Of a DNA stretch of 64,000 nucleotides, positions 1 through 64,000 are shown piece after piece. The stretch covers positions 800,001-864,000 of the forward strand of contig CAVQNT010000002.1 in the NCBI GenBank assembly GCA_963714275.1, in the 5' to 3' direction. Under the pieces are notes generated by a model that did no database searches, had not been told where the DNA came from, and saw nothing but the letters and a program-made list of their open reading frames with translations. The first letter of the stretch is position 1; each line of letters begins with the position of its first letter. The translations under genes were made by a program, and so were the position numbers. The stretch comes from Candidatus Bathyarchaeota archaeon (GTDB lineage: Archaea; Thermoproteota; Bathyarchaeia; Bathyarchaeales; DTEX01).

Positions 1-58
1 GTAAGAAAACATAAATCTCTGTAAAAAGAAAATACTAAGATTATAGAAGGCGAAGGTT

Positions 59-891
59 ATGGCGAAATTAAAAATTGGTTTAGCACTCTGGTCCATCGGG
101 TCAACCGGAACCGAAGACCAGCTAAAGCAAAGGTTAAAGACCGCCGTTGAGATAGGCGTAAAATCAGTGCAGTGCATGGTGTGTTGATAATGGTCCCAAT
201 AGTCCCTGCGTTTTAGACCCAGACCGCTGCGTAGGAGCCAAAAGGCCAGCGATGCGTGAACTCGTCCAATCATACGGCTTAGCGATCAGTGGCTTCTGTG
301 CACAGCTTGAGGGACCAAGCACCCCTGGTCACGGGTGGCCTGGATCAGCTCTCAGCAACCCCCAAGACTTAAAGGAACGAGTAGAAAAGACGAAGAAAAG
401 CCTTAAGCTCGCAGCAGATTTCGGTTCTCCTGTTGTAACCACGCATCCGGGAGAGATTCCAGCAGACAAATCATCCCCAGCTTATAAGACAATGAAAAAA
501 TCCTGCACCGAAATCGCACGTTACGGCGAAGACGTAGGCGGAATCTTCTGCATCGAAACAGGTCAAGAGCCAGCTGAAAATGCTTCGCAGCTTCTTAGAA
601 GATGTTGATTCAAAGGCTTTAATGGTGAACTACGACCCGGCTAACATGCTGAGACATGGTGTTGTCGAAGGAGTGAAGACCCTAGCACCATTGATTGTGC
701 ACACTCACGCTAAGGACGATAATCCTGAGACCAAGCGAGCCACAGTCGGCGAAGGCTTAGTTCCATGGGATGAATACATTGCAACTTTAAGATCTATCGG
801 CTACGATGGCTGGTACGCTCTCGAAGATGAATCGGGCAAAGATGTCATCAATTCTCTGAAACGAGGCAGAGCCTTTCTGGAACGATATTAG
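59..891 (+). CDS. Sugar phosphate isomerase/epimerase (xylose isomerase-like TIM barrel); frameshifted in this sequence
   Basis: ATG at 59 (MAKLKIGLALWS), ORFs 252-608 and 580-891; motifs IETGQE, VNYDPAN, HTHAKD, GYDGWYALE. Confidence 0.8.
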
Positions 892-1142
892 ACTGCTAAA
901 ATGCGGAAATCGCAATAACTATCAATCATGTTCCGATGGGTATTCCGCGAAGTTTCAGAATAACACCAAACTAGAATCTCTAAATTATGTTACCTATTGT
1001 ACAGCATGAAACCTTTTTTGCCATTAATCTATTTCCAGAAAGTTTTTAAATCTCCCTTGTTTAGCATTAACGTCTAAATACACTAATTATAATATTTTCG
1101 TGTGTGTCTGTTTGTTGCGGAAGGTGGTAAGTAACGTTTAAC

Positions 1143-1725
1143 GTGGTTACATTAACGGATTCGGTTCGGATACCTCCAGACAAATTCGGTGGACCCTTAC
1201 AGGACGTGGCGAGGGAACAGCTGAAAATTAGGTACGAAGGCATCATCGACGAGGAGCTCGGCTACGTGATCGCTGTAACCGACATCAACATATCGCCAAT
1301 TGGAAAGATAATCCCCGGCGATGGGGCGACCCACCACAAAGTCACGTTTTCACTTTTAACTTTCTTTCCAAAAATTCAGGAAGTGGTTGAGGGCGAAGTA
1401 GTTGAGGTAGCGGATTTCGGCGCGTTCGTCAGAGTTGGACCCGTGGACGCGTTGATTCACGTTTCACAAATCATGGATGACTTCATATCGTACGACGACA
1501 GGCAAGGAGTCCTCATGGGCAAAGAGTCCAAACGCAAAATTTCCATGGGAGACCACATGCGCGTCCGCACGACCGCTGTCTCGTTGGGGCACGGAGGCAA
1601 GCTTCGGAAAAATAGGCGTGACCGCTCGGCAGCCTTTTTTGGGCAAGCTCGAATGGATCGAAGAGGACAATAAGGGAGCGCAGCCAGCGGTTGAACAAAA
1701 AACCGAAAAACCAACAGAAGCATAG
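1143..1725 (+). CDS. rpoE1: RNA polymerase subunit Rpo7 (RpoE1); frameshift near 1600
   Basis: VRIPP...EVVEGEVVEVADFGAFVRVGPVDALIHVSQIMDD; C-terminus KIGVTARQPFLGKLEWI in the other frame. Confidence 0.95.
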
Positions 1726-1739
1726 GCGGTGTCTGACGT

Positions 1740-1925
1740 ATGGTTATTAAGGCTTGTAGGAACTGTCACTTGGTCACAGAAACAAACGCTTGTCCAGACT
1801 GCAAATCCACGGACCTGAGCGACGACTTCAGCGGCATCGTTGTGATTATTGACCCAGAACGCTCCTCAATCGCCAAAGTCATGGGCATCAAAAAAAGAGG
1901 TCGCTACGCCGTCCGCATAAGGTGA
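1740..1925 (+). CDS. spt4: Transcription elongation factor Spt4 (RpoE2)
   Basis: KACRNCH...CPDC...IIDPERSSIAK...GRYAVRIR; conserved position after rpoE1. Confidence 0.95.
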   Translation: MVIKACRNCHLVTETNACPDCKSTDLSDDFSGIVVIIDPERSSIAKVMGIKKRGRYAVRIR

Positions 1926-2455
1926 TCGGTATCTGGCTTATAACGTCGGAACTTCGCATAGAACTTAAGGCACCTCTGGGTTTGCTTGTTAAAGGCTCTT
2001 CTAAGCGGACGATGGAGAGGTTGAAAAAAATTGTCGACGAAACCAAACCAGCGAAGATCATTGTTGTGGGAGACAGGATTTCGGGGAACCTCATCAAAAG
2101 CGGCTTGTTGCCTGATGTGGCAATTGTTGACAGCAAAATCATGCGGAAGTCCGTTGCACCCTTGAAATTTGACGCGGAAAAAACCTTTAACGTAATCAAC
2201 CCAGCTGGAACCATAACTGATGAAGCCTACCAAACAGTAGGAAAGGCTGTTAATTTTGCTGGTCGGGTAAAAGTCTTAGTGGATGGTGAAGAGGACCTTT
2301 TGACCCTTGCTGCTGTCATATCTGCGCCTGCCGGGTCTATTGTGGTTTACGGTCAGCCGAGAACGGGGATCGTCATTGTCTCGGTTTCTGAGGATTCGAA
2401 GAGAAGATTCCTCGGGATTGTTGACCGAATGGAGTACAAGGATTCAAAAGGTTAA
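1922..2455 (+). CDS. GTP-dependent dephospho-CoA kinase (DUF359 family)
   Basis: LKAPLG, VGD, NPAGTI, VDGEEDLLTL, YGQP motifs; conserved synteny. Confidence 0.9.
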   Translation: MIGIWLITSELRIELKAPLGLLVKGSSKRTMERLKKIVDETKPAKIIVVGDRISGNLIKSGLLPDVAIVDSKIMRKSVAPLKFDAEKTFNVINPAGTITDEAYQTVGKAVNFAGRVKVLVDGEEDLLTLAAVISAPAGSIVVYGQPRTGIVIVSVSEDSKRRFLGIVDRMEYKDSKG

Positions 2456-2490
2456 AGTATGGGAGCTGAATTTCTGAAGATAGTTTAAAG

Positions 2491-2802
2491 GTGAAGGCAG
2501 TGAAGATCGAAATCGTCAACAATCAACGAAACGAGCTTCTCAAAAGAAACGAGGTGAAATTCAGCATTTTACACGAAGAAGGCGGAACACCTTCACGTGT
2601 AGATGTTAGGCAGAAACTTGCCACAAGCTTGGACGCGAACGAGGAAAGAATCTACATAAGCAAATATGGAACGAAGACGGGAAGCATGACCACCGTCGGC
2701 GAAGCCAACGTTTACGACTCAGCTGAACAGGCGAAGATGACCGAGCCAAAATACATAATATTGAGGAACTCGCCGAAGACAGAAAAGAAGGAGCAGCAAT
2801 AA
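2491..2802 (+). CDS. rps24e: 30S ribosomal protein S24e
   Basis: NELLKRNEV, GTPSR, ANVYDS, EPKYII. Confidence 0.95.
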   Translation: MKAVKIEIVNNQRNELLKRNEVKFSILHEEGGTPSRVDVRQKLATSLDANEERIYISKYGTKTGSMTTVGEANVYDSAEQAKMTEPKYIILRNSPKTEKKEQQ

Positions 2803-2803
2803 C

Positions 2804-3007
2804 ATGTCAGAAAAAAGCACGCTGAAAAAGAAAAAGGAAAAACCAGTGTCAGCCTACTACAAGCTTGAAAAAAACGGGTTAGTAAGGATTCTCCCAACCT
2901 GCGACAGGTGCGGTTCAGGCTATTTCATGGCTGACCACAGAGACAGATACTCTTGCGGACACTGCGGCTTCACAAGATTCAAGACTGAAGGCGCCAAAAA
3001 AGAGTAA
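2804..3007 (+). CDS. rps27ae: 30S ribosomal protein S27ae
   Basis: CDRCGSGYFMADHRDRYSCGHCGFT. Confidence 0.95.
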   Translation: MSEKSTLKKKKEKPVSAYYKLEKNGLVRILPTCDRCGSGYFMADHRDRYSCGHCGFTRFKTEGAKKE

Positions 3008-3017
3008 AGTAATGAGT

Positions 3018-3365
3018 TTATTCTTTTCCTGATTCTGAAGCTTGATCATCCGACTTGTCTTCTCTTCCCCATATTGCCACATAGAGCTGGAAGCCAGAAA
3101 GCGCTATCAACAGAACAGACAGCACAATAATGATGTTCTTCACATCGGAATATTGGGACAGATCCTCGAACATTGGAAGAAACATCAGCCACGCATAAAC
3201 CACAAGAAGCAGCGAACATACGGCAGCTATTACGTTGAAAATGTTTATTTTAATCTGAACCAATTTAGGTCTTCCTGTTATAGTTGAGCCTTCGGTCACG
3301 CTATTTTTGGATTCTCGCCTATTAACAGTTTCTTTACGTTTGGAATTATCTTTTATTTTACACAA
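3018..3365 (-). CDS. Hypothetical two-TM membrane protein
   Basis: Two hydrophobic segments; start uncertain. Confidence 0.5.
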   Translation of the reverse strand: MCKIKDNSKRKETVNRRESKNSVTEGSTITGRPKLVQIKINIFNVIAAVCSLLLVVYAWLMFLPMFEDLSQYSDVKNIIIVLSVLLIALSGFQLYVAIWGREDKSDDQASESGKE

Positions 3366-3423
3366 AGCTTATGATTTAACCAGAAAAATATTGAGAAACA
3401 AACAGGTATACAAGGTGGAAAAA

Positions 3424-3919
3424 ATGAAGATTGGATTAATCTCTGACACGCATGACATGCTGCCCCTGATAGAAAAGGCGGTTCAGAAGTTGAACGACGA
3501 AAAGGTTGAACTGGTGCTTCACGCAGGCGATTACAGTGCACCGTTCGCGGCTTTTCGTTTTAAGCCCTTAAAAGCTCAGATGATTGGAGTCTTCGGCAAC
3601 AACGATGCTGAGAAAGAGGTGCTTCAAAAAAATTTTGAGTCAATCGGTAAACAAGTTCGAGGAAAATTCGCAGAGGTTAAGGCAGGCAACTTGAAAATTG
3701 CTTTGCTTCACGGTGAAGAAGTCTGACCTTCTTTCGTCTCTCGTCAACACATCTGCTTACGATGTGGTTGTTCATGGACACACGCATCAGTCTGCAGTCC
3801 GTAAGCAAAACAGGACCTTGATCGTTAATCCGGGCGAAGTATGCGGGTACCTGAGCGAAAAGGCAACAATAGCCTTGTTGGATACGGATTCCATGGAAGT
3901 TGAGCTTGTGCCCTTATGA
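3424..3919 (+). CDS. YfcE/MJ0936-type metallophosphoesterase; frameshift near 3722
   Basis: ISDTHD, HAGD, GNND, LHG, HGHTH, NPGE motifs. Confidence 0.9.
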
Positions 3920-4001
3920 TTTTGACGTTATATTGCATGCTGACCCGATATCTGGTAACCGAGTAAACTTTAAATGGCGCTTTAAATGACGTTTTGCTGC
4001 A

Positions 4002-4764
4002 ATGTCGAAGATAATAGTCAAGTTAGGTCGAAAAACGCTGAGTTTAGCGTTGATTTTCAACTCTGTGATTAGCTTAGCCTCTATAGTCAACATTCTAGTT
4101 GGCGTCTACATCAACACGTACAGTTGGCAGCCTTACTCGCCCTATCTTGTTAATGGGTCGCTGTTCCTGTTCGTGATTGCGACAGCTCGTCCTCAACATT
4201 GTTCCCGCTAAGCTCGTCGGAAAAGTTCACTTGAAAAGAATCCTGTTCCACCACTACGTTTACGGATTCCTTGCCAGCTCAATCTCCCTAACGCTTATGG
4301 CTGTCTTCGCACCTGCCTATATCCTAGTGTTTCTGATGCCTTCCTTGGGGTTCCAAACCATGGGCTTGCAGACGATCACAATCTATTCAGGTCTATTCTT
4401 CGTCTATGGCGGCTTAACCCTTATGATAGACGATATCCACGATGTCTCCATAAGACTCGGCAAAACGCTTGACAGGCTCAAGCTCTGGGCAATCAAGTCC
4501 AGCAAAACCCTTCAGAAAGTGCATTTCATTTCTAGTTTGGCAACCGTCTACATTGCGACTTGCGTCTGTGCGTGGTGCCTAGAAAACGTTCCCACAATAA
4601 TAACTGGATCGCCTTGGTACGTCTCCAACATGGTTCTCGCAGCAAGCCTTTTTATTACGGGCTTTTGGGGGCTGAAAGCAGTCAAGGCGAAATATTGGTT
4701 CACAAAACTATATTCTGATCTTTCCAAAGCGGAAACCACAATGTACAAACAATATGAAGTCTAG
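4002..4764 (+). CDS. Hypothetical polytopic membrane protein; frameshift near 4188
   Basis: Multiple TM segments over two overlapping ORFs; FHHYVYG and IDDIHD motifs. Confidence 0.65.
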
Positions 4765-4775
4765 GCATTGACCCG

Positions 4776-5465
4776 TTAACTCGGTTTTCGCATTTTTCTT
4801 TCAACAGCAGCTTTGTGAGCTTTACGGATTGGTTCAGGAATCCTATAGTTTTTCATGCAGTGTTTCACGATTTCTATTGCTGTCTCTAACGAAATCTTGT
4901 GTCCGATGCTTACATAAACAGGCTTCACGTCGGGTCTCGCGTAGACAGCTGCTCCAACTGTTGAACCTTCATGTATTATGGGTTTCCACCCGTCTGTTTC
5001 TTTGTCAACGATTTCGCCGCAAAGAATGCTTTTTGCTACGCCTATCGTAACTGTGTCAATAATTAGACCGAGGTGGCTGGCAAACCCCAAGTGCCGAGGA
5101 TGGGCGAATCCGTGTCCGTCGACGATAAAAACGTCAGGTTTTATTGAAAGCATGTTTATGGCTGAGACGACGGGAGGAATCTCTCTGAAGGACAGAAACG
5201 TCGGAATGTAGGGGACGCTTACTGCTTGGAAAGATGTTCGCGTTTCCACCGTTTTTAAGGTGTCGTACTCCAGAACCGCTGCAGCGCCAATCGCATGGCT
5301 GTCGGTATAGGCTACGTCGACGCCTCCAACATAGTTTATGCGTTCAGGCAACCAATCTTCACATACTACTTTCTTGGAAAGGGACAGCTGCAGTTTCTTC
5401 GCTTTTTCGACTGAGAAGTCATTAGTGTGAAACAATCTGTTAGGCACCTGAGAAGACACGGTCAT
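4776..5465 (-). CDS. nfi: Endonuclease V
   Basis: GGVDVAY, PYIPTFLSFRE, VDGHGFAHPR, GVAKS, YVSIGH, RIPEPIRKAH. Confidence 0.95.
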   Translation of the reverse strand: MTVSSQVPNRLFHTNDFSVEKAKKLQLSLSKKVVCEDWLPERINYVGGVDVAYTDSHAIGAAAVLEYDTLKTVETRTSFQAVSVPYIPTFLSFREIPPVVSAINMLSIKPDVFIVDGHGFAHPRHLGFASHLGLIIDTVTIGVAKSILCGEIVDKETDGWKPIIHEGSTVGAAVYARPDVKPVYVSIGHKISLETAIEIVKHCMKNYRIPEPIRKAHKAAVERKMRKPS

Positions 5466-5490
5466 TTTTCAAGCAAAAAATATCATGAAT

Positions 5491-7095
5491 CTAGTCTGTG
5501 ATTTCCGCCCTGACTCCGACGAAGATTGGTCCTGTTGTTTCTATTTTCTTTTTTCGGTTCATGATGAACCTTCGAGCTTTGTCACTTACTTTCACGTTTA
5601 TGTCGCTTGGACGCCGAGCCAACCGCACCCAAAGGTCAAAGCTTCCTCGATTGTTTGATACGGCTTCTTCGATTCTTGCTGCTGCCTGTGCAGCTATGCC
5701 GTCGATGTACCTGACCCCTGTTGGGACACCCTTTTCGCGCGTAATTCTCACAATTTCAACGTTGTCCAGCCCTTTCATTGGGACCCCGAGAACGCTGCCG
5801 TTGTAAACAAAAACCTGATTTAAAGCCGCTGCTCCCAACAGCTTCGAATTCTGTTCCTTCTCGTAAAGGTACACTTTCACGAACTTTCCCTGAATTTTGC
5901 CACTATATACCAGAAACTCGCATGGGCTTGGTGCGTCTGCATTGGCAGTCGCGACTTTAAGTATACTTTTAGCTATCTTTTTTCCTTCCTCAGTCTTAGG
6001 TTCCAATTCGTACCCAATTAACTTCGCAATTTCAGCGTCTGAAAGCTCGAATTCCGCAAAGAATTGTGGATAAACCAACCTTCGCATGTCTGCCTCGTTG
6101 TGAAGCAGCATTGCTATCCTTTCGACTCCTATCCCAACATTCAGGACTGGTTCTTCAAGATCGTACCTTACCAAGGCAATCGGGCTGTATATGCCGTAGT
6201 CTACTACTTCGACCCATTTTTTCGAGGCTGAATTAAAGATGAAGCCTTCGTACTCCATGCCCGGAGCGTAGTACTTGGAGGTTACCTTCTTTTTGATAAA
6301 CCTGTACTTGTCGAAGCCAAGCGGTTTCAGCAAGGCCTTAGTAATCTCTTGACCCTCGTTGACATCCACGGCTTCTTTCATGATAACGCAGCTAGCGGAA
6401 TGGTGAACACGGAGGTGAGTGGAATCCTCTCTCTGTTCTCTTCGAAACCTGACGTCGACGGAAAACAATCTCAACGGAAGCTCAGACAATGGGCGAACCG
6501 CCTGAAGCGTCAGGAACCATGATGTGGTCATGTGGGAGCGAAGAGTCAGATTCGAAGCTTCAGGAAGCAACGAAGAGAATTCTGGAAAAACGTCCGAAAT
6601 GACACGCATTGCAACAGTGTCAGAAACTTCGAGAGCTTTAGCCAATTTTTCGACCAGATCATCCGAGTCCACATTGCCTTTCTTGTAGTCCCGCAAAACC
6701 CTCTGAAGATTTGAAACCTTATGTTCGGACAATTCAACTCCTAATTTCATAATCTGCTCGTGTTTGGCTTTACTTAATCCGATATCTGGGCGGGGTAAAG
6801 CAGCCAGATAATAGCAGCGGTCAAGTATGATGGGAGCTTCCGGACCATACTGCTTGAAAATTTCGTTTGCATCCAGAATAACTGGGTTAAAAACTTCCGT
6901 AAAACCCAAATCTAAAAAAGATGTCCTCATTTTTTGGACGAGGTCATAAAACGGGTGGGACCTACCTCTAATTTTTGGTTCAGCCTCCGCATTTTTGGTT
7001 GGTTTCGGAAACAGGTTTGCGCTTTCTCGCCATACGTTTTCGAACCCTTCTTCATCGACTCTTTCCAGAATATCTTTTGGGTTTAACGGGTTCAA
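5491..7095 (-). CDS. sepS: O-phosphoseryl-tRNA(Cys) synthetase (SepRS)
   Basis: KQYGPEAPIILDRCYYLAALPRPDIG, TLRSHMT, FRREQRED, SKYYAPG, GIYSPIAL, NVGIGVER, APSPCEF. Confidence 0.95.
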   Translation of the reverse strand: MNPLNPKDILERVDEEGFENVWRESANLFPKPTKNAEAEPKIRGRSHPFYDLVQKMRTSFLDLGFTEVFNPVILDANEIFKQYGPEAPIILDRCYYLAALPRPDIGLSKAKHEQIMKLGVELSEHKVSNLQRVLRDYKKGNVDSDDLVEKLAKALEVSDTVAMRVISDVFPEFSSLLPEASNLTLRSHMTTSWFLTLQAVRPLSELPLRLFSVDVRFRREQREDSTHLRVHHSASCVIMKEAVDVNEGQEITKALLKPLGFDKYRFIKKKVTSKYYAPGMEYEGFIFNSASKKWVEVVDYGIYSPIALVRYDLEEPVLNVGIGVERIAMLLHNEADMRRLVYPQFFAEFELSDAEIAKLIGYELEPKTEEGKKIAKSILKVATANADAPSPCEFLVYSGKIQGKFVKVYLYEKEQNSKLLGAAALNQVFVYNGSVLGVPMKGLDNVEIVRITREKGVPTGVRYIDGIAAQAAARIEEAVSNNRGSFDLWVRLARRPSDINVKVSDKARRFIMNRKKKIETTGPIFVGVRAEITD

Positions 7096-7799
7096 CCCTT
7101 TCGTTTCTCCTCTAGTCGTTTTTTGAGGTCCTTTATCGAGTTTTCAAGCTGCGTTCTTCGAACCTCAATGGTGACATCACCCCTCGTTGCCTCAAGCACG
7201 TGTCGGGCAACGTCGCATTTCCTTCTGAGTCCCTGAACAACGATGTTGGCTTCATCGAGGTTAATCAACTCAACATATATTGTTTCCATGAGCTCAAGGT
7301 TTTTCTCAGCTTTCCCGACTTCGTTTCTCCTCAGGCAATCCAAAGTCTGGCGTCTGAGCTCCCCAACCACGTCAGCTAAGCCGAGAATATAGGCTGGCAA
7401 TGGAACGCCAATCTCGTTAATGTTTATGAAACGCCCTTCTTTAATCAGGTTAAGAAAAATTTGGGCTTCCGTATATTCCTCGAATGCTGCTTCAACAATT
7501 CCCATATACATGAGTTCAGGATAATTTGCTGTAATTGTAACTAATTTTCTGAACAGTTCCTTTGCTTCTCCAAGTGTTGCTTCGGCATCTTCGAGTTGCT
7601 GTTTGTGGACGTGGAAAATCGCTGTTTTCGACAATCTTGTGCATTTCCGCATAGCTGCCTGAACGTCCTGGCGGACAACGTCCTTCTTTGCCAATTCTTC
7701 CTGAATCTGTTTCAGAATGTTGTTTAGTGACATGGTTTTCACTTTTTTTATGGTACTTCCTTTATGATTTGACAAAGCGTTATATGTACAAATAGTCAT
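7092..7799 (-). CDS. Translin/Trax family protein (start likely ~7733)
   Basis: EEYTEA, YILGLADVVGELRR, LRRKCDVAR. Confidence 0.85.
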   Translation of the reverse strand: MTICTYNALSNHKGSTIKKVKTMSLNNILKQIQEELAKKDVVRQDVQAAMRKCTRLSKTAIFHVHKQQLEDAEATLGEAKELFRKLVTITANYPELMYMGIVEAAFEEYTEAQIFLNLIKEGRFININEIGVPLPAYILGLADVVGELRRQTLDCLRRNEVGKAEKNLELMETIYVELINLDEANIVVQGLRRKCDVARHVLEATRGDVTIEVRRTQLENSIKDLKKRLEEKRKG

Positions 7800-7901
7800 C
7801 CTACAATGGCATTTATCTTTTTTCTTATGTAAGCTCTTTTTTATAAAACTAAATCTGCTACTAAATGAAAGTAAAAAACAATTATTAACAAAAAAATGTT
7901 G

Positions 7902-8390
7902 TTACGTGATTTGTAGTATTTCCGAACCTTTTCTCACAGCAAACCTTATTCTTTCAGCGCATGCATAATCATGAATTTTAGCATAATACTCTTTTATTCC
8001 ATCTGCTGTCTTCAGATCCAGCTTTGTAAGTTCTCTACAGTTCATATAACTGAATTTATTTTTGAATTCCGCGACATATTTGTCAACCATGGTCCAAACA
8101 GGCTGCGGGCTTTGTTCCGAACTTGTTCTCCCATATTTCATACCTATCAACATGGCGATGCTTGAAACACAGCCACATAACAGCCCATTCAACGAGACAC
8201 CGGCACCAATACCTGTTCCTATCCGAGGAATAACCTCAGCTCCTTCACCAATGAAGCCTTTGAAGGCAAGCAGAATGCTTTCACAACAATTAAATGGTCT
8301 TCCAGTCGGAAAATTTTTAGGACGAGTACAGAAATATTCCACAGTCTTATTCCCAAGTTCCTGTGAGGTTGTCATTTTGTTTTCCTCCAT
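7902..8390 (-). CDS. C-GCAxxG-C-C family putative redox protein
   Basis: FNCCES, GAG...LCGC, F...NCREL, C..RI pattern. Confidence 0.8.
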   Translation of the reverse strand: MEENKMTTSQELGNKTVEYFCTRPKNFPTGRPFNCCESILLAFKGFIGEGAEVIPRIGTGIGAGVSLNGLLCGCVSSIAMLIGMKYGRTSSEQSPQPVWTMVDKYVAEFKNKFSYMNCRELTKLDLKTADGIKEYYAKIHDYACAERIRFAVRKGSEILQIT

Positions 8391-9909
8391 TTAAATTTTG
8401 CCTGTCCAGCAGTATAGGCAAATGTCTTCTTCTTTTAAGCCCTTGTTGTTTGGGGCTTCGACCACGGCTTTGACAAGGTCTTCTATAGTCTGGAACTTCA
8501 AGGTTGTGAAGCCGATCTTTTTCCTGATCTCCTCAACCATAGTCAGGTATTCCTGGCTTGTTGAATCCAAGTACTTGCTGATGTCCTCTTCGGTCCTGTC
8601 CATAGCCTTCCAAGTCGCTAAATCCTTAGTCTTGGTTGACAAGTCGTAGACGCATGGGAACATCTGCGGAGGCGAAGCAATCCTGCCGTGAATCTCTTTC
8701 GGACAATAAGGCATGATCTTTTCTCTCAGCAAATCCTGAAGCTGGGTACCCCTTCTTATCGAATCGTCGACTAAAATTATTCTCTTGTCTTGAATCATCT
8801 GAGGGTTAGGAACCTGCTTGAACCGAGCGATCAGATCCCTCTTTTCCTGGATTGGAGGAATGTAGCTTCGACCCCAACCAGGCGTGTACTTTACCAACGG
8901 TCGCCTCAAAGGAATCAACGACTTCAAGGCTTTCTTGACGGTTTCTTCGAGTCTGACTGGCATCAATTTCGCCTTGTTTGAACTGTTCCAACGCGCCATT
9001 GATTTTCTCCTTGGCGAGTTCCATCCTTCTTTTTGCATAACCGACTGAATGCGGAAATCCCGAGTCTGCTATGCCCAACACTATGTCGGCTTCTACTTCG
9101 TCTTTTTCAGCGAGGAACCCCCCGCACCTTTCCCTGACAACCTCAGCGTTCACTCCGTAATAGTCTGACGTTGGGAAGCCAAAGTAAACGTGCAGAAACG
9201 GACAAAACCTTTTCCTGGTTGACGCTTGTGCCCGTGTTTTGGCGCCTAACTCGTCTACGGAAATGATTTCGCGGTGTTCAAGAAACTTTACAACCTCGTA
9301 CCTTAAATTGGGAAACGCGGAAGTTTCGGAAGCTATGGCCCAATCGTTTCCTCTGTTTCCAAGGATAAGCGGGAAAGTATCGCCTGATATATAGATGCTT
9401 TTTTCGTTTTGGGACAGAAGCAGCAGAGAGATGGTTCCGTCGATTTTTTGGTACATGGCTTCGATTCCGTCGACGACGTTCTTTCCTCTGCTTATGAGCT
9501 CACCGATAATCTCGGTCTGGTTCGGAACCGTTTTGCCAGCTTTGATTCTTGAGTTTTTGAATGTGACGCCTTTCTCAATCAGTTCGCTATATAGTGCATC
9601 AGCGTTTCTGATTACGCCAGCAGTGCAGAGGGCGAAGGTTCCAATTTTCGATTCGAACTTGACTGGCTGTTCATCTTCGCTGTCGCTTATGACGCCGATG
9701 CCTAACGTGCCCTGAATCTTCTTGTATTCTTCCTGCATCACAGACTTGAACTGGCTGTTGCTGATGTCGAGAGAAACGAGCTTTATGTCGCCATCTGAAT
9801 AGGCTAAGCCAGCGGTTTCTGTTCCCAGATGCGAGTGATAGTCAACTCCGACGTAAAGGTCTCGGGCAAGATGGTTTTTTGTGACAACGCCGAACAGTCC
9901 GCCAAGCAT
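8391..9909 (-). CDS. purF: Amidophosphoribosyltransferase-like protein lacking the N-terminal Cys; frameshift near 8952
   Basis: DYHSHLG, ASETSAF, PRPP loop LVDDSIRRGTQL, Fe-S Cys motifs FCPF, FPC, CLYCW. Confidence 0.85.
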
Positions 9910-9975
9910 AATTTCACAGCCTTTGAGATAGATGCGTTAAGGAACGTGTATAAACAGTTTTTGCACACGTCTATG

Positions 9976-11022
9976 TTAATGAGCGAAAAAGAAAATTTTA
10001 TCTGTTATCGTGTCCGCCATTTTCTGAGTAGACGAGTTTCCACCCAAATCGTAGGTGCGGACTTTTCCTTCTTTCAGAACTTCCATCACGGCTTTTTCAA
10101 CTAAGCCCGCAGCCTCGGACTCGTTCAGGTAGTCAAGCATCATTTTCGCCGCGAGAATGGTGGCAATAGGATTAACAGTGTTTTTGCCCGCATACTTCGG
10201 CGCAGAACCGTGAACGGGTTCGAACATGCCGTAGCTGCTGCCTACGTTCGCTCCAGCTGCAAAGCCAAGCCCTCCTACGAGCTGGGCTGCCTCGTCCGAG
10301 AGGATGTCCCCAAAAAGGTTAGTTGTGACGATGACGTCGAACTTTTCTGGTTCTTTCACAAGCCTCATCGCCATCGCGTCAACGTGAACCTCGTCCACCG
10401 TTATCGAAGAAAATTTCTCTGCAACCTTCATCACAGCGGTGACGAAAATTCCGTCTGTCACACGCAAAATGTTCCTCTTGTGGACGCATGTTACGTGTTG
10501 CTTACGTTTTTGAGCCAGCTCGAACGCAAGTTTCGCTATTCTTTCAGAAGCCTGCTGAGTTACAATGCGTAAGGCAACTCCTTTTCCCGGCGCCACCGTG
10601 AACTCCTGTCCAGAGTAGAGGCCTTCAGTGTTTTCTCTGAGCACGATGAGGTCGATGTTTGGCTTGAGGGCTGGGACGCCTGGCAGGCTTTTACACGGTC
10701 TCACGTTGGCGTAGAGGTTGAAGGCTTTCCTAATCGTCACCGCAGCGCTTGGAGGCGCACCTGCTTCTTCGAGGGTCGTCATAGGTCCCTTCAGGCACGC
10801 GTCAGTCTGCCTCAGCATGTCAAAGGTCCTCTGCGGAACGTTGGTGCCGTGTTTTTCGATGCAGTTGAGGCCTGCTTCGCCGAACGTAAAAATGAGCCTC
10901 AGATTTTTTGTTGCCTTCTGAACGGCTTTCAAAACTTTTAGTGCGGCTTCTGTGACTTCGGGTCCGATTCCGTCTCCCGGCAACACGGCGATTCGGTGGG
11001 CTTTGCTCAACGGGTTTTTCAC
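9976..11022 (-). CDS. Isocitrate/isopropylmalate dehydrogenase family (LeuB/AksF-like)
   Basis: LPGDGIGPEV, LYANVRP, RENTEGLY, NLFGDILSD, FEPVHGSAP. Confidence 0.9.
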   Translation of the reverse strand: MKNPLSKAHRIAVLPGDGIGPEVTEAALKVLKAVQKATKNLRLIFTFGEAGLNCIEKHGTNVPQRTFDMLRQTDACLKGPMTTLEEAGAPPSAAVTIRKAFNLYANVRPCKSLPGVPALKPNIDLIVLRENTEGLYSGQEFTVAPGKGVALRIVTQQASERIAKLAFELAQKRKQHVTCVHKRNILRVTDGIFVTAVMKVAEKFSSITVDEVHVDAMAMRLVKEPEKFDVIVTTNLFGDILSDEAAQLVGGLGFAAGANVGSSYGMFEPVHGSAPKYAGKNTVNPIATILAAKMMLDYLNESEAAGLVEKAVMEVLKEGKVRTYDLGGNSSTQKMADTITDKIFFFAH

Positions 11023-11105
11023 CTGTTTTGCTTCTCGGTTCCTAAGCAGACTAGTCTTTCTTTGGTGGTTATTTATGTTTTGTCAGCCACGGATTGCGTG
11101 AGCCA

Positions 11106-11663
11106 TTAATCTATGTGCGTTATATTTTTTGGTCCAGAATGTAGTTAATGATGTCGACACAGGACGCGGCGAGGTACGGTTTTTTACCGAGTGAGATCTT
11201 TGTTCCGAAACGCAAGGCAAACCTTTCGTCTTGCCTCGGCAGTCCCACTTGGTCGCCTAGAACAAAAACTGGGTTTTCTCCCAACTTGGTTTTGAGGATG
11301 TCTTCGCCGCTTTCTTCTAGGACGAAAACATTCTGTTTTGACTTCAGGACTTCTTGGAAGCTTCTCTCCGCACTCGATGCCTTGGTGAACGCCGCCCGAT
11401 AGCACCTTCCTCAGGATTTCTTCCCATGTTTTTTCGTCAGTTCGCACGTCCCTTAGGCTCGCACCGTCGAAAATTAGGTGAACGGGCGGGCGGGGTGGAC
11501 CGCCTAGAACGGCGTGAAAAACTACGTCTCGCCTCAATGCGCCTGAGGTGAAAAAGGCTGTTAGGAGGCACTGGTGGACAACGTCAAGCCTGCCTGCTTC
11601 TCTAAGGGTTCTGAAGTTTCCGTTGGTTCTTCCTCTTCGGGAGAAAAGAACAAACTCAATCAT
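11106..11663 (-). CDS. trmY: tRNA (pseudouridine-54-N1)-methyltransferase; frameshift near 11362
   Basis: AGRLDV, LRRDV, GPPRPP, DE motif; SPOUT C-terminus (FVLGDQVG, ISLGKKPYLAASC) in the alternate frame. Confidence 0.85.
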
Positions 11664-11721
11664 ACGCTACAGAATTCCTTTTTGGTAAATAAAAGAAATG
11701 GTACAGTATTTCAGATAACGA

Positions 11722-12207
11722 CTATTTCTCGGCTAGGACGCTGAACTTCCACTCTGGCGCCTTGAACCTGCATTCCTGCCCTGTTTCTGTTGTCTGGATT
11801 GGGATTTTTGTTCCCGAGATTATGTCCGTGGCTATATTTGAGGTGAAGAAGCCTTGTCGGAATTTTAGTTGAACGGTGTCCTGTTTTGGCGGGAAGAAGA
11901 CGAAGACTATTTTCTTTCCGTCTGACTCTCCACACTTGACGTAGACGAAGGATTCCTTGTCAGGTTTAGGCGAAACCACTTCCACTTCGGGCTTCCATCC
12001 AGCCTTACGTGTCGTGAGCTCAACGAATCTTTCGAAATCGGCTGTCCACTGCCTAAGATACGGGTCGCCAAAATATGTTCCGCACAGAACCATTCTGCCC
12101 TTGCCAACGGGAACCTCAGCAATCAAAGCGCCGTCGTTATTTTCCGCCAGTGCTTTGCCTTTGCCTTTTTGCCAAGGCGTCAGCCACTGGGTTACTCCGA
12201 GGTTCAT
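11722..12207 (-). CDS. Isolated C-terminal fragment resembling a GH42 beta-galactosidase trimerisation domain
   Basis: VGKGRMVLCGTYFG motif and beta-sandwich-like tail; no catalytic domain upstream. Confidence 0.45.
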   Translation of the reverse strand: MNLGVTQWLTPWQKGKGKALAENNDGALIAEVPVGKGRMVLCGTYFGDPYLRQWTADFERFVELTTRKAGWKPEVEVVSPKPDKESFVYVKCGESDGKKIVFVFFPPKQDTVQLKFRQGFFTSNIATDIISGTKIPIQTTETGQECRFKAPEWKFSVLAEK

Positions 12208-12337
12208 GCAATCACCCTTCCTGTAACTCAGTAACCTTCTTTTTCATAGGTTAACCCACCAATCCTATAAGCTTTCGCTGTTTAATGCTACCTTAATAGG
12301 TTGATATTGAAGAAAGGAAGACAGTTGAGGGAAATTA

Positions 12338-12864
12338 CTAATGCAACGCCCTAACAACCATTGTTTCGGAAATGATGTTAAACAGTCTCTGGTTTCTGTC
12401 TGAGTGGATCAGCCATCCGATTATGCAGTCAAGAGGCAGCAGGAAGGCTTTTCCTAGGCTTTCTATGGCTGCAGTTCCTACGTCTATGGGTTGACCGTTC
12501 AATCTTGTGACCTTCAGATGCATAGCCATCTTGCCTATTGATTGACCGAAGGTTCCGTCCATTATGGTCCAGTAAAAGAAGTAGATGACGTTGTCCAGCC
12601 CGAACTCTACGAAGGGCAGCCAATGGAATGGAAAAGGCAGAATTGGTAGTGAAAATCCTGACAACCCTAGAAGTGCCAAAAAGAGCTTTGTTGGAGCAAG
12701 GAAGATTCCCAGCAATATGATGTCTATCAGCCAAGCAACGAACCTTATTCCCCAACCAGCAGACACAAGCACTGGTCTAGAGGGTTCTCTGGTGGATGCA
12801 CCACAGTTTTGGCAGAAGACAGCACCCTCAGACAATTGACTCCACAGTTCTTACAAAATGGCAT
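12338..12864 (-). CDS. Zinc-ribbon + RDD family membrane protein; frameshift near 12840
   Basis: MPFCKNCG / FCQNCG; RFVAWLID, GQSIGK, NQRL. Confidence 0.85.
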
Positions 12865-12990
12865 AAACGTGAAACTTCCTTACAGCTTTGTCCAGTTCAG
12901 AAATCCGAGTGCCCGCTATATATTTGTTACCTTATCGTAAAAGTTAAAATAACGGTTCACGGTGAACTTTAGAGTGTTGTCTGCCCCATC

Positions 12991-14100
12991 TTGAGGAGGT
13001 ATCGTTGGTTGGACGTTGAGAAGCGTGTTGACTTGGTCTTGCGGAATACTGAGGAGGTTGTCACACGGGAAGAACTGAGGAACCTATTAGAGACCAAAAG
13101 GCGACTGAAAGCTTACTGGGGATTCGAATGCTCAGGTCTCATGCACGTAGGCATCGGTTTGATTCCCGGCGCCAAGATAAGGGACATGGTTGAAGCCGGG
13201 TTCGACTTCACGATTTTTCTGGCTGACTGGCACAGCTGGATAAACAACAAGCTCGGTGGAGTCATGGAAAACATTCGGGCTTCTGGAGAATATTTTAGAC
13301 ATTGTTTTGAGGCTTTAGGAATCGCGTCCGACAAAACCCGTATCGTTTGGGCAGCAGACATTGCCGAAAAAATTGAGTACTGGGAAAAAGTCGTCAGAAT
13401 CGCAAAATCGTCCTCGCTGCTCAGGACCAGAAGAGCCCTCACAATCATGGGTCGCGAAATGGACCTTTCAGACATAGAAACCGCCTGGGTCTTCTACCCT
13501 TGCATGCAGGCGGCAGATATTTTTCAGCTCGGTCTCGACGTGGCAGCGGGAGGCATGGACCAAAGAAAGGCGCACATGCTGGCTCGAGACGTGGCTGAGA
13601 AGCTGGGCTGGACGAAACCCGTGTGCGTGCACACGCCTTTGCTTTTGGGTTTGTTGAAGCCTGAGTTGAAGGAAACAGAGAAAGCGTTCGACGAGGACAC
13701 GGCTCTGAGCCAAAGGATAAGCTCAAAAATGTCCAAGAGCAAGCCTGAAAGCTGCATCTTCGTCCACGACACGCCTGAAGCCATCCGACAAAAAATGAGG
13801 GAAGCCTACTGCCCGCCGAAACAGGAAGAAGGAAACCCCGTCCTTGAGCACGCCCGCTACATAGTGTTCCCCCATCTTGGAGTCCTCAAGGTTCCACGGG
13901 CAAGCAAGTACGGAGGACCCTTAACCTTCGATAACTTCGAAACTTTGAAGCAAACTTACATGAAAGGCGAAGTGCACCCTCTGGACCTAAAAAACGGAGT
14001 CGCCGAGGCCTTAGTGGAGATACTAGAACCCGTCAGAGAACACTTCAAAAAGAACCCTGAACCCCTAGAAAAAATGAAAAAAATAACAATAACAAGATAA
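12991..14100 (+). CDS. tyrS: Tyrosyl-tRNA synthetase (archaeal type)
   Basis: YWGFECSGLMHVG, ADWHS, YPCMQAADI, GGMDQRKAH, KMSKS, HPLDLK. Confidence 0.95.
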   Translation: MRRYRWLDVEKRVDLVLRNTEEVVTREELRNLLETKRRLKAYWGFECSGLMHVGIGLIPGAKIRDMVEAGFDFTIFLADWHSWINNKLGGVMENIRASGEYFRHCFEALGIASDKTRIVWAADIAEKIEYWEKVVRIAKSSSLLRTRRALTIMGREMDLSDIETAWVFYPCMQAADIFQLGLDVAAGGMDQRKAHMLARDVAEKLGWTKPVCVHTPLLLGLLKPELKETEKAFDEDTALSQRISSKMSKSKPESCIFVHDTPEAIRQKMREAYCPPKQEEGNPVLEHARYIVFPHLGVLKVPRASKYGGPLTFDNFETLKQTYMKGEVHPLDLKNGVAEALVEILEPVREHFKKNPEPLEKMKKITITR

Positions 14101-14137
14101 ATCTAGGGAAACAAAAAATTTCTTAGTCAATGCAATA

Positions 14138-14302
14138 TGTTGTTCAAACAGCAAAATCGGATGATGAACAAAACAAACCAGATGAGAACATGCGTTTACA
14201 TCCCAAAACAACAGAGTAGGTGCGCCACAAAACAGACAGGTCTTTTTAGGTTGCGTTATGTCACACAAAATTGAAACTCAAATGTCACACAAATCAGACC
14301 AG
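14138..14302 (+). repeat. Dispersed intergenic repeat, copy 1
   Basis: 14202-14298 is near-identical to the reverse complement of 25878-25973; also shares the TTGTTCAA...TGAACAA module. Confidence 0.85.
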
Positions 14303-14381
14303 ACAGAAACGCAGGAAACCGAAGATCAGTTAATGGATGTATAAACAAAAACCAAACATATTAACACTGTAACCTGAATGA

Positions 14382-14835
14382 ATGACACGAAGACGCATGG
14401 GAGAGGAAAGACTGTGCAGAACTAGGTTTTGCGGCGACGACTGCGACGCGTGCCCAAGGTACATCGCAACCCAAAGCAACGACATGGAGCAACTAAAGAA
14501 ACTTGCGGTTCTATGGCACAAAGTTGGCTACCGAAACAAAATAGTGCCACCTGAAGAGCTAGCCTGCCAGAATGCCTCCCGCGGACACGGTGCGACAGAA
14601 TGTACGTACGGGAATGCGCTTTAAAGAAAGGCGCTGAAAACTGCGGAAAATGCGAAAACTACCCGTGCTGAAACGTGCAAACGGCATTCAAGCAAACAGC
14701 TTCTTTCGCAAAGAAATCAAACAAAAATGCTCCAAAGAAGAATACGGAATCCTCCAAAAAGAATCCTACCAGAAAAAGAAAAACCTAGACAAAGCCAACA
14801 AAGAATGGCTATCACCAAAAAAGAAACAAAAGTAA
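14382..14835 (+). CDS. DUF3795-like Cys-rich protein; frameshifted or decayed
   Basis: FCGDDCDACPRYIAT...W...EELAC; further CxxC motifs in other frames. Confidence 0.6.
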
Positions 14836-14963
14836 CGAGAAATTCCTTTTTCTAAAGAATAAAACTTAACAAAACCTTAGAAACACTATCGATAAAACCT
14901 TCCAAGAAATTCTGAAGCCAACACTAAAAAATCATCTAAAAAATAGTAAAAATTGAACTGAAG

Positions 14964-18126
<3,163 letters not shown>

Positions 18127-18273
18127 TGTTCATTGTGAGTGAGCTGACTATCGCCAGCTTCTCACTTTCACCCTTCGCTCCTCACCGTTGTTGATGAGGA
18201 GGTGCATCTTTTTTTGAGTGCTGTGCAAAACTTTTGAGTGCACGACTCTCGATATAGATCTTGCTGTGCTCGA

Positions 18274-18281
18274 ATATAAAC
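18274..18281 (-). promoter_or_regulatory. Putative TATA box of the stand-alone 23S transcription unit
   Basis: TTTATATT on the minus strand ~150 nt upstream of the processing stem. Confidence 0.55.
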
Positions 18282-18338
18282 TTAGTGAAGTTCCATTCTT
18301 GGCTTTCGTGAAGATTTCTTTTTTTCTTTTCTGGCTGT

Positions 18339-18596
18339 TTAGACAGTTTCCAGCTTGTATGTGACTTTTAGCCCTTTTAGGGTCTGGTGGACATTGTCGC
18401 TGAGCTGCAAGACGTCGTCTATGGTGACCTGTTTTTTCCAATCGTAAACGTGGTCGTAGTATCCCTTCATAGGCTCAAACCCCATCGCCCGCAATCTCTG
18501 AACAATTTCCGAGGGGGCTGCTCCTTCGCTATTGAACCAGATAGTCAGGTAAGTCTTCAAGTTCAAATCACCTTTGCACTGTTTTCGTTGAGTCAT
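18339..18596 (-). CDS. Small conserved-looking archaeal hypothetical protein
   Basis: KTYLTIWFNSEG..PSE...GF.P..G.YD..YDW; typical codon usage. Confidence 0.7.
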   Translation of the reverse strand: MTQRKQCKGDLNLKTYLTIWFNSEGAAPSEIVQRLRAMGFEPMKGYYDHVYDWKKQVTIDDVLQLSDNVHQTLKGLKVTYKLETV

Positions 18597-18759
18597 TTAT
18601 TTGTTGCCTGCTGGATATATTTTTTGAGCCTCTCTCGCATGAAAGAAATGAATTGAGGTTTATTTCACAACGTTAATATCTCTCGAAACATTAAATTTTT
18701 TTAGTAGTTCATGACCTCAGCAAATAAAATACAAAAAAAGATAAAGGCTGAGAACCCTT

Positions 18760-20399
18760 ATGTGGTCTAAATATCTCTCAAGGGACGCTTACAAGTTAAT
18801 TTTGGTTATACTAGTATCTTCTGTGTTGATTCTGGACTTCAGTCCAACTGTGAGGTTGGTTTCTGCTGCTCCTGCTGGGTCGTTTAATTACGAGTTTGTT
18901 GTCGACAGTGAGGGTTCTACAACCATCAACATCGTTTATACGACCAAAGAAACCAGCGGGTCATCGTGGATTCTTGTTCCAAAATTTTCGGATTGGGTGA
19001 ACAACACAATAAAAGGAGCCGTTACCAGATGGTTTCTGAATGATTCAGAAAATGTCGCAGAAGGCTCATTCTATTTTTATGAAGTCTTGTTTTTTTCGTT
19101 CATTTCTGACGGCGCTGAATTCGAGATGCAATTCCAGTACAATATGACTACTGCTGCAATAATTATTGAGCCAGACGGCATTTTCTATTCTCCTCAGATC
19201 GGATTCGAAAAAAGCAACAGCCTAGAAGCGACTGTTGATTTTCCTAGCGGCTTTAAAGTAAATGATGCCTTAGCCTTTGGGAACTCGAGTTCCTATAATC
19301 CAAGTCCACAAGCTCGACACATGTTGTTTTTGACGATATTCCTGAAACTGAAAATCTCCTGCGTATCGAGATAGGATTTAGCACGGCAAACAAAGAGCCT
19401 AAACTGTTGGAGATTACTGATGGGATTTTCACTTTTGAAACAGTTACAAGGTATACTGAGTATGCGCGTTCGATACTGAACCTTTACAACAGAACATACA
19501 ATGACCTTGTCGATTTGTTTAATGTCACCTTAGAAGAAGCTAACGTGCGATTCTTTATTCCAGACTTCGAGTCTTTACTTTCCATAGGCGGCTACGTCCC
19601 CTTCACTTCGAACAGGATGGGCGACATCAACATAAACTTCGTTTTCACTCGGTACGTTGAAGGATACATCGAAGTCATTGCGCTTCACGAATTGGTTCAT
19701 CAATTTCTTTGGAAAGCAGGCATCTCTCCTAAGGCTTTGCTGTGGTTTCATGAGGGCATGGCGCAGTATGTGAGCATGGAAATTGCGAACAAGATAGGCT
19801 ACGAAGGGTCCGGGACGATGATTAATGAAATGGAGACAGTGATTTCTCAACTCAAAATGACGGTGGGAGAAGACTTCGGGTTTCTTCAACAGTGGTCCAT
19901 GACGAGCCAACCTCAAGACGTAGGGTCCTATTATGCTGCTGCATACTATGTAGTTAAGTCACTGGCTGAAAATCATGGTGGATTGGCTTATTATGCTCAT
20001 TTCTTTAAACTGATGAACGGTGAAACCATAGCAAGCAACTCTGAGCTTGGTTATTTCTTAAGCCTCACGTCAGAAGAGTCGGTTGCAGAGTCACTGAACA
20101 GCTGGGGATTTAATGTTCCAGACCTTTACCTGTATTCGCCTCTGCTCGGAACCGTTAAAAGGGTTCTTAGCGAGGTCAATCCGCTTTATCAGCCATACAA
20201 GTATATTGCTGAACTTCTGTATGAACAGGCTTTATCGAACGCTAGACAGGACAGTGTCAGCGAAATGAACTTTTTCCTCACAGCAGCAATTTCCGTTGCG
20301 AAACTGGCGCCATTGTTAACCTTGATGACGGTTTCTGGAATTCTATTCATCATAATTCTGCTGGCTCTCAAAAACAAAGGCGTGTTCTGGAACTACTGA
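18760..20399 (+). CDS. Secreted, membrane-anchored zinc metallopeptidase (gluzincin/MA-like); frameshift near 19315
   Basis: Signal peptide, HELVH...WFHEGMAQY, C-terminal TM helix. Confidence 0.8.
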
Positions 20400-20996
20400 A
20401 GCCTAAAACTGCTGAAAATTTTTGGCTTATTGTTTTCCGCTTCCGTTCGGACTTTAAAATAAAGGTTGTTTCCGTGTGAATCCATGCAGACGATTAAGGG
20501 ACCGAACTTGTCAACCTCAAACGTCCAGACAGCTTCAGGCACTCCCAAGTCTAACCATTCAACATTCTTCACCTTTTTTATTAATCTAGAAGCTAAGACT
20601 GCCGCTCCGCCCGTGAATGCCCCATAAACTGCACCATGTTCCTTCATCGCCATAGATGTTTTTTCGCCCATCCCGCCCTTGCCGATAACTAAACGTACAC
20701 CAAAGTTCTTGATTACCTCATCCTCAAAGGCTTCCATCCGCATGCTCGTTGTTGGACCAGCAGCCAGCACCGTCCATTCGTTGTTGGTCCTTTTAACCAA
20801 AGGTCCACAATGATAAAGAGGTAACCCATCAAAAACCATAGGCAGACTTCCTTCCCTCATGCATGAATTGCATTATTCTCTTGTGAGCTGCATCACGCGC
20901 TGTCAACAAGGTTCCTGTAACGTAAACCACGTCTTCAACCTTTAATCTGCGGACATCTTCCTCCAGAATGGGCGTCTTAAGCTCAGTTTTTCCCAA
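20393..20996 (-). CDS. Fe-S hydro-lyase (fumarate/tartrate) beta subunit; frameshift
   Basis: TARDAAHKR, YHCGP, AGPTTSMRM, IGKGG, WLDLGVPEA, DSHGN. Confidence 0.9.
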
Positions 20997-21019
20997 CTAA
21001 ACCACTCTCAAGATATGGC

Positions 21020-21914
21020 TTAATAAAAATCTTTCAAAGGTTCATGCGTCAAGTATTCAACCTTTCCGTCTACGTGGATGATTGCTGTTGCTTTCCTAGC
21101 CGCCCAGCACTGAAACGCCACTGCAACAGGGTAAGAAGCGGGATGACGGTGTGCATACTCAACTTTTACAGCCAATGTTGTCGTGTCCCCGCCTAGACCC
21201 ATTGGTCCAATTCCTGTTTTGTTTACAGCCTCGTAAAGTTTATGTTCTAACTCAGCAACCTCTGTGTTTGGATTCAATTCATCTAACAGTTTCATGAGAG
21301 CCTGTTTTGCGAGATCCATCGCGATGTTTGCTCCGCCGCCTATTCCGACGCCTATGATTGTGGGCGGGCAAGGCATCCCTCCGGCTTTAATGACGCAGTC
21401 TACAACAAATTCTTTCAGTCCCCTTAAGCCATCAGATCGGTCTCATCATCTGCAATGTACACGTATTTTCTGAACCTCCTCCTTTGGGGAAGGCTGTTAT
21501 TTTGAGGGAGTTTCCTTTGACGATTTTCCAGTGAATGTACGGAACGTGGTTTCCAGTGTTGTCGTTTGGGTTCTCTTGAGTGAAAGGGTTCACGGTGTTC
21601 GGACGTAGAGGTATTTCTTTTGTTGCCCTTTGGACGGCTTTGAGGAGGATGCCCTCAACTTTTTCAAGGCTTTTGAACTTTGAACCAGCCTTCAAATAGA
21701 AAGATATTAATCCCGTGTCTTGGCAAATCGGCGTATTCGTTTTTTCAGCCATCTCGACGTTTTCCAGAATTGCCTTAAGTTGGATTTTTCCAATCTGGCT
21801 TCTTTCTTTTTCGTATGCGATTTTCAGGGCATTTTTAACGTCTTCTGGAAGACTTGTGACAGCTTGCCTCAGCAAGTTCACCGCAACGTCCATGACCATG
21901 GTTTCGAGGTTCAA
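21020..21914 (-). CDS. Fe-S hydro-lyase (fumarate/tartrate) alpha subunit; frameshift
   Basis: PICQDTG, PKGGGSEN, CPPTIIGVGIGG, GIGPMGLGG, QCWAAR. Confidence 0.9.
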
Positions 21915-22015
21915 GCGTCTTCTCCTCTGGAACAGAACAGTTTGGTGCCTAACTCTACTTTCTGCCTTCGTCTAATTTAAATATCTTCACGTTCTAGAAA
22001 TAAGCGGAGACGAAA

Positions 22016-23010
22016 ATGGGCGTCGAAGAAGCTCCTACCAAAAAAACGTACGGAAGCATAGACGAATTACCAGGCGTAGGTCCCTCAACCGCGAACAAGC
22101 TGACGTGAACTTGGGTTCAATACGGTTGAGTCTTTAGCCATGGCAACTGTGCGTGAGCTCGTTCATGCTGGCATAGGAGAACAGAAAGCCTTCGAGATTA
22201 TCAATGTTGCAAGGTCATCCAGCTCCTTGTCCTTCATAAGGGTTGACGAACTCGCGGAGAAAAGGCAAAGCGTCTCACGTTTGACGACTGGAAGCAAAAA
22301 GCTTGACGTCCTCCTAGGAAAAGGAGTTGAAACTCAGTCCATAACCGAATTTTACGGCGAATACGGGTCGGGAAAAAGCCAGATTGCCCATCAGTTATGC
22401 GTTAATGTTCAGCTGCCTCTTGAAAATGGAGGTTTAAACGGCGGCGCACTTTACGTCGACACTGAAAACACGTTCAGAACGGAACGTATCGCGCCGATGG
22501 CTCAGCACGTTGGCTTGGACGTCGATAAGGCTTTTAGAAACATTATATTGGCTGAGGCTTACACTTCGGACCATCAGATGTTTTTATTGGAGAACGCCGA
22601 CAAAATCATCAAAGAAAACAACATTCGGCTGATTGTCGTGGACTCTTTGACAGCGCATTTTAGAAGCGAGTACATCGGTAGAGAAAACCTCGCGGAAAGG
22701 CAGCAAAAACTCAACCAGCACATGCATAAACTCATTAAGCTCAGCTAGAGCCTTCAACGCGGTTGCATTGGTGACTAACCAGGTTATGGCGAGTCTAGAC
22801 GTCTTTCTTGATGAAGCCGTTCGACCAATCGGCGGTCACATCGTGGCGCATACAAGTCACACGCGCATCTTTCTACGCAAAGCCAAACGCGGACCTGTAA
22901 GAATTGCGCGGTTAGTGTCAAGCCCTTACCTTCCAGAGGGAGAATGCCTGTTCAAGATAACCGAAGACGGAATAGAAGATATAGAAGAAGATCAGCAGAG
23001 CGTGGAGTAA
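22016..23010 (+). CDS. radA: DNA repair and recombination protein RadA; two frameshifts
   Basis: ELPGVGP HhH, GEYGSGKSQ, DTENTFRTER, VDSLTAHFRSEY, PIGGHIVAH. Confidence 0.95.
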
Positions 23011-23011
23011 G

Positions 23012-23373
23012 ATGAGCGTTCCCTTGGCACATATGACCCGACTGTTTCAGCTCGTTACAGAAAGAAAGTTTGCCGAAGCTGAAAGAATTCTTGAACGGAT
23101 AACGGCTAAAATGAAGAATACTGGACAACAGGAATTCAACAGAGGCTACTTGGAAGCGTTAGGCGGAATAATCCTCACCTATCGTTCAAGTGGTGAGTCC
23201 TACGAGTTTTTAGCAACCTCAACCTGAATGATGTTGAAGCCTTGAAAAAGCATTATAAAGATTTTTTGGAGAATTCCCAGAGCCGTTTTCACGCTGATTA
23301 CGACAGGGGCTACTTTACTGCGTTGACTGATTACATGCGTGTGGTCCTGAAAACAGTCGAAGGGAAAAACTGA
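23012..23373 (+). CDS. Hypothetical protein downstream of radA; frameshift near 23214
   Basis: Internal repeat-like motifs FNRGYLEAL / YDRGYFTAL across two frames. Confidence 0.65.
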
Positions 23374-23380
23374 GGTTGAA

Positions 23381-23656
23381 CTAAACCGAAACTAGGCTTT
23401 GCTGTAAGGTGTACAGTAGAACCCAGACAAGAAGCCACGTGATGACGTATATTCCGACTCCTGTTTTGGTGACAACCGAGAGTTTCTCGACTTTTTCGAT
23501 AAACACTTGCCTTAAAACCCAGTCTGCGCTGAAATAAACCATAAGACATATTCCCACCGCAGATAGGATATTATTGACTCCCAAAACAAAGCATAATACG
23601 GCTGTGACAACGCCAAGCATAATCTTAATCGTGTAAATAAGGTTTAAAGTTTCCAA
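23381..23656 (-). CDS. Small 3-TM membrane protein, EMC6/Rab5ip-like
   Basis: Three hydrophobic helices; C-terminal GVGIYVITWLLVWVLLYTL pattern. Confidence 0.55.
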   Translation of the reverse strand: METLNLIYTIKIMLGVVTAVLCFVLGVNNILSAVGICLMVYFSADWVLRQVFIEKVEKLSVVTKTGVGIYVITWLLVWVLLYTLQQSLVSV

Positions 23657-23672
23657 TTAGTATCTACCTCAG

Positions 23673-25686
23673 GTGTGTGTGTTGAAGGAGGAGATGTATA
23701 GTTTCGACATAGCTGTGGTCACCATTGAACTTGACCGCATGGTTAGTGGACATAGAGTTGACAACATTTACCAATTAAATCCTAAAACCCTGCTATTAAA
23801 CCTTCACGGAAAAGAAGGCGCCCGCACCAACCTAATGATAGAGGCAGGCAGAAGAGTTCACGCGACTTCATATGATCTTGAGAAACCTTCGAAACCTGCG
23901 GGTTTCTGCATGTTGCTCCGAAAATACTTGCGGAACGGAGTGGTTGAAAAGGTTCAGCAATACATGTTTGAACGGATCGTGGGTATAACCGTCTCATGCA
24001 AAGGCGAACAGTACAACCTTATCGTTGAGGTTTTCGGCGAAGGAAACATTATCCTCGTAAGCCCACAAGGCAAGATACTTCATGCCCTAAGTTACCGAAG
24101 GATGAGAGACAGAAATGTCATCCGCAGCGAAGAATTCATATATCCTCCTCCCATTGGCGAGGACCCGAGGACCTTGAAGCGCGAAAACCTGAACTCACTG
24201 ATAGGTCGTGGGCAACTTGAAACTGTAAAAGCGATTGCTAGGTTTCTGGGCATAGGCGGTTTTTATGCAGAAGAGGTTCTTCTGCGTTCAGGAATACCAA
24301 AAGATAAACCGTGTGGGTCTCTCAGCGACAAAGAACTAGACGCAATATATGAGAGTCTGCAGGACTTCTTTCGAACACTTTTGATGGACAGCTGGAACCA
24401 TGCATCTTCGTAGACGAGCGTGGCAGTTGGGTTGATGTTGCTCCGTTTCATCTGAAAAAATATGAAGGCTCAAACCTTGTTAAGTTCACTAGTTTCAACG
24501 AAGCTTTGGACGAGTTCTATTCGAAAGCTTCTGTTGGAGCAAGAATACAAGATGTTAAAAACCTTGCTTCTCAGGAAACGTCTCGGTTTGAAAGGATTTT
24601 GCAGGAACAAGAAAAGGCTTTGCGTGAGTCTCAACAAAAGACTGAGGTTTACAGGAAGGTTGGCGACGCTGTTTACCTTCATTTGAACGATCTTCAAATT
24701 CTTCTACAAAGGATTATGAGGGAAAAACGGGAAGGCAAAGACTGGAAGCAAATATCTGAAACTTTAGAAAAGGAAAAAAGTGAAGCGCGAACGTCAGCTG
24801 TTTTTTTTGAAGCCTTGAATCCCGATACTTTAACAGTTCAGGTCTCTGTTGAAGGTCAGTCTTTTCAGCTTGGACCTTAAACTTTCAGCTCAGAAATGCG
24901 GGTCCGAATATTACGAGATGGCTAAGAAGGCTAAAAAGAAGGCTGCGGGAACAAAAAGTGCTATCGAAAAATTCCGTGAACAAATCGCCAAGGCGCAGCT
25001 TCAGGAAACTGAAAAGGTCGAAAAAGCTTCTGAGCCTGCCAACGGTTGCCAGAAAAAGAGAATGGTTCGAAAAGTTCCGTTGGTTCCGTTCCTCAGACGG
25101 GTTCCTCATAATTGGCGGTAGAGACGCAGCCACGAACGAGATAGTAGTCAAGAAACACACGGACCCCAACGACATTGTCTTTCACGCCGAGGTGCAAGGG
25201 GCGCCGTTTGTTGTGGTTAAAACCCAAGGCGTAACGCCTTCTGAACAAACAGTCAAAGAGACAGCTCAATTCGCAGCGTCCTATTCTCACGCTTGGAAGG
25301 GAGGCTTGGGCGCGGTTGACGTTTATTGGGTTCGACCTGAACAGGTAAGCAAGACTCCTCCTTCAGGCGAGTATCTGCCAAGGGGAGCCTTCATGATTTA
25401 CGGGACAAAAAACTATGTTAAAGGCGCAATAATGGAGGCTGTGGTCGGCTTGAAAAAGGAAGACCAAAATTTACGGATCATAGGCGGACCAACAGAAGCT
25501 ATCGCCCATCAAACTAAGATTTATGTTAAGCTGGTTCCCGGAAGAGAGCCCAGTGGCAACCTTGCTAAGCAGATACGAAAAAAATTTGTCGAGCTGTCTC
25601 CTGTGGACTCACGGAAAGAGGTTTTGCAGCTGCCTTTAGAGGAAATTCAAAGTTTCATTCCCGCAGGTGGAGGAACTGTAAAATAG
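23673..25686 (+). CDS. rqcH: Ribosome rescue protein aRqcH / NEMF (NFACT family); several frameshifts
   Basis: MYSFDI, FCMLLRKYL, ERIV, EVFGEGNIIL, WFEKFRWF, GGRDAATNE, KTPPSGEYL. Confidence 0.9.
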
Positions 25687-25809
25687 AAAATTTTTTACGA
25701 TTCTGTTTCCGTCTTTGCGCTGATTTCCTTATGTGAAGTGGTGCATCCACGGGTTTTTCGTGGTCCTGAAGAATTTTTCTTTTTATAAAATCATCGTGAT
25801 CATGTGCCC

Positions 25810-25973
25810 TGACTGGTCTGATTTGTTCAACAACCAGAATTGCTGTTTGAACAACAAACGCTGTTTACGGGAGGCTATCTGATTTGTGTGACATTCGAGT
25901 TTCAATTTTGTGTGACATAACGCAACCTAAAAGATCTGTCTATTTTGTGGCGCATCCGATCTGTTGTTTTGGG
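25810..25973 (-). repeat. Dispersed intergenic repeat, copy 2 (inverted, modules permuted)
   Basis: Reverse complement matches the 14138-14302 modules. Confidence 0.85.
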
Positions 25974-26024
25974 GCGCAAACATAGATTTTTTTTCTGGTG
26001 GTTGAGTGGGACTTCCAAATTTTC

Positions 26025-27212
26025 TTAATGATTGTAAATTTTTACTCCTCTTACGACTCTGTTTATTACACCTTTTTCGCTGGGGCTGTCAGGTTTAAGC
26101 CCTATCTTTAGGGATTTGAAGAGTCCAAGAAGCTGCCCAACCGTTACGTCCATGATTGGTCTGTAGAAATCTGGAATGTTGAACTTGCCCTCTCTATTGA
26201 ACTCGAAGACTTGATTCGCGTTTTTTTTAATTTCCTCATCAGCCTTATCGCACACTACGACTTTTGCCATGCCGAGGTTTTTGTTTTCTATTTCCCGCAT
26301 CAGGTCCAGCTCATATTTTCTGGCACGCGGCTCTGAAGAAAGCAAGTAGACAACCATGGTCTTATCGTTTATAACGGCTTCTGGTCCATGCCTAACTCCG
26401 AGAAACGTGTCAGCTTTACATATTATTTTACCGTCGGTCATTTCCTGCAACTTTAGGCTTGATTCCACGGCGCAGCCATACAGGCATCCGCTTCCCAAGA
26501 AAAACGCTCTTTCAAAACCGTTGTCTACAACATCTTTTAAAAGATTCGAGTAGTCCCAAAAAAGCCTGCTTGTGGCTTCCGAAAGGTCCTTTATTATTCG
26601 TTCATATTCTTCAAGATTTTTTATGTTCGCCAAGAATTGGGCTGCCATCACCATCGTTGTGAAGGATGCTGTCATAGCCAAGCCTTTATCGTTGGTTTCG
26701 TCAGACAACAAGACAGGCAAGGCGTGGCGTTTTTTCTTTCCAATTTCCGCAAGCTCTCCATGCCTGTTGCATGTCACAATAACATGGCTAATTTTGGGAC
26801 AATATTTTTCTGCCACATTAATCGCTGCGGTGCTTTCTGGGCTGTTCCCCGATCTTGCGAAGGAAATCAGTATGTTGTTGGCTTTTTTGAGAAAAATTGA
26901 GTCCCAATGCGTGATGATGTCTGTTGTGGGTCTAGTGTCAACGTCCAGCTGCCACCTTTGCCTCAGCAAGTTCTGGGCAGACAAACCCACATGTGCAGAT
27001 GAGCCCGCTCCTGTGAGGGTTACCCTAGGATTCGGCTTCGAAAAAACGTTCGTGTCTAGGAAGGCAAGAACTTCTTCTTTCTGTTTCTTTAGGTTCTCGA
27101 AATTTTCTATCCACAGTCTCGGTTGAGCAGCTATTTCCGATGGTGTATACTCGATTCCTTTTTTTGCACGTTCCTCTTTTGGCAAGTTAACGAGCTCGTA
27201 GAGTTGGTTCAT
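26025..27212 (-). CDS. agaS: AgaS-like double-SIS sugar-phosphate deaminase/isomerase
   Basis: TPSEIAAQP, LTGAGSS, SFARSGNSPES, AMTASFT, RHGP, PDSPS..GVINRVVRGVKIY. Confidence 0.8.
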   Translation of the reverse strand: MNQLYELVNLPKEERAKKGIEYTPSEIAAQPRLWIENFENLKKQKEEVLAFLDTNVFSKPNPRVTLTGAGSSAHVGLSAQNLLRQRWQLDVDTRPTTDIITHWDSIFLKKANNILISFARSGNSPESTAAINVAEKYCPKISHVIVTCNRHGELAEIGKKKRHALPVLLSDETNDKGLAMTASFTTMVMAAQFLANIKNLEEYERIIKDLSEATSRLFWDYSNLLKDVVDNGFERAFFLGSGCLYGCAVESSLKLQEMTDGKIICKADTFLGVRHGPEAVINDKTMVVYLLSSEPRARKYELDLMREIENKNLGMAKVVVCDKADEEIKKNANQVFEFNREGKFNIPDFYRPIMDVTVGQLLGLFKSLKIGLKPDSPSEKGVINRVVRGVKIYNH

Positions 27213-27213
27213 T

Positions 27214-28148
27214 CTATCTTCCTACTGGTTTGTGCTGGTTCATGAAGGCTTGAACGTCAGCTTCTGTAATCATTTTCTCTGCTCCCCCTATGTATAGGCA
27301 TGAAAGGGCGCCTAAAGCGTTCGCAAACTCTATTGAAGCTTTGAAGTCTTTGTTTTTGTGTAAATAGTAATAGATGAAACCGGCGTCAAAGGAGTCGCCT
27401 GCCCCAGTGGTGTCAACTGGTTTTATGCTGAACGGATTGACCTTGACTGTTTTGCTTTTATGTCTTCCAACTGCACCTTTTTCGCCACGTTTAATGACAA
27501 CAACTGGAACCTTCTCGTTTAACTTTTCAAGGGCTAAGTTGACACTGTTTATTCCAGCGTATGGCTTTAGCTTCTTTGTCGTTTGGAAGAAAAATGTCAA
27601 CGTGACCCAGAATTTCGTTGATGTACTCGTACTTGTTTAACGGGTCAGCGTTCGTGTCCAAAGATGTCGTCAATCCCTGTTTCTTGGCTTCGGAAAAGAC
27701 CTTGGAGATTGAACTGAGCAGCTTTCTCAAAATGTAGATTGACGAGATATGGAGGTGGTTGTAACCATGAAAAATTTCTGGTGTCATTTCGGGCTCGGTT
27801 AAATTGTCGATGCCTTTCATGTAAGTAACGAGAGCCCTATTCTTTGGATATGTCAATGAAATTGTTATACCCGTTTTGATCTCGTTTTGTACCTTGACCT
27901 TGCTTGTTCCGACACCGCTTGACCTAAGATTCTTTAATGCTATATCGCCATTAATGTCAGCGCCTATTTTCCCGAATATGTCAACTTCGCTGCCTCAGCT
28001 GTGCGAGTCTACATGCGAAGATTGAGGCTGCGCCTCCCATTACGGTTTGGAAGTCCTCGCACGGAATTTCATGACCGAGAACTGGAAGTTGGGGAGCTCC
28101 TGAAACGATCATGTCCACGTTTAGGTCCCCGATGACGAGACTTTTCAA
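27214..28148 (-). CDS. PfkB family carbohydrate kinase; two frameshifts
   Basis: VIGDLNVD, DIFLPN, KRGEKG, DTTGAGDSFDAG. Confidence 0.9.
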
Positions 28149-28307
28149 CTTTAAACACCGTTACTTAGCCTTTAATGCGTCAATCATTATTCATAAATGC
28201 CTTTTATGTTTAGTCTTCTAACATCATTGAAGCAATTGACGGAATTGGGAGCAACAAGTTTATATGAATTAATGACTTCCCAAAAAGGGTGTCTGAGAGG
28301 AGAGCAG

Positions 28308-29041
28308 ATGAACCAAGCAGCGATCGAAACCGCAAGTCTCGTCAAGACGTTCGGAAACATAATAGCCCTTAACGGGTTGAGCTTTAGAGTGATGCAGGGG
28401 GAAATTTTGGGGCTGATAGGTCCCAACGGTGCGGGAAAAACCACAACCTTGAGGATTCTCGCCACGTTGATTAAGCCTTCTTCTGGTTCAGCAAAAATTT
28501 TCGGTTTTGATGTGGAAAAGAACCCGTCTGAAGTCCGGAGAATCATCAGCTATCTCCCGGAAGAGCTGGAGCCTACAAAAACCTTTCAGGATGGGAGTAC
28601 CTCGTGTTCATGGCAAACTTTTACTCTCTGAACAAGAAGGATGGTCAAGCCACCATTAAAGACGCAGCGGAAATTTCGGGACTAGGCGCACGGTTGAAAG
28701 ACAGGGTTAAAACCTACAGCAAGGGAATGAACCGTAGGCTGCTTCTCGCGAGGGCTTTGATGATGAAGCCTAAACTCGCAATTCTGGACGAACCAACAAG
28801 CGGTTTGGACGTTGTTCACGCTTTCTACGTTAGACACATCATACAAAACTACGTAAAGACGTACGGCGTAACCGTTCTTCTTTCGAGTCACAATATGCTT
28901 GAGGTTGAGTTGCTTTGCAACCGGGTGGCTCTGATTAACGAAGGCAGAGTCATCGGAGAAGGAACTCCTCAGGAACTAAAGTCCAGTCACCACGCTAACA
29001 ACCTTGAGGACGTGTTCATGGAGGCGACGAAACTTGGTTAG
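28308..29041 (+). CDS. ABC transporter ATP-binding protein; frameshift near 28565
   Basis: GPNGAGKTT, YSKGM, LDEPTSGLD, SSH. Confidence 0.9.
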
Positions 29042-30338
29042 TGGTTTAAACAATTTAATCAAAAAAGAAGTCAAAGAACTGCTTCGAGACCCAAAGATTC
29101 TACTCGGTACGGTGTTGATGCCGCTTCTCATTTTTCCACTCATGGGTAGCGCAATGAATATTTCTTCAACCGCTGTCGAGGAATCCGTGAGGCAAGTCTC
29201 GGTGTGGCTGATGGACATGGACCGAGGACCCATGGCTCAAAGCCTTTCCCTCTCCTTCAGGAGCATGAACGTTACGATAATTGAAACCCATGCTTCCACA
29301 GTTGACGAAGCTCTAGAGGAACTCCAACAAACCAACATAACGACGCTGGTCATCATACCCAGTGGCTTCAGCCAAAACCTTACCCTTGGCTTGAAAGGCA
29401 ATGTGGAAGTCTACTCCGTCTACAAAAGCCTAAGCGTCGCAGAAGGAGTCAGGTCAACCATAGTGGACATCCCGATTAACGTGTTTGAAGGAGCCCTCAT
29501 CCGACAGGCAATAAGCCAAGCCTTTCCAGGCAGAGACCCTTCGACTGTTTTGGACCCCATCTCTGTGAGTAGCTTTGCTGTTGTCAAAGGAAAAGTGATT
29601 GATGTTCCCCCCGAAGTTCTGAGGAGCCTTTTCCTGTCGCAGTCTCTCGGATTCCCCATGGTCATAATGTTGCTGCTTATTTCAGCGATGCAGGTGGCTG
29701 CGACTACTGTTTCCATCGAAAAAGAGGAGAAAACTTTGGAAACCCTCCTGACAATGCCCATCAGCAGGCTTGGTATATTGACAGGGAAACTCGTAGGCTC
29801 AGTTGTTGTTGCTGCCGCTGGAGCAGTAGCCTCGATGATTGGAGTCAACTATTACACCAGCTCAATATTCAGTATGATGCCAACTGAAACCGTAAACCTT
29901 GAAGCCCTTGGGTTGACAATGTCCCCCTTAGGCTACGGACTTTTGGGAGCAGTAATGTTTGTCACCATCGTTTCAGCCTTAGCCCTAGCCATCGTTGTTG
30001 CTGCCTTTTCAGAAAACGTGAGGAGCGCCCAATCTCTTGTCGGATTCCTGAACATCATTTTCATCATTCCTTCACTGGTGCTGATGTTCGCAGATATCGA
30101 AATCCTCCCATATCCTTTCCAAATGGTACTGTACGCCATTCCGTATACCCACGCAATTTTGGCATCTAAAGCTGCGTTCATGGGCGACTACTTCATTATG
30201 GTAAGAAGCATAGCCTACATCTCAGTGTTCACAGTAGCTGTATTGTACATTGCAGCCAAAATTTTCACAACTGAAAAAATTGTGACAGCAAGAATCTCCT
30301 TCAAAAAACGTGGAGCAATGAAGGCTTTATTCAAGTAA
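29034..30338 (+). CDS. ABC-2 type permease (NatB-like)
   Basis: KKEVKELLRD, EKEEKTLETLLTMP, GK, six TM segments. Confidence 0.85.
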   Translation: MVSGLNNLIKKEVKELLRDPKILLGTVLMPLLIFPLMGSAMNISSTAVEESVRQVSVWLMDMDRGPMAQSLSLSFRSMNVTIIETHASTVDEALEELQQTNITTLVIIPSGFSQNLTLGLKGNVEVYSVYKSLSVAEGVRSTIVDIPINVFEGALIRQAISQAFPGRDPSTVLDPISVSSFAVVKGKVIDVPPEVLRSLFLSQSLGFPMVIMLLLISAMQVAATTVSIEKEEKTLETLLTMPISRLGILTGKLVGSVVVAAAGAVASMIGVNYYTSSIFSMMPTETVNLEALGLTMSPLGYGLLGAVMFVTIVSALALAIVVAAFSENVRSAQSLVGFLNIIFIIPSLVLMFADIEILPYPFQMVLYAIPYTHAILASKAAFMGDYFIMVRSIAYISVFTVAVLYIAAKIFTTEKIVTARISFKKRGAMKALFK

Positions 30339-30432
30339 ATCCGAATCACAATCAGTCTACCTTGCACCGACAGCCACATAAACGGCGAGAATCACATTTA
30401 AAGAAGTGCAACATCCTTAGAGGAGAAAAAGC

Positions 30433-31248
30433 ATGAAACTGTCATTCACGACGCTAGGATGTCCGCAGTGGACGCTTAAACAAATAGTCGAAAAAGCTGC
30501 CAAGATGGGGTATGACGCAGTTGACTTCCGAGGGCTACTTGAAGACATAGACGTCAGCCACCGACCAGAATTCACAATCCAATTAAAAACCACAAAAAAA
30601 TTGTTCAGAGACCACGGTATTGATGTCTCAGCAATCTCCGTTTCAGCCCATTTCGCAGTTGTTGACTCAGCAGAAAAAGAGAAAGAGTTCGATGAAGCAC
30701 AAAGAAACCTTGAACTTGCTGCCAAGCTCGACTCGCATGTAATGCGAATTTATGGTGGGCAAGTACCAAAAGGCTACGCCGTGGAGACCATAATGCCCAT
30801 TCTTGTCGAAAACCTCCGCAAAATCGGGGACGAAGCGGAAAAGTACGATGTTACTTTGGCTCTTGAAACCCACGACGACTGGACAAACTCAGCCACCCTC
30901 GCCCGAGTCATCACCCAAGTTAATCATCCACGTGTACGAGTCTTGTGGGATCTCCATCACCCATACCGCTTTAACGGCGAAAAACCTGAACTCACCTACG
31001 CGCACCTTGGAAAGTTCACCGTCAGCACCCACGTTAAAGACTCGGTTCTCGACAAAGACGGGAAACCGTGTTATGTGCTACTCGGCAAAGGCACCGTGCC
31101 CATAAAAAGGATGCTTGAGATGCTGGTTCAAGGCGGATACGATGGCTACGCGACTCTGGAATGGGAGAAACGTTGGCTACCCGAACTCGCTGAACCCGAA
31201 AATGTTTTTCCGCAGTACGTTCAAAAGATGAGGGAATGGATGGCATAA
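30433..31248 (+). CDS. Sugar phosphate isomerase/epimerase (TIM barrel)
   Basis: FTTLGCP, LETHDDW, WDLHH, HVKD, GYDGYATLEWEK. Confidence 0.85.
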   Translation: MKLSFTTLGCPQWTLKQIVEKAAKMGYDAVDFRGLLEDIDVSHRPEFTIQLKTTKKLFRDHGIDVSAISVSAHFAVVDSAEKEKEFDEAQRNLELAAKLDSHVMRIYGGQVPKGYAVETIMPILVENLRKIGDEAEKYDVTLALETHDDWTNSATLARVITQVNHPRVRVLWDLHHPYRFNGEKPELTYAHLGKFTVSTHVKDSVLDKDGKPCYVLLGKGTVPIKRMLEMLVQGGYDGYATLEWEKRWLPELAEPENVFPQYVQKMREWMA

Positions 31249-31257
31249 TCAGTCTGT

Positions 31258-31683
31258 TTAGTTTCTAGACAAATTCGACCTTAACTTCTGTAACACCCTA
31301 AAATCAGAATCCGAAGTTAGAATTATATCAGATGATTGTTCAGCAAGGGCAAGATGTATGCTGTCGTACAAGGAGAAGAAGGTTTTTCCTGCTCTTTTAA
31401 AATATTTTTTCTCTAGTTCTGCTCCTCTGTGAGATATTGATGTGGGGACCTCTTCGATGATCGTAAGGTTTGGGATTCTTTCTATATATGCCCGCGCCTC
31501 CACCGCTTCATCATCTAAACCTTGAGAAAGGAAGGCATATACTATTTCTGCAATAACAATTGTGTCCGTGTATCCGTCATGTTCTCCGTTTGTCATTTTT
31601 GTGAGCCACTCAGCAACTTTTTCGTAGCCCTTCTCTTTCTTTAGAACTTTTAAAAAAGCGTTTGCATCAAAAAAGACCTTCAT
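31258..31683 (-). CDS. PIN-domain (VapC-like) ribonuclease
   Basis: FFDANAF, IAE, SLYDSIHLALA, ILTSDSDF. Confidence 0.85.
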   Translation of the reverse strand: MKVFFDANAFLKVLKKEKGYEKVAEWLTKMTNGEHDGYTDTIVIAEIVYAFLSQGLDDEAVEARAYIERIPNLTIIEEVPTSISHRGAELEKKYFKRAGKTFFSLYDSIHLALAEQSSDIILTSDSDFRVLQKLRSNLSRN

Positions 31684-31866
31684 TCAACGTCAACCTCAGC
31701 CACAATCTCCTTCATCTTTTTCTTTATGAAAGTGGCATGCAACCATTATTGTGCAAAATTATAGAACAATTTCAAAGTAATTGAAAAATGTAAATTTCGT
31801 TAATACTTGAACCTTAATTTTAAGGATACATAAAAACATTAAACTTGCACTATTACTTATCTGGTT

Positions 31867-31974
31867 TGGCGCCGGGGAAGGGATTCGAACCCATGCGGTC
31901 CGCAGGGACCACAGGCTTTCTTGGTTGAGATTATTCGCTCAAGGCCTGCGCCTTATCCACTCGGCCACCCCGGC
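31867..31974 (-). tRNA. tRNA-Ser(TGA) with a 20-nt intron at 37/38 (31918-31937) and encoded CCA
   Basis: GCCGGGG/CCCCGGC acceptor, CAGGC-CTTGAG^A-GCCTG anticodon arm, long variable arm, GGTTCGAATCC; CTTG/CAAG BHB helix. Confidence 0.92.
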
Positions 31975-32099
31975 TTACGGTTGCTTCGTCTTTTTTCGGT
32001 GGTAGATTAACGGTTTCCTGTTTATTTGAACCTTTTTCTTGTTGAAAAGGTTTAGGTACCTAAAAGCTGAAAAGACAGGCAAGTTTTATACAATATTAA

Positions 32100-32420
32100 T
32101 TGAAAACTGATTTGTTATTGGAGGAGTCTTCGTTGAAGATTCTGCTTGATGAAATGTACGCAGGTCTTAAGGAATACTTCGAAACGTTGGGTTGGGAAGT
32201 CGTGACCATTCAGGGCGCGGGGCTTAGGGGAGCCAAGGACAGGGACGTCGTGGATTATGCGAAGAGAAACGGTCTTTTGCTTGTCACCCAGGACCAGAAA
32301 CCAGCTGACCTTGCTGAGCTTTTAGGCGTAAGATGCATCCTGATTTCGAACGCTTTGATTGCGAAGATTGCGGACGAAAAAATCAGAAATAAATATCCAG
32401 ATGCGAAACCAAGCAAATAA
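32100..32420 (+). CDS. DUF5615/Mut7-C-type PIN-like protein
   Basis: KILLDEM, GAKD, LLVTQD. Confidence 0.75.
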   Translation: MKTDLLLEESSLKILLDEMYAGLKEYFETLGWEVVTIQGAGLRGAKDRDVVDYAKRNGLLLVTQDQKPADLAELLGVRCILISNALIAKIADEKIRNKYPDAKPSK

Positions 32421-32439
32421 AATGGTTGAACAGCCTGCC

Positions 32440-33364
32440 TTATTCGCCAGTTAGTCTTTCTACAAGCAGATCCTCAAACGCGGAAAGGTTCTTCCATTCG
32501 ACGGCGCAGTTTACGGCTTTAGCCCCGTTGTCGATTAGGGTGTAGCCGTCGTCGGTAACGTGGACGCCGAGTTTCTGCATGACAAGAAGTTTTTCGGAGA
32601 AGGCCAAGTAAACCGCTACGGTGTCGAAAAGGATTGTGCTCTGGGTTTTGAACTGTTGCTGCCAGTCTTCGCGGCTTTTCAGCCAAACCATGTAGTTTTC
32701 CATCAACGCTTTAACAACAGGGTCGTCGTATTCTCGAACAACACGGTACTTTTCGCCCTTAAGCACGACGAAGCCACAGGTGTCAAGCGGAGTGACCGTT
32801 ACTGACCAAGGAGCACCAAAAACCTTCTGCAGCGCCTTTGGGTTCGCGCTTACATTGTATTCAGCGAGGACGCCGCCTTTTTTTCCGTCGTATCCCCAAG
32901 GGCTTTTGCGGAGGCAACCGTGCATTCCGACGAACCTTGCGTTTCGGGCTATTTCTGGCTTCCGTTCAAGAGCAGCGGCAATGTTGGGAACTGGTCCGAT
33001 GCAGATTAACGTTACAGGTTCAGGCTGAATCTGTTATTGAGTCAATTATGGCTTTTACGCCGTCCTGATGCACTGTGCCGTCGTAGTCTAACAGTTGATA
33101 TGTTTTGACCCATTCTTGTTGCGGACCTGTTTTGTGGCTTTGGCGAACGCCGACTCCTACTGGAATATCGGTCCTCCCCGCGGCTTCCAGCATCTTGGCT
33201 ATGATTTTGGCTCGGTAGGTCGTGTTTCCCGTGTCGGAAACAACGAGTCTAACGTCAAGCTCAGGCGACTTAAGCAGCATCGTCAAAGCCCACGTGTCGT
33301 CTATGTCGCTTCCGATGTCCGTGTCTAAGATTACGGGAACTTTTTTCCTTGAACGTTGCCCCAT
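32440..33364 (-). CDS. Inosine/uridine-preferring nucleoside hydrolase; frameshift near 33022
   Basis: ILDTDIGSDIDD, IGPVPNIA, EYNV, PLD, FDTVAV. Confidence 0.88.
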
Positions 33365-33432
33365 GCTTTACTGCCCCACCTTGAAAAGTGTCTTCAATGA
33401 ACTGTTTCAATTAGTAAAGGAACTGAGCGTGC

Positions 33433-34455
33433 TTATGGATACTCGAGCTTCACCGTTTCGCCGATTCTCGAGGACTCTTCGGCGGCTTCCATGACGGCTA
33501 TGACTCTCCGCGCTTCCTCAGGCTTAACTAGCAATTTGGTTCCTCGTAGCAGGTGGTCAGCGATGTTTCGGTAATACGCTGGATGTTTGCCTTTTCTGAA
33601 GTTTACCTGTGTTTCAACGGGTTTTCCGTCGCTGTAGGTCACCATTCGGAAATATTCTTTTTCAGGCACGGTCGTTATTCCGCCTTTGGTGCCAAGGATT
33701 CGCCAACGAGACTTACCTATGCTTGCTAGGCTGGACAGCTGCACATCAGCGACAGCGCCAGATTCGAAACGGATAACCGCTTCCACTTGGTCCTCGTTCG
33801 TGACGTCCATCCACACAAGTTTATGGAAGTAGCCCGTGACTCCCGCGATGTTGCCTGGAATGAGATTGAGAACCCAATCTAGAAGGTGCGCTCCCCAGTC
33901 GTAAAGGGCTCCGCCTGAAACCTTTTTGTTTGAACGCCACCATGTTCCCGGATGCCCATATCCGCCCATGAACGCTTCTAAATGGAAGACCTCGCCGATT
34001 TGCCCTTTGTCTATAGTTTCCTTTAATGCCATGAAGTCGCCGTCAAGCCGTCTGTTGTGGAAAACCGAAAGTGTCAGGTTCCTTTTCTTCGCTTCGTCGA
34101 TCATGGCTGTGGCTTCAGCCGTAGTAATGCACATGGGTTTCTCGACAATAACGTGTTTGCCCGCCTTCAGGCACTGAAGAGCCAAACTGGCATGAACGTT
34201 GTGGGGTGTAACAACTGTGACAAGATCAACATTCGCCTTCTTCAGCATCTTGCCTAAATCCTCGTAGGCTCTGATGGAGGGGAAATCTTTCTTGGCAGCT
34301 TCAGTCTCTTTTGGGTCCGCGTCGCAGACTGCGGCAAGCTCAAGCCCGTCTGTTGCCTTTATTTGGTCGCAGTGAGATTTGCCCATGTTGAACGCTGGTC
34401 CGTAACCTACCACGGCGCATTTAATCGTGTTCTTTTTCGCATTTTTTGTTTGCAT
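33433..34455 (-). CDS. Gfo/Idh/MocA family oxidoreductase
   Basis: VGYG, TPHNVH, VEKP, HNRR, GGALYDWGAH. Confidence 0.9.
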   Translation of the reverse strand: MQTKNAKKNTIKCAVVGYGPAFNMGKSHCDQIKATDGLELAAVCDADPKETEAAKKDFPSIRAYEDLGKMLKKANVDLVTVVTPHNVHASLALQCLKAGKHVIVEKPMCITTAEATAMIDEAKKRNLTLSVFHNRRLDGDFMALKETIDKGQIGEVFHLEAFMGGYGHPGTWWRSNKKVSGGALYDWGAHLLDWVLNLIPGNIAGVTGYFHKLVWMDVTNEDQVEAVIRFESGAVADVQLSSLASIGKSRWRILGTKGGITTVPEKEYFRMVTYSDGKPVETQVNFRKGKHPAYYRNIADHLLRGTKLLVKPEEARRVIAVMEAAEESSRIGETVKLEYP

Positions 34456-34597
34456 AACTAGTCCAACTTTTGAACAGTTTTTCCTTAAATCATGAAATCC
34501 ATAATTTACTTTTAAGCCTTCTTAACGAAACAAGTTTAAGCCACGATTCCTAAGATTTCTTAAAACATTAAGGCAAATCCGAGAAGCTGAGAAAACA

Positions 34598-35431
34598 ATG
34601 AAGTGCCAATACTGCAACAGGAACGTCGACCTTCCATTCAGATGCTCATTCTGCGGCATCTACTTCTGCGGCGAACATAGGCTGCCCGAAAACCACAACT
34701 GCCCCGAACTATGGCAAGCAATGGTCCGGCAGCCCAGCCTCGAAGAAAAGAGCCCGCAACAATCCGGTGAAGCGCGTCCGCCTCGGACTGTCAGTCAACC
34801 CTCTTTTCAGTACAGGTTCAAAGTGCAGAGAGTCGGCTGGATGAGCAGCACCGAGATGATTCACTTAGCCGCGGGAGCGTTGATAGTTATGGCTGTTGGG
34901 CTTTCTTGGGGTAGCAGTGGCTTAGACTGGGTTTTCCGTATCTTCTCTGACCCCGTTAACACGTTTGTTTCAGCTGCACTCTTCACGTTTATTTTTCTGT
35001 CTCATGAGCTGGCGCACAAAGCGGTTGCCAAACAATTTGGGCTCTGGGCTGAGTTTCGCATAAGCGCATTGGGTGCAGCTTTCACTTTAATGACGATACC
35101 TTTGAACCTGATCAAGATTGTTTCGCCGGGTGCTGTTAATATTGCTGGTGCAGCGGACAAAAAAATCATCGGAATAACGGCGCTTGCGGGTCCATTAACA
35201 AGCATAGGGCTTGCGGGCGTATTGTTTGGTTCATATTTTCTGATTCCCAGCAGCTCAGGTATTTTATTAATCAGGTGTGCATCCCTCGCCATTTGGATAG
35301 CCGTCTTTAACCTTATTCCTTTAGGCATTCTGGACGGGGCAAAAGTGTTCTGGTGGAACAAGGCTGCTTGGGCAATCAGCATCGCAGTTGCCTTCGCAAT
35401 AATGATAGTAACATCTAGATTTCTAGCCTAA
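34598..35431 (+). CDS. AN1 zinc finger fused to an M50 (site-2) intramembrane metalloprotease
   Basis: PFRCSFCGIYFCGEHRLPENHNC; HELAH, AGP, FNLIP..LDG. Confidence 0.85.
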   Translation: MKCQYCNRNVDLPFRCSFCGIYFCGEHRLPENHNCPELWQAMVRQPSLEEKSPQQSGEARPPRTVSQPSFQYRFKVQRVGWMSSTEMIHLAAGALIVMAVGLSWGSSGLDWVFRIFSDPVNTFVSAALFTFIFLSHELAHKAVAKQFGLWAEFRISALGAAFTLMTIPLNLIKIVSPGAVNIAGAADKKIIGITALAGPLTSIGLAGVLFGSYFLIPSSSGILLIRCASLAIWIAVFNLIPLGILDGAKVFWWNKAAWAISIAVAFAIMIVTSRFLA

Positions 35432-35528
35432 GCCAAAAACTGTATATATTATTAATGTGTAGTTTTTGGAATTTGTAAAAACCTTTTCAAGGATTTAAGC
35501 AGCAATAATTGATTCTGAAACAACTTGC

Positions 35529-36077
35529 CTATCGAGTTTCAACCTCTGCTGCCACGCCTTGTTTGATGAGGGTTTTGGCGTTTTCTTTCGGAACCGTCGC
35601 GACATCTTCGGGTTTGAACGGTCCGTAGGTTTTCATGTCCGCTCCCACTATTTCAGGGATTTCTTGAAGAATCCTAACAACCATCAGTCCGGGCGAGTTT
35701 TTGCCTGTTTCCTGTGGCAGTCGACCCAGCAGCACATCTTTCAGGAACGATTGGAGTGAATCTGTCTGCGCGGAAACATTTCTGTAGAGGCCTTCTTCCT
35801 CCTTAGTCAGCGTTGCTGAAGGCAGGATTTCGCCTTTTGAGACTGTGCGGACCATTTTTTCGTGGCGGGTTTGAACGAGCTCCTCAGCCATGCGTTTTAC
35901 GTTTTCTTCTTCCTGCTGCAGAAGCCTGCCCTTGACTGTTTTTTCGTCAAGCATCCGTCTTTCTTCTCGGAGCTTTTTTATGTACTCAGCCAAATTAGCG
36001 TAGAATCCTTTTGGTAGGGGCTGGAACTCAGCGTTTTCTTTTTCTTTTTTCCACGCTTCAAAAATCTGGTTGTACAA
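35529..36077 (-). CDS. GINS complex subunit Gins51
   Basis: C-terminal B domain IPEIVGADMKTYGPFKPEDVATVPKENA; synteny with priS. Confidence 0.85.
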   Translation of the reverse strand: MYNQIFEAWKKEKENAEFQPLPKGFYANLAEYIKKLREERRMLDEKTVKGRLLQQEEENVKRMAEELVQTRHEKMVRTVSKGEILPSATLTKEEEGLYRNVSAQTDSLQSFLKDVLLGRLPQETGKNSPGLMVVRILQEIPEIVGADMKTYGPFKPEDVATVPKENAKTLIKQGVAAEVETR

Positions 36078-36079
36078 GT

Positions 36080-37318
36080 TTAGTCCACCAACCTAGCTGC
36101 GTCCTTGCATAAGAGGAAGATTGCTGCCGCCATAGGCAACTCGACCTTTTGTTTTTCGTATCCGCCAAACCATTCATCCCCAATCCTGAACTTGTGGGTT
36201 TTCTCTACATATATTGTGGCTTCTCCCCTTTTGAATGCAACTGCACTTTTGAGCGGATCAAAAGAGTCGATGTTTGATGTCGGAAACGAAACTTTAAGCC
36301 ACCCCGTTTTTCCGTGAAGGCTGTTGAGCAGACGGATCAGCCTGTGAATGTCGGTTGTAACCATCGTGTCAATTTTTACGGATTGCCCTTCAACTGCGTG
36401 GTTGATGAACAGCTTCAGTTCCTCCTTGCCCACGCCTTTTATTATCCGCCAAGGTCCATTCTTCTCCCAACTTTTCAGGACGACCTGCTTGTTTGAAAAA
36501 AGGTCATTTGCCCTTTTCTCTTTCAATCCAAGGCTCACTAGTTCTTTCACGGTCGCAGTTTTCAAGAACTCGTATGCGCCTTTCGCGATTCTGCCTTGCC
36601 ATCCAAAATCGCTTAGGGCAGAACTGACTGTTTTTGCTGGTGCACGGGAAACAACCTCGACAAGGCTGAACAGAGACATATTTAGTCCAACTCCTGTGAT
36701 GTAGTCGACGATTTCTTTTCGGGCGCCCGCATCCAGCTCTCGGATAACGGCGTTTACGACATGAACGTGGTAGCCTCGGTGTCCGCTGAAGGAAACTTCC
36801 ACTTCTTCTGTGGAAAATCCGAATTCGGTTGTTAACATGTCAACAAGCTTGATTGTCTCTTTTTTTGCTGAGCCTAGGCATTCGTCGCATGGCCAGATTT
36901 TTTCGTCGAACCTTCTGCTTCCGCAGGCTGGGCAAACGTCGGGTTGGCCTTTGCCGCTGAATCCGCAGTCTTTGCAAGTCCATGAGTCGTGGGTTTCTTT
37001 GCATTTCGTAGCGATGTGGTCTGCGTCGATGTCGAAGTACAGGTCAGCGCCTAGCCAACCCTTGTTTTCCATCCTTTCTTCGGGCGTCTCGTAGTAGGCT
37101 GTTGAGTGGTACGCGTGGGCTGGAACGACCTCTTTCACATATGCCCTGAGCGCATCCGAGTTCGTGAAGCCTTTGTGCCTGACCATTATGTTTTCTTTGA
37201 AAATCATGAACCCGAATTCTCTTTGTTTGATTGATGGTGGCGCCTCGATTTTTACTGCGTTTTCTTCGTAGAACTCGGCGAATTTTTGGCGAATAAAAGT
37301 TTGAGAGTCCATTTTCAC
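36080..37318 (-). CDS. priS: DNA primase small (catalytic) subunit
   Basis: REFGF, GADLYFDIDADH, FSGHRGYHVH, IDTMVTTDIHRLIRL..SLHGKTG. Confidence 0.95.
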   Translation of the reverse strand: MKMDSQTFIRQKFAEFYEENAVKIEAPPSIKQREFGFMIFKENIMVRHKGFTNSDALRAYVKEVVPAHAYHSTAYYETPEERMENKGWLGADLYFDIDADHIATKCKETHDSWTCKDCGFSGKGQPDVCPACGSRRFDEKIWPCDECLGSAKKETIKLVDMLTTEFGFSTEEVEVSFSGHRGYHVHVVNAVIRELDAGARKEIVDYITGVGLNMSLFSLVEVVSRAPAKTVSSALSDFGWQGRIAKGAYEFLKTATVKELVSLGLKEKRANDLFSNKQVVLKSWEKNGPWRIIKGVGKEELKLFINHAVEGQSVKIDTMVTTDIHRLIRLLNSLHGKTGWLKVSFPTSNIDSFDPLKSAVAFKRGEATIYVEKTHKFRIGDEWFGGYEKQKVELPMAAAIFLLCKDAARLVD

Positions 37319-37335
37319 TGCTAGTTAGCGGAGAC

Positions 37336-38370
37336 TTACTTCTTAAGCGTTCTCGTCTTTCGCGCGTAGTACCTAAGGGGGCTTCGGATAGTTTTGCACA
37401 CCTCATCAGGACCGGGGCACAGGGCGTGTGTCTTCAGGGTGTCGCATGTCGGCGACCTGTATTTGGTTCGGGAGCCCCTGTCTCCTGCTATGTGTTCAAC
37501 TTGGTACCTCGTCATTCTCTCGTTGAAGTCTGCTGAGGCGCGGAAAAGGTTCACGACTTCCTCAGGTTTCATGTTCACGTTTATTAGAAAAGAGGTCAAT
37601 GTGAAACGGCCAAGGTGAGAAATGTGGGTTCCAGTTTTTGCGGAGCCATAGAATATTTGGATGCACGGCGGAAAGGCTTCGTTTGTGACCTCTTTGGGAA
37701 ACATTGTGAGCCGAGCTTTTTCCATGCGGTCAGCGTATTTTAGGCTTAGATTGTCGATGCGTTGAAGAATCGGTTCGGGAAGCATGGACCTCACATTTAT
37801 GCTGAGCCGTTTTTCGATGCGTTTCCTGATTTCCTCTTGGAGAAGCCGTGCTGCCTCGCGTTTGTTGAGGTAAACCTCGCTGTTCACGAGGGTTCGGTTG
37901 ACAAGCTTCCATTCGTCTTCATGAAAAACCTCGGCGTTACGCAGGAAATCCGTGAAAAAAAGGGCGAAGTCGAACCTTCTGTAGCCAACAGGCTGGATGG
38001 GACTTCTTATTTTCCAGTTGAAAACTTTTGCGACCTCAATTATTTTTTCTTTGTCTTCTTCTTGCAGAAGCTCGTACGCCCGTCTTGCTTCAGCAAGAGC
38101 ATAACGTCTTTTGATGTAATCGTTGTTCGAAGCTGCCACCAGAATGATAGCCACGGGGAAAGACGGAATCTCTATGCCTTCTTCTCGCGGAAGGTAACTG
38201 ACCTGTGGCGGACTAGTTTTTAGAGCTTCGTCTATTCGGTTCTGGGCTCTGTCAACAATCGGTTTTAGGCTTGGGTTTTCAAGGTTCGTAACGTCCAAGT
38301 CTAACCGTTTAACTTCTTCAGCTGCGTCCAGAACGAACGGGTACTTAGCCAACTCGATTCTTGGTGCCAA
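37336..38370 (-). CDS. priL: DNA primase large subunit
   Basis: LAKYPF, WKLVNR, FPPCI, H.GRF, TRYQVEHI, PTC...C...C Fe-S cysteines. Confidence 0.95.
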   Translation of the reverse strand: MAPRIELAKYPFVLDAAEEVKRLDLDVTNLENPSLKPIVDRAQNRIDEALKTSPPQVSYLPREEGIEIPSFPVAIILVAASNNDYIKRRYALAEARRAYELLQEEDKEKIIEVAKVFNWKIRSPIQPVGYRRFDFALFFTDFLRNAEVFHEDEWKLVNRTLVNSEVYLNKREAARLLQEEIRKRIEKRLSINVRSMLPEPILQRIDNLSLKYADRMEKARLTMFPKEVTNEAFPPCIQIFYGSAKTGTHISHLGRFTLTSFLINVNMKPEEVVNLFRASADFNERMTRYQVEHIAGDRGSRTKYRSPTCDTLKTHALCPGPDEVCKTIRSPLRYYARKTRTLKK

Positions 38371-38416
38371 TCTTACCTTCCTTTACAAATCCTTCGTAAA
38401 TTGGAATGTGACCTTA

Positions 38417-39172
38417 CTATTCGACTTCTATTCTGGGCGCCAAGTAATAGACTAACGTGCCATCGTAGGTTTGTTTGAAGTCGAGGCGGATGGGCATGTC
38501 GTTCGAGAACTCGAGCGTCACAATGTCGGAGGTGGCAACCGCTGCCTTAACAATCTCCGAAAGGTAGCTCAAAGGAAATGTTGACTTCGAAGGTTCCGTT
38601 ACCTCAACAGACAACAGCGCGTCGCTGCCTTTTTTGAGTTCTATGCTTGCTCCCATGATGTCTCCTTTGGCGTTCATCGCCATGTTTTCGCCGTCGGTTT
38701 CCACGCGGACGTGGTCGCTTACTAGCGCAACGTCTTCGAGCGATTGGCGAAGCCCGTCTGTCGTTAAAGTAATCTTCGAGTTGAATGTGATTTTTGGTAA
38801 TCCCTGCTCTTCTTCGGTTGCCTCTAGCGTTGGCATCCTGAATGTGCGGATGTATTTTCCTTTAACCGTCATCACGAATTGTCCTGTGGTTTCGTCCAGA
38901 TAGAGCTCGACGGCTTCGTCTTTTCCTGCCCTTTTGAGGAGCTTCAGCAGCTCGCCCAAGTTCAGGCAAATTTTGGTTTCCTGGTCCGAAACATACTCGT
39001 CGAAGGCTGTTTTCTGCATAGTAAAGTCGACCATGGCTACGCGTGAAGGGTCCATGGCTCTGAGTTTGATTCCTTCTGTGCCTACGACGAACGTGCCTTC
39101 GTCAATAAGTGTCGAGATAGCTGTGACCGCGTCTCTCAGAAGCTTCGCGTCAGACATCCTAATTTTGAACAT
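38417..39172 (-). CDS. pcn: PCNA sliding clamp
   Basis: AMDPSRVAMV, YLAPRIE. Confidence 0.97.
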   Translation of the reverse strand: MFKIRMSDAKLLRDAVTAISTLIDEGTFVVGTEGIKLRAMDPSRVAMVDFTMQKTAFDEYVSDQETKICLNLGELLKLLKRAGKDEAVELYLDETTGQFVMTVKGKYIRTFRMPTLEATEEEQGLPKITFNSKITLTTDGLRQSLEDVALVSDHVRVETDGENMAMNAKGDIMGASIELKKGSDALLSVEVTEPSKSTFPLSYLSEIVKAAVATSDIVTLEFSNDMPIRLDFKQTYDGTLVYYLAPRIEVE

Positions 39173-39290
39173 GACCTATTCACCGTTCGATAATTGTGTG
39201 TGTTTCTATAATTCAATGCACCTAGATTACTTAAATGTTTTAGACAAACCACAATTTAAACAATTTTGTATTGCTGGTTCAGTTTGAATC

Positions 39291-39401
39291 TTAACTAGCG
39301 ATTATTGATTTAATTATTAAACTATGTTTATGAGTATTCTCTGAATGTGTAGTTGCATTTTGTTTTGGCTCATTAGTATTAGCTTCTGGAATACTTGACA
39401 T
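39291..39401 (-). CDS. int(N): N-terminal fragment of the partitioned integrase
   Basis: ATG at 39401 after purine-rich GGGGAAAAAGAGAGA; MSSIPEANTNEPK-QNATTHSENTHK reads through att in the same frame as int(C). Confidence 0.75.
   Translation of the reverse strand: MSSIPEANTNEPKQNATTHSENTHKHSLIIKSIIAS
39326..39363 (-). repeat. att site distal to tfs (copy of the tfs 3' end)
   Basis: GTTTATGAGTATTCTCTGAATGTGTAGTTGCATTTTGT, identical to 41833-41870. Confidence 0.95.
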
Positions 39402-39561
39402 TCTCTCTTTTTCCCCTTTTTAGCGTGTATATCTCTATCAAACTCCTTTAAATATGTAGCATCGTGTGAGCTGACTTTACTCTAAGCTTTGATTCTAAGA
39501 GTAGAATTTCTGCAAGTCTCTAAGAGTAGAGGCTCTAACTCTAACTAGTGAAGTTAGCTAG

Positions 39562-39819
39562 TTAGTCTCTCATTACTTTTTCTCCACTTTTAAAGGAAAT
39601 AATTGTTGAATCGTCCTCCCAATCTATGTTTCTTTCTCCCATTAATGCAACTCTTACAATAAAGCCCGGAGGTAAAGGCATATGTTCAAAATAAATTAAA
39701 TCGAATCCTTCCTTTCTAAGTCTAGGCATCAATTGATTTGATATATATAGAGAAACAAGTCTTTCGGTTATTCGAGCTTTCCAATTATTTAGTTCGGAAG
39801 GACGAAACGAATATTTCAT
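39562..39819 (-). CDS. Element-borne hypothetical protein, possibly truncated
   Basis: 85-aa ORF with GGGGAG upstream inside the low-GC element. Confidence 0.5.
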   Translation of the reverse strand: MKYSFRPSELNNWKARITERLVSLYISNQLMPRLRKEGFDLIYFEHMPLPPGFIVRVALMGERNIDWEDDSTIISFKSGEKVMRD

Positions 39820-40000
39820 TTCTTCTCCCTTATTGTTTATATAGAAATCACTATAAAAATTTTAGTGGCTAGCTAGCTTGATATCAAGCGGGACAGAAAG
39901 GGCTTTTACCTTCCACAAAAGGCAGTATATGGAAAGAAAACACCGAAAAAGTATTAGACATTTTTATGTCTCGTTCAGTATAGCTGAATTACTCACCACT

Positions 40001-40699
40001 CTAGCTAGTCCATTCTAGTGTTAAATTCCATCCTGTTAAAGCAGGTCCATCAAAGTAAACTTTTGAATCTACACTTATCCAAGATTCTCCGTTTATTGTG
40101 CCTAATGTTATGTATGTATCGTTTGCCACAACTCCACCACTTTGATAGAGTATTACATGAATCTTAGAATTATAAGCAGTATTTGTTCCGACATTGCAGA
40201 CGTATCCATAGACTTTAAGATACAGTTTGTCCCAAAACGGTCCATTGTCATCACCCTTCAAATTCACACCAATAAGTTTTGGTGTTATTAAAGTATTAAT
40301 TTGATTCTGCAAGTTTGTAATTTGAGTAGTCAATAAAGAGACTTGTGTATTTAGATCGGATATTTGGTTCTGTAGATTTGTTATTTGCGAATTCAATTGA
40401 TTATTCTGATCCGTGAGTACCAATATTTGCGAATTCAGTGAATCAATTTGAGTATTATAATATGTAATGTTTTCATCAAGCCATGTTTGTAAATAGCTTA
40501 GTAGAGTTTCATTCCGATCCAGCCAACTTTGTAGTTGATTCTTTTGGTTAGTAAGAATTTGAATTTGAAAATCTATACTTTGAATGTAACTATCTTTTCT
40601 GTTCACTGCTACTGCCATTCCTAATAAACCGACTGCTAAAATTATGCACAGTATTACTAGCCCGACGACTTTTCTACTTACAACGTTCTTTTCACTCAT
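40001..40699 (-). CDS. Element cargo: membrane-anchored coiled-coil protein with a C-terminal beta-sandwich-like domain
   Basis: N-terminal TM, heptad repeats (LNSQI, ITNLQNQI), C-terminal VYGYVCNVG; GGGGG upstream. Confidence 0.7.
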   Translation of the reverse strand: MSEKNVVSRKVVGLVILCIILAVGLLGMAVAVNRKDSYIQSIDFQIQILTNQKNQLQSWLDRNETLLSYLQTWLDENITYYNTQIDSLNSQILVLTDQNNQLNSQITNLQNQISDLNTQVSLLTTQITNLQNQINTLITPKLIGVNLKGDDNGPFWDKLYLKVYGYVCNVGTNTAYNSKIHVILYQSGGVVANDTYITLGTINGESWISVDSKVYFDGPALTGWNLTLEWTS

Positions 40700-41152
40700 T
40701 TTATTCCCCCCTTTATATTCGTTATAAAATAAACTCGTATGGCAAAGTGAATAGACCGATTACTATATCTTTTGTTGAAAAGGACATAAATAAAAATTTG
40801 TATTAACAAAGAAGTGTTTTGTGAAAAACTAATACTAATCAGAAAACTGGACTACCAGACAGTAGTGACTAGCATTGAAGCTCAGCTACATGATATGTAC
40901 TCTTCATGCACACAGTTCTCTATGAAGAAAAAATTCTAAGAGTAGAATTAAGTCCTAAGAGCTAGCAAGTCTCTAGAACCTGAGAAGCTAGCTGACTTGA
41001 CCCAAGGTCTAAGAATTTAATTCTATGCATTGAAAAATCATAGTTCAATAGCAACTAAACTGGCTCGTACCTTGTTAACAGCTTCTTTATCTACACCAAT
41101 TTTTTCAAGCAGTTTGAGCACATTTTTACTGTCTGTTATCTTGCTTGCTGAG

Positions 41153-41870
41153 CTAGTACAGCATTGAAGCATAGTAGTGTCTTAAGTCGTAGAGTCTTAT
41201 TCTCTTAAGCTCTGAGTCATGCATCTTCTTAGCTAAGCTAGTTCTCAGTCTTTCAAAGGTGTTGCTGATTGTGGAAGACTTTAGGAAGATTCTGTCGTTT
41301 AAGTTGAAGCTGTGTCTCTTTACATGCTCAACTAACATACATTGAGTGTGAGGTTTTAGCTTTAATATTCTAGGGTTGCCGTACTTTGCTGAGTATACTG
41401 AGACTGTTCCTTTCTCTAAGTCAATGTCTCTGAGTGTGAGGTTTGCTACTTCTATTGGTCTGAGTCCACATTCTTTGATGATTGAATAGATTAGTGCATA
41501 CTTTCTTGAAGCATGTCCAAGCATAAGGTTTACTTTCTCTTCTTTTGGGACTACAAGAATCTTGTGGTCTCTTCTGTACTTTGGCTTATTCCAAGCTAAA
41601 CCATTGTACTTGACATAGTGCTGATAGAAGTCGCATAAGTTTCCTTTGTAGCTACTTGCCCATTTTCCTCTAGCTATGAATATTGAGACATCGCTTGAAT
41701 TATCCAAGTTCATTCTATTAGCTAAGAACATTAATGCCCTTAGCATTGTCTCAAGGTAGGCTTTGGAGTATCCTAGTTTCTCTAGCTCAAAACAGACTTT
41801 GATTATTTTGCCCTTAGATTCGAATGCACATAGTTTATGAGTATTCTCTGAATGTGTAGTTGCATTTTGT
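41153..41870 (-). pseudogene. int(C): tyrosine recombinase, truncated before the LGH motif and catalytic Tyr
   Basis: CGLRPIEV (box I Arg), SAKYG (Lys), RLYDLRHYYAS (box II), then stop; no LGH...Y in any downstream frame. Confidence 0.85.
41833..41870 (-). repeat. att site within the tfs 3' end
   Basis: Encodes TKCNYTFREYS* of TFS; identical to 39326-39363. Confidence 0.95.
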
Positions 41871-42173
41871 GCATCTGAAGAATTGGGTTGAGGATTCGTC
41901 TGCTCCCCTTGTTTGTACTTGCCAGACGTATGCGGCGTTGTTTCCGCATTTTGGGCATTCAATCGTGGTCGTTGGAAGCGTCTGAAGCTTCTGTTCCTTC
42001 TTGCCGATGACTACTAGATGGTCTCGAGGCTTGGGAGCTGCAACCTTCTGCGTGCAAACGTCAGATTCCACTGACTTCCTATAACTGCATTTAGGACAGA
42101 CAAGATAACAGCCTTTCCCGTCCTTTTTCCGTTTAGCCACGAGACGGGTCTCGCACTTTGGACAAAATTCCAT
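41835..42173 (-). CDS. tfs: Transcription factor S (TFS)
   Basis: MEFCPKC...CPKC; CPKCGN...QTRGADESSTQFFRCTKC with the catalytic DE pair. Confidence 0.95.
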   Translation of the reverse strand: MEFCPKCETRLVAKRKKDGKGCYLVCPKCSYRKSVESDVCTQKVAAPKPRDHLVVIGKKEQKLQTLPTTTIECPKCGNNAAYVWQVQTRGADESSTQFFRCTKCNYTFREYS

Positions 42174-42475
42174 TGAAGCCCCCCAAGTAACAGTTAGCCA
42201 AATTTTGTCTATAACGGTTCTTTTAAACTTTTCTGAACCAACACAACATCGCGGTTGTCTACAGCCTAAGCCAAAACAATGTAACCCAACTGTAAATACT
42301 CAATAGTTTAGACGAAGGAAGCTTTAAAAAAATAGTGACTTAGCTTAGCCTCCTACCAGACATAATACAGTCACTAAAAAATAAACTAGCAGGACTGCCT
42401 GACCGAACCTTCGTCTATTCGGGGCACGGAGAAACAACAACAATCGGGAAAGAAAAAATTACGAATCCTTTTCTT

Positions 42476-43867
42476 CTAGCCTAAACGAAGGACCTTTCCT
42501 GGATTAAGAATGTTGTTCGGGTCGAAAAGCTTCTTGATCTCCTTCATGAGGTTGAACTCCTTCTCACCTGTTGTCAAAGCCAACTGTTCGGTTCTGATCG
42601 CGCCTATTCCGTGCTCGCCTGTGACGACGCCTCCCATACTGACTCCAGCGTCATAAATTTCGCCTTTAACCTTTGCCACGTAGTCCGAAGCCTTGCCTTT
42701 CTCCCTCATCACGTGAACATGCAGGTTCCCGTCGCCAGCGTGCCCATAAACAGGCAGGTGAACGCCATATTTCGTGGCAATCTCGTCAACAATGTCCATC
42801 AGGTCCCCAAGCCTGCTCGGAGGCACAGTCACGTCTAGAATGTCAACCAGCTGAGGCTTAAGGGTCGTGTAAATGTTGCTTCTAATCTTAAGAATTCTAT
42901 CTTGCTCTTCCCTGGTTTCGGCGAGAACAGGCTCCCCAACATTGCCTTCTTCACATGAAGATGAAACCTTTTCGCAGGCATGAAGCAGCTCCTCTTCGCT
43001 TTCCCCCGTGAGTATGATTATGAGCTGCGCTTTGCCTTTTTGAACTGGCCATTTCTCGTTCAGGTGCTCAGCGGACCTGTTGATCTCGGCTGGCTCCACA
43101 TATTCGATGGCAAGCGGAAACACGCCTGAAAGCAGAACCTTCTGGACAGCCCGCAACGCATCGTGGCGACTGTTGAAGGGCACGATCACCGTTGCACCGT
43201 ATTCGCTTTTTGGATGAAGCTTAATCGTGGCTTTAGTTACCACGCACAATGTCCCTTCGCTCCCAATAACAAGATGCAGGAGACTGTAGCCAGCGTTGTC
43301 CTTGATTAGTTTGCCCCCCAAGCATAGCACCTCGCCTGTTGGCAGAACAGCTTCAACGCCCTTCACGTAGTTCCGCATCACCCCATACTTCACCGCCCTC
43401 ACCCCGCCAGCGTTCGTGGCAATCAACCCGCCGACCTGCGCACCTTCGTCTCCCGGATGGGGAGGAAAAAACAAACCAGCTTCACCAGCAGCCTTGAACA
43501 AGTCGCCCAGCGTAGCCCCAGCATCAGCGACCACCATCAAGTTTTCCCTGTCAATTTCCAATTTATTCATTCTTTCCAGAGACAAGATTATGCCGGGTTC
43601 AGTTGGCACCGATCCGCCAACAAGCCCAGTTCGTCCGCCAACAGGAAAAACGGGAACCCTTTTTGCATTCGCAACCTTTAGGACCTGCGACACCTCGATG
43701 GTTGATGCGGGCTTCACCAGAACTAGGTTACTCGCAGCCAAGGGTCGAACAGGTTCAGGCGTTTCGTCCCTGAGGTAGCTTTCCATGTACTCGCGTTCAG
43801 TGACAACCCATTCTTTCCCGACAGCCACTGTCAACTCTTTTTTGAGGTCTTTTTCACTTACGTTCAT
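42476..43867 (-). CDS. FAD-linked oxidoreductase (GlcD/LctD-like D-lactate dehydrogenase)
   Basis: GGRTGLVGG, ATNAGG, GSEGTL, GHAGDGNLH, GEHGIG, FDPNNILNPGK. Confidence 0.88.
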   Translation of the reverse strand: MNVSEKDLKKELTVAVGKEWVVTEREYMESYLRDETPEPVRPLAASNLVLVKPASTIEVSQVLKVANAKRVPVFPVGGRTGLVGGSVPTEPGIILSLERMNKLEIDRENLMVVADAGATLGDLFKAAGEAGLFFPPHPGDEGAQVGGLIATNAGGVRAVKYGVMRNYVKGVEAVLPTGEVLCLGGKLIKDNAGYSLLHLVIGSEGTLCVVTKATIKLHPKSEYGATVIVPFNSRHDALRAVQKVLLSGVFPLAIEYVEPAEINRSAEHLNEKWPVQKGKAQLIIILTGESEEELLHACEKVSSSCEEGNVGEPVLAETREEQDRILKIRSNIYTTLKPQLVDILDVTVPPSRLGDLMDIVDEIATKYGVHLPVYGHAGDGNLHVHVMREKGKASDYVAKVKGEIYDAGVSMGGVVTGEHGIGAIRTEQLALTTGEKEFNLMKEIKKLFDPNNILNPGKVLRLG

Positions 43868-44865
43868 CCTGCATTCTCCTCTCCTTTATAGATTTTAGTT
43901 CCCGAATTAATAATGGAATAACCTCATAAATGTCGCCTACGACGCCGTAGTCTGCAACGTTAAAAATCGGAGCCGAAGGGTCCTTGTTTATGGCGATAAT
44001 CGTGTCCGAGTCCCTCATCCCGAACAAGTGCTGAGGAGAACCCGAAACTCCACAAGCAACGTAGACCCTCGGCTTAACCGTGTGCCCGCTGAACCCAACC
44101 TGGTGGTCTCTGCTTATCCAGCCAGCGTCAACGAGGGGTCTGCTTGAACCGACAACTCCACCTAAAACTTGCGCTAATTCGCGGAGAAGAGCGAAATCTT
44201 CTGGGCTTTTCAAGCCTCTTCCGCCTGAAACGATGACTTCCGCCTCGGCAAGGTTAACCTCGTCTGCCCCTGTCTTCTTGAGTATCCGCATCCCTGTGTC
44301 ATCTACGATTTCAGCATCCCTCACTGTCACTGCGCCTTTCCTGTTCGGGTCCTTCAGGTTGGCTTTCATGACTTTATACCGAACCGTCGTCATCTGAGGT
44401 CTCGTTTTGGTCTTTATCTGTGCCATGATGTTGCCGCTGAAGGCAGGACGGACCTGAACCAAGTTTCCTCCTTCATCCAAGTCCAAGTCGACACAGTCAG
44501 TCTGTAAGCCCCGTTCTCAAGGCAGCAGCAATCCTCGGCGCCAAGCTTCTTCCAAGGCGGGTCGCACCCAACAAAAAGATGTCTGGTTTCGTTTCCTCAA
44601 CAAGCCTGACAATGTTGCGCGAATACTGAATCATGTCGAACTCCGCAAGAAACGGATGGTTAAAAACATAAACCGTGTCAGCACCGTAATGGACAAGATC
44701 AACAGCCTTGTCCCGAATACCATGCCCCAACAGAACAGCTGACAGTTCCACAGCTAACCTATCAGCAAGCCATCTTCCCTTCCCAAGCAGCTCGTAAGTC
44801 ACAGGATGAACTACGTTGTCGTTTTGTTCAGCGAAAACCAGAATGTTGCCTGAGACTGACACCAT
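43854..44865 (-). CDS. etfA: Electron transfer flavoprotein alpha subunit; frameshift near 44500
   Basis: GLT(A)DC, RPAFSGN, VSGGRG, QVGFSG, GVSGSPQH, AINKDPSAPIF. Confidence 0.92.
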
Positions 44866-44868
44866 CGT

Positions 44869-45705
44869 TCACCTTAACACATTGAGATCTGCCATAACAT
44901 CCGCGACCTTCTTCGCCTTCTCTTCAGCTGTTCCTTCGACGATTTGTCCCTTCCTTTTCCCCATTGAAGGAGCGTAGACCTTTGCGACCCACGTCGGTGA
45001 ACCCGAAAGACCGAAAAGCTGTTCGTTGGCTAAGCCTGACAGGTCGTTTGCAGTCCAAACTGTAACCTCGGCTTTTCTTGACTTCAGCTTGTCCTTTAGT
45101 GTGGGTAGGCGGGGATTGTTGATGTCTTTGGTTACGGTAATGAGCCCGGGAAAACGCATTTGAACCAAAAGGCAATTTTCGTCCAATCTGGACTTGACAA
45201 CTATTTCTACTGCGTTTACTTTTCGAATTTCCTCGACGTATGCTGCGTGTGGAACGTTGAGAAACTCAGCCACTTCAGGTCCAACTTGCGCCGTGTCTCC
45301 GTCAATGGTTTTCTCTCCGCAAACGACCAAATCAAACGCTTCAATTTTCCTGATTGCGCATGACAAAGTGTAAGAGGTGGCCAACGTGTCTGCCCCAGCG
45401 AACTTCGCGTCAGAAAGAAGAACAGTCCTGTCTGCGCCTCTCGCCAAAGCGTCCCTGAGAGCCTCCTCCGCCTTCGGAGGTCCCATGCTAAGAACGGTTA
45501 CGATGCCACCTGTTTGCTCCTTAATCTGCACAGCTGCCTCCAAAGCGTTCAGGTCGAAAGGATTAATGACGGCGCCTGCGGAACTTCTGTCTAGACGCCC
45601 TTTTTCGTAGTCGAACCTAACTTTCTCGATGTCGGGAACCTGCTTCAAAAGAACGATTATGTTAAGACTTTTCAGCATCGCGTTTTCCACTCGGCAGTTC
45701 TCCAT
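44869..45705 (-). CDS. etfB: Electron transfer flavoprotein beta subunit
   Basis: KQVPD, NPFDLNALE, FAGADTLATS, DGDTAQVGP, GLSGSPT. Confidence 0.92.
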   Translation of the reverse strand: MENCRVENAMLKSLNIIVLLKQVPDIEKVRFDYEKGRLDRSSAGAVINPFDLNALEAAVQIKEQTGGIVTVLSMGPPKAEEALRDALARGADRTVLLSDAKFAGADTLATSYTLSCAIRKIEAFDLVVCGEKTIDGDTAQVGPEVAEFLNVPHAAYVEEIRKVNAVEIVVKSRLDENCLLVQMRFPGLITVTKDINNPRLPTLKDKLKSRKAEVTVWTANDLSGLANEQLFGLSGSPTWVAKVYAPSMGKRKGQIVEGTAEEKAKKVADVMADLNVLR

Positions 45706-45754
45706 TTTTATCTTGACTCAGGCTCGGACTGAATGATTTTGGGTTGATTTTTTG

Positions 45755-47224
45755 TTAGTAAGCTTTCGCTATGTAGACGACTTTCTCGGCTTTTCCTCCA
45801 CAGACAACGCAGTCTGAGTCAGGCTTCTCTTCAACGTCGATTCTGTGCCCCCTGATTTCGCCGCCTGACTCCTCTTTGATGGTTTCAGCGCATCCCACGT
45901 CCTCGCACCAGCAGACTCGAGCAATCTTTCTGTCGTTAATTGCTTTTCTCAGCGAACCCATGTCCCTGACGTTGGTAGTCATCTCCTCAAGGGTTAAACG
46001 GCTTTTCTTTTGCAGATTTTCGGTCAAGGAGCCAAAAATTTCTGTGACAGCGGAGACTGCCTTGTCAAAGTCAACGGAGCTTCTTTTGAGACTGACACGT
46101 TCAGAAATCGTCACGCGCCTCTCTTTCAGGTCCCTCGGTCCCACTTCTACCCTCACTGGAACGCCGAGCATCTCCCAGTGGTAGAACTTTTCTCCCGGCG
46201 TCTTTTCTCCACTATCCATATTGACTCTGAATCCCGCCTTTTTGATGCCTTCGTAGACTTCTTTCGCGTAGGCTTCGACCTTGCCTTCGGATTCTTTGTA
46301 ATGAATTGGAACAACAATAACCTGGACGGGAGCAACCTCCGGGGGCAACACTAAGCCGTGGTCGTCGCCATGCTGACCTATGACAGCAGCTAATACACGG
46401 CTTATGCCAAACCCGTAACAGGTCTGCGAAACGTTCCTCCGCGTTCCCTCGGTGTCTTCATACGTGATTTCGAAGGCTTTAGCAAAATTTTCGCCCAAGT
46501 TGTGAACCGTGCCGATCTGGTTGACCCTTCCGTCAGGGTTCCAAGCGTCAAAGGCAACCGAGTAAACTGCTCCGGCGAACTTGTCGAAGTCGGGACGCTT
46601 AAGCATATAATACGAAAGCCCCAACCGCCCAAAAATGTCAACGTAAATCCTAAGCGCCTCTTTGACTTGCTCTTCAGCTGAACTCCCGTTTTCGTGTGCT
46701 GTGTGAGCTTCGTTCCACAGGAACTCCCTCATCCTCAGCAGTGGGCGTGTTGCCTTGGTTTCGTACCTGTAGACGCATACGCTTTGGTAAATCCTCAGCG
46801 GAAGGTCAGCGTGAGACCTGATCCACTGGGCGAACATGGGGTACATGGCGGTTTCAGAAGTCGGTCTCAGCAGCATTCTTCTTTCGAGCTTCCTTTTTCC
46901 AGCACTCGTTATCCAGAAAACTTCAGCGGTGAAGCCTTCGATGTGTTCAGCTTCCTTGGCGAAATCATCTTCCGATATGGTTACTGGAAAAAGCATCGGG
47001 TCGTGGCTTGTTGCGTCAAGCTGGTCTTCAAGCATATTGGTTATTTTTTTTGTTATTTTTGCTCCCCACGATTTGTACACGGCGAAGCCTTTGACGGGGT
47101 ACCTGTTGTCCATAATTTCCGCTTTGAACAGCGTATCGTCGAACCACGTGCTGAAGTCTTGAAACTTCTTCATCGAACCAGCCATCCTTAAAGAGAATCT
47201 TTTTTTCAGACTCGTCCGATTCAC
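45755..47224 (-). CDS. proS: Prolyl-tRNA synthetase (archaeal/eukaryotic type)
   Basis: RYPVKG, LRPTSET, YRYETKATRPLLR.REF, QTCYG, C-terminal AKAY. Confidence 0.95.
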   Translation of the reverse strand: MNRTSLKKRFSLRMAGSMKKFQDFSTWFDDTLFKAEIMDNRYPVKGFAVYKSWGAKITKKITNMLEDQLDATSHDPMLFPVTISEDDFAKEAEHIEGFTAEVFWITSAGKRKLERRMLLRPTSETAMYPMFAQWIRSHADLPLRIYQSVCVYRYETKATRPLLRMREFLWNEAHTAHENGSSAEEQVKEALRIYVDIFGRLGLSYYMLKRPDFDKFAGAVYSVAFDAWNPDGRVNQIGTVHNLGENFAKAFEITYEDTEGTRRNVSQTCYGFGISRVLAAVIGQHGDDHGLVLPPEVAPVQVIVVPIHYKESEGKVEAYAKEVYEGIKKAGFRVNMDSGEKTPGEKFYHWEMLGVPVRVEVGPRDLKERRVTISERVSLKRSSVDFDKAVSAVTEIFGSLTENLQKKSRLTLEEMTTNVRDMGSLRKAINDRKIARVCWCEDVGCAETIKEESGGEIRGHRIDVEEKPDSDCVVCGGKAEKVVYIAKAY

Positions 47225-47343
47225 TCATTGAGGTGAGACTTAATAAATCTTTTATTTCAGTTGACCGTAATTCCAAAAAAATCATCAAAATTGGTTAGGT
47301 AAGCATATTTACCAGTTTCCCATGATTATAGAAGTGATGGACT

Positions 47344-47754
47344 ATGACTCTGGATTACGAGAAAATACTTGACGAAGCTTACGGTGAGCTGCCGCAGGAA
47401 GCTCCAAAACATGAACGGTTCGAGGTTCCCCGGCCAATCTGCACCACTTTCGGCGCAAGAACAATTTTCCAAAACTTCAAAGAAGCCTGCGACATACTGA
47501 ACAGGGACCCAGTTCACGTGTTAAGGTTCCTTTCCAAGGAATTGGCGACTGCTGGAATAATGGATGGCAACAGAGCGATTTTTCATGGGAAATTCGGGAC
47601 TGACACGTTCGGTGGATTGCTGAAAAGGTACGTGGACGGGTTTATCATGTGTCCAGTGTGTAAAAGACCTGACACAAAAATCGTGAGGGAAAAACGACTT
47701 TACTTCCTCGTATGCGAAGCGTGCGGAGCCAGGTCATCCGTTAAACCCGCGTAA
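47344..47754 (+). CDS. eif2b: Translation initiation factor aIF2 beta
   Basis: ERFEVP, NRDP, ELATAG, CPVCKRPDT, CEACGA. Confidence 0.95.
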   Translation: MTLDYEKILDEAYGELPQEAPKHERFEVPRPICTTFGARTIFQNFKEACDILNRDPVHVLRFLSKELATAGIMDGNRAIFHGKFGTDTFGGLLKRYVDGFIMCPVCKRPDTKIVREKRLYFLVCEACGARSSVKPA

Positions 47755-47782
47755 GGCAGAGAACGAAGCGGAAGCGCCGAAC

Positions 47783-48079
47783 TTGGAAGCCTATGTCAAC
47801 CTGCGGAAGTGGGGCAGACAAGTTCTTCTAGCCATTTGCGACGCCGAGATTTTGGGAAAAACCTTTCAAGAGGCAGGCGTGGCTTTTGAGGTTAAAGAAG
47901 ACTTTTATAAGGGTGTCAAGACAAGCATCGACGAAGCTTTGAACCTCGTTAAGCAATCCACAATAGTCAACCTCGTTGGAAGCAATGTCGTCAAAAAAGC
48001 CATCGAAAAAGGCTACGTCCACCCTGAAGCCGTAATCACAATCTGCGGCGTCCTCCACGCACAAATAGTGAAAATGTAA
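47783..48079 (+). CDS. DUF424 family protein
   Basis: LAICDAEILGK, FYKG, NLVG, HAQ. Confidence 0.85.
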   Translation: MEAYVNLRKWGRQVLLAICDAEILGKTFQEAGVAFEVKEDFYKGVKTSIDEALNLVKQSTIVNLVGSNVVKKAIEKGYVHPEAVITICGVLHAQIVKM

Positions 48080-48208
48080 AAAAGCACAGGAACCATTCAA
48101 CCGTTGAACTAAGTAAGAAACAAAAAACAGAAAGTTTCCGAAAGGAATATTAAAAGAAACAGAACCAAAAGGTTCTATAAAACCCGCAACTACAGTTTAT
48201 GTCAAAGC

Positions 48209-48284
48209 GCCGGGGTGGCCGAGCGGTTTAGGCGGCGGGCTGCAGACTCGCTGTACATGGGTTCAAATCCCATCCCCGGCTCCA
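48209..48284 (+). tRNA. tRNA-Cys(GCA), encoded CCA
   Basis: GCCGGGG/CCCCGGC acceptor, U73, anticodon arm GCGGG-CTGCAGA-CTCGC, GGTTCAAATCC. Confidence 0.95.
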
Positions 48285-48364
48285 TGGATTAAACTTATAA
48301 GCTTGCTTTTTTTGGGATATTTTGAGTTTTCCGCTTCGCGGATGTTTCTCGAATCTTGATTCAA

Positions 48365-49024
48365 TCAGGGTGCTTGCGAGGTGAGTGGTTGACCGATTAT
48401 CGTGAGGAGGCTTTTGGACATCCTTCCGTTTTTCACGAGCTCGTAACCAGCTTGTCTTGCTGCCTGAAAGATTTCCTCGGCTTTTTCTGGGTTCTCTTCC
48501 ATATATTGAGAGTGGGGTCTGAGTAGTGCTCCTGAGAACTCAACGTTACAGTCCTTCGCCAGTTCCTTTACAATCCTAAGGACAGTTCCGAAGTTGCCCA
48601 TTTCCCACCAGCCACTCGAAGCCACAAGCACAATTTTGCTGATCTTGACATCAGAGCGGAACCTCGCGCGTGTGCGACCATTTTGCCGTTTGAGAACTGG
48701 GTCAATAAGGGGGACAAGCCTATTGATAAGGTTCTGTATTTCACCGGGCAAAGGGACATAGACGGGTGTGGCCAGCACGAGAATGTCTGCTTCGCGCAAC
48801 TTTGGATAAAGGGACTGCATGCTGTCGTTAATGTAGCATTCACTGGGCTTCTTGTTCCAGCAGTAAAGGTCTCCGTCGCAGGGCTTGATATTTAGGCGCC
48901 TCGCATAAAACAGTTCAACCGTCACTCCAGCCTTCTGCATGCCTTCGAGAAAGGGCGTCAGAATCTTTGCAGTCCTACCCTTCTCCATCTTCGGGCTACC
49001 ATTTATGGCTACTACGTTGGTCAA
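48365..49024 (-). CDS. Flavodoxin family / NADPH-dependent FMN reductase
   Basis: INGSP, IKPC.G...CW, C...D.M, ATPVY. Confidence 0.85.
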   Translation of the reverse strand: MTNVVAINGSPKMEKGRTAKILTPFLEGMQKAGVTVELFYARRLNIKPCDGDLYCWNKKPSECYINDSMQSLYPKLREADILVLATPVYVPLPGEIQNLINRLVPLIDPVLKRQNGRTRARFRSDVKISKIVLVASSGWWEMGNFGTVLRIVKELAKDCNVEFSGALLRPHSQYMEENPEKAEEIFQAARQAGYELVKNGRMSKSLLTIIGQPLTSQAP

Positions 49025-49270
49025 AACGAATCTCCTCTTTTCAAAGAAGATTGTTTCATGTATATTTATTGATTATCTCTTCACGGCCAGGGCTAAAGAA
49101 AAAGGGAATGTTAAGGTTTAGTTAGCTAGCAGTTTACTCGCAGTCATTATGTGTTACTTCACTAATTCAAGATTCTTTGGTAACTCTAAGTTCATATGTG
49201 CGACTATTAAAATTTAGAAAGTTCCCTGACTCAATACTAAAAAAATAAAAAGGGGAGAGAGTGGGCTATT

Positions 49271-51448
49271 TTATGCCACTTTCTTTTGTAGGGTTATTAC
49301 TGCTACGATTGATGCTAGTGCTGCGATGAGTGATAGGACTATTGCTCCGTAAACGGCTGTTGAGATTGTCGAAGTCGTGGCAGAAGCTGCTTCGGCAGCT
49401 GTTTTGGCAGCTGTTGCAGCTGTGGATGCTACTGAAGCTGCGGAGGCTGCGGTTGCAGCTTGAGTGGAAGCGGTTTGAGCATAGGTTTCGATGCTTACTA
49501 GTCGTGTGGATAATCCGCTTATTTGAGTTGTTAACGCAGACTGGGCGTCAGCAACTGCGGTCTGGATTGCAGTTAATTGGGTCTTTAGGGATGGTAAGCC
49601 GGTGCTGGTGCTATTGACGTAGGATTTTAAGCTGTTTAATGTAGTATCAATAGCGGTGAGCTTGTCCAAGATTACATTTTCTGCTTCTCCGACAACTGTA
49701 AACAGCTTATACGAATCAAGTGTAGGAAGTACGCTTGATACTCCCATCTTATAGAGCGCTATGACGTGTGCGCCTGGATTGAAGCCAGCGCCAATTACTA
49801 TCTTAAATGCTGACAGTTCTCCTTTGCTGGAGCCCATGAAGTATTTCGGGTAACCAGACGAGGAGTTGGTAAAGAAGTCCTTGGAATAGTCTACGCATAG
49901 GTCGTAGTAAGCAGGATACGCTAAGCCTGTTCCTGTTATAGTTACCTCAGTTCCGTTGTTTATAGGTGAAGCGGGTGAGATGGTTAACAGAATCGTTACG
50001 GTAAAGGTAGCATTAGAGTATGTTTGAAGTATTCATTTGTGACAGCACTGACATCGTGGTCTCCTCCCACAGTAGTAGGAACAGTGAATGCAGGTGAAAC
50101 GAACTGGCCATTTGCGCCTGTGTAAACTTTGTATACCAAATTCGAATTTGTAGTCTTTGCAAGAGCATCGGTGTAATCCCATATAATGGTTACATTATTA
50201 TCATTTGTATATGGGAATCCGTATCCAGAAGCAACAACAGATGTGCCAATTGGTCCACTTGAGGGGGTAAGGATTAAGGTTGGTACCACAGTTACCGTTG
50301 CGTTCATGTTGTAGGTAAGGTCGACTAACGTTATTGTGTGTATGCCCATCTGCGATACGGGTACTGTAACGCTGACGTTGAAGAATCCAGTTACACTATT
50401 CACGGTAATACCAGATATGAGTGTTACTTGTGTTGATGCCCCATAATCCCAATACAGAGCAGCTGTACCGCCAGGGTTGGTGAAGTTGACTGATACATAG
50501 ATGACTGCACTAACTTTGACGCTGCCATCAACATAACCGTTACCTTGTGCGCCACCCATGCCAAGGTAAGTATTTACTTGTAGCCACCTTCTTTCGTTCT
50601 CAGTATATGTCTTTGTGGCGAGAATACTTACAGTTCCATTATAGTAGGCGTTCACGTATTTTGTCGTTTCAGCGTTGAATAACTTACTCTCTGCAACGAC
50701 GAATGTAGCAGTAAAGGTTCCATTCGTGTATGGTGTTATGAGTGGAATAACTACTGGTGTTGTACGCTGAATTGGAATTAGCATAAGATACATTCAGTTT
50801 CTTTGTGTTGTCCCAAGCCATACCCTTGACTGTAACTGTTGTTCCTACTGGTCCAGAGGATGGAGTGATTGTTATTGATTCGTAGGGTTTCCATTGGTTC
50901 ACTGAGACCGCAACATCACTTGATGGTATGCTCGCTGAAGGTAAGACGTCAACTATCTTTATGTAGTAATTGACGCCTCTTGGTACAGTACTTCCAGCTG
51001 GTAAGGGTCCAATTATCAAGTTGTTGCCAAGCCAGAACCTCTGACCAGATTTGGCGTCAGTTGTTTTTGAATAATTGCCCGATGGTACTGAAGCTATAAT
51101 ACTGCTGAGTGCAAACGGACCTGCATACCATACATCACCGGGATCTATGGTAGCTCCGCCTGTTTCAGATATGTAAAGCCAGACTTGTGCACCAGTTATT
51201 GTCATGCCTGTTATGTTAATAGCTACAAGATCTCCTGAATCATAAGAGTTAATGTGTGTTTGTATAACACTACCGGTAGCATAACCGCCAGGAACAAGGG
51301 AATTCCAAGCATTTTCTGTATGAGAAGTTACTTTAAGGAGCGTTGGTTTGCCAGTTATCGTTGCCGATACTGGTATTATGGAAAGTAATGGTAATGCCAT
51401 CATTAGTACAACAATAAGTGTAGCAAATACTCTAGATTTCTTTTGCAT
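49271..51448 (-). CDS. S-layer-like cell-surface protein with Ig-like repeats, coiled coil and C-terminal TM anchor; two frameshifts
   Basis: Signal peptide, repeated TPSSGP(V/I)GT, Thr/Asn-rich, Ala-rich coil, TM followed by QKKVA. Confidence 0.75.
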
Positions 51449-51715
51449 TTTTCATTTTCCTTCTTTTAGTTTGTAGTAGAACTGTCTTCTAGATTGGATA
51501 TTTATATGTTGTGTTAACAATCTGTTGCGTTTTGTCTACAACAATCTTAGCCAACACAATATAATAATACAATAATATATCCGATAATGATATGCCGATA
51601 TAGAATCAACTAAAAACAGAGGAACATAATCCATCACCTCGACCCTCATTAACAATCTCACTCAGAAGACGGCACCGAAAATGTGGGGGGCGAATGTATC
51701 ACATGATAAGCCATA

Positions 51716-52291
51716 TTAAGAAAATTTCAGGCGAATAATTCCTTTAAAGCATTTTTTTTCTTGAGTCTTATATCCCATTGAGTGCATTGCTCCTTCTATG
51801 AAGTTCTGCAGCAGAAGCGACCTTTCTTGAGAGGTGAAGGCTGAGATACATCTAAACTGAACCGTTTCTTTATCGTGTTTCATGGTTACCTCGTTTAGGT
51901 CCCATCTGCCTTCCTGCAACAACCTTAGAAAAATTTCAAGCGGTCTTTCGAACTTTTCTTTCAAATATATTCCGTACCATTTACCTGCATTATACCACAG
52001 CTGCTGCAGCTCCTCGCCTTTTTCGCTGAATGTTTTCAGTATTAGATAGTCCAAAATATATCTAGGCGTGTAAATGGTGCCTGCTTCCTTAGGTACTTCG
52101 AGAATCTCGTAGATGTCCAGAATCTCCTTAAGGTTTCGCTTCAGATCATAAGCCCGTACTGCCTGCTCAAAAATTTCAGAAACATAACTGTATAGGGTTT
52201 TTCTTTGACGGCTTGCATCCTGACTTAGCCTTTTAACTAGATTACTGGGTACCCTTATGAGCTTCTGCTTCTTTGAATCAGGTTCAGACAT
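51716..52291 (-). CDS. Putative regulator: RHH-like N-terminus plus V4R-like C-terminus
   Basis: KLIRVPSNLV...TLYSYVSEIFEQA; WYNAGKWYG; FIEGAMHSMGY. Confidence 0.6.
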   Translation of the reverse strand: MSEPDSKKQKLIRVPSNLVKRLSQDASRQRKTLYSYVSEIFEQAVRAYDLKRNLKEILDIYEILEVPKEAGTIYTPRYILDYLILKTFSEKGEELQQLWYNAGKWYGIYLKEKFERPLEIFLRLLQEGRWDLNEVTMKHDKETVQFRCISAFTSQERSLLLQNFIEGAMHSMGYKTQEKKCFKGIIRLKFS

Positions 52292-52848
52292 TACTTATCC
52301 GACGACTTCAAAAATTTTAAGTTAATAATGCCCCTAGAAACCTCGCTTTGAATTAGGCCATATCCAAGTGCGTTTAAGGCGCCCTCCAAAAACTTACTGA
52401 AGATTTCTGTGTATGTTGCTGAGAACTTTGAACTTAGGCAGGTAAGAACTGCGTTCTTGCCATCCTCTGAAATCTTGAATTCGGAAATATCCCAAAAATA
52501 CCTTTTGACTGCAGTTTCGAATTTTTTCAATTCTTCGTAATAGTGTCCATACCACTGTCCAGTTTCGTACCAAAGAGCCGTCATTTTTTCTTTGCCTACG
52601 CGTTTTTTTGAAACCTCAGCCAAATCATATACTATCTTCTCTGGAACTACTATAAACCCAGCGTCTCTCGCTGTTTTAATCATCCACCTGTCGTCAAGAA
52701 CGTCCTTAAACGTTAAGCCTAACTCCTCAGCTCTGATAGCTTGCTCAAAAATGTCATTCACGTAGTCGTAAAGTGTCCCTCTTCGAGCTGAAATCATGGA
52801 AATTTTATCAGCTAAATCTAATCTGACCCACAGAACCTTTCTTTTCAT
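52291..52848 (-). CDS. Paralogous putative regulator (RHH-like plus V4R-like)
   Basis: KVLWVRLDL...TLYDYVNDIFEQA; WYETGQWYG; FLEGALNALGY. Confidence 0.6.
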   Translation of the reverse strand: MKRKVLWVRLDLADKISMISARRGTLYDYVNDIFEQAIRAEELGLTFKDVLDDRWMIKTARDAGFIVVPEKIVYDLAEVSKKRVGKEKMTALWYETGQWYGHYYEELKKFETAVKRYFWDISEFKISEDGKNAVLTCLSSKFSATYTEIFSKFLEGALNALGYGLIQSEVSRGIINLKFLKSSDK

Positions 52849-53186
52849 ATATCAAACAATCCTCCAGCAACCCTTCAACTTAAACTCAACAACAGCAAAT
52901 ACTAAGATAATAATTTACCACTTTTATAATTTACCAGTGATACGAACAATAAAACAACTTAAGAGAGAAGTAAATCTTTCCAAAAAATCCAACAAACACA
53001 GCAAAATAAGTAACCAGAAAAATTTAAATATGCAAACTCGAATCATTAAGCGCCTACTTGGAATCGGTGAAAATACGATGTCCCTTAGAAACCAGCATTA
53101 GGAACAAGTAAATAGATTTTTTTAGTTCCAAGTGATGTTTAGGCTGGCTGTAGGCGTTATAAAAAATTTTAAAGGAGGATTACTCC

Positions 53187-54182
53187 TTGGACTACGCTGT
53201 TGAAACCTTTCAGATTTCAAAAATATTCGAATCAAAAGAAAAAGGCCAAAAACGGTCGGTTAGGGCAGTTGACCGAGTAGACATCAAAGTCAAGAAGGGA
53301 GAATTCTTCGGTCTCTTAGGCCCTAATGGCGCTGGAAAAACGACGTTAATAAAAATTTTGTGCACCATAATTCTTCCAGACGAAGGCACAGCGAAAGTCA
53401 ACGGATACGACATTCTGAAACAATCATACGATGCGAGAAGCAGCTTCGGATGGTTCCACGGCGAAACAGGCGGCAGATCATTGTACTGGAGACTTAGCGC
53501 TGAGGACAACCTTAGGTTTTACGCTTATCTTCAGAATGTTCCCAGAGAGGTTGCTGACAAAAGGATCGATGCGCTTTTAGAGTTTTTCGAGCTAACCGAG
53601 GAACGAAAAAGCTGAGTCAAGGAATACTCAACCGGAATGAAGGTCAAAGTCATGCTTACCAGGGCACTGCTTCACAATCCTCCGATTCTATTTATGGACG
53701 AACCCACAATCGGGTTGGACACAATAAGCGCTGTGGACACTCGAAAATTGCTGAAAGCCCTCAACACTGAACTTGGAAAGACGATTATCTTCACTAGCCA
53801 CAACATGTTCGAAGTTGAGCAGCTCTGCGATAGGGTTGCAATAATGAGGAAAGGCAAGATAATAGCTGACTCCTCGCCTTCCCAGCTTAGGGAAACGTTG
53901 AGAGACATAAGAGCCGTCGAGGTCGAAGTTAGAGACAATATTGACATAAAGAAAATCGCTGAAAACCTTGCCAACATGCCTATTGTCGTAAAAATTCTAG
54001 AGACAGAAAACAACGCTTCCTCCGGCGTGATTCGACTTCAAGTCGAAAACGAGTACGAGGCAATTCCCATCATAGCGGAAAAAATCCGCTCTTTAGGAAT
54101 CAAAGTTTCAGCGATACGGCAGTCTGAACCGTCGTTCGAAGACATCTTCGTTAAACTGACCAGAGAGGAAGAGAACCCTTGA
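53187..54182 (+). CDS. ABC transporter ATP-binding protein; frameshift near 53615
   Basis: GPNGAGKTT, YSTGM, MDEPTIGLD, TSH. Confidence 0.9.
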
Positions 54183-55061
54183 AAATTGAGCAGATAGTTG
54201 ACCTTTTCAGGGAAGAGTTTCCACGCCCCTCATCGGAGTTGACACACACATGGGCTGTCTTCTGGGCTAACTTCAAAATTTTCCTCTCCTACAAGACATG
54301 GGTAATCACTGAAACCTTAAGCACAGTGGCCTCAATCGCAATGTACTCGTTCATGGGGCTGCAGGTCGATGCCAACAGGTTCTTCTCAGTCGGATACGGA
54401 GACACCACCTGGCTGGCATTCGCCATCATCGGTATCGCGACAGCTAACTATCTTTGGATGTGCATCAGCCGAATAAGCCATTCGCTTCAGCACGAGGTTG
54501 CGGAGGGAACCTTAGAACCCATAGTTTCCTCGATGATTAAGTCTGAGGTCATACATAATCGGCCAGTCCATCCGAGGCTTCCTCGTGAGCTCATATTTCA
54601 TGTTTGGAGCTTTGCTGATAGGAGTTTTCGTCCTGAATGTACCTATGGTAACAACGGTTGAAACCGTCTTCTCCTTCATCGTAATTCTGATCATGATGAT
54701 CGTTAGTGACGCAGGCATCGGAATAATGGCAGCAGGAATAATCTTGGTCTATAAAAAAGGAGACCCAATGACCTTCCTTCTAGCAAGCATAACAGAGTTT
54801 CTTGGAGGCGTGCTTTTTCCACTCAACTACCTACAGGGCTACCCGATTCTCTACGGAATGGCTTGGGCTATGCCATACACTTATGCCTTGGACGCGGCGC
54901 GAAGAGTCCTCCTTACTGGCGCAACATTAACGACGCCTCCTGTCTTAAGCGATCTCATTATTCTCGTGATCTTCACGTTTGTTTTTCTACCAGTTGGTTT
55001 ACGGGTTTTCAGGTGGGGGATGGACAGGATAAGAAGAGAAGGAACCGTGGCGACATACTAG
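54179..55061 (+). CDS. ABC-2 permease; frameshift near 54542
   Basis: EGTLE, GGVLFPL, PYTYALDAAR. Confidence 0.85.
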
Positions 55062-55067
55062 GAGCAT

Positions 55068-55949
55068 TTGACGATGGACCCCAAAAAACTGATTGACCTC
55101 ATGTCCGCGAAGACTCTGCTCAGGAAGAACCCGGTCCATCGGGTAGTGTCCTCGTTCATTGTTAGGGACTTCAGGATTTGGTGGACCTACAGGTTCTGGA
55201 TTACGCTTGACATCACAGGTAATCTGCTGTTTGTAGCGACCTATTACTTATTCTCGTTAATTACGTCTTCACAACAGGTTCAAGACGCAGGATACGTAAC
55301 AGGCGGCTACTTCACCTTCGCTTTAATCGGCATAGCCTTCCAACAGTATGTCTTCTTTGCTGTTCAGAGTATAAACCAAAGCGTCAGAGAGGAACAGGTT
55401 AATGGCACAATGGAAACAGTACTTTCATCCGCAACCGATTTCAAAGTGTTTCTTCTCGGCGAGACCTGTTTCTTCTTCATAATTTGTTCAGCTTTCCTTT
55501 TCATCTCGTTCTTTGCCGGGTACCTTCTGGGAGCAACCTTCACATTGAGCATCGCATCTGTGCTTTCAACCATTCTACTTTCAGCGTTGTTAATTGCTAG
55601 TCACATGGCGATTGGAGTACTGAGCGCAGGGGTCATAATGAAGACAAAACAGGGAAATCCATTGACGTGGGTGTTCTCTTGGATGACCCAGCTTGTTTCA
55701 GGCGTCTTTTATCCACTGAAGCTTCTTCCATGGTATCTTGAATGGATCGGCAAAATCTTTCCCTTAACCTATTCTCTCGACGGAATTAGGCTGTGCCTTC
55801 AAGGAGACCAAAACCTTGCGTCACCAGTGGTCCTAAGCGACACTATTAGCCTCTTCATTTTCACAGTCATAGCAACGCCAATCGCGCTTTACGTTTTCAA
55901 AATAGGATACGACGCTGCGAGAAAAGATGGCTCTCTCGGACAATTCTGA
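55068..55949 (+). CDS. ABC-2 permease
   Basis: GTME, SGVFYPL, PLTYSLDGIR. Confidence 0.85.
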   Translation: MTMDPKKLIDLMSAKTLLRKNPVHRVVSSFIVRDFRIWWTYRFWITLDITGNLLFVATYYLFSLITSSQQVQDAGYVTGGYFTFALIGIAFQQYVFFAVQSINQSVREEQVNGTMETVLSSATDFKVFLLGETCFFFIICSAFLFISFFAGYLLGATFTLSIASVLSTILLSALLIASHMAIGVLSAGVIMKTKQGNPLTWVFSWMTQLVSGVFYPLKLLPWYLEWIGKIFPLTYSLDGIRLCLQGDQNLASPVVLSDTISLFIFTVIATPIALYVFKIGYDAARKDGSLGQF

Positions 55950-55968
55950 TTTTTGTAAAGATATTTCC

Positions 55969-56836
55969 TTAGACAATACATCTGTCTGGAAGTCTGTCAC
56001 GTCTAAAGACAATAATCGGCGTGTGCCTAAAGTTTCTCAGCATACTCCAAGTTACTTCAGTAATACCAACCCCGAATTTATCAGCCATGACCCAAACTGT
56101 TCGCCCAGCGCCTGACCCTCGACGCTTGTGGGCAACCTCAGCTGAAATCCAAGGCTGCTTCGATGTCCATTTTTGTACCAGCAACAGCCAGAGGTGTTGA
56201 CCTCCGTTTCAAACGCAAAATCCTTCCAACAACATAGGCAACGAAACCAAATGTGCGAATGCCCCCCAGCGGTTTCGGTCTGTGCGTAAAATGGAATCCA
56301 CCGAAAGAATATGTCTTGTCTGTGTCCACAATCATCACTGCGACCTTCTTACCAAGTATTTTCTTCAGGTAAAGACGGATCTCCTCAGCCGCAGTGAACG
56401 GATCGTCAAGAGGCAAACTAACAAACGAGTATGGAAGATTGCTGGCGTCAATTCCGCCTTCGGAACCCCAAAGCAAAGCTTCCAGGAAACCCGCATACCA
56501 CAAGGCAACCTGCTTGTGAACGCTTCCTTCCTTTAACGGGTAGGCTCGCAGTCGCATTACGTTTTCTTTTTTTAGGCTGCAAGCCTGTCCGAGGAAATAT
56601 CCCCAGATAATTCTCATCCAGAACCGTGTTAACAGTCTAGCCATTTTTCCTGGCTGCACATTTTTTTCGTTTATGATGCGTCCTTTTGCTGTTGATAACG
56701 CTTTTTCAGAAACCGCGACGATGTCTCCGTCCTCGACTTTACCGTCAAGAGCCTTCGCTATGATTTCCGAATAATTATGCCCAGGCATCCAGTACTCAGT
56801 TTCAACTGCCTTAGCTAGGTATTGGAGTCTCTTCAT
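55969..56836 (-). CDS. Coenzyme F420-0:L-glutamate ligase-like protein (CofE family); frameshift near 56143
   Basis: DGDIVAVSEKA, GGIDASN, IVDTD, TPLAV. Confidence 0.7.
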
Positions 56837-57027
56837 TGTATGATATTACAAAAAGTAGACAAGTTTGCTTAAATATAACACAAAGCTACGCGTAATTGTG
56901 GTTATTGCCATTCATAATTCCTTTTAAACTAGATTGGTCTGTTAGTAGTTTGCTTTTTTGGGCTAAACCGAATGGCTTTATAGGAAAGAGACTTTCTATT
57001 TTTAAGGGTTTTCGGGGATCCTGAAGC

Positions 57028-58752
57028 ATGAACAGTCTTTCATTGGAGGGTTCAAAACGGAACGAAATTTTGACAGTTTGTAAGGAAGAAGCATCAAAAC
57101 TGAAGATTGTTGCTGCTTTACGTTATGATTCATTTCTACACATTCCTAAGGACAAGAAACGAGGCTTCAGTGTTCTTTTAATTCTTGATTCTCCGAAGCT
57201 GATTCTAAGGCATCGGGTAAAACCTCTTAAGGACGGAGAAGTTTCACTTCTGGTGGTTGATAGGAAAACCTTCGAAAAGGACGTTGAGAACGACTGGTTA
57301 GGCGGGCTTTTAGTCGAGAATTTGCTTACGCCTTACGAAAGTTTGGTTAACGAAGACTTTTTGTGGCAAAAGGAGATTCAAGCGAAAAAAAGGTTGGTCA
57401 CCGAGATTCTCGACAACCTTGTTCTTGGGTATCCAGAAATGTCTCATGAGCTCATGATTGAGCCTGAATATTTCATGTATGAGGCGATGGCTCGTAAAGT
57501 ATCTCTGTATCCGCCCATAATGTATAAATTTTTGAAGATACTTGAGGGCGACTCTAAAGTTGAGAACTTACACTCGATAAAGAAAGGGTTCGATGCTGCT
57601 TTAAAAATGGCAGCTGAAGAGGGAATCGTGGAACAAACTGATAGATACGTCAAAATCTTGCCAAAACACATCAATGCCGCTAAGAGAAGAAGAAGGCGCG
57701 CGCTTTCCCTTCTAAAGAACGCACGGGCATCAATGCTTCGTCACAGCTTAGAGGTTTTCCCGAAAATGATGCGTTCGCTGATGGATGAATACGGGGTGTA
57801 TGTTGAACGTTTCATGGACCCTGAAAGCCTTAAGATGATGCGTCTACCTGAACTTGAAGACACGAAAAAATACATCTTTATCCCTACTTCGCTGGGACTT
57901 GTGTCTTACTCAGAAAAAGTGACCATTGAAGATTTTATGCGAAAAATCTTTCCTGAAAGCCGAGATTTAAAGGCAGACCCTGAGAAGCTGGGGGGTGTAT
58001 TAAACGCTGTCTACGCTTTGAAAATTCAAAGGTTAGGTAAAGAACGGAGGGTTGTGGTGAAATCTTTTAAGGATTGGTATGGGTGGAAATGGTTCCCGCT
58101 AGCGTTGTGGGCTATTGGCACCAGAGGGTTCTCGGTTCGTGGAAAGTCGAGGTTGGAAAGAGAGTATTCCATAAACCGTTACTTAGCAAAAAATGGCTGC
58201 AATGTTCCTTTGCTTATTCATGTGAGCCCGAAGGAAAAACTGATTTTTCAGGAGTATATTGAAGGCGAAAACCTCGCGAACCTAATTAAAAGGATTTACT
58301 CGTCAAAACATGAAGATCAAAAACTCACTAGCATACTCAAGCAGGTTGGAAGCGAGATTGCTAAGATTCATGGGCTTGATGTGGCTTTGGGGGATTGTAA
58401 GCCCGAAAACATCATAGTCGGTCAGGACGGCAGAATCTGGTTTGTGGACCTTGAGCAGGCTGAAAGAGGCGGAGACCAAGCGTGGGACTTGGCGGAGTTT
58501 CTCTATTATTCGGGACGTTACGCTTTGCTTTCGTCCATTGAGACGACACAGGCAGTAACCAAAGCATTCATTGAAGGATACTTGGAGGCTGGCGGAAAAA
58601 TTGTGAATGTGCGAAAAGTAAGGTCCCCCAAGTACATTAAGGTTTTCAGTTTCTTTGCGTCTCCACATATCCTTTATGTTATTTCAAATGTTTGCGGGGA
58701 AAAATTGAGGGATGCAGAAGCAACCGTGAAAAAAGACCATATTAGTCCTTAA
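57028..58752 (+). CDS. Multidomain protein: degenerate nucleotidyltransferase-like N-terminus plus Kdo/Bud32-like kinase
   Basis: VVKSF, QEYIEG, H...GDCKPENI, FVDLEQA, DLAE. Confidence 0.7.
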   Translation: MNSLSLEGSKRNEILTVCKEEASKLKIVAALRYDSFLHIPKDKKRGFSVLLILDSPKLILRHRVKPLKDGEVSLLVVDRKTFEKDVENDWLGGLLVENLLTPYESLVNEDFLWQKEIQAKKRLVTEILDNLVLGYPEMSHELMIEPEYFMYEAMARKVSLYPPIMYKFLKILEGDSKVENLHSIKKGFDAALKMAAEEGIVEQTDRYVKILPKHINAAKRRRRRALSLLKNARASMLRHSLEVFPKMMRSLMDEYGVYVERFMDPESLKMMRLPELEDTKKYIFIPTSLGLVSYSEKVTIEDFMRKIFPESRDLKADPEKLGGVLNAVYALKIQRLGKERRVVVKSFKDWYGWKWFPLALWAIGTRGFSVRGKSRLEREYSINRYLAKNGCNVPLLIHVSPKEKLIFQEYIEGENLANLIKRIYSSKHEDQKLTSILKQVGSEIAKIHGLDVALGDCKPENIIVGQDGRIWFVDLEQAERGGDQAWDLAEFLYYSGRYALLSSIETTQAVTKAFIEGYLEAGGKIVNVRKVRSPKYIKVFSFFASPHILYVISNVCGEKLRDAEATVKKDHISP

Positions 58753-58777
58753 CGAATATAATTTGTGAGGGAAAGAA

Positions 58778-60133
58778 ATGGAAACCACGACTTTGACCTT
58801 CTATGGCGGAATAAACGAGATAGGCGGAAACAAAATTCTCTTGAAAGATGGAAAAGCAAAGGTGTTTTTTGATTTCGGGCAGTCCTTTACGATGGGAATA
58901 AACTTTTTTACTAGTTCGCTTGGACCAAGATGGCTTTGTGGCTTAAAGGATTACTTTGAGTTTGGTTTGATGCCGAAATTAAAGGGACTCTACAGCGAAA
59001 AGCAACTAATGTACACCGATCTAAGTTATTCTAAGCCAAATTTTGATGCTGTTTTTCTTTCACACGCCCACTTCGACCATACAGCGCACATATGTTTCAT
59101 AGACGAGAAAATTCCAGTGTTTTGCGGATCAGGAACCAAGTCTTTCTAGAATCGATGGAGGAAACCACCTTATCATCACTTGGAGAACACCCTTACCAGA
59201 CATTCAGAACAGGCAGCGCCATAGAAATTGACCCGTTAAAGGTTGAACCCATTCACGTAGACCATTCCATACCGGGAGCCTATGGCTTCATAATTCACAC
59301 TTCGGAAGGAGAAATTATCTACACTGGAGATTTAAGAGCTCATGGTCCAAAAAAGGAGATGACGGAAGAATTCGTCGCAAAAGCATGTGAGTGTAAGCCA
59401 ACTGCCATGATTACTGAGGGAACGCGAATTGTCGAAAAAAGACCTCGGGCTAATTATTCCGAATCTAAGGTTAAAGAAAAGAGCAACGAGATAGTTTCCA
59501 GCACAAATAAGATAGTCTTCGTCACGCATCACGGTCGAGACATTGACAGATTTAGAACTATATACGAAGTGACAAAGCAGAATGACAGGAAGATAGTCAT
59601 TTTTCCAAGATTGGCTTATCTTTTGAAAAAGCTCTGTTGAAGACGAACATCTAGACTTTCCTGATCCTCTGAAAGACAAAAACATACTTGTTTATTTCAA
59701 GAGGAAGAAAACTGGAACCTTCATTGAGGAAGACTACTACCTCTGGGAAAGAAACTTCATGCAAAGAATGGTTACAGCGGATGACGTACACACAAACCAA
59801 AGCGGATTAGTGATGGATTTGGATTTCTACCAGTTCGGGGAGCTCATAGACATCAAGCCAGACAAGGGAAGCCACTTCATTCACAGCATGAGTGAGCCTT
59901 TCAGCGAAGAAGACATAGAAGACCGGGTAATGCATAACTGGCTTAACCACTTCAAAATCAAGTTTCACCAGCTCCACGCCTCTGGGCACATGAACAGACA
60001 AGAACTCATGGAGATGGTTGAACGCATCAATCCAAAGAAGGTGTTCCCTGTTCACACGGAGAATCCTGCCTTTTTCAAAAAAACAAAAAAGAAAACTGTG
60101 GTTATCGAAAAAGGAAAAACTTACACACTGTGA
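58778..60133 (+). CDS. Beta-CASP metallo-beta-lactamase ribonuclease (RNase J-like); two frameshifts
   Basis: GGINEIGGN, SHAHFDH, VDHSIPG, YTGD, TEGT, HASGH, PVHTE. Confidence 0.88.
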
Positions 60134-60309
60134 TTCGTTTAATGCGACGGGAAATAGTTCATGTTCGAGGGGGACGCTAGTAAGATTTTTTCTTGCAAAT
60201 GATTTTTTTGGTTTTGTTGGATTCAGCCTTCGTCTTTTGACCATAATCCTTAACAAAAGGCAGCCACTCAACATTAACAGAACGCGACATTTACAGGCAG
60301 GAATCCTCA

Positions 60310-61126
60310 TTGGAAAATGTTATTCAGGAAGGAAGCAACGTGCTTCTGTTTTTGGACAAGCGGAGAAGCTACTTGGTTAAGGTTGAGAAGGGAAGGGACC
60401 TTCACACGCATAAGGGCTTCATTCACCTTAGCGACCTGATAGGCAAGGAATACGGCACACGGGTCAAAAGCAGCTTGAAGGTGGAGTTTGTGGCTCTTAA
60501 TCCAAGCATCAGAGACTACGTTTTCAAGATGACGAGAAAAACGCAGATAATTTACCCGAAAGACATCGCACTCATCACCATGTTCAGCAACATTCAGCCT
60601 GGAAGCCGAATCGTCGAAGCAGGAACAGGAACAGGAGCCTTAACCACAGCGTTAGCTCAGCTACGTTAAACCCTCGGGACGCATCTACAGTTACGAAATT
60701 AGGACAGAATTCCTTCAGGCAGCAGCAAAAAACCTTGAAAAAACCAGCGTCACCGAGTACGTTGAACTGAAAAATCAGGATGTGACGCAGGGAATCCAAG
60801 AAAAAGAGGCGGACGCTGTGGTTTTGGACTTAGCAACGCCTTGGCTCGTTGTTCCTCACGCTTATACTGCGTTGAAGGGAAGCGGAATACTTGTCTCGTT
60901 CAGCCCAACAATCGACCAAGTGGTTAAAACGGTTGAGGCATTAGAGGAAACAGGATTCGTGGACATAGAAACCGTTGAATGCCTACTCAGGGGAATGCAG
61001 ATTGAAAGAGGAAAGACGAGACCTGAAACATTAATGACCGCCCACACGGGCTACATCACCCACGCAAGGAAGGCAATGCCATCAAGTGCTGAGTCTTTGG
61101 AGCAAATTTCAAAGGAAAAACCATAA
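60310..61126 (+). CDS. trmI: tRNA (adenine-57/58-N1)-methyltransferase; frameshift near 60660
   Basis: RKTQIIYPKD, EAGTGTGALT, LDLATPW, HTGYI. Confidence 0.92.
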
Positions 61127-61224
61127 AGACATGTATTTTTTTCTGCATAAAACGTTTAAGGAAGGGCACAAGTCTATTGCTTAACCTTTCAAAAAAGTTT
61201 AGTGAACAATCAGGAGTTCATTGA

Positions 61225-61914
61225 TTGCTGAAAGCTGAATCTGAAAAGGAAACTCTGTTACAAAAAATAAAGAATCTTAGAAAAAACGGAATATTCGCTA
61301 CACTGCTGCTTCTTCTCTTTATCTTGTTCACTAACTTCGTTATTCAGGGAGCCTTAACTTTGATTCTTAAGACCTCTCGACCTCTTCACACGCCGATATC
61401 TGGAAGCATGGAGCCGACACTGAACATTGGCGACTTGCTCGTAATTCAAGGCGGAATAACAGGAGAATCCGTGTATGCTCATACAGGTGATGGTGACATC
61501 ATTATTTTCCGTGATCCGAGAAACCCGGATGGTATCCCTATTGTTCACAGAGCCGTTGATAAGTACATAGTTGGAGACACCTGGTACATTGTAACGAAAG
61601 GAGACAACAACCCTACAGTGGACGATTGGTCGTGGTATGGTTTCCCGAGAGGAGGAAACTATAGTGTTGCAGGTCACCCTGAAAGTTATATAATAGGCAA
61701 AGTAATCTTTTGGGTTCCCTACTTGGGATATTTTTTAAGGGCGTTTGACGAGACCGCGATAAACCTCGGCGTGTTCGCCATCTCCCTTAGGCAGTTTCTC
61801 ATCATAATTTTGCTTGTGGCACTCGTTTACCTTGAATTAACAGGTTCAGAGGAAGAAACAAAGAAGCCGCAGGAAACTGAAAAGCAGGAAAATACAGAAC
61901 AAATGGCGAAATGA
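61225..61914 (+). CDS. Signal peptidase I (Sec11-type)
   Basis: SGSMEP, GDL, IVHR, TKGDNN, VPYLG. Confidence 0.9.
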   Translation: MLKAESEKETLLQKIKNLRKNGIFATLLLLLFILFTNFVIQGALTLILKTSRPLHTPISGSMEPTLNIGDLLVIQGGITGESVYAHTGDGDIIIFRDPRNPDGIPIVHRAVDKYIVGDTWYIVTKGDNNPTVDDWSWYGFPRGGNYSVAGHPESYIIGKVIFWVPYLGYFLRAFDETAINLGVFAISLRQFLIIILLVALVYLELTGSEEETKKPQETEKQENTEQMAK

Positions 61915-61999
61915 ACCATTAAGTATAAATTACCCTTTATAAATTCCTTTATAAAGACCAAAACAAAACCGCTAAACTTTTATATTAGAAGGTGACTGG

Positions 62000-62561
62000 A
62001 TGTCGCAAGTTACAGCAAAAGTGAAAATAGAAAACGTGGTTGCCTCTGCAACCTTGAACCAGAAGATTGACCTTAAAGCCGTTGTGAAAAGTTACCCGGG
62101 CGTTGAATACCGACCGGAACAGTTTCCAGGATTGGTTTTCAGGCTTAAGAAACCGAAAACTGCCACCCTCATTTTCAATTCGGGCAAGATGGTTTGCACC
62201 GGAGCGAAGTCCGAGAAGGAATCCCGCGGAGCAGTCATGAAGGTCATCAAAGAACTCAAGAAAAGCGGAATCGTAATAATCAGCAAACCTGAGCTTAAGA
62301 TACAGAACATTGTCAGCTTCAGCAAACCTCGGCGGAATGATAGACCTTGAGAAGTCAGCTTTCACACTTGGGAAAACCATGTATGAGCCTGAACAGTTTC
62401 CTGGCTTAATCTTCCGCATGGACGACCCGAAGGTTGTTATCCTGCTTTTCGCCAGCGGTAAACTGGTTTGCACCGGAGCCAAAAAAGAAGAGGATGTCTA
62501 CAAGGCTGTGGATAAGCTGCATCGGCGGCTTGAAAGAGAAGAACTAATTTACTACGCGTAG
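62000..62561 (+). CDS. tbp: TATA-box-binding protein; frameshift near 62314
   Basis: IENVVAS, Y.PEQFPGL twice, GK.VCTGAK twice. Confidence 0.97.
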
Positions 62562-63674
62562 TGTTGAAGGTTTTGCAGGTTTCAAAGCCAGCTGCGCTGA
62601 TGAAAAAGTTTCGTCATCACATGTTAAGGGAGATTTTCGATGAGCCCGCTGTGTTGAGGGCAACCATTGAGGCTGAGGTGGACAACACCCGGAAGATAGC
62701 TCAGGCAGTCAAATCTGAAGGATATGAGATGTTCTACATTACGGGAAGCGGAACAAGCTTATCATGCTGGACTGGCCAGCCAATATGCGTTGTCGAAACT
62801 GACGAACCTGTCTACAAGCATTCTTCCAGCGTCAGAGTTTCAGCGTTGGGTTCCAACTAGATTGCCAAAAAAGGTTCTGTTGATGGCTATCTCGCAGTCC
62901 GGTGAGAGCTCCGACATCATTGATGCTGCTGAGGCTGCTGTGGACCGAGGGATGACGTTGTTGGCTGTGACGAACACTCCTGAAAGTAGGCTTGCGAAAA
63001 TGTCGAATTATCATCTTCTCCCAAGGTCAGGTCTTGAGAAGGCTGTCCCAGCGACGAAGACTTATGTCACGCAGCTCATGTCCATTTTCATGTTTTCTGT
63101 GGAGCTCGCTGAAGGAATCCTGAGCGCGAACGAGTTGTACCGAATAAGAAAAGGGCTTTATGAGGCGCCGCAGCTTCTCGAACAAACTTTGCAATCAAGC
63201 ACTCAAATCCAGAAAATTGCGGAGAAATATAAACAGAAGAACGTCATTTTCATTTTGGGCAGCGGACCAAATTATGCGACTGCGCTTGAAGCAGCCTTGA
63301 AGTTGAAAGAGACATGTATGGTCTTCGCTGAGGGGTTTGCTACACGAGAGTTCCTGCACGGTCCTATGAGGCTAGTTGACGAGAGAACCTTGATAATTAT
63401 GCTCGTTTCTCCAAACGAGTTCAAAACTGAGATTGAAATATGCAAAAGCCTGAGAAGCTTCGGTGCTTCTGTTTTGTTAATTTCGGAAAAAGGGCTAAGT
63501 TTCTCTAACATGCTAGAGGCAGCAGACGATGTTGTTTTGGTTCCTAACGGGCTGCCTGATGTTTTTTCGCCACTGTTGCACGTTGTTCCCAATCATCTGT
63601 TCGCATATTATAGTTCCGTGAACAGAGGATTAAATCCTGATAAGCCTGAAAAATTAACGAAGGTGGTGAAATAA
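62561..63674 (+). CDS. Double-SIS protein (GlmS isomerase-domain-only / GlmD-like); frameshift near 62760
   Basis: MLREIFDEP, GSGTS-YHA, ISQSGES, ATKTY, ALKLKE, HGP, NPDKPEKLTKVV. Confidence 0.85.
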
Positions 63675-63676
63675 GA

Positions 63677-64000
63677 TTGAAAGTAAAAGCCGTAATCTTC
63701 GACATTGAGGACACGCTGTACGATTTGTCTCTGCAAATGAGGATGACGAGGCTGAATGCAGTTAGAGCCATGATTGGAGCGGGTCTTCCAATAGATTTGG
63801 AGATAGGATACAAGACGCTTGAAGATATAGCCAACCAGTATGGACCACACTACACGAGACACTTTGACAACTTGCTTGAACGTCTAGGATTAAGATGGAA
63901 CCCGAGAGTCATAGCCGCAGGAGTCGTTGCATACCGAGAGACAAGCGAGGTTTACCTGAAACCTTTCTCCGACACGATTCCGACACTGGTTAAGCTGCGA
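63677..64000 (+). CDS. HAD-superfamily hydrolase (cut by the window end)
   Basis: MKVKAVIFDIEDTLYD...NAVRAMIGAGL...IAAGVVAY. Confidence 0.8.
   Translation, partial: MKVKAVIFDIEDTLYDLSLQMRMTRLNAVRAMIGAGLPIDLEIGYKTLEDIANQYGPHYTRHFDNLLERLGLRWNPRVIAAGVVAYRETSEVYLKPFSDTIPTLVKLR

Follow-up and report, generated by a model that had tools for sequence, protein, structure and literature searches.

A self-splitting integrase element in the last codons of the archaeal transcription factor gene tfs

The analysis of a 64,000-nucleotide stretch of DNA from Candidatus Bathyarchaeota archaeon (hereafter, the window) raised the question of whether a mobile element can insert into the end of a protein-coding gene, keep that gene intact and, in the same step, part its own integrase gene. 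A perfect 38-bp direct repeat brackets a 2,507-bp low-GC insert between tfs and pcn, and a sequence-only reading of the locus had interpreted this insert as an SSV-type split-integrase element, with an attachment site (att) encoding both the end of tfs and part of the integrase. Here we confirm the anatomy of the locus, and we find with fairly high confidence that it corresponds to a decayed, integrated cryptic mobile element of a Bathyarchaeia lineage, belonging to a family in which att lies inside the first codons of the integrase gene. The same DNA must hence serve as recombination site, host protein tail and integrase leader. The comparative analysis also indicates that the SSV-type designation holds for the architecture only, that the piece split off from the integrase is small, and that the integrase copy in the window is defective.

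Anatomy of the element in the window

Repeat detection identified a single family of two 38-nt copies, 100% identical and 2,507 bp apart, for which we estimate that about 4e-16 such pairs would be expected in 7.5 kb. The insert presents a GC content of 0.31-0.39, compared to 0.46-0.55 in its flanks. The coordinates provided by the sequence-only reading were all found to be correct, and the locus comprises the following features:

41835-42173 (-): tfs (transcription factor S), 112 aa, intact and single-copy in the genome
41833-41870: proximal att copy, spanning the last 11 codons of tfs, its stop codon and 2 further bases; in the +1 frame it reads as integrase residues QNATTHSENTHK
41153-41869 (-): int(C), the integrase body from the att-encoded peptide onward, truncated at a TAG after LRHYYASMLY
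40700-41152: stretch with no long ORF (only 41-45 aa) where the integrase 3' end should be, with one copy of the 12-mer TCTAAGAGTAGA (40935-40946)
40001-40699 (-): cargo ORF of 232 aa and unknown function, with an N-terminal hydrophobic segment and a coiled coil
39562-39819 (-): cargo ORF of 85 aa and unknown function
39494-39530 (+): two exact copies of TCTAAGAGTAGA (39494-39505 and 39519-39530), candidate protein-binding repeats
39402-39452 (-): presumed integrase promoter and leader, with a TATA-like TTTAAA at 39447-39452, 51 nt before the ATG, and a purine-rich leader
39291-39401 (-): int(N), a 36-codon ORF made of an ATG, 13 leader codons, 12 att-encoded codons, 11 unrelated codons and a stop
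39326-39363: distal att copy, identical to the proximal one
38417-39172 (-): pcn (PCNA), the native downstream neighbor of tfs in relatives with empty sites

The product of tfs matches the full Zn_ribbon_TFIIS model (PF01096; 1.4e-17, positions 1-39 of 39), with the ADE motif and the CxxC pairs visible in its translation, and its C-terminal residues are the same as in relatives with empty sites. The pcn product matches both PCNA_N (2e-18) and PCNA_C (3.3e-15). The tyrosine recombinase frame (41153-41962 (-)) matches PF00589 (8.8e-09) and runs through the proximal att copy, whereas at the distal copy the ORF opened by the ATG at 39401 (-) reads the same 12 att-encoded residues in the same frame. 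The three exact instances of TCTAAGAGTAGA are the only ones in the window, and all of them lie inside the element.

The truncation of the integrase had not been noticed in the sequence-only reading. The PF00589 match ends at model position 141 of 172, and the product lacks about 80 C-terminal residues, including the motif with the presumptive catalytic tyrosine; a 92% identical homolog (protein P0002) continues for about 70 aa. Reading through the TAG at 41153 runs into a TAA 8 codons later, the other two frames of 40900-41200 do not contain any integrase-like sequence, and DNA homology to 12 other elements stops at 41154-41157. We therefore interpret this as a deletion or replacement, and rule out a frameshift or a recoded stop. 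The window's own copy can no longer move by itself.

The cargo provided little information on the nature of the element. For the 232-aa ORF, only weak coiled-coil-type Pfam and PHROG matches below cut-offs were obtained, and no convincing relative was identified in any of the loci retrieved, with a single weak hit in locus L024 (34% identity over 86 aa, E 5.8e-4). The 85-aa ORF returned no Pfam or PHROG match, but tblastn detected 50% identity over 44 aa to L089, another tfs-integrated element. In locus L092, which carries a further tfs-linked element, the cargo yielded only an AN1 zinc finger and a weak HTH.

A family of integrases parted at their own att site

To determine whether this arrangement recurs, we examined the genomic context of integrase homologs. 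The tfs gene was found directly upstream of the integrase in 8 of 80 genome loci and 17 of 80 metagenome loci, two of which (L129 and L023) are the same contig, yielding 24 distinct loci besides the window, all with integrases that are about 55% or more identical to the family. Every metagenome locus with a close integrase and upstream sequence had tfs in front of it. A quick IQ-TREE search with midpoint rooting placed the tfs-linked integrases in a single clade of 14 rows (SH-aLRT 99). This tree retained 95 of 160 loci, after dropping those in which the best HSP did not span query residues 60 or lower to 320 or higher, those with several HSPs and those with stops, and it did not include the truncated copy from the window. 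Homologs keep the att-encoded peptide, and second att copies were identified in L014 (37 bp), L012 (33 bp), L010 (39/42), L092, L094 (38/38) and L099, with int(N) and int(C) at opposite ends of the element, as in the window. In contrast, 4 of the 8 genome loci (L011, L013, L015 and L023) showed no second att within 12 mismatches of 42.

In all 7 elements with both ends, an ATG lies 11-20 codons upstream of the distal att in the integrase frame. The background rate for this arrangement is 10.9% (4056/37341; binomial P 1.8e-7), and the other two frames give 0 of 7. A TATA-like hexamer is located 44-54 nt before the ATG in 7 of 7 elements, followed by a GGAGG-like leader, although this constitutes a motif match in AT-rich DNA and no promoter activity has been shown. 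The leader peptides are not alike in sequence. Conversely, 17 of 23 integrated copies have no ATG, GTG or TTG in the 30 codons from att, and 14 of 23 have no in-frame ATG upstream. More distant relatives present the same layout at tRNA genes, in 7 of 7 cases with a repeat. For the 63 tree rows in which ARAGORN did not detect a tRNA, Rfam searches on 20 loci identified one RNase P RNA and two tRNAs, and Pfam searches on six upstream ORFs detected only a PEBP protein 160 nt away.

In silico circularization of the L092 element (4,528 bp) generated a 327-aa integrase ORF that is 326/327 identical to an independently predicted database protein (P0012), with 40/40 identical N-terminal residues. The joined ORF therefore exists, but no circular DNA was observed directly and a tandem array could give the same ORF. 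The contig encoding P0012 is 4,669 nt long, which equals 4,528 + 141, but this is arithmetic on lengths and not an observation of circularity. An alignment-based scan of viral contigs returned 24 pattern matches, none of them a relative. Empty tfs-pcn sites were observed in 15 of the 29 tfs loci retrieved from relatives, with tfs-to-pcn gaps of 76-342 nt, and the simulated excision of the element in the window aligns collinearly with an empty site from the same genus (L174). Among contigs from four sequencing runs, no joint skipping the element was found and the contigs break at the att copies, with loose ends at 41832-41841 and 41873 showing that other sequences are joined to att in the same samples.

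Taken together, these results support a model in which the integrase gene of the free circular form starts at an ATG behind its own presumed promoter and leader, reads about 13 codons, traverses attP (the last 11 tfs codons plus stop, taken one base out of frame) and continues into a Xer-like two-domain recombinase. Recombination between attP and attB is inferred to rebuild tfs with an element-borne 3' end, leaving the integrase body directly behind tfs without promoter or start codon, and the promoter, the start and about 13 codons 2.5 kb away on the pcn side. Recombination activity, promoter use, silencing upon integration and excision in trans are all inferred, and 9 of 23 integrated copies have an in-frame ATG in the alternate frame of tfs, so the integrase body might still be translated after integration. 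Because att is read in two frames, synonymous changes in tfs become amino acid changes in the integrase leader. Occupied sites end in TAC TCA TAA and many empty ones in TAC AGC TAA, and the integrase peptide changes accordingly between ..NTHK and ..NTAK. This is tolerated because the leader is a predicted disordered tail, with pLDDT below 50 for residues 1-4 and 9-31 and a first predicted helix at residues 37-49, so no folded domain is split off.

Alternative explanations for the locus

The possibility that the insert is a domesticated remnant, fixed as an island whose remaining genes serve the host, appears unlikely but cannot be dismissed. The integrase lacks its catalytic end, the same truncated version is seen in contigs of three runs, and a sister genome harbors a different 2-kb insert without an integrase at the same place. 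This reading, however, concerns only the present state of the locus and is compatible with the origin proposed here. Furthermore, the att copies remain 38/38 identical, which argues for a recent event, and the cargo ORFs have no known function.

A classical layout of the pNOB8/lambda type, in which the integrase is not split and its real start lies in the alternate frame of tfs or downstream of att, is considerably less likely. The integrase frame stays open for 2-57 codons upstream of att inside tfs, 9 of 23 integrated copies have an ATG there, and gene callers predicted such N-termini. In addition, 18 of the 25 tfs-linked copies (the 24 other loci plus the window) are uninterrupted in the integrated state, which is unexpected for dead pseudogenes unless the integrations are recent. 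Nonetheless, the upstream ATGs appear to be by-products of tfs codons (TAT-GTx of Tyr-Val and GAT-GAx of Asp-Glu), they are missing in 14 of 23 copies, and two copies have a stop 2 codons upstream. The first downstream ATG is at codon 38-42 or absent, which would delete the first predicted helix, and both the start found at the far end of 7 of 7 elements and the joined ORF argue against this layout.

Lastly, an assembly artifact or a local duplication of the tfs end unrelated to site-specific recombination is very improbable, even though no contig from the four runs bridges an att copy, because the architecture recurs in 24 other loci from many independent assemblies, including megabase contigs, the cargo is present at about 98-99% identity in contigs of three runs from three studies, a recombinase gene abuts the repeat and empty sites align collinearly.

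Relationship to known integrases and implications

The inferred layout is that of the type I ("suicidal") integrases of SSV1, pTN3 and pT26-2 (PMC7253208; PMC8371274), in which attP lies inside the integrase ORF, its translation is part of the protein, integration parts the gene into int(N) and int(C) and tandem remnants occur at one site. The protein family, however, is different. Four family members (P0012, P0003, P0016 and P0039) hit only PF00589 among recombinase models at E up to 10, whereas SSV1 Int, used as a positive control, hits PF16795 at 1.5e-61. Alignment to SSV1 Int with hhalign gave a probability of 5%, and SSV1 Int did not appear in the PDB sequence hits. The att site lies at codons about 14-25, compared to about 64-78 in the annotated SSV1 integrase, and the target in the tfs-linked clade is a protein gene, co-oriented and overlapping in another frame. 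Family members match PF00589 at 6.3e-23 (model positions 7-168 of 172) and present an invariant C-terminal GH and the Y of the YTHL motif, which probably correspond to the catalytic R..HxxR..Y signature.

The best sequence matches (9.4e-17 and 1.1e-16) and the best fold match of the predicted structure (Foldseek, 3e-12) were to archaeal XerA and Xer-like recombinases (PDB 5hxy and 4a8e), with which the family shares a two-domain core-binding plus catalytic fold. XerA is a chromosomal dif resolvase that does not carry its site in its own gene, whereas the proteins reported here are element-borne and have an additional predicted C-terminal alpha/beta module (residues 292-327). Thaumarchaeal integrated elements (PMC6563490), many of them cryptic and some in tandem arrays, also use a tyrosine recombinase to insert in the 3' end of a protein gene and restore it. 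We found no description there of att inside the integrase ORF, and tfs is not named among the listed targets, although these include an unnamed Zn-finger protein. No paper on integration into tfs, on suicidal integrases outside the SSV superfamily, or on such integrases in Bathyarchaeia was identified in a literature search that did not extend to most subscription journals or to supplementary tables.

It is tempting to speculate, albeit tentatively and without an established direction for the switch in target, that self-splitting integrases arose a second time, independently of the SSV/pTN3/pT26-2 superfamily, in Xer-like recombinases of non-thermophilic Bathyarchaeia, and that one clade moved from tRNA genes to a protein gene, with its att constrained in three ways. 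Integration would then work as a promoter swap, with the integrase body behind tfs and the integrase promoter left pointing at pcn, and element reactivation could in this way be coupled to the expression of two host information-processing genes.

A review of archaeal tyrosine recombinases (PMC8371274) states that integrases disrupting their own gene stem from a single event within one superfamily, that they carry PF16795 and that they are a device of hyperthermophilic archaea, and all the att sites listed there and in PMC7253208 are tRNA genes. The family described here contradicts or extends each of these points, since it belongs to a different recombinase family, its hosts come from sediment, wetland and peat metagenomes, and one of its clades has a protein-coding target. 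With 4.5-kb elements, a 327-aa enzyme and a 38-bp site, the system is small and hence directly testable in vitro, and it is a candidate compact site-specific integration module. It also provides a natural experiment in overlapping coding, in which the same 36 bases are read as the end of a conserved zinc ribbon and, one base off, as an integrase leader, and in which a visible Ser-codon switch in the host shows up as His/Ala in the integrase.

A direct repeat at the 3' end of tfs and a truncated integrase

Analysis of the window identified a perfect 38-bp direct repeat, with copies 2,507 bp apart, bracketing DNA with a GC content of 0.31-0.39 between flanks of 0.46-0.55. The relevant features are as follows.

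38417-39172, minus strand: pcn
39326-39363: distal copy of the repeat
39401, minus strand: ATG opening a 36-codon ORF
39494-39505, 39519-39530 and 40935-40946, plus strand: exact copies of the 12-mer TCTAAGAGTAGA
41153: end of the integrase ORF
41833-41870: proximal copy of the repeat
41835-42173, minus strand: tfs, 112 aa, matching the full TFIIS zinc-ribbon model (1.4e-17)

The proximal repeat copy comprises the last 11 tfs codons, the stop and two more bases. One base out of frame, an ORF with a PF00589 match (8.8e-09) reads the same DNA as QNATTHSENTHK and continues into the insert. At the distal copy, the ORF opened by the ATG at 39401 reads 13 codons and then the same 12 residues in the same frame. 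The features outlined by the sequence-only reading, which had proposed an SSV-type split-integrase element targeting tfs, were all confirmed, with their coordinates. The 12-mer TCTAAGAGTAGA occurs exactly three times in the 64-kb window, always inside the element and near its two ends, with looser copies around these instances, which could be binding sites for a regulator or replication protein.

The sequence-only reading did not, however, detect that the integrase ORF ends at position 141 of the 172 in the Pfam model. A database protein with 92% identity (P0002) continues for about 70 more residues, through the conserved LGH...YTHL stretch, whereas no continuation was found in the other frames, and nucleotide homology to 12 other elements stops abruptly at 41154-41157. 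The 3' end, with the catalytic tyrosine, has therefore been deleted or replaced. The same truncated version appears at about 98-99% identity in contigs of three runs from three studies, indicating that it is a fixed fossil in this population and not a sequencing error. Furthermore, the genome containing the window (G000) holds at least six further paralogous integrase loci, 31-45% identical to P0002, and an orphan 66-aa C-terminal fragment (C2:307341, C2:430911, C2:557836, C4:14894, C6:369529, C10:22050-22825, C6:448004-448201). ARAGORN identified a tRNA in only one of the six loci scanned (a tRNA-Pro on the minus strand of locus L004).

Integrases behind tfs and the position of att

A protein search returned 159 relatives (E up to 0.001) among 306 candidates. 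Those of 317-328 aa presented N-termini resembling the window's reading of the tfs 3' region in the alternate frame, suggesting that they too sit behind tfs. To investigate this, we retrieved DNA for 80 genome loci and 80 metagenome loci (numbered here with the prefix L). The tfs gene lies directly upstream of the integrase, on the same strand, in 8 of the 80 genome loci and 17 of the 80 metagenome loci; one pair is the same contig, leaving 24 distinct loci. These are exactly the loci whose integrases are closest to that of the window, and none of the loci with integrases 51% identical or less has tfs. In 9 of them, pcn follows 2-8 kb downstream. On a quick maximum-likelihood tree of 95 integrases, with a midpoint root only, the 14 tfs-linked rows form one clade (SH-aLRT 99), among clades lying next to tRNA-Cys, tRNA-Gln and tRNA-Ala genes. 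Integrases of this family were also found on contigs binned as a Christensenellaceae bacterium, an Aenigmatarchaeota archaeon and a Heimdallarchaeota archaeon (L069, L051, L073), which points to mis-binning or transfer.

A second copy of the tfs end was identified downstream of the integrase in L010, L012, L014, L092, L094 and L099, with spacings of 4.5-8.7 kb. In all 7 elements, including that of the window, an ATG lies 11-20 codons upstream of the distal copy, in the integrase frame and with no stop before the end of att. The same test yields 0 of 7 in each of the other two frames and 10.9% at all internal positions of the same elements (binomial P 1.8e-7); the elements are related, making this P generous, but their leader peptides are unalike. 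Each ATG is preceded by a purine-rich GGAGG-like leader and by a TATA-like hexamer 44-54 nt upstream. Conversely, 17 of 23 integrated copies have no ATG, GTG or TTG in the 30 codons that follow the start of att, with the first ATG at codon 38-42 or absent. An AlphaFold model of the full-length protein (mean pLDDT 87.3) places the first helix at residues 37-49, so that a start downstream of att would cut into the core-binding domain. L015 (= L180, G016:C4, 1366-4553) presents an uninterrupted full-length integrase between tfs and pcn, in an insert of only about 2.1 kb with no detectable second att, which is either a stranded integrase or a very small remnant.

In silico circularization of the 4,528-bp L092 element generated a 327-aa ORF that is 326/327 identical to P0012, a protein predicted by another source on another assembly, including all of the first 40 residues. 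The protein called on the L092 contig itself (P0125) has instead the N-terminus from the alternate frame of tfs. The P0012 contig is 4,669 nt, the element length plus 141, which is what a circular contig with a 141-base k-mer overlap would look like, although this is inferred from the lengths alone. Two further proteins, P0016 and P0129, also have a non-tfs leader in front of the att peptide and may constitute a second example.

Empty sites, dual coding and the putative consequences of integration

Among 29 tfs loci retrieved from relatives, 15 have pcn 76-342 nt after tfs with nothing between them, including a genome of the same genus (L174), and 6 have an integrase or an integrase remnant; the rest end too early or carry other inserts. 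In silico removal of the element yields a sequence that aligns collinearly with L174 across the junction, with identities of 263/341 for tfs, 100/152 for the spacer and 54/72 for the pcn start. The closest sister genome (L199, G002:C3, 441-2471; tfs 96% and pcn 96% identical) has at the same tfs-pcn site a different low-GC (0.33) insert of 2.0 kb, with ORFs of 179 and 217 aa but no integrase, no second att and no similarity to any retrieved locus. In addition, summed contig depth rises 5- to 25-fold over the tfs 3' end (window 41841-42007) in all four runs examined, and many contigs diverge exactly at 41832-41841 or at 41873. Many organisms or elements in these samples therefore share this att with different neighbors.

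The TFS C-terminus is the same protein sequence in occupied and empty sites. Occupied sites end in TAC TCA TAA, whereas many empty sites end in TAC AGC TAA/TAG, a change that is synonymous for TFS (Ser) but that turns ..NTHK into ..NTAK in the integrase frame. Both versions occur among the integrases, matching their att. The att-encoded residues (21-32 of P0012) fall wholly inside the N-terminal region with predicted pLDDT below 50, and this explains how the integrase tolerates a segment whose sequence is dictated by another gene.

We infer that integration proceeds by ordinary tyrosine-recombinase attP x attB exchange within the 38 bp. Following this exchange, the integrase body lacks a conserved start, with 14 of 23 copies presenting no in-frame ATG upstream and two having a stop two codons before att, and the presumed integrase promoter faces pcn. 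Excision would need an intact integrase in trans, or a reconstituted gene at a tandem junction. Tandem arrangements do exist: L009 (7431-10804) has two att-integrase units in a row and, in L012 (16457-16650), the leader and att of one element run into the decayed N-terminal part of an older integrase. Silencing may nonetheless not be complete, since 9 of 23 copies have an ATG in the alternate frame of tfs and 18 of the 25 tfs-linked copies, counting the window, are uninterrupted. No transcript, activity or excision junction was observed, with only the contigs of four runs to draw upon.

Relationship to known self-disrupting integrases and to the wider family

Full-length members of this family match only PF00589 among recombinase models (6e-23 to 2e-18), even with E allowed up to 10. 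The best solved relatives are archaeal XerA (5hxy, 9.4e-17; 4a8e, 1.1e-16), followed by IntI4, XerH and XerD, in agreement with a Foldseek search that returned XerA (3e-12), followed by IntI4, Tn1549 Int, lambda Int and Cre. As a positive control, the SSV1 integrase matched PF16795 (1.5e-61) and PF07935. A profile of the present family aligned to SSV1 Int with a probability of 5%. Furthermore, the annotated integration site of SSV1 is at codons about 64-78, whereas here it is at codons about 14-25. The layout is therefore SSV-type, as put forward in the sequence-only reading, but the protein is not, and what is split off is a presumed promoter, a start codon and a predicted disordered leader, not a domain.

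Self-disrupting integrases are described for SSV1, pTN3 and pT26-2 only, and are said to derive from one event, to carry PF16795 and to be a feature of hyperthermophilic archaea, with tRNA genes as att sites (PMC8371274, PMC7253208). Archaeal elements in the 3' ends of protein genes are known from Thaumarchaeota (14 of 68 elements), but the text consulted makes no link to a split integrase and does not name tfs (PMC6563490). Literature searches, which did not extend to supplementary material, found nothing on tfs as a target or on such integrases in Bathyarchaeia.

More distant members of the family sit directly after tRNA genes on the same strand (Ala, Gln, Cys, Leu, Ser and Asn; 20 loci in all). 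Of the 18 loci tested, 7 have an exact repeat of the tRNA 3' end downstream, and all 7 present an in-frame ATG 8-27 codons before that distal copy. In L166 (1-245), an archaeal RNase P RNA gene (Rfam, 110 bits) ends at base 214 and an integrase of the same family starts at 245 on the same strand, suggesting that one clade may use the RNase P RNA gene as its att site. The copy in the window is a fossil, and its interest lies in the family it reveals: the location of att within the first codons of the integrase appears to be a property of the whole family, and tfs is the target of one of its clades.
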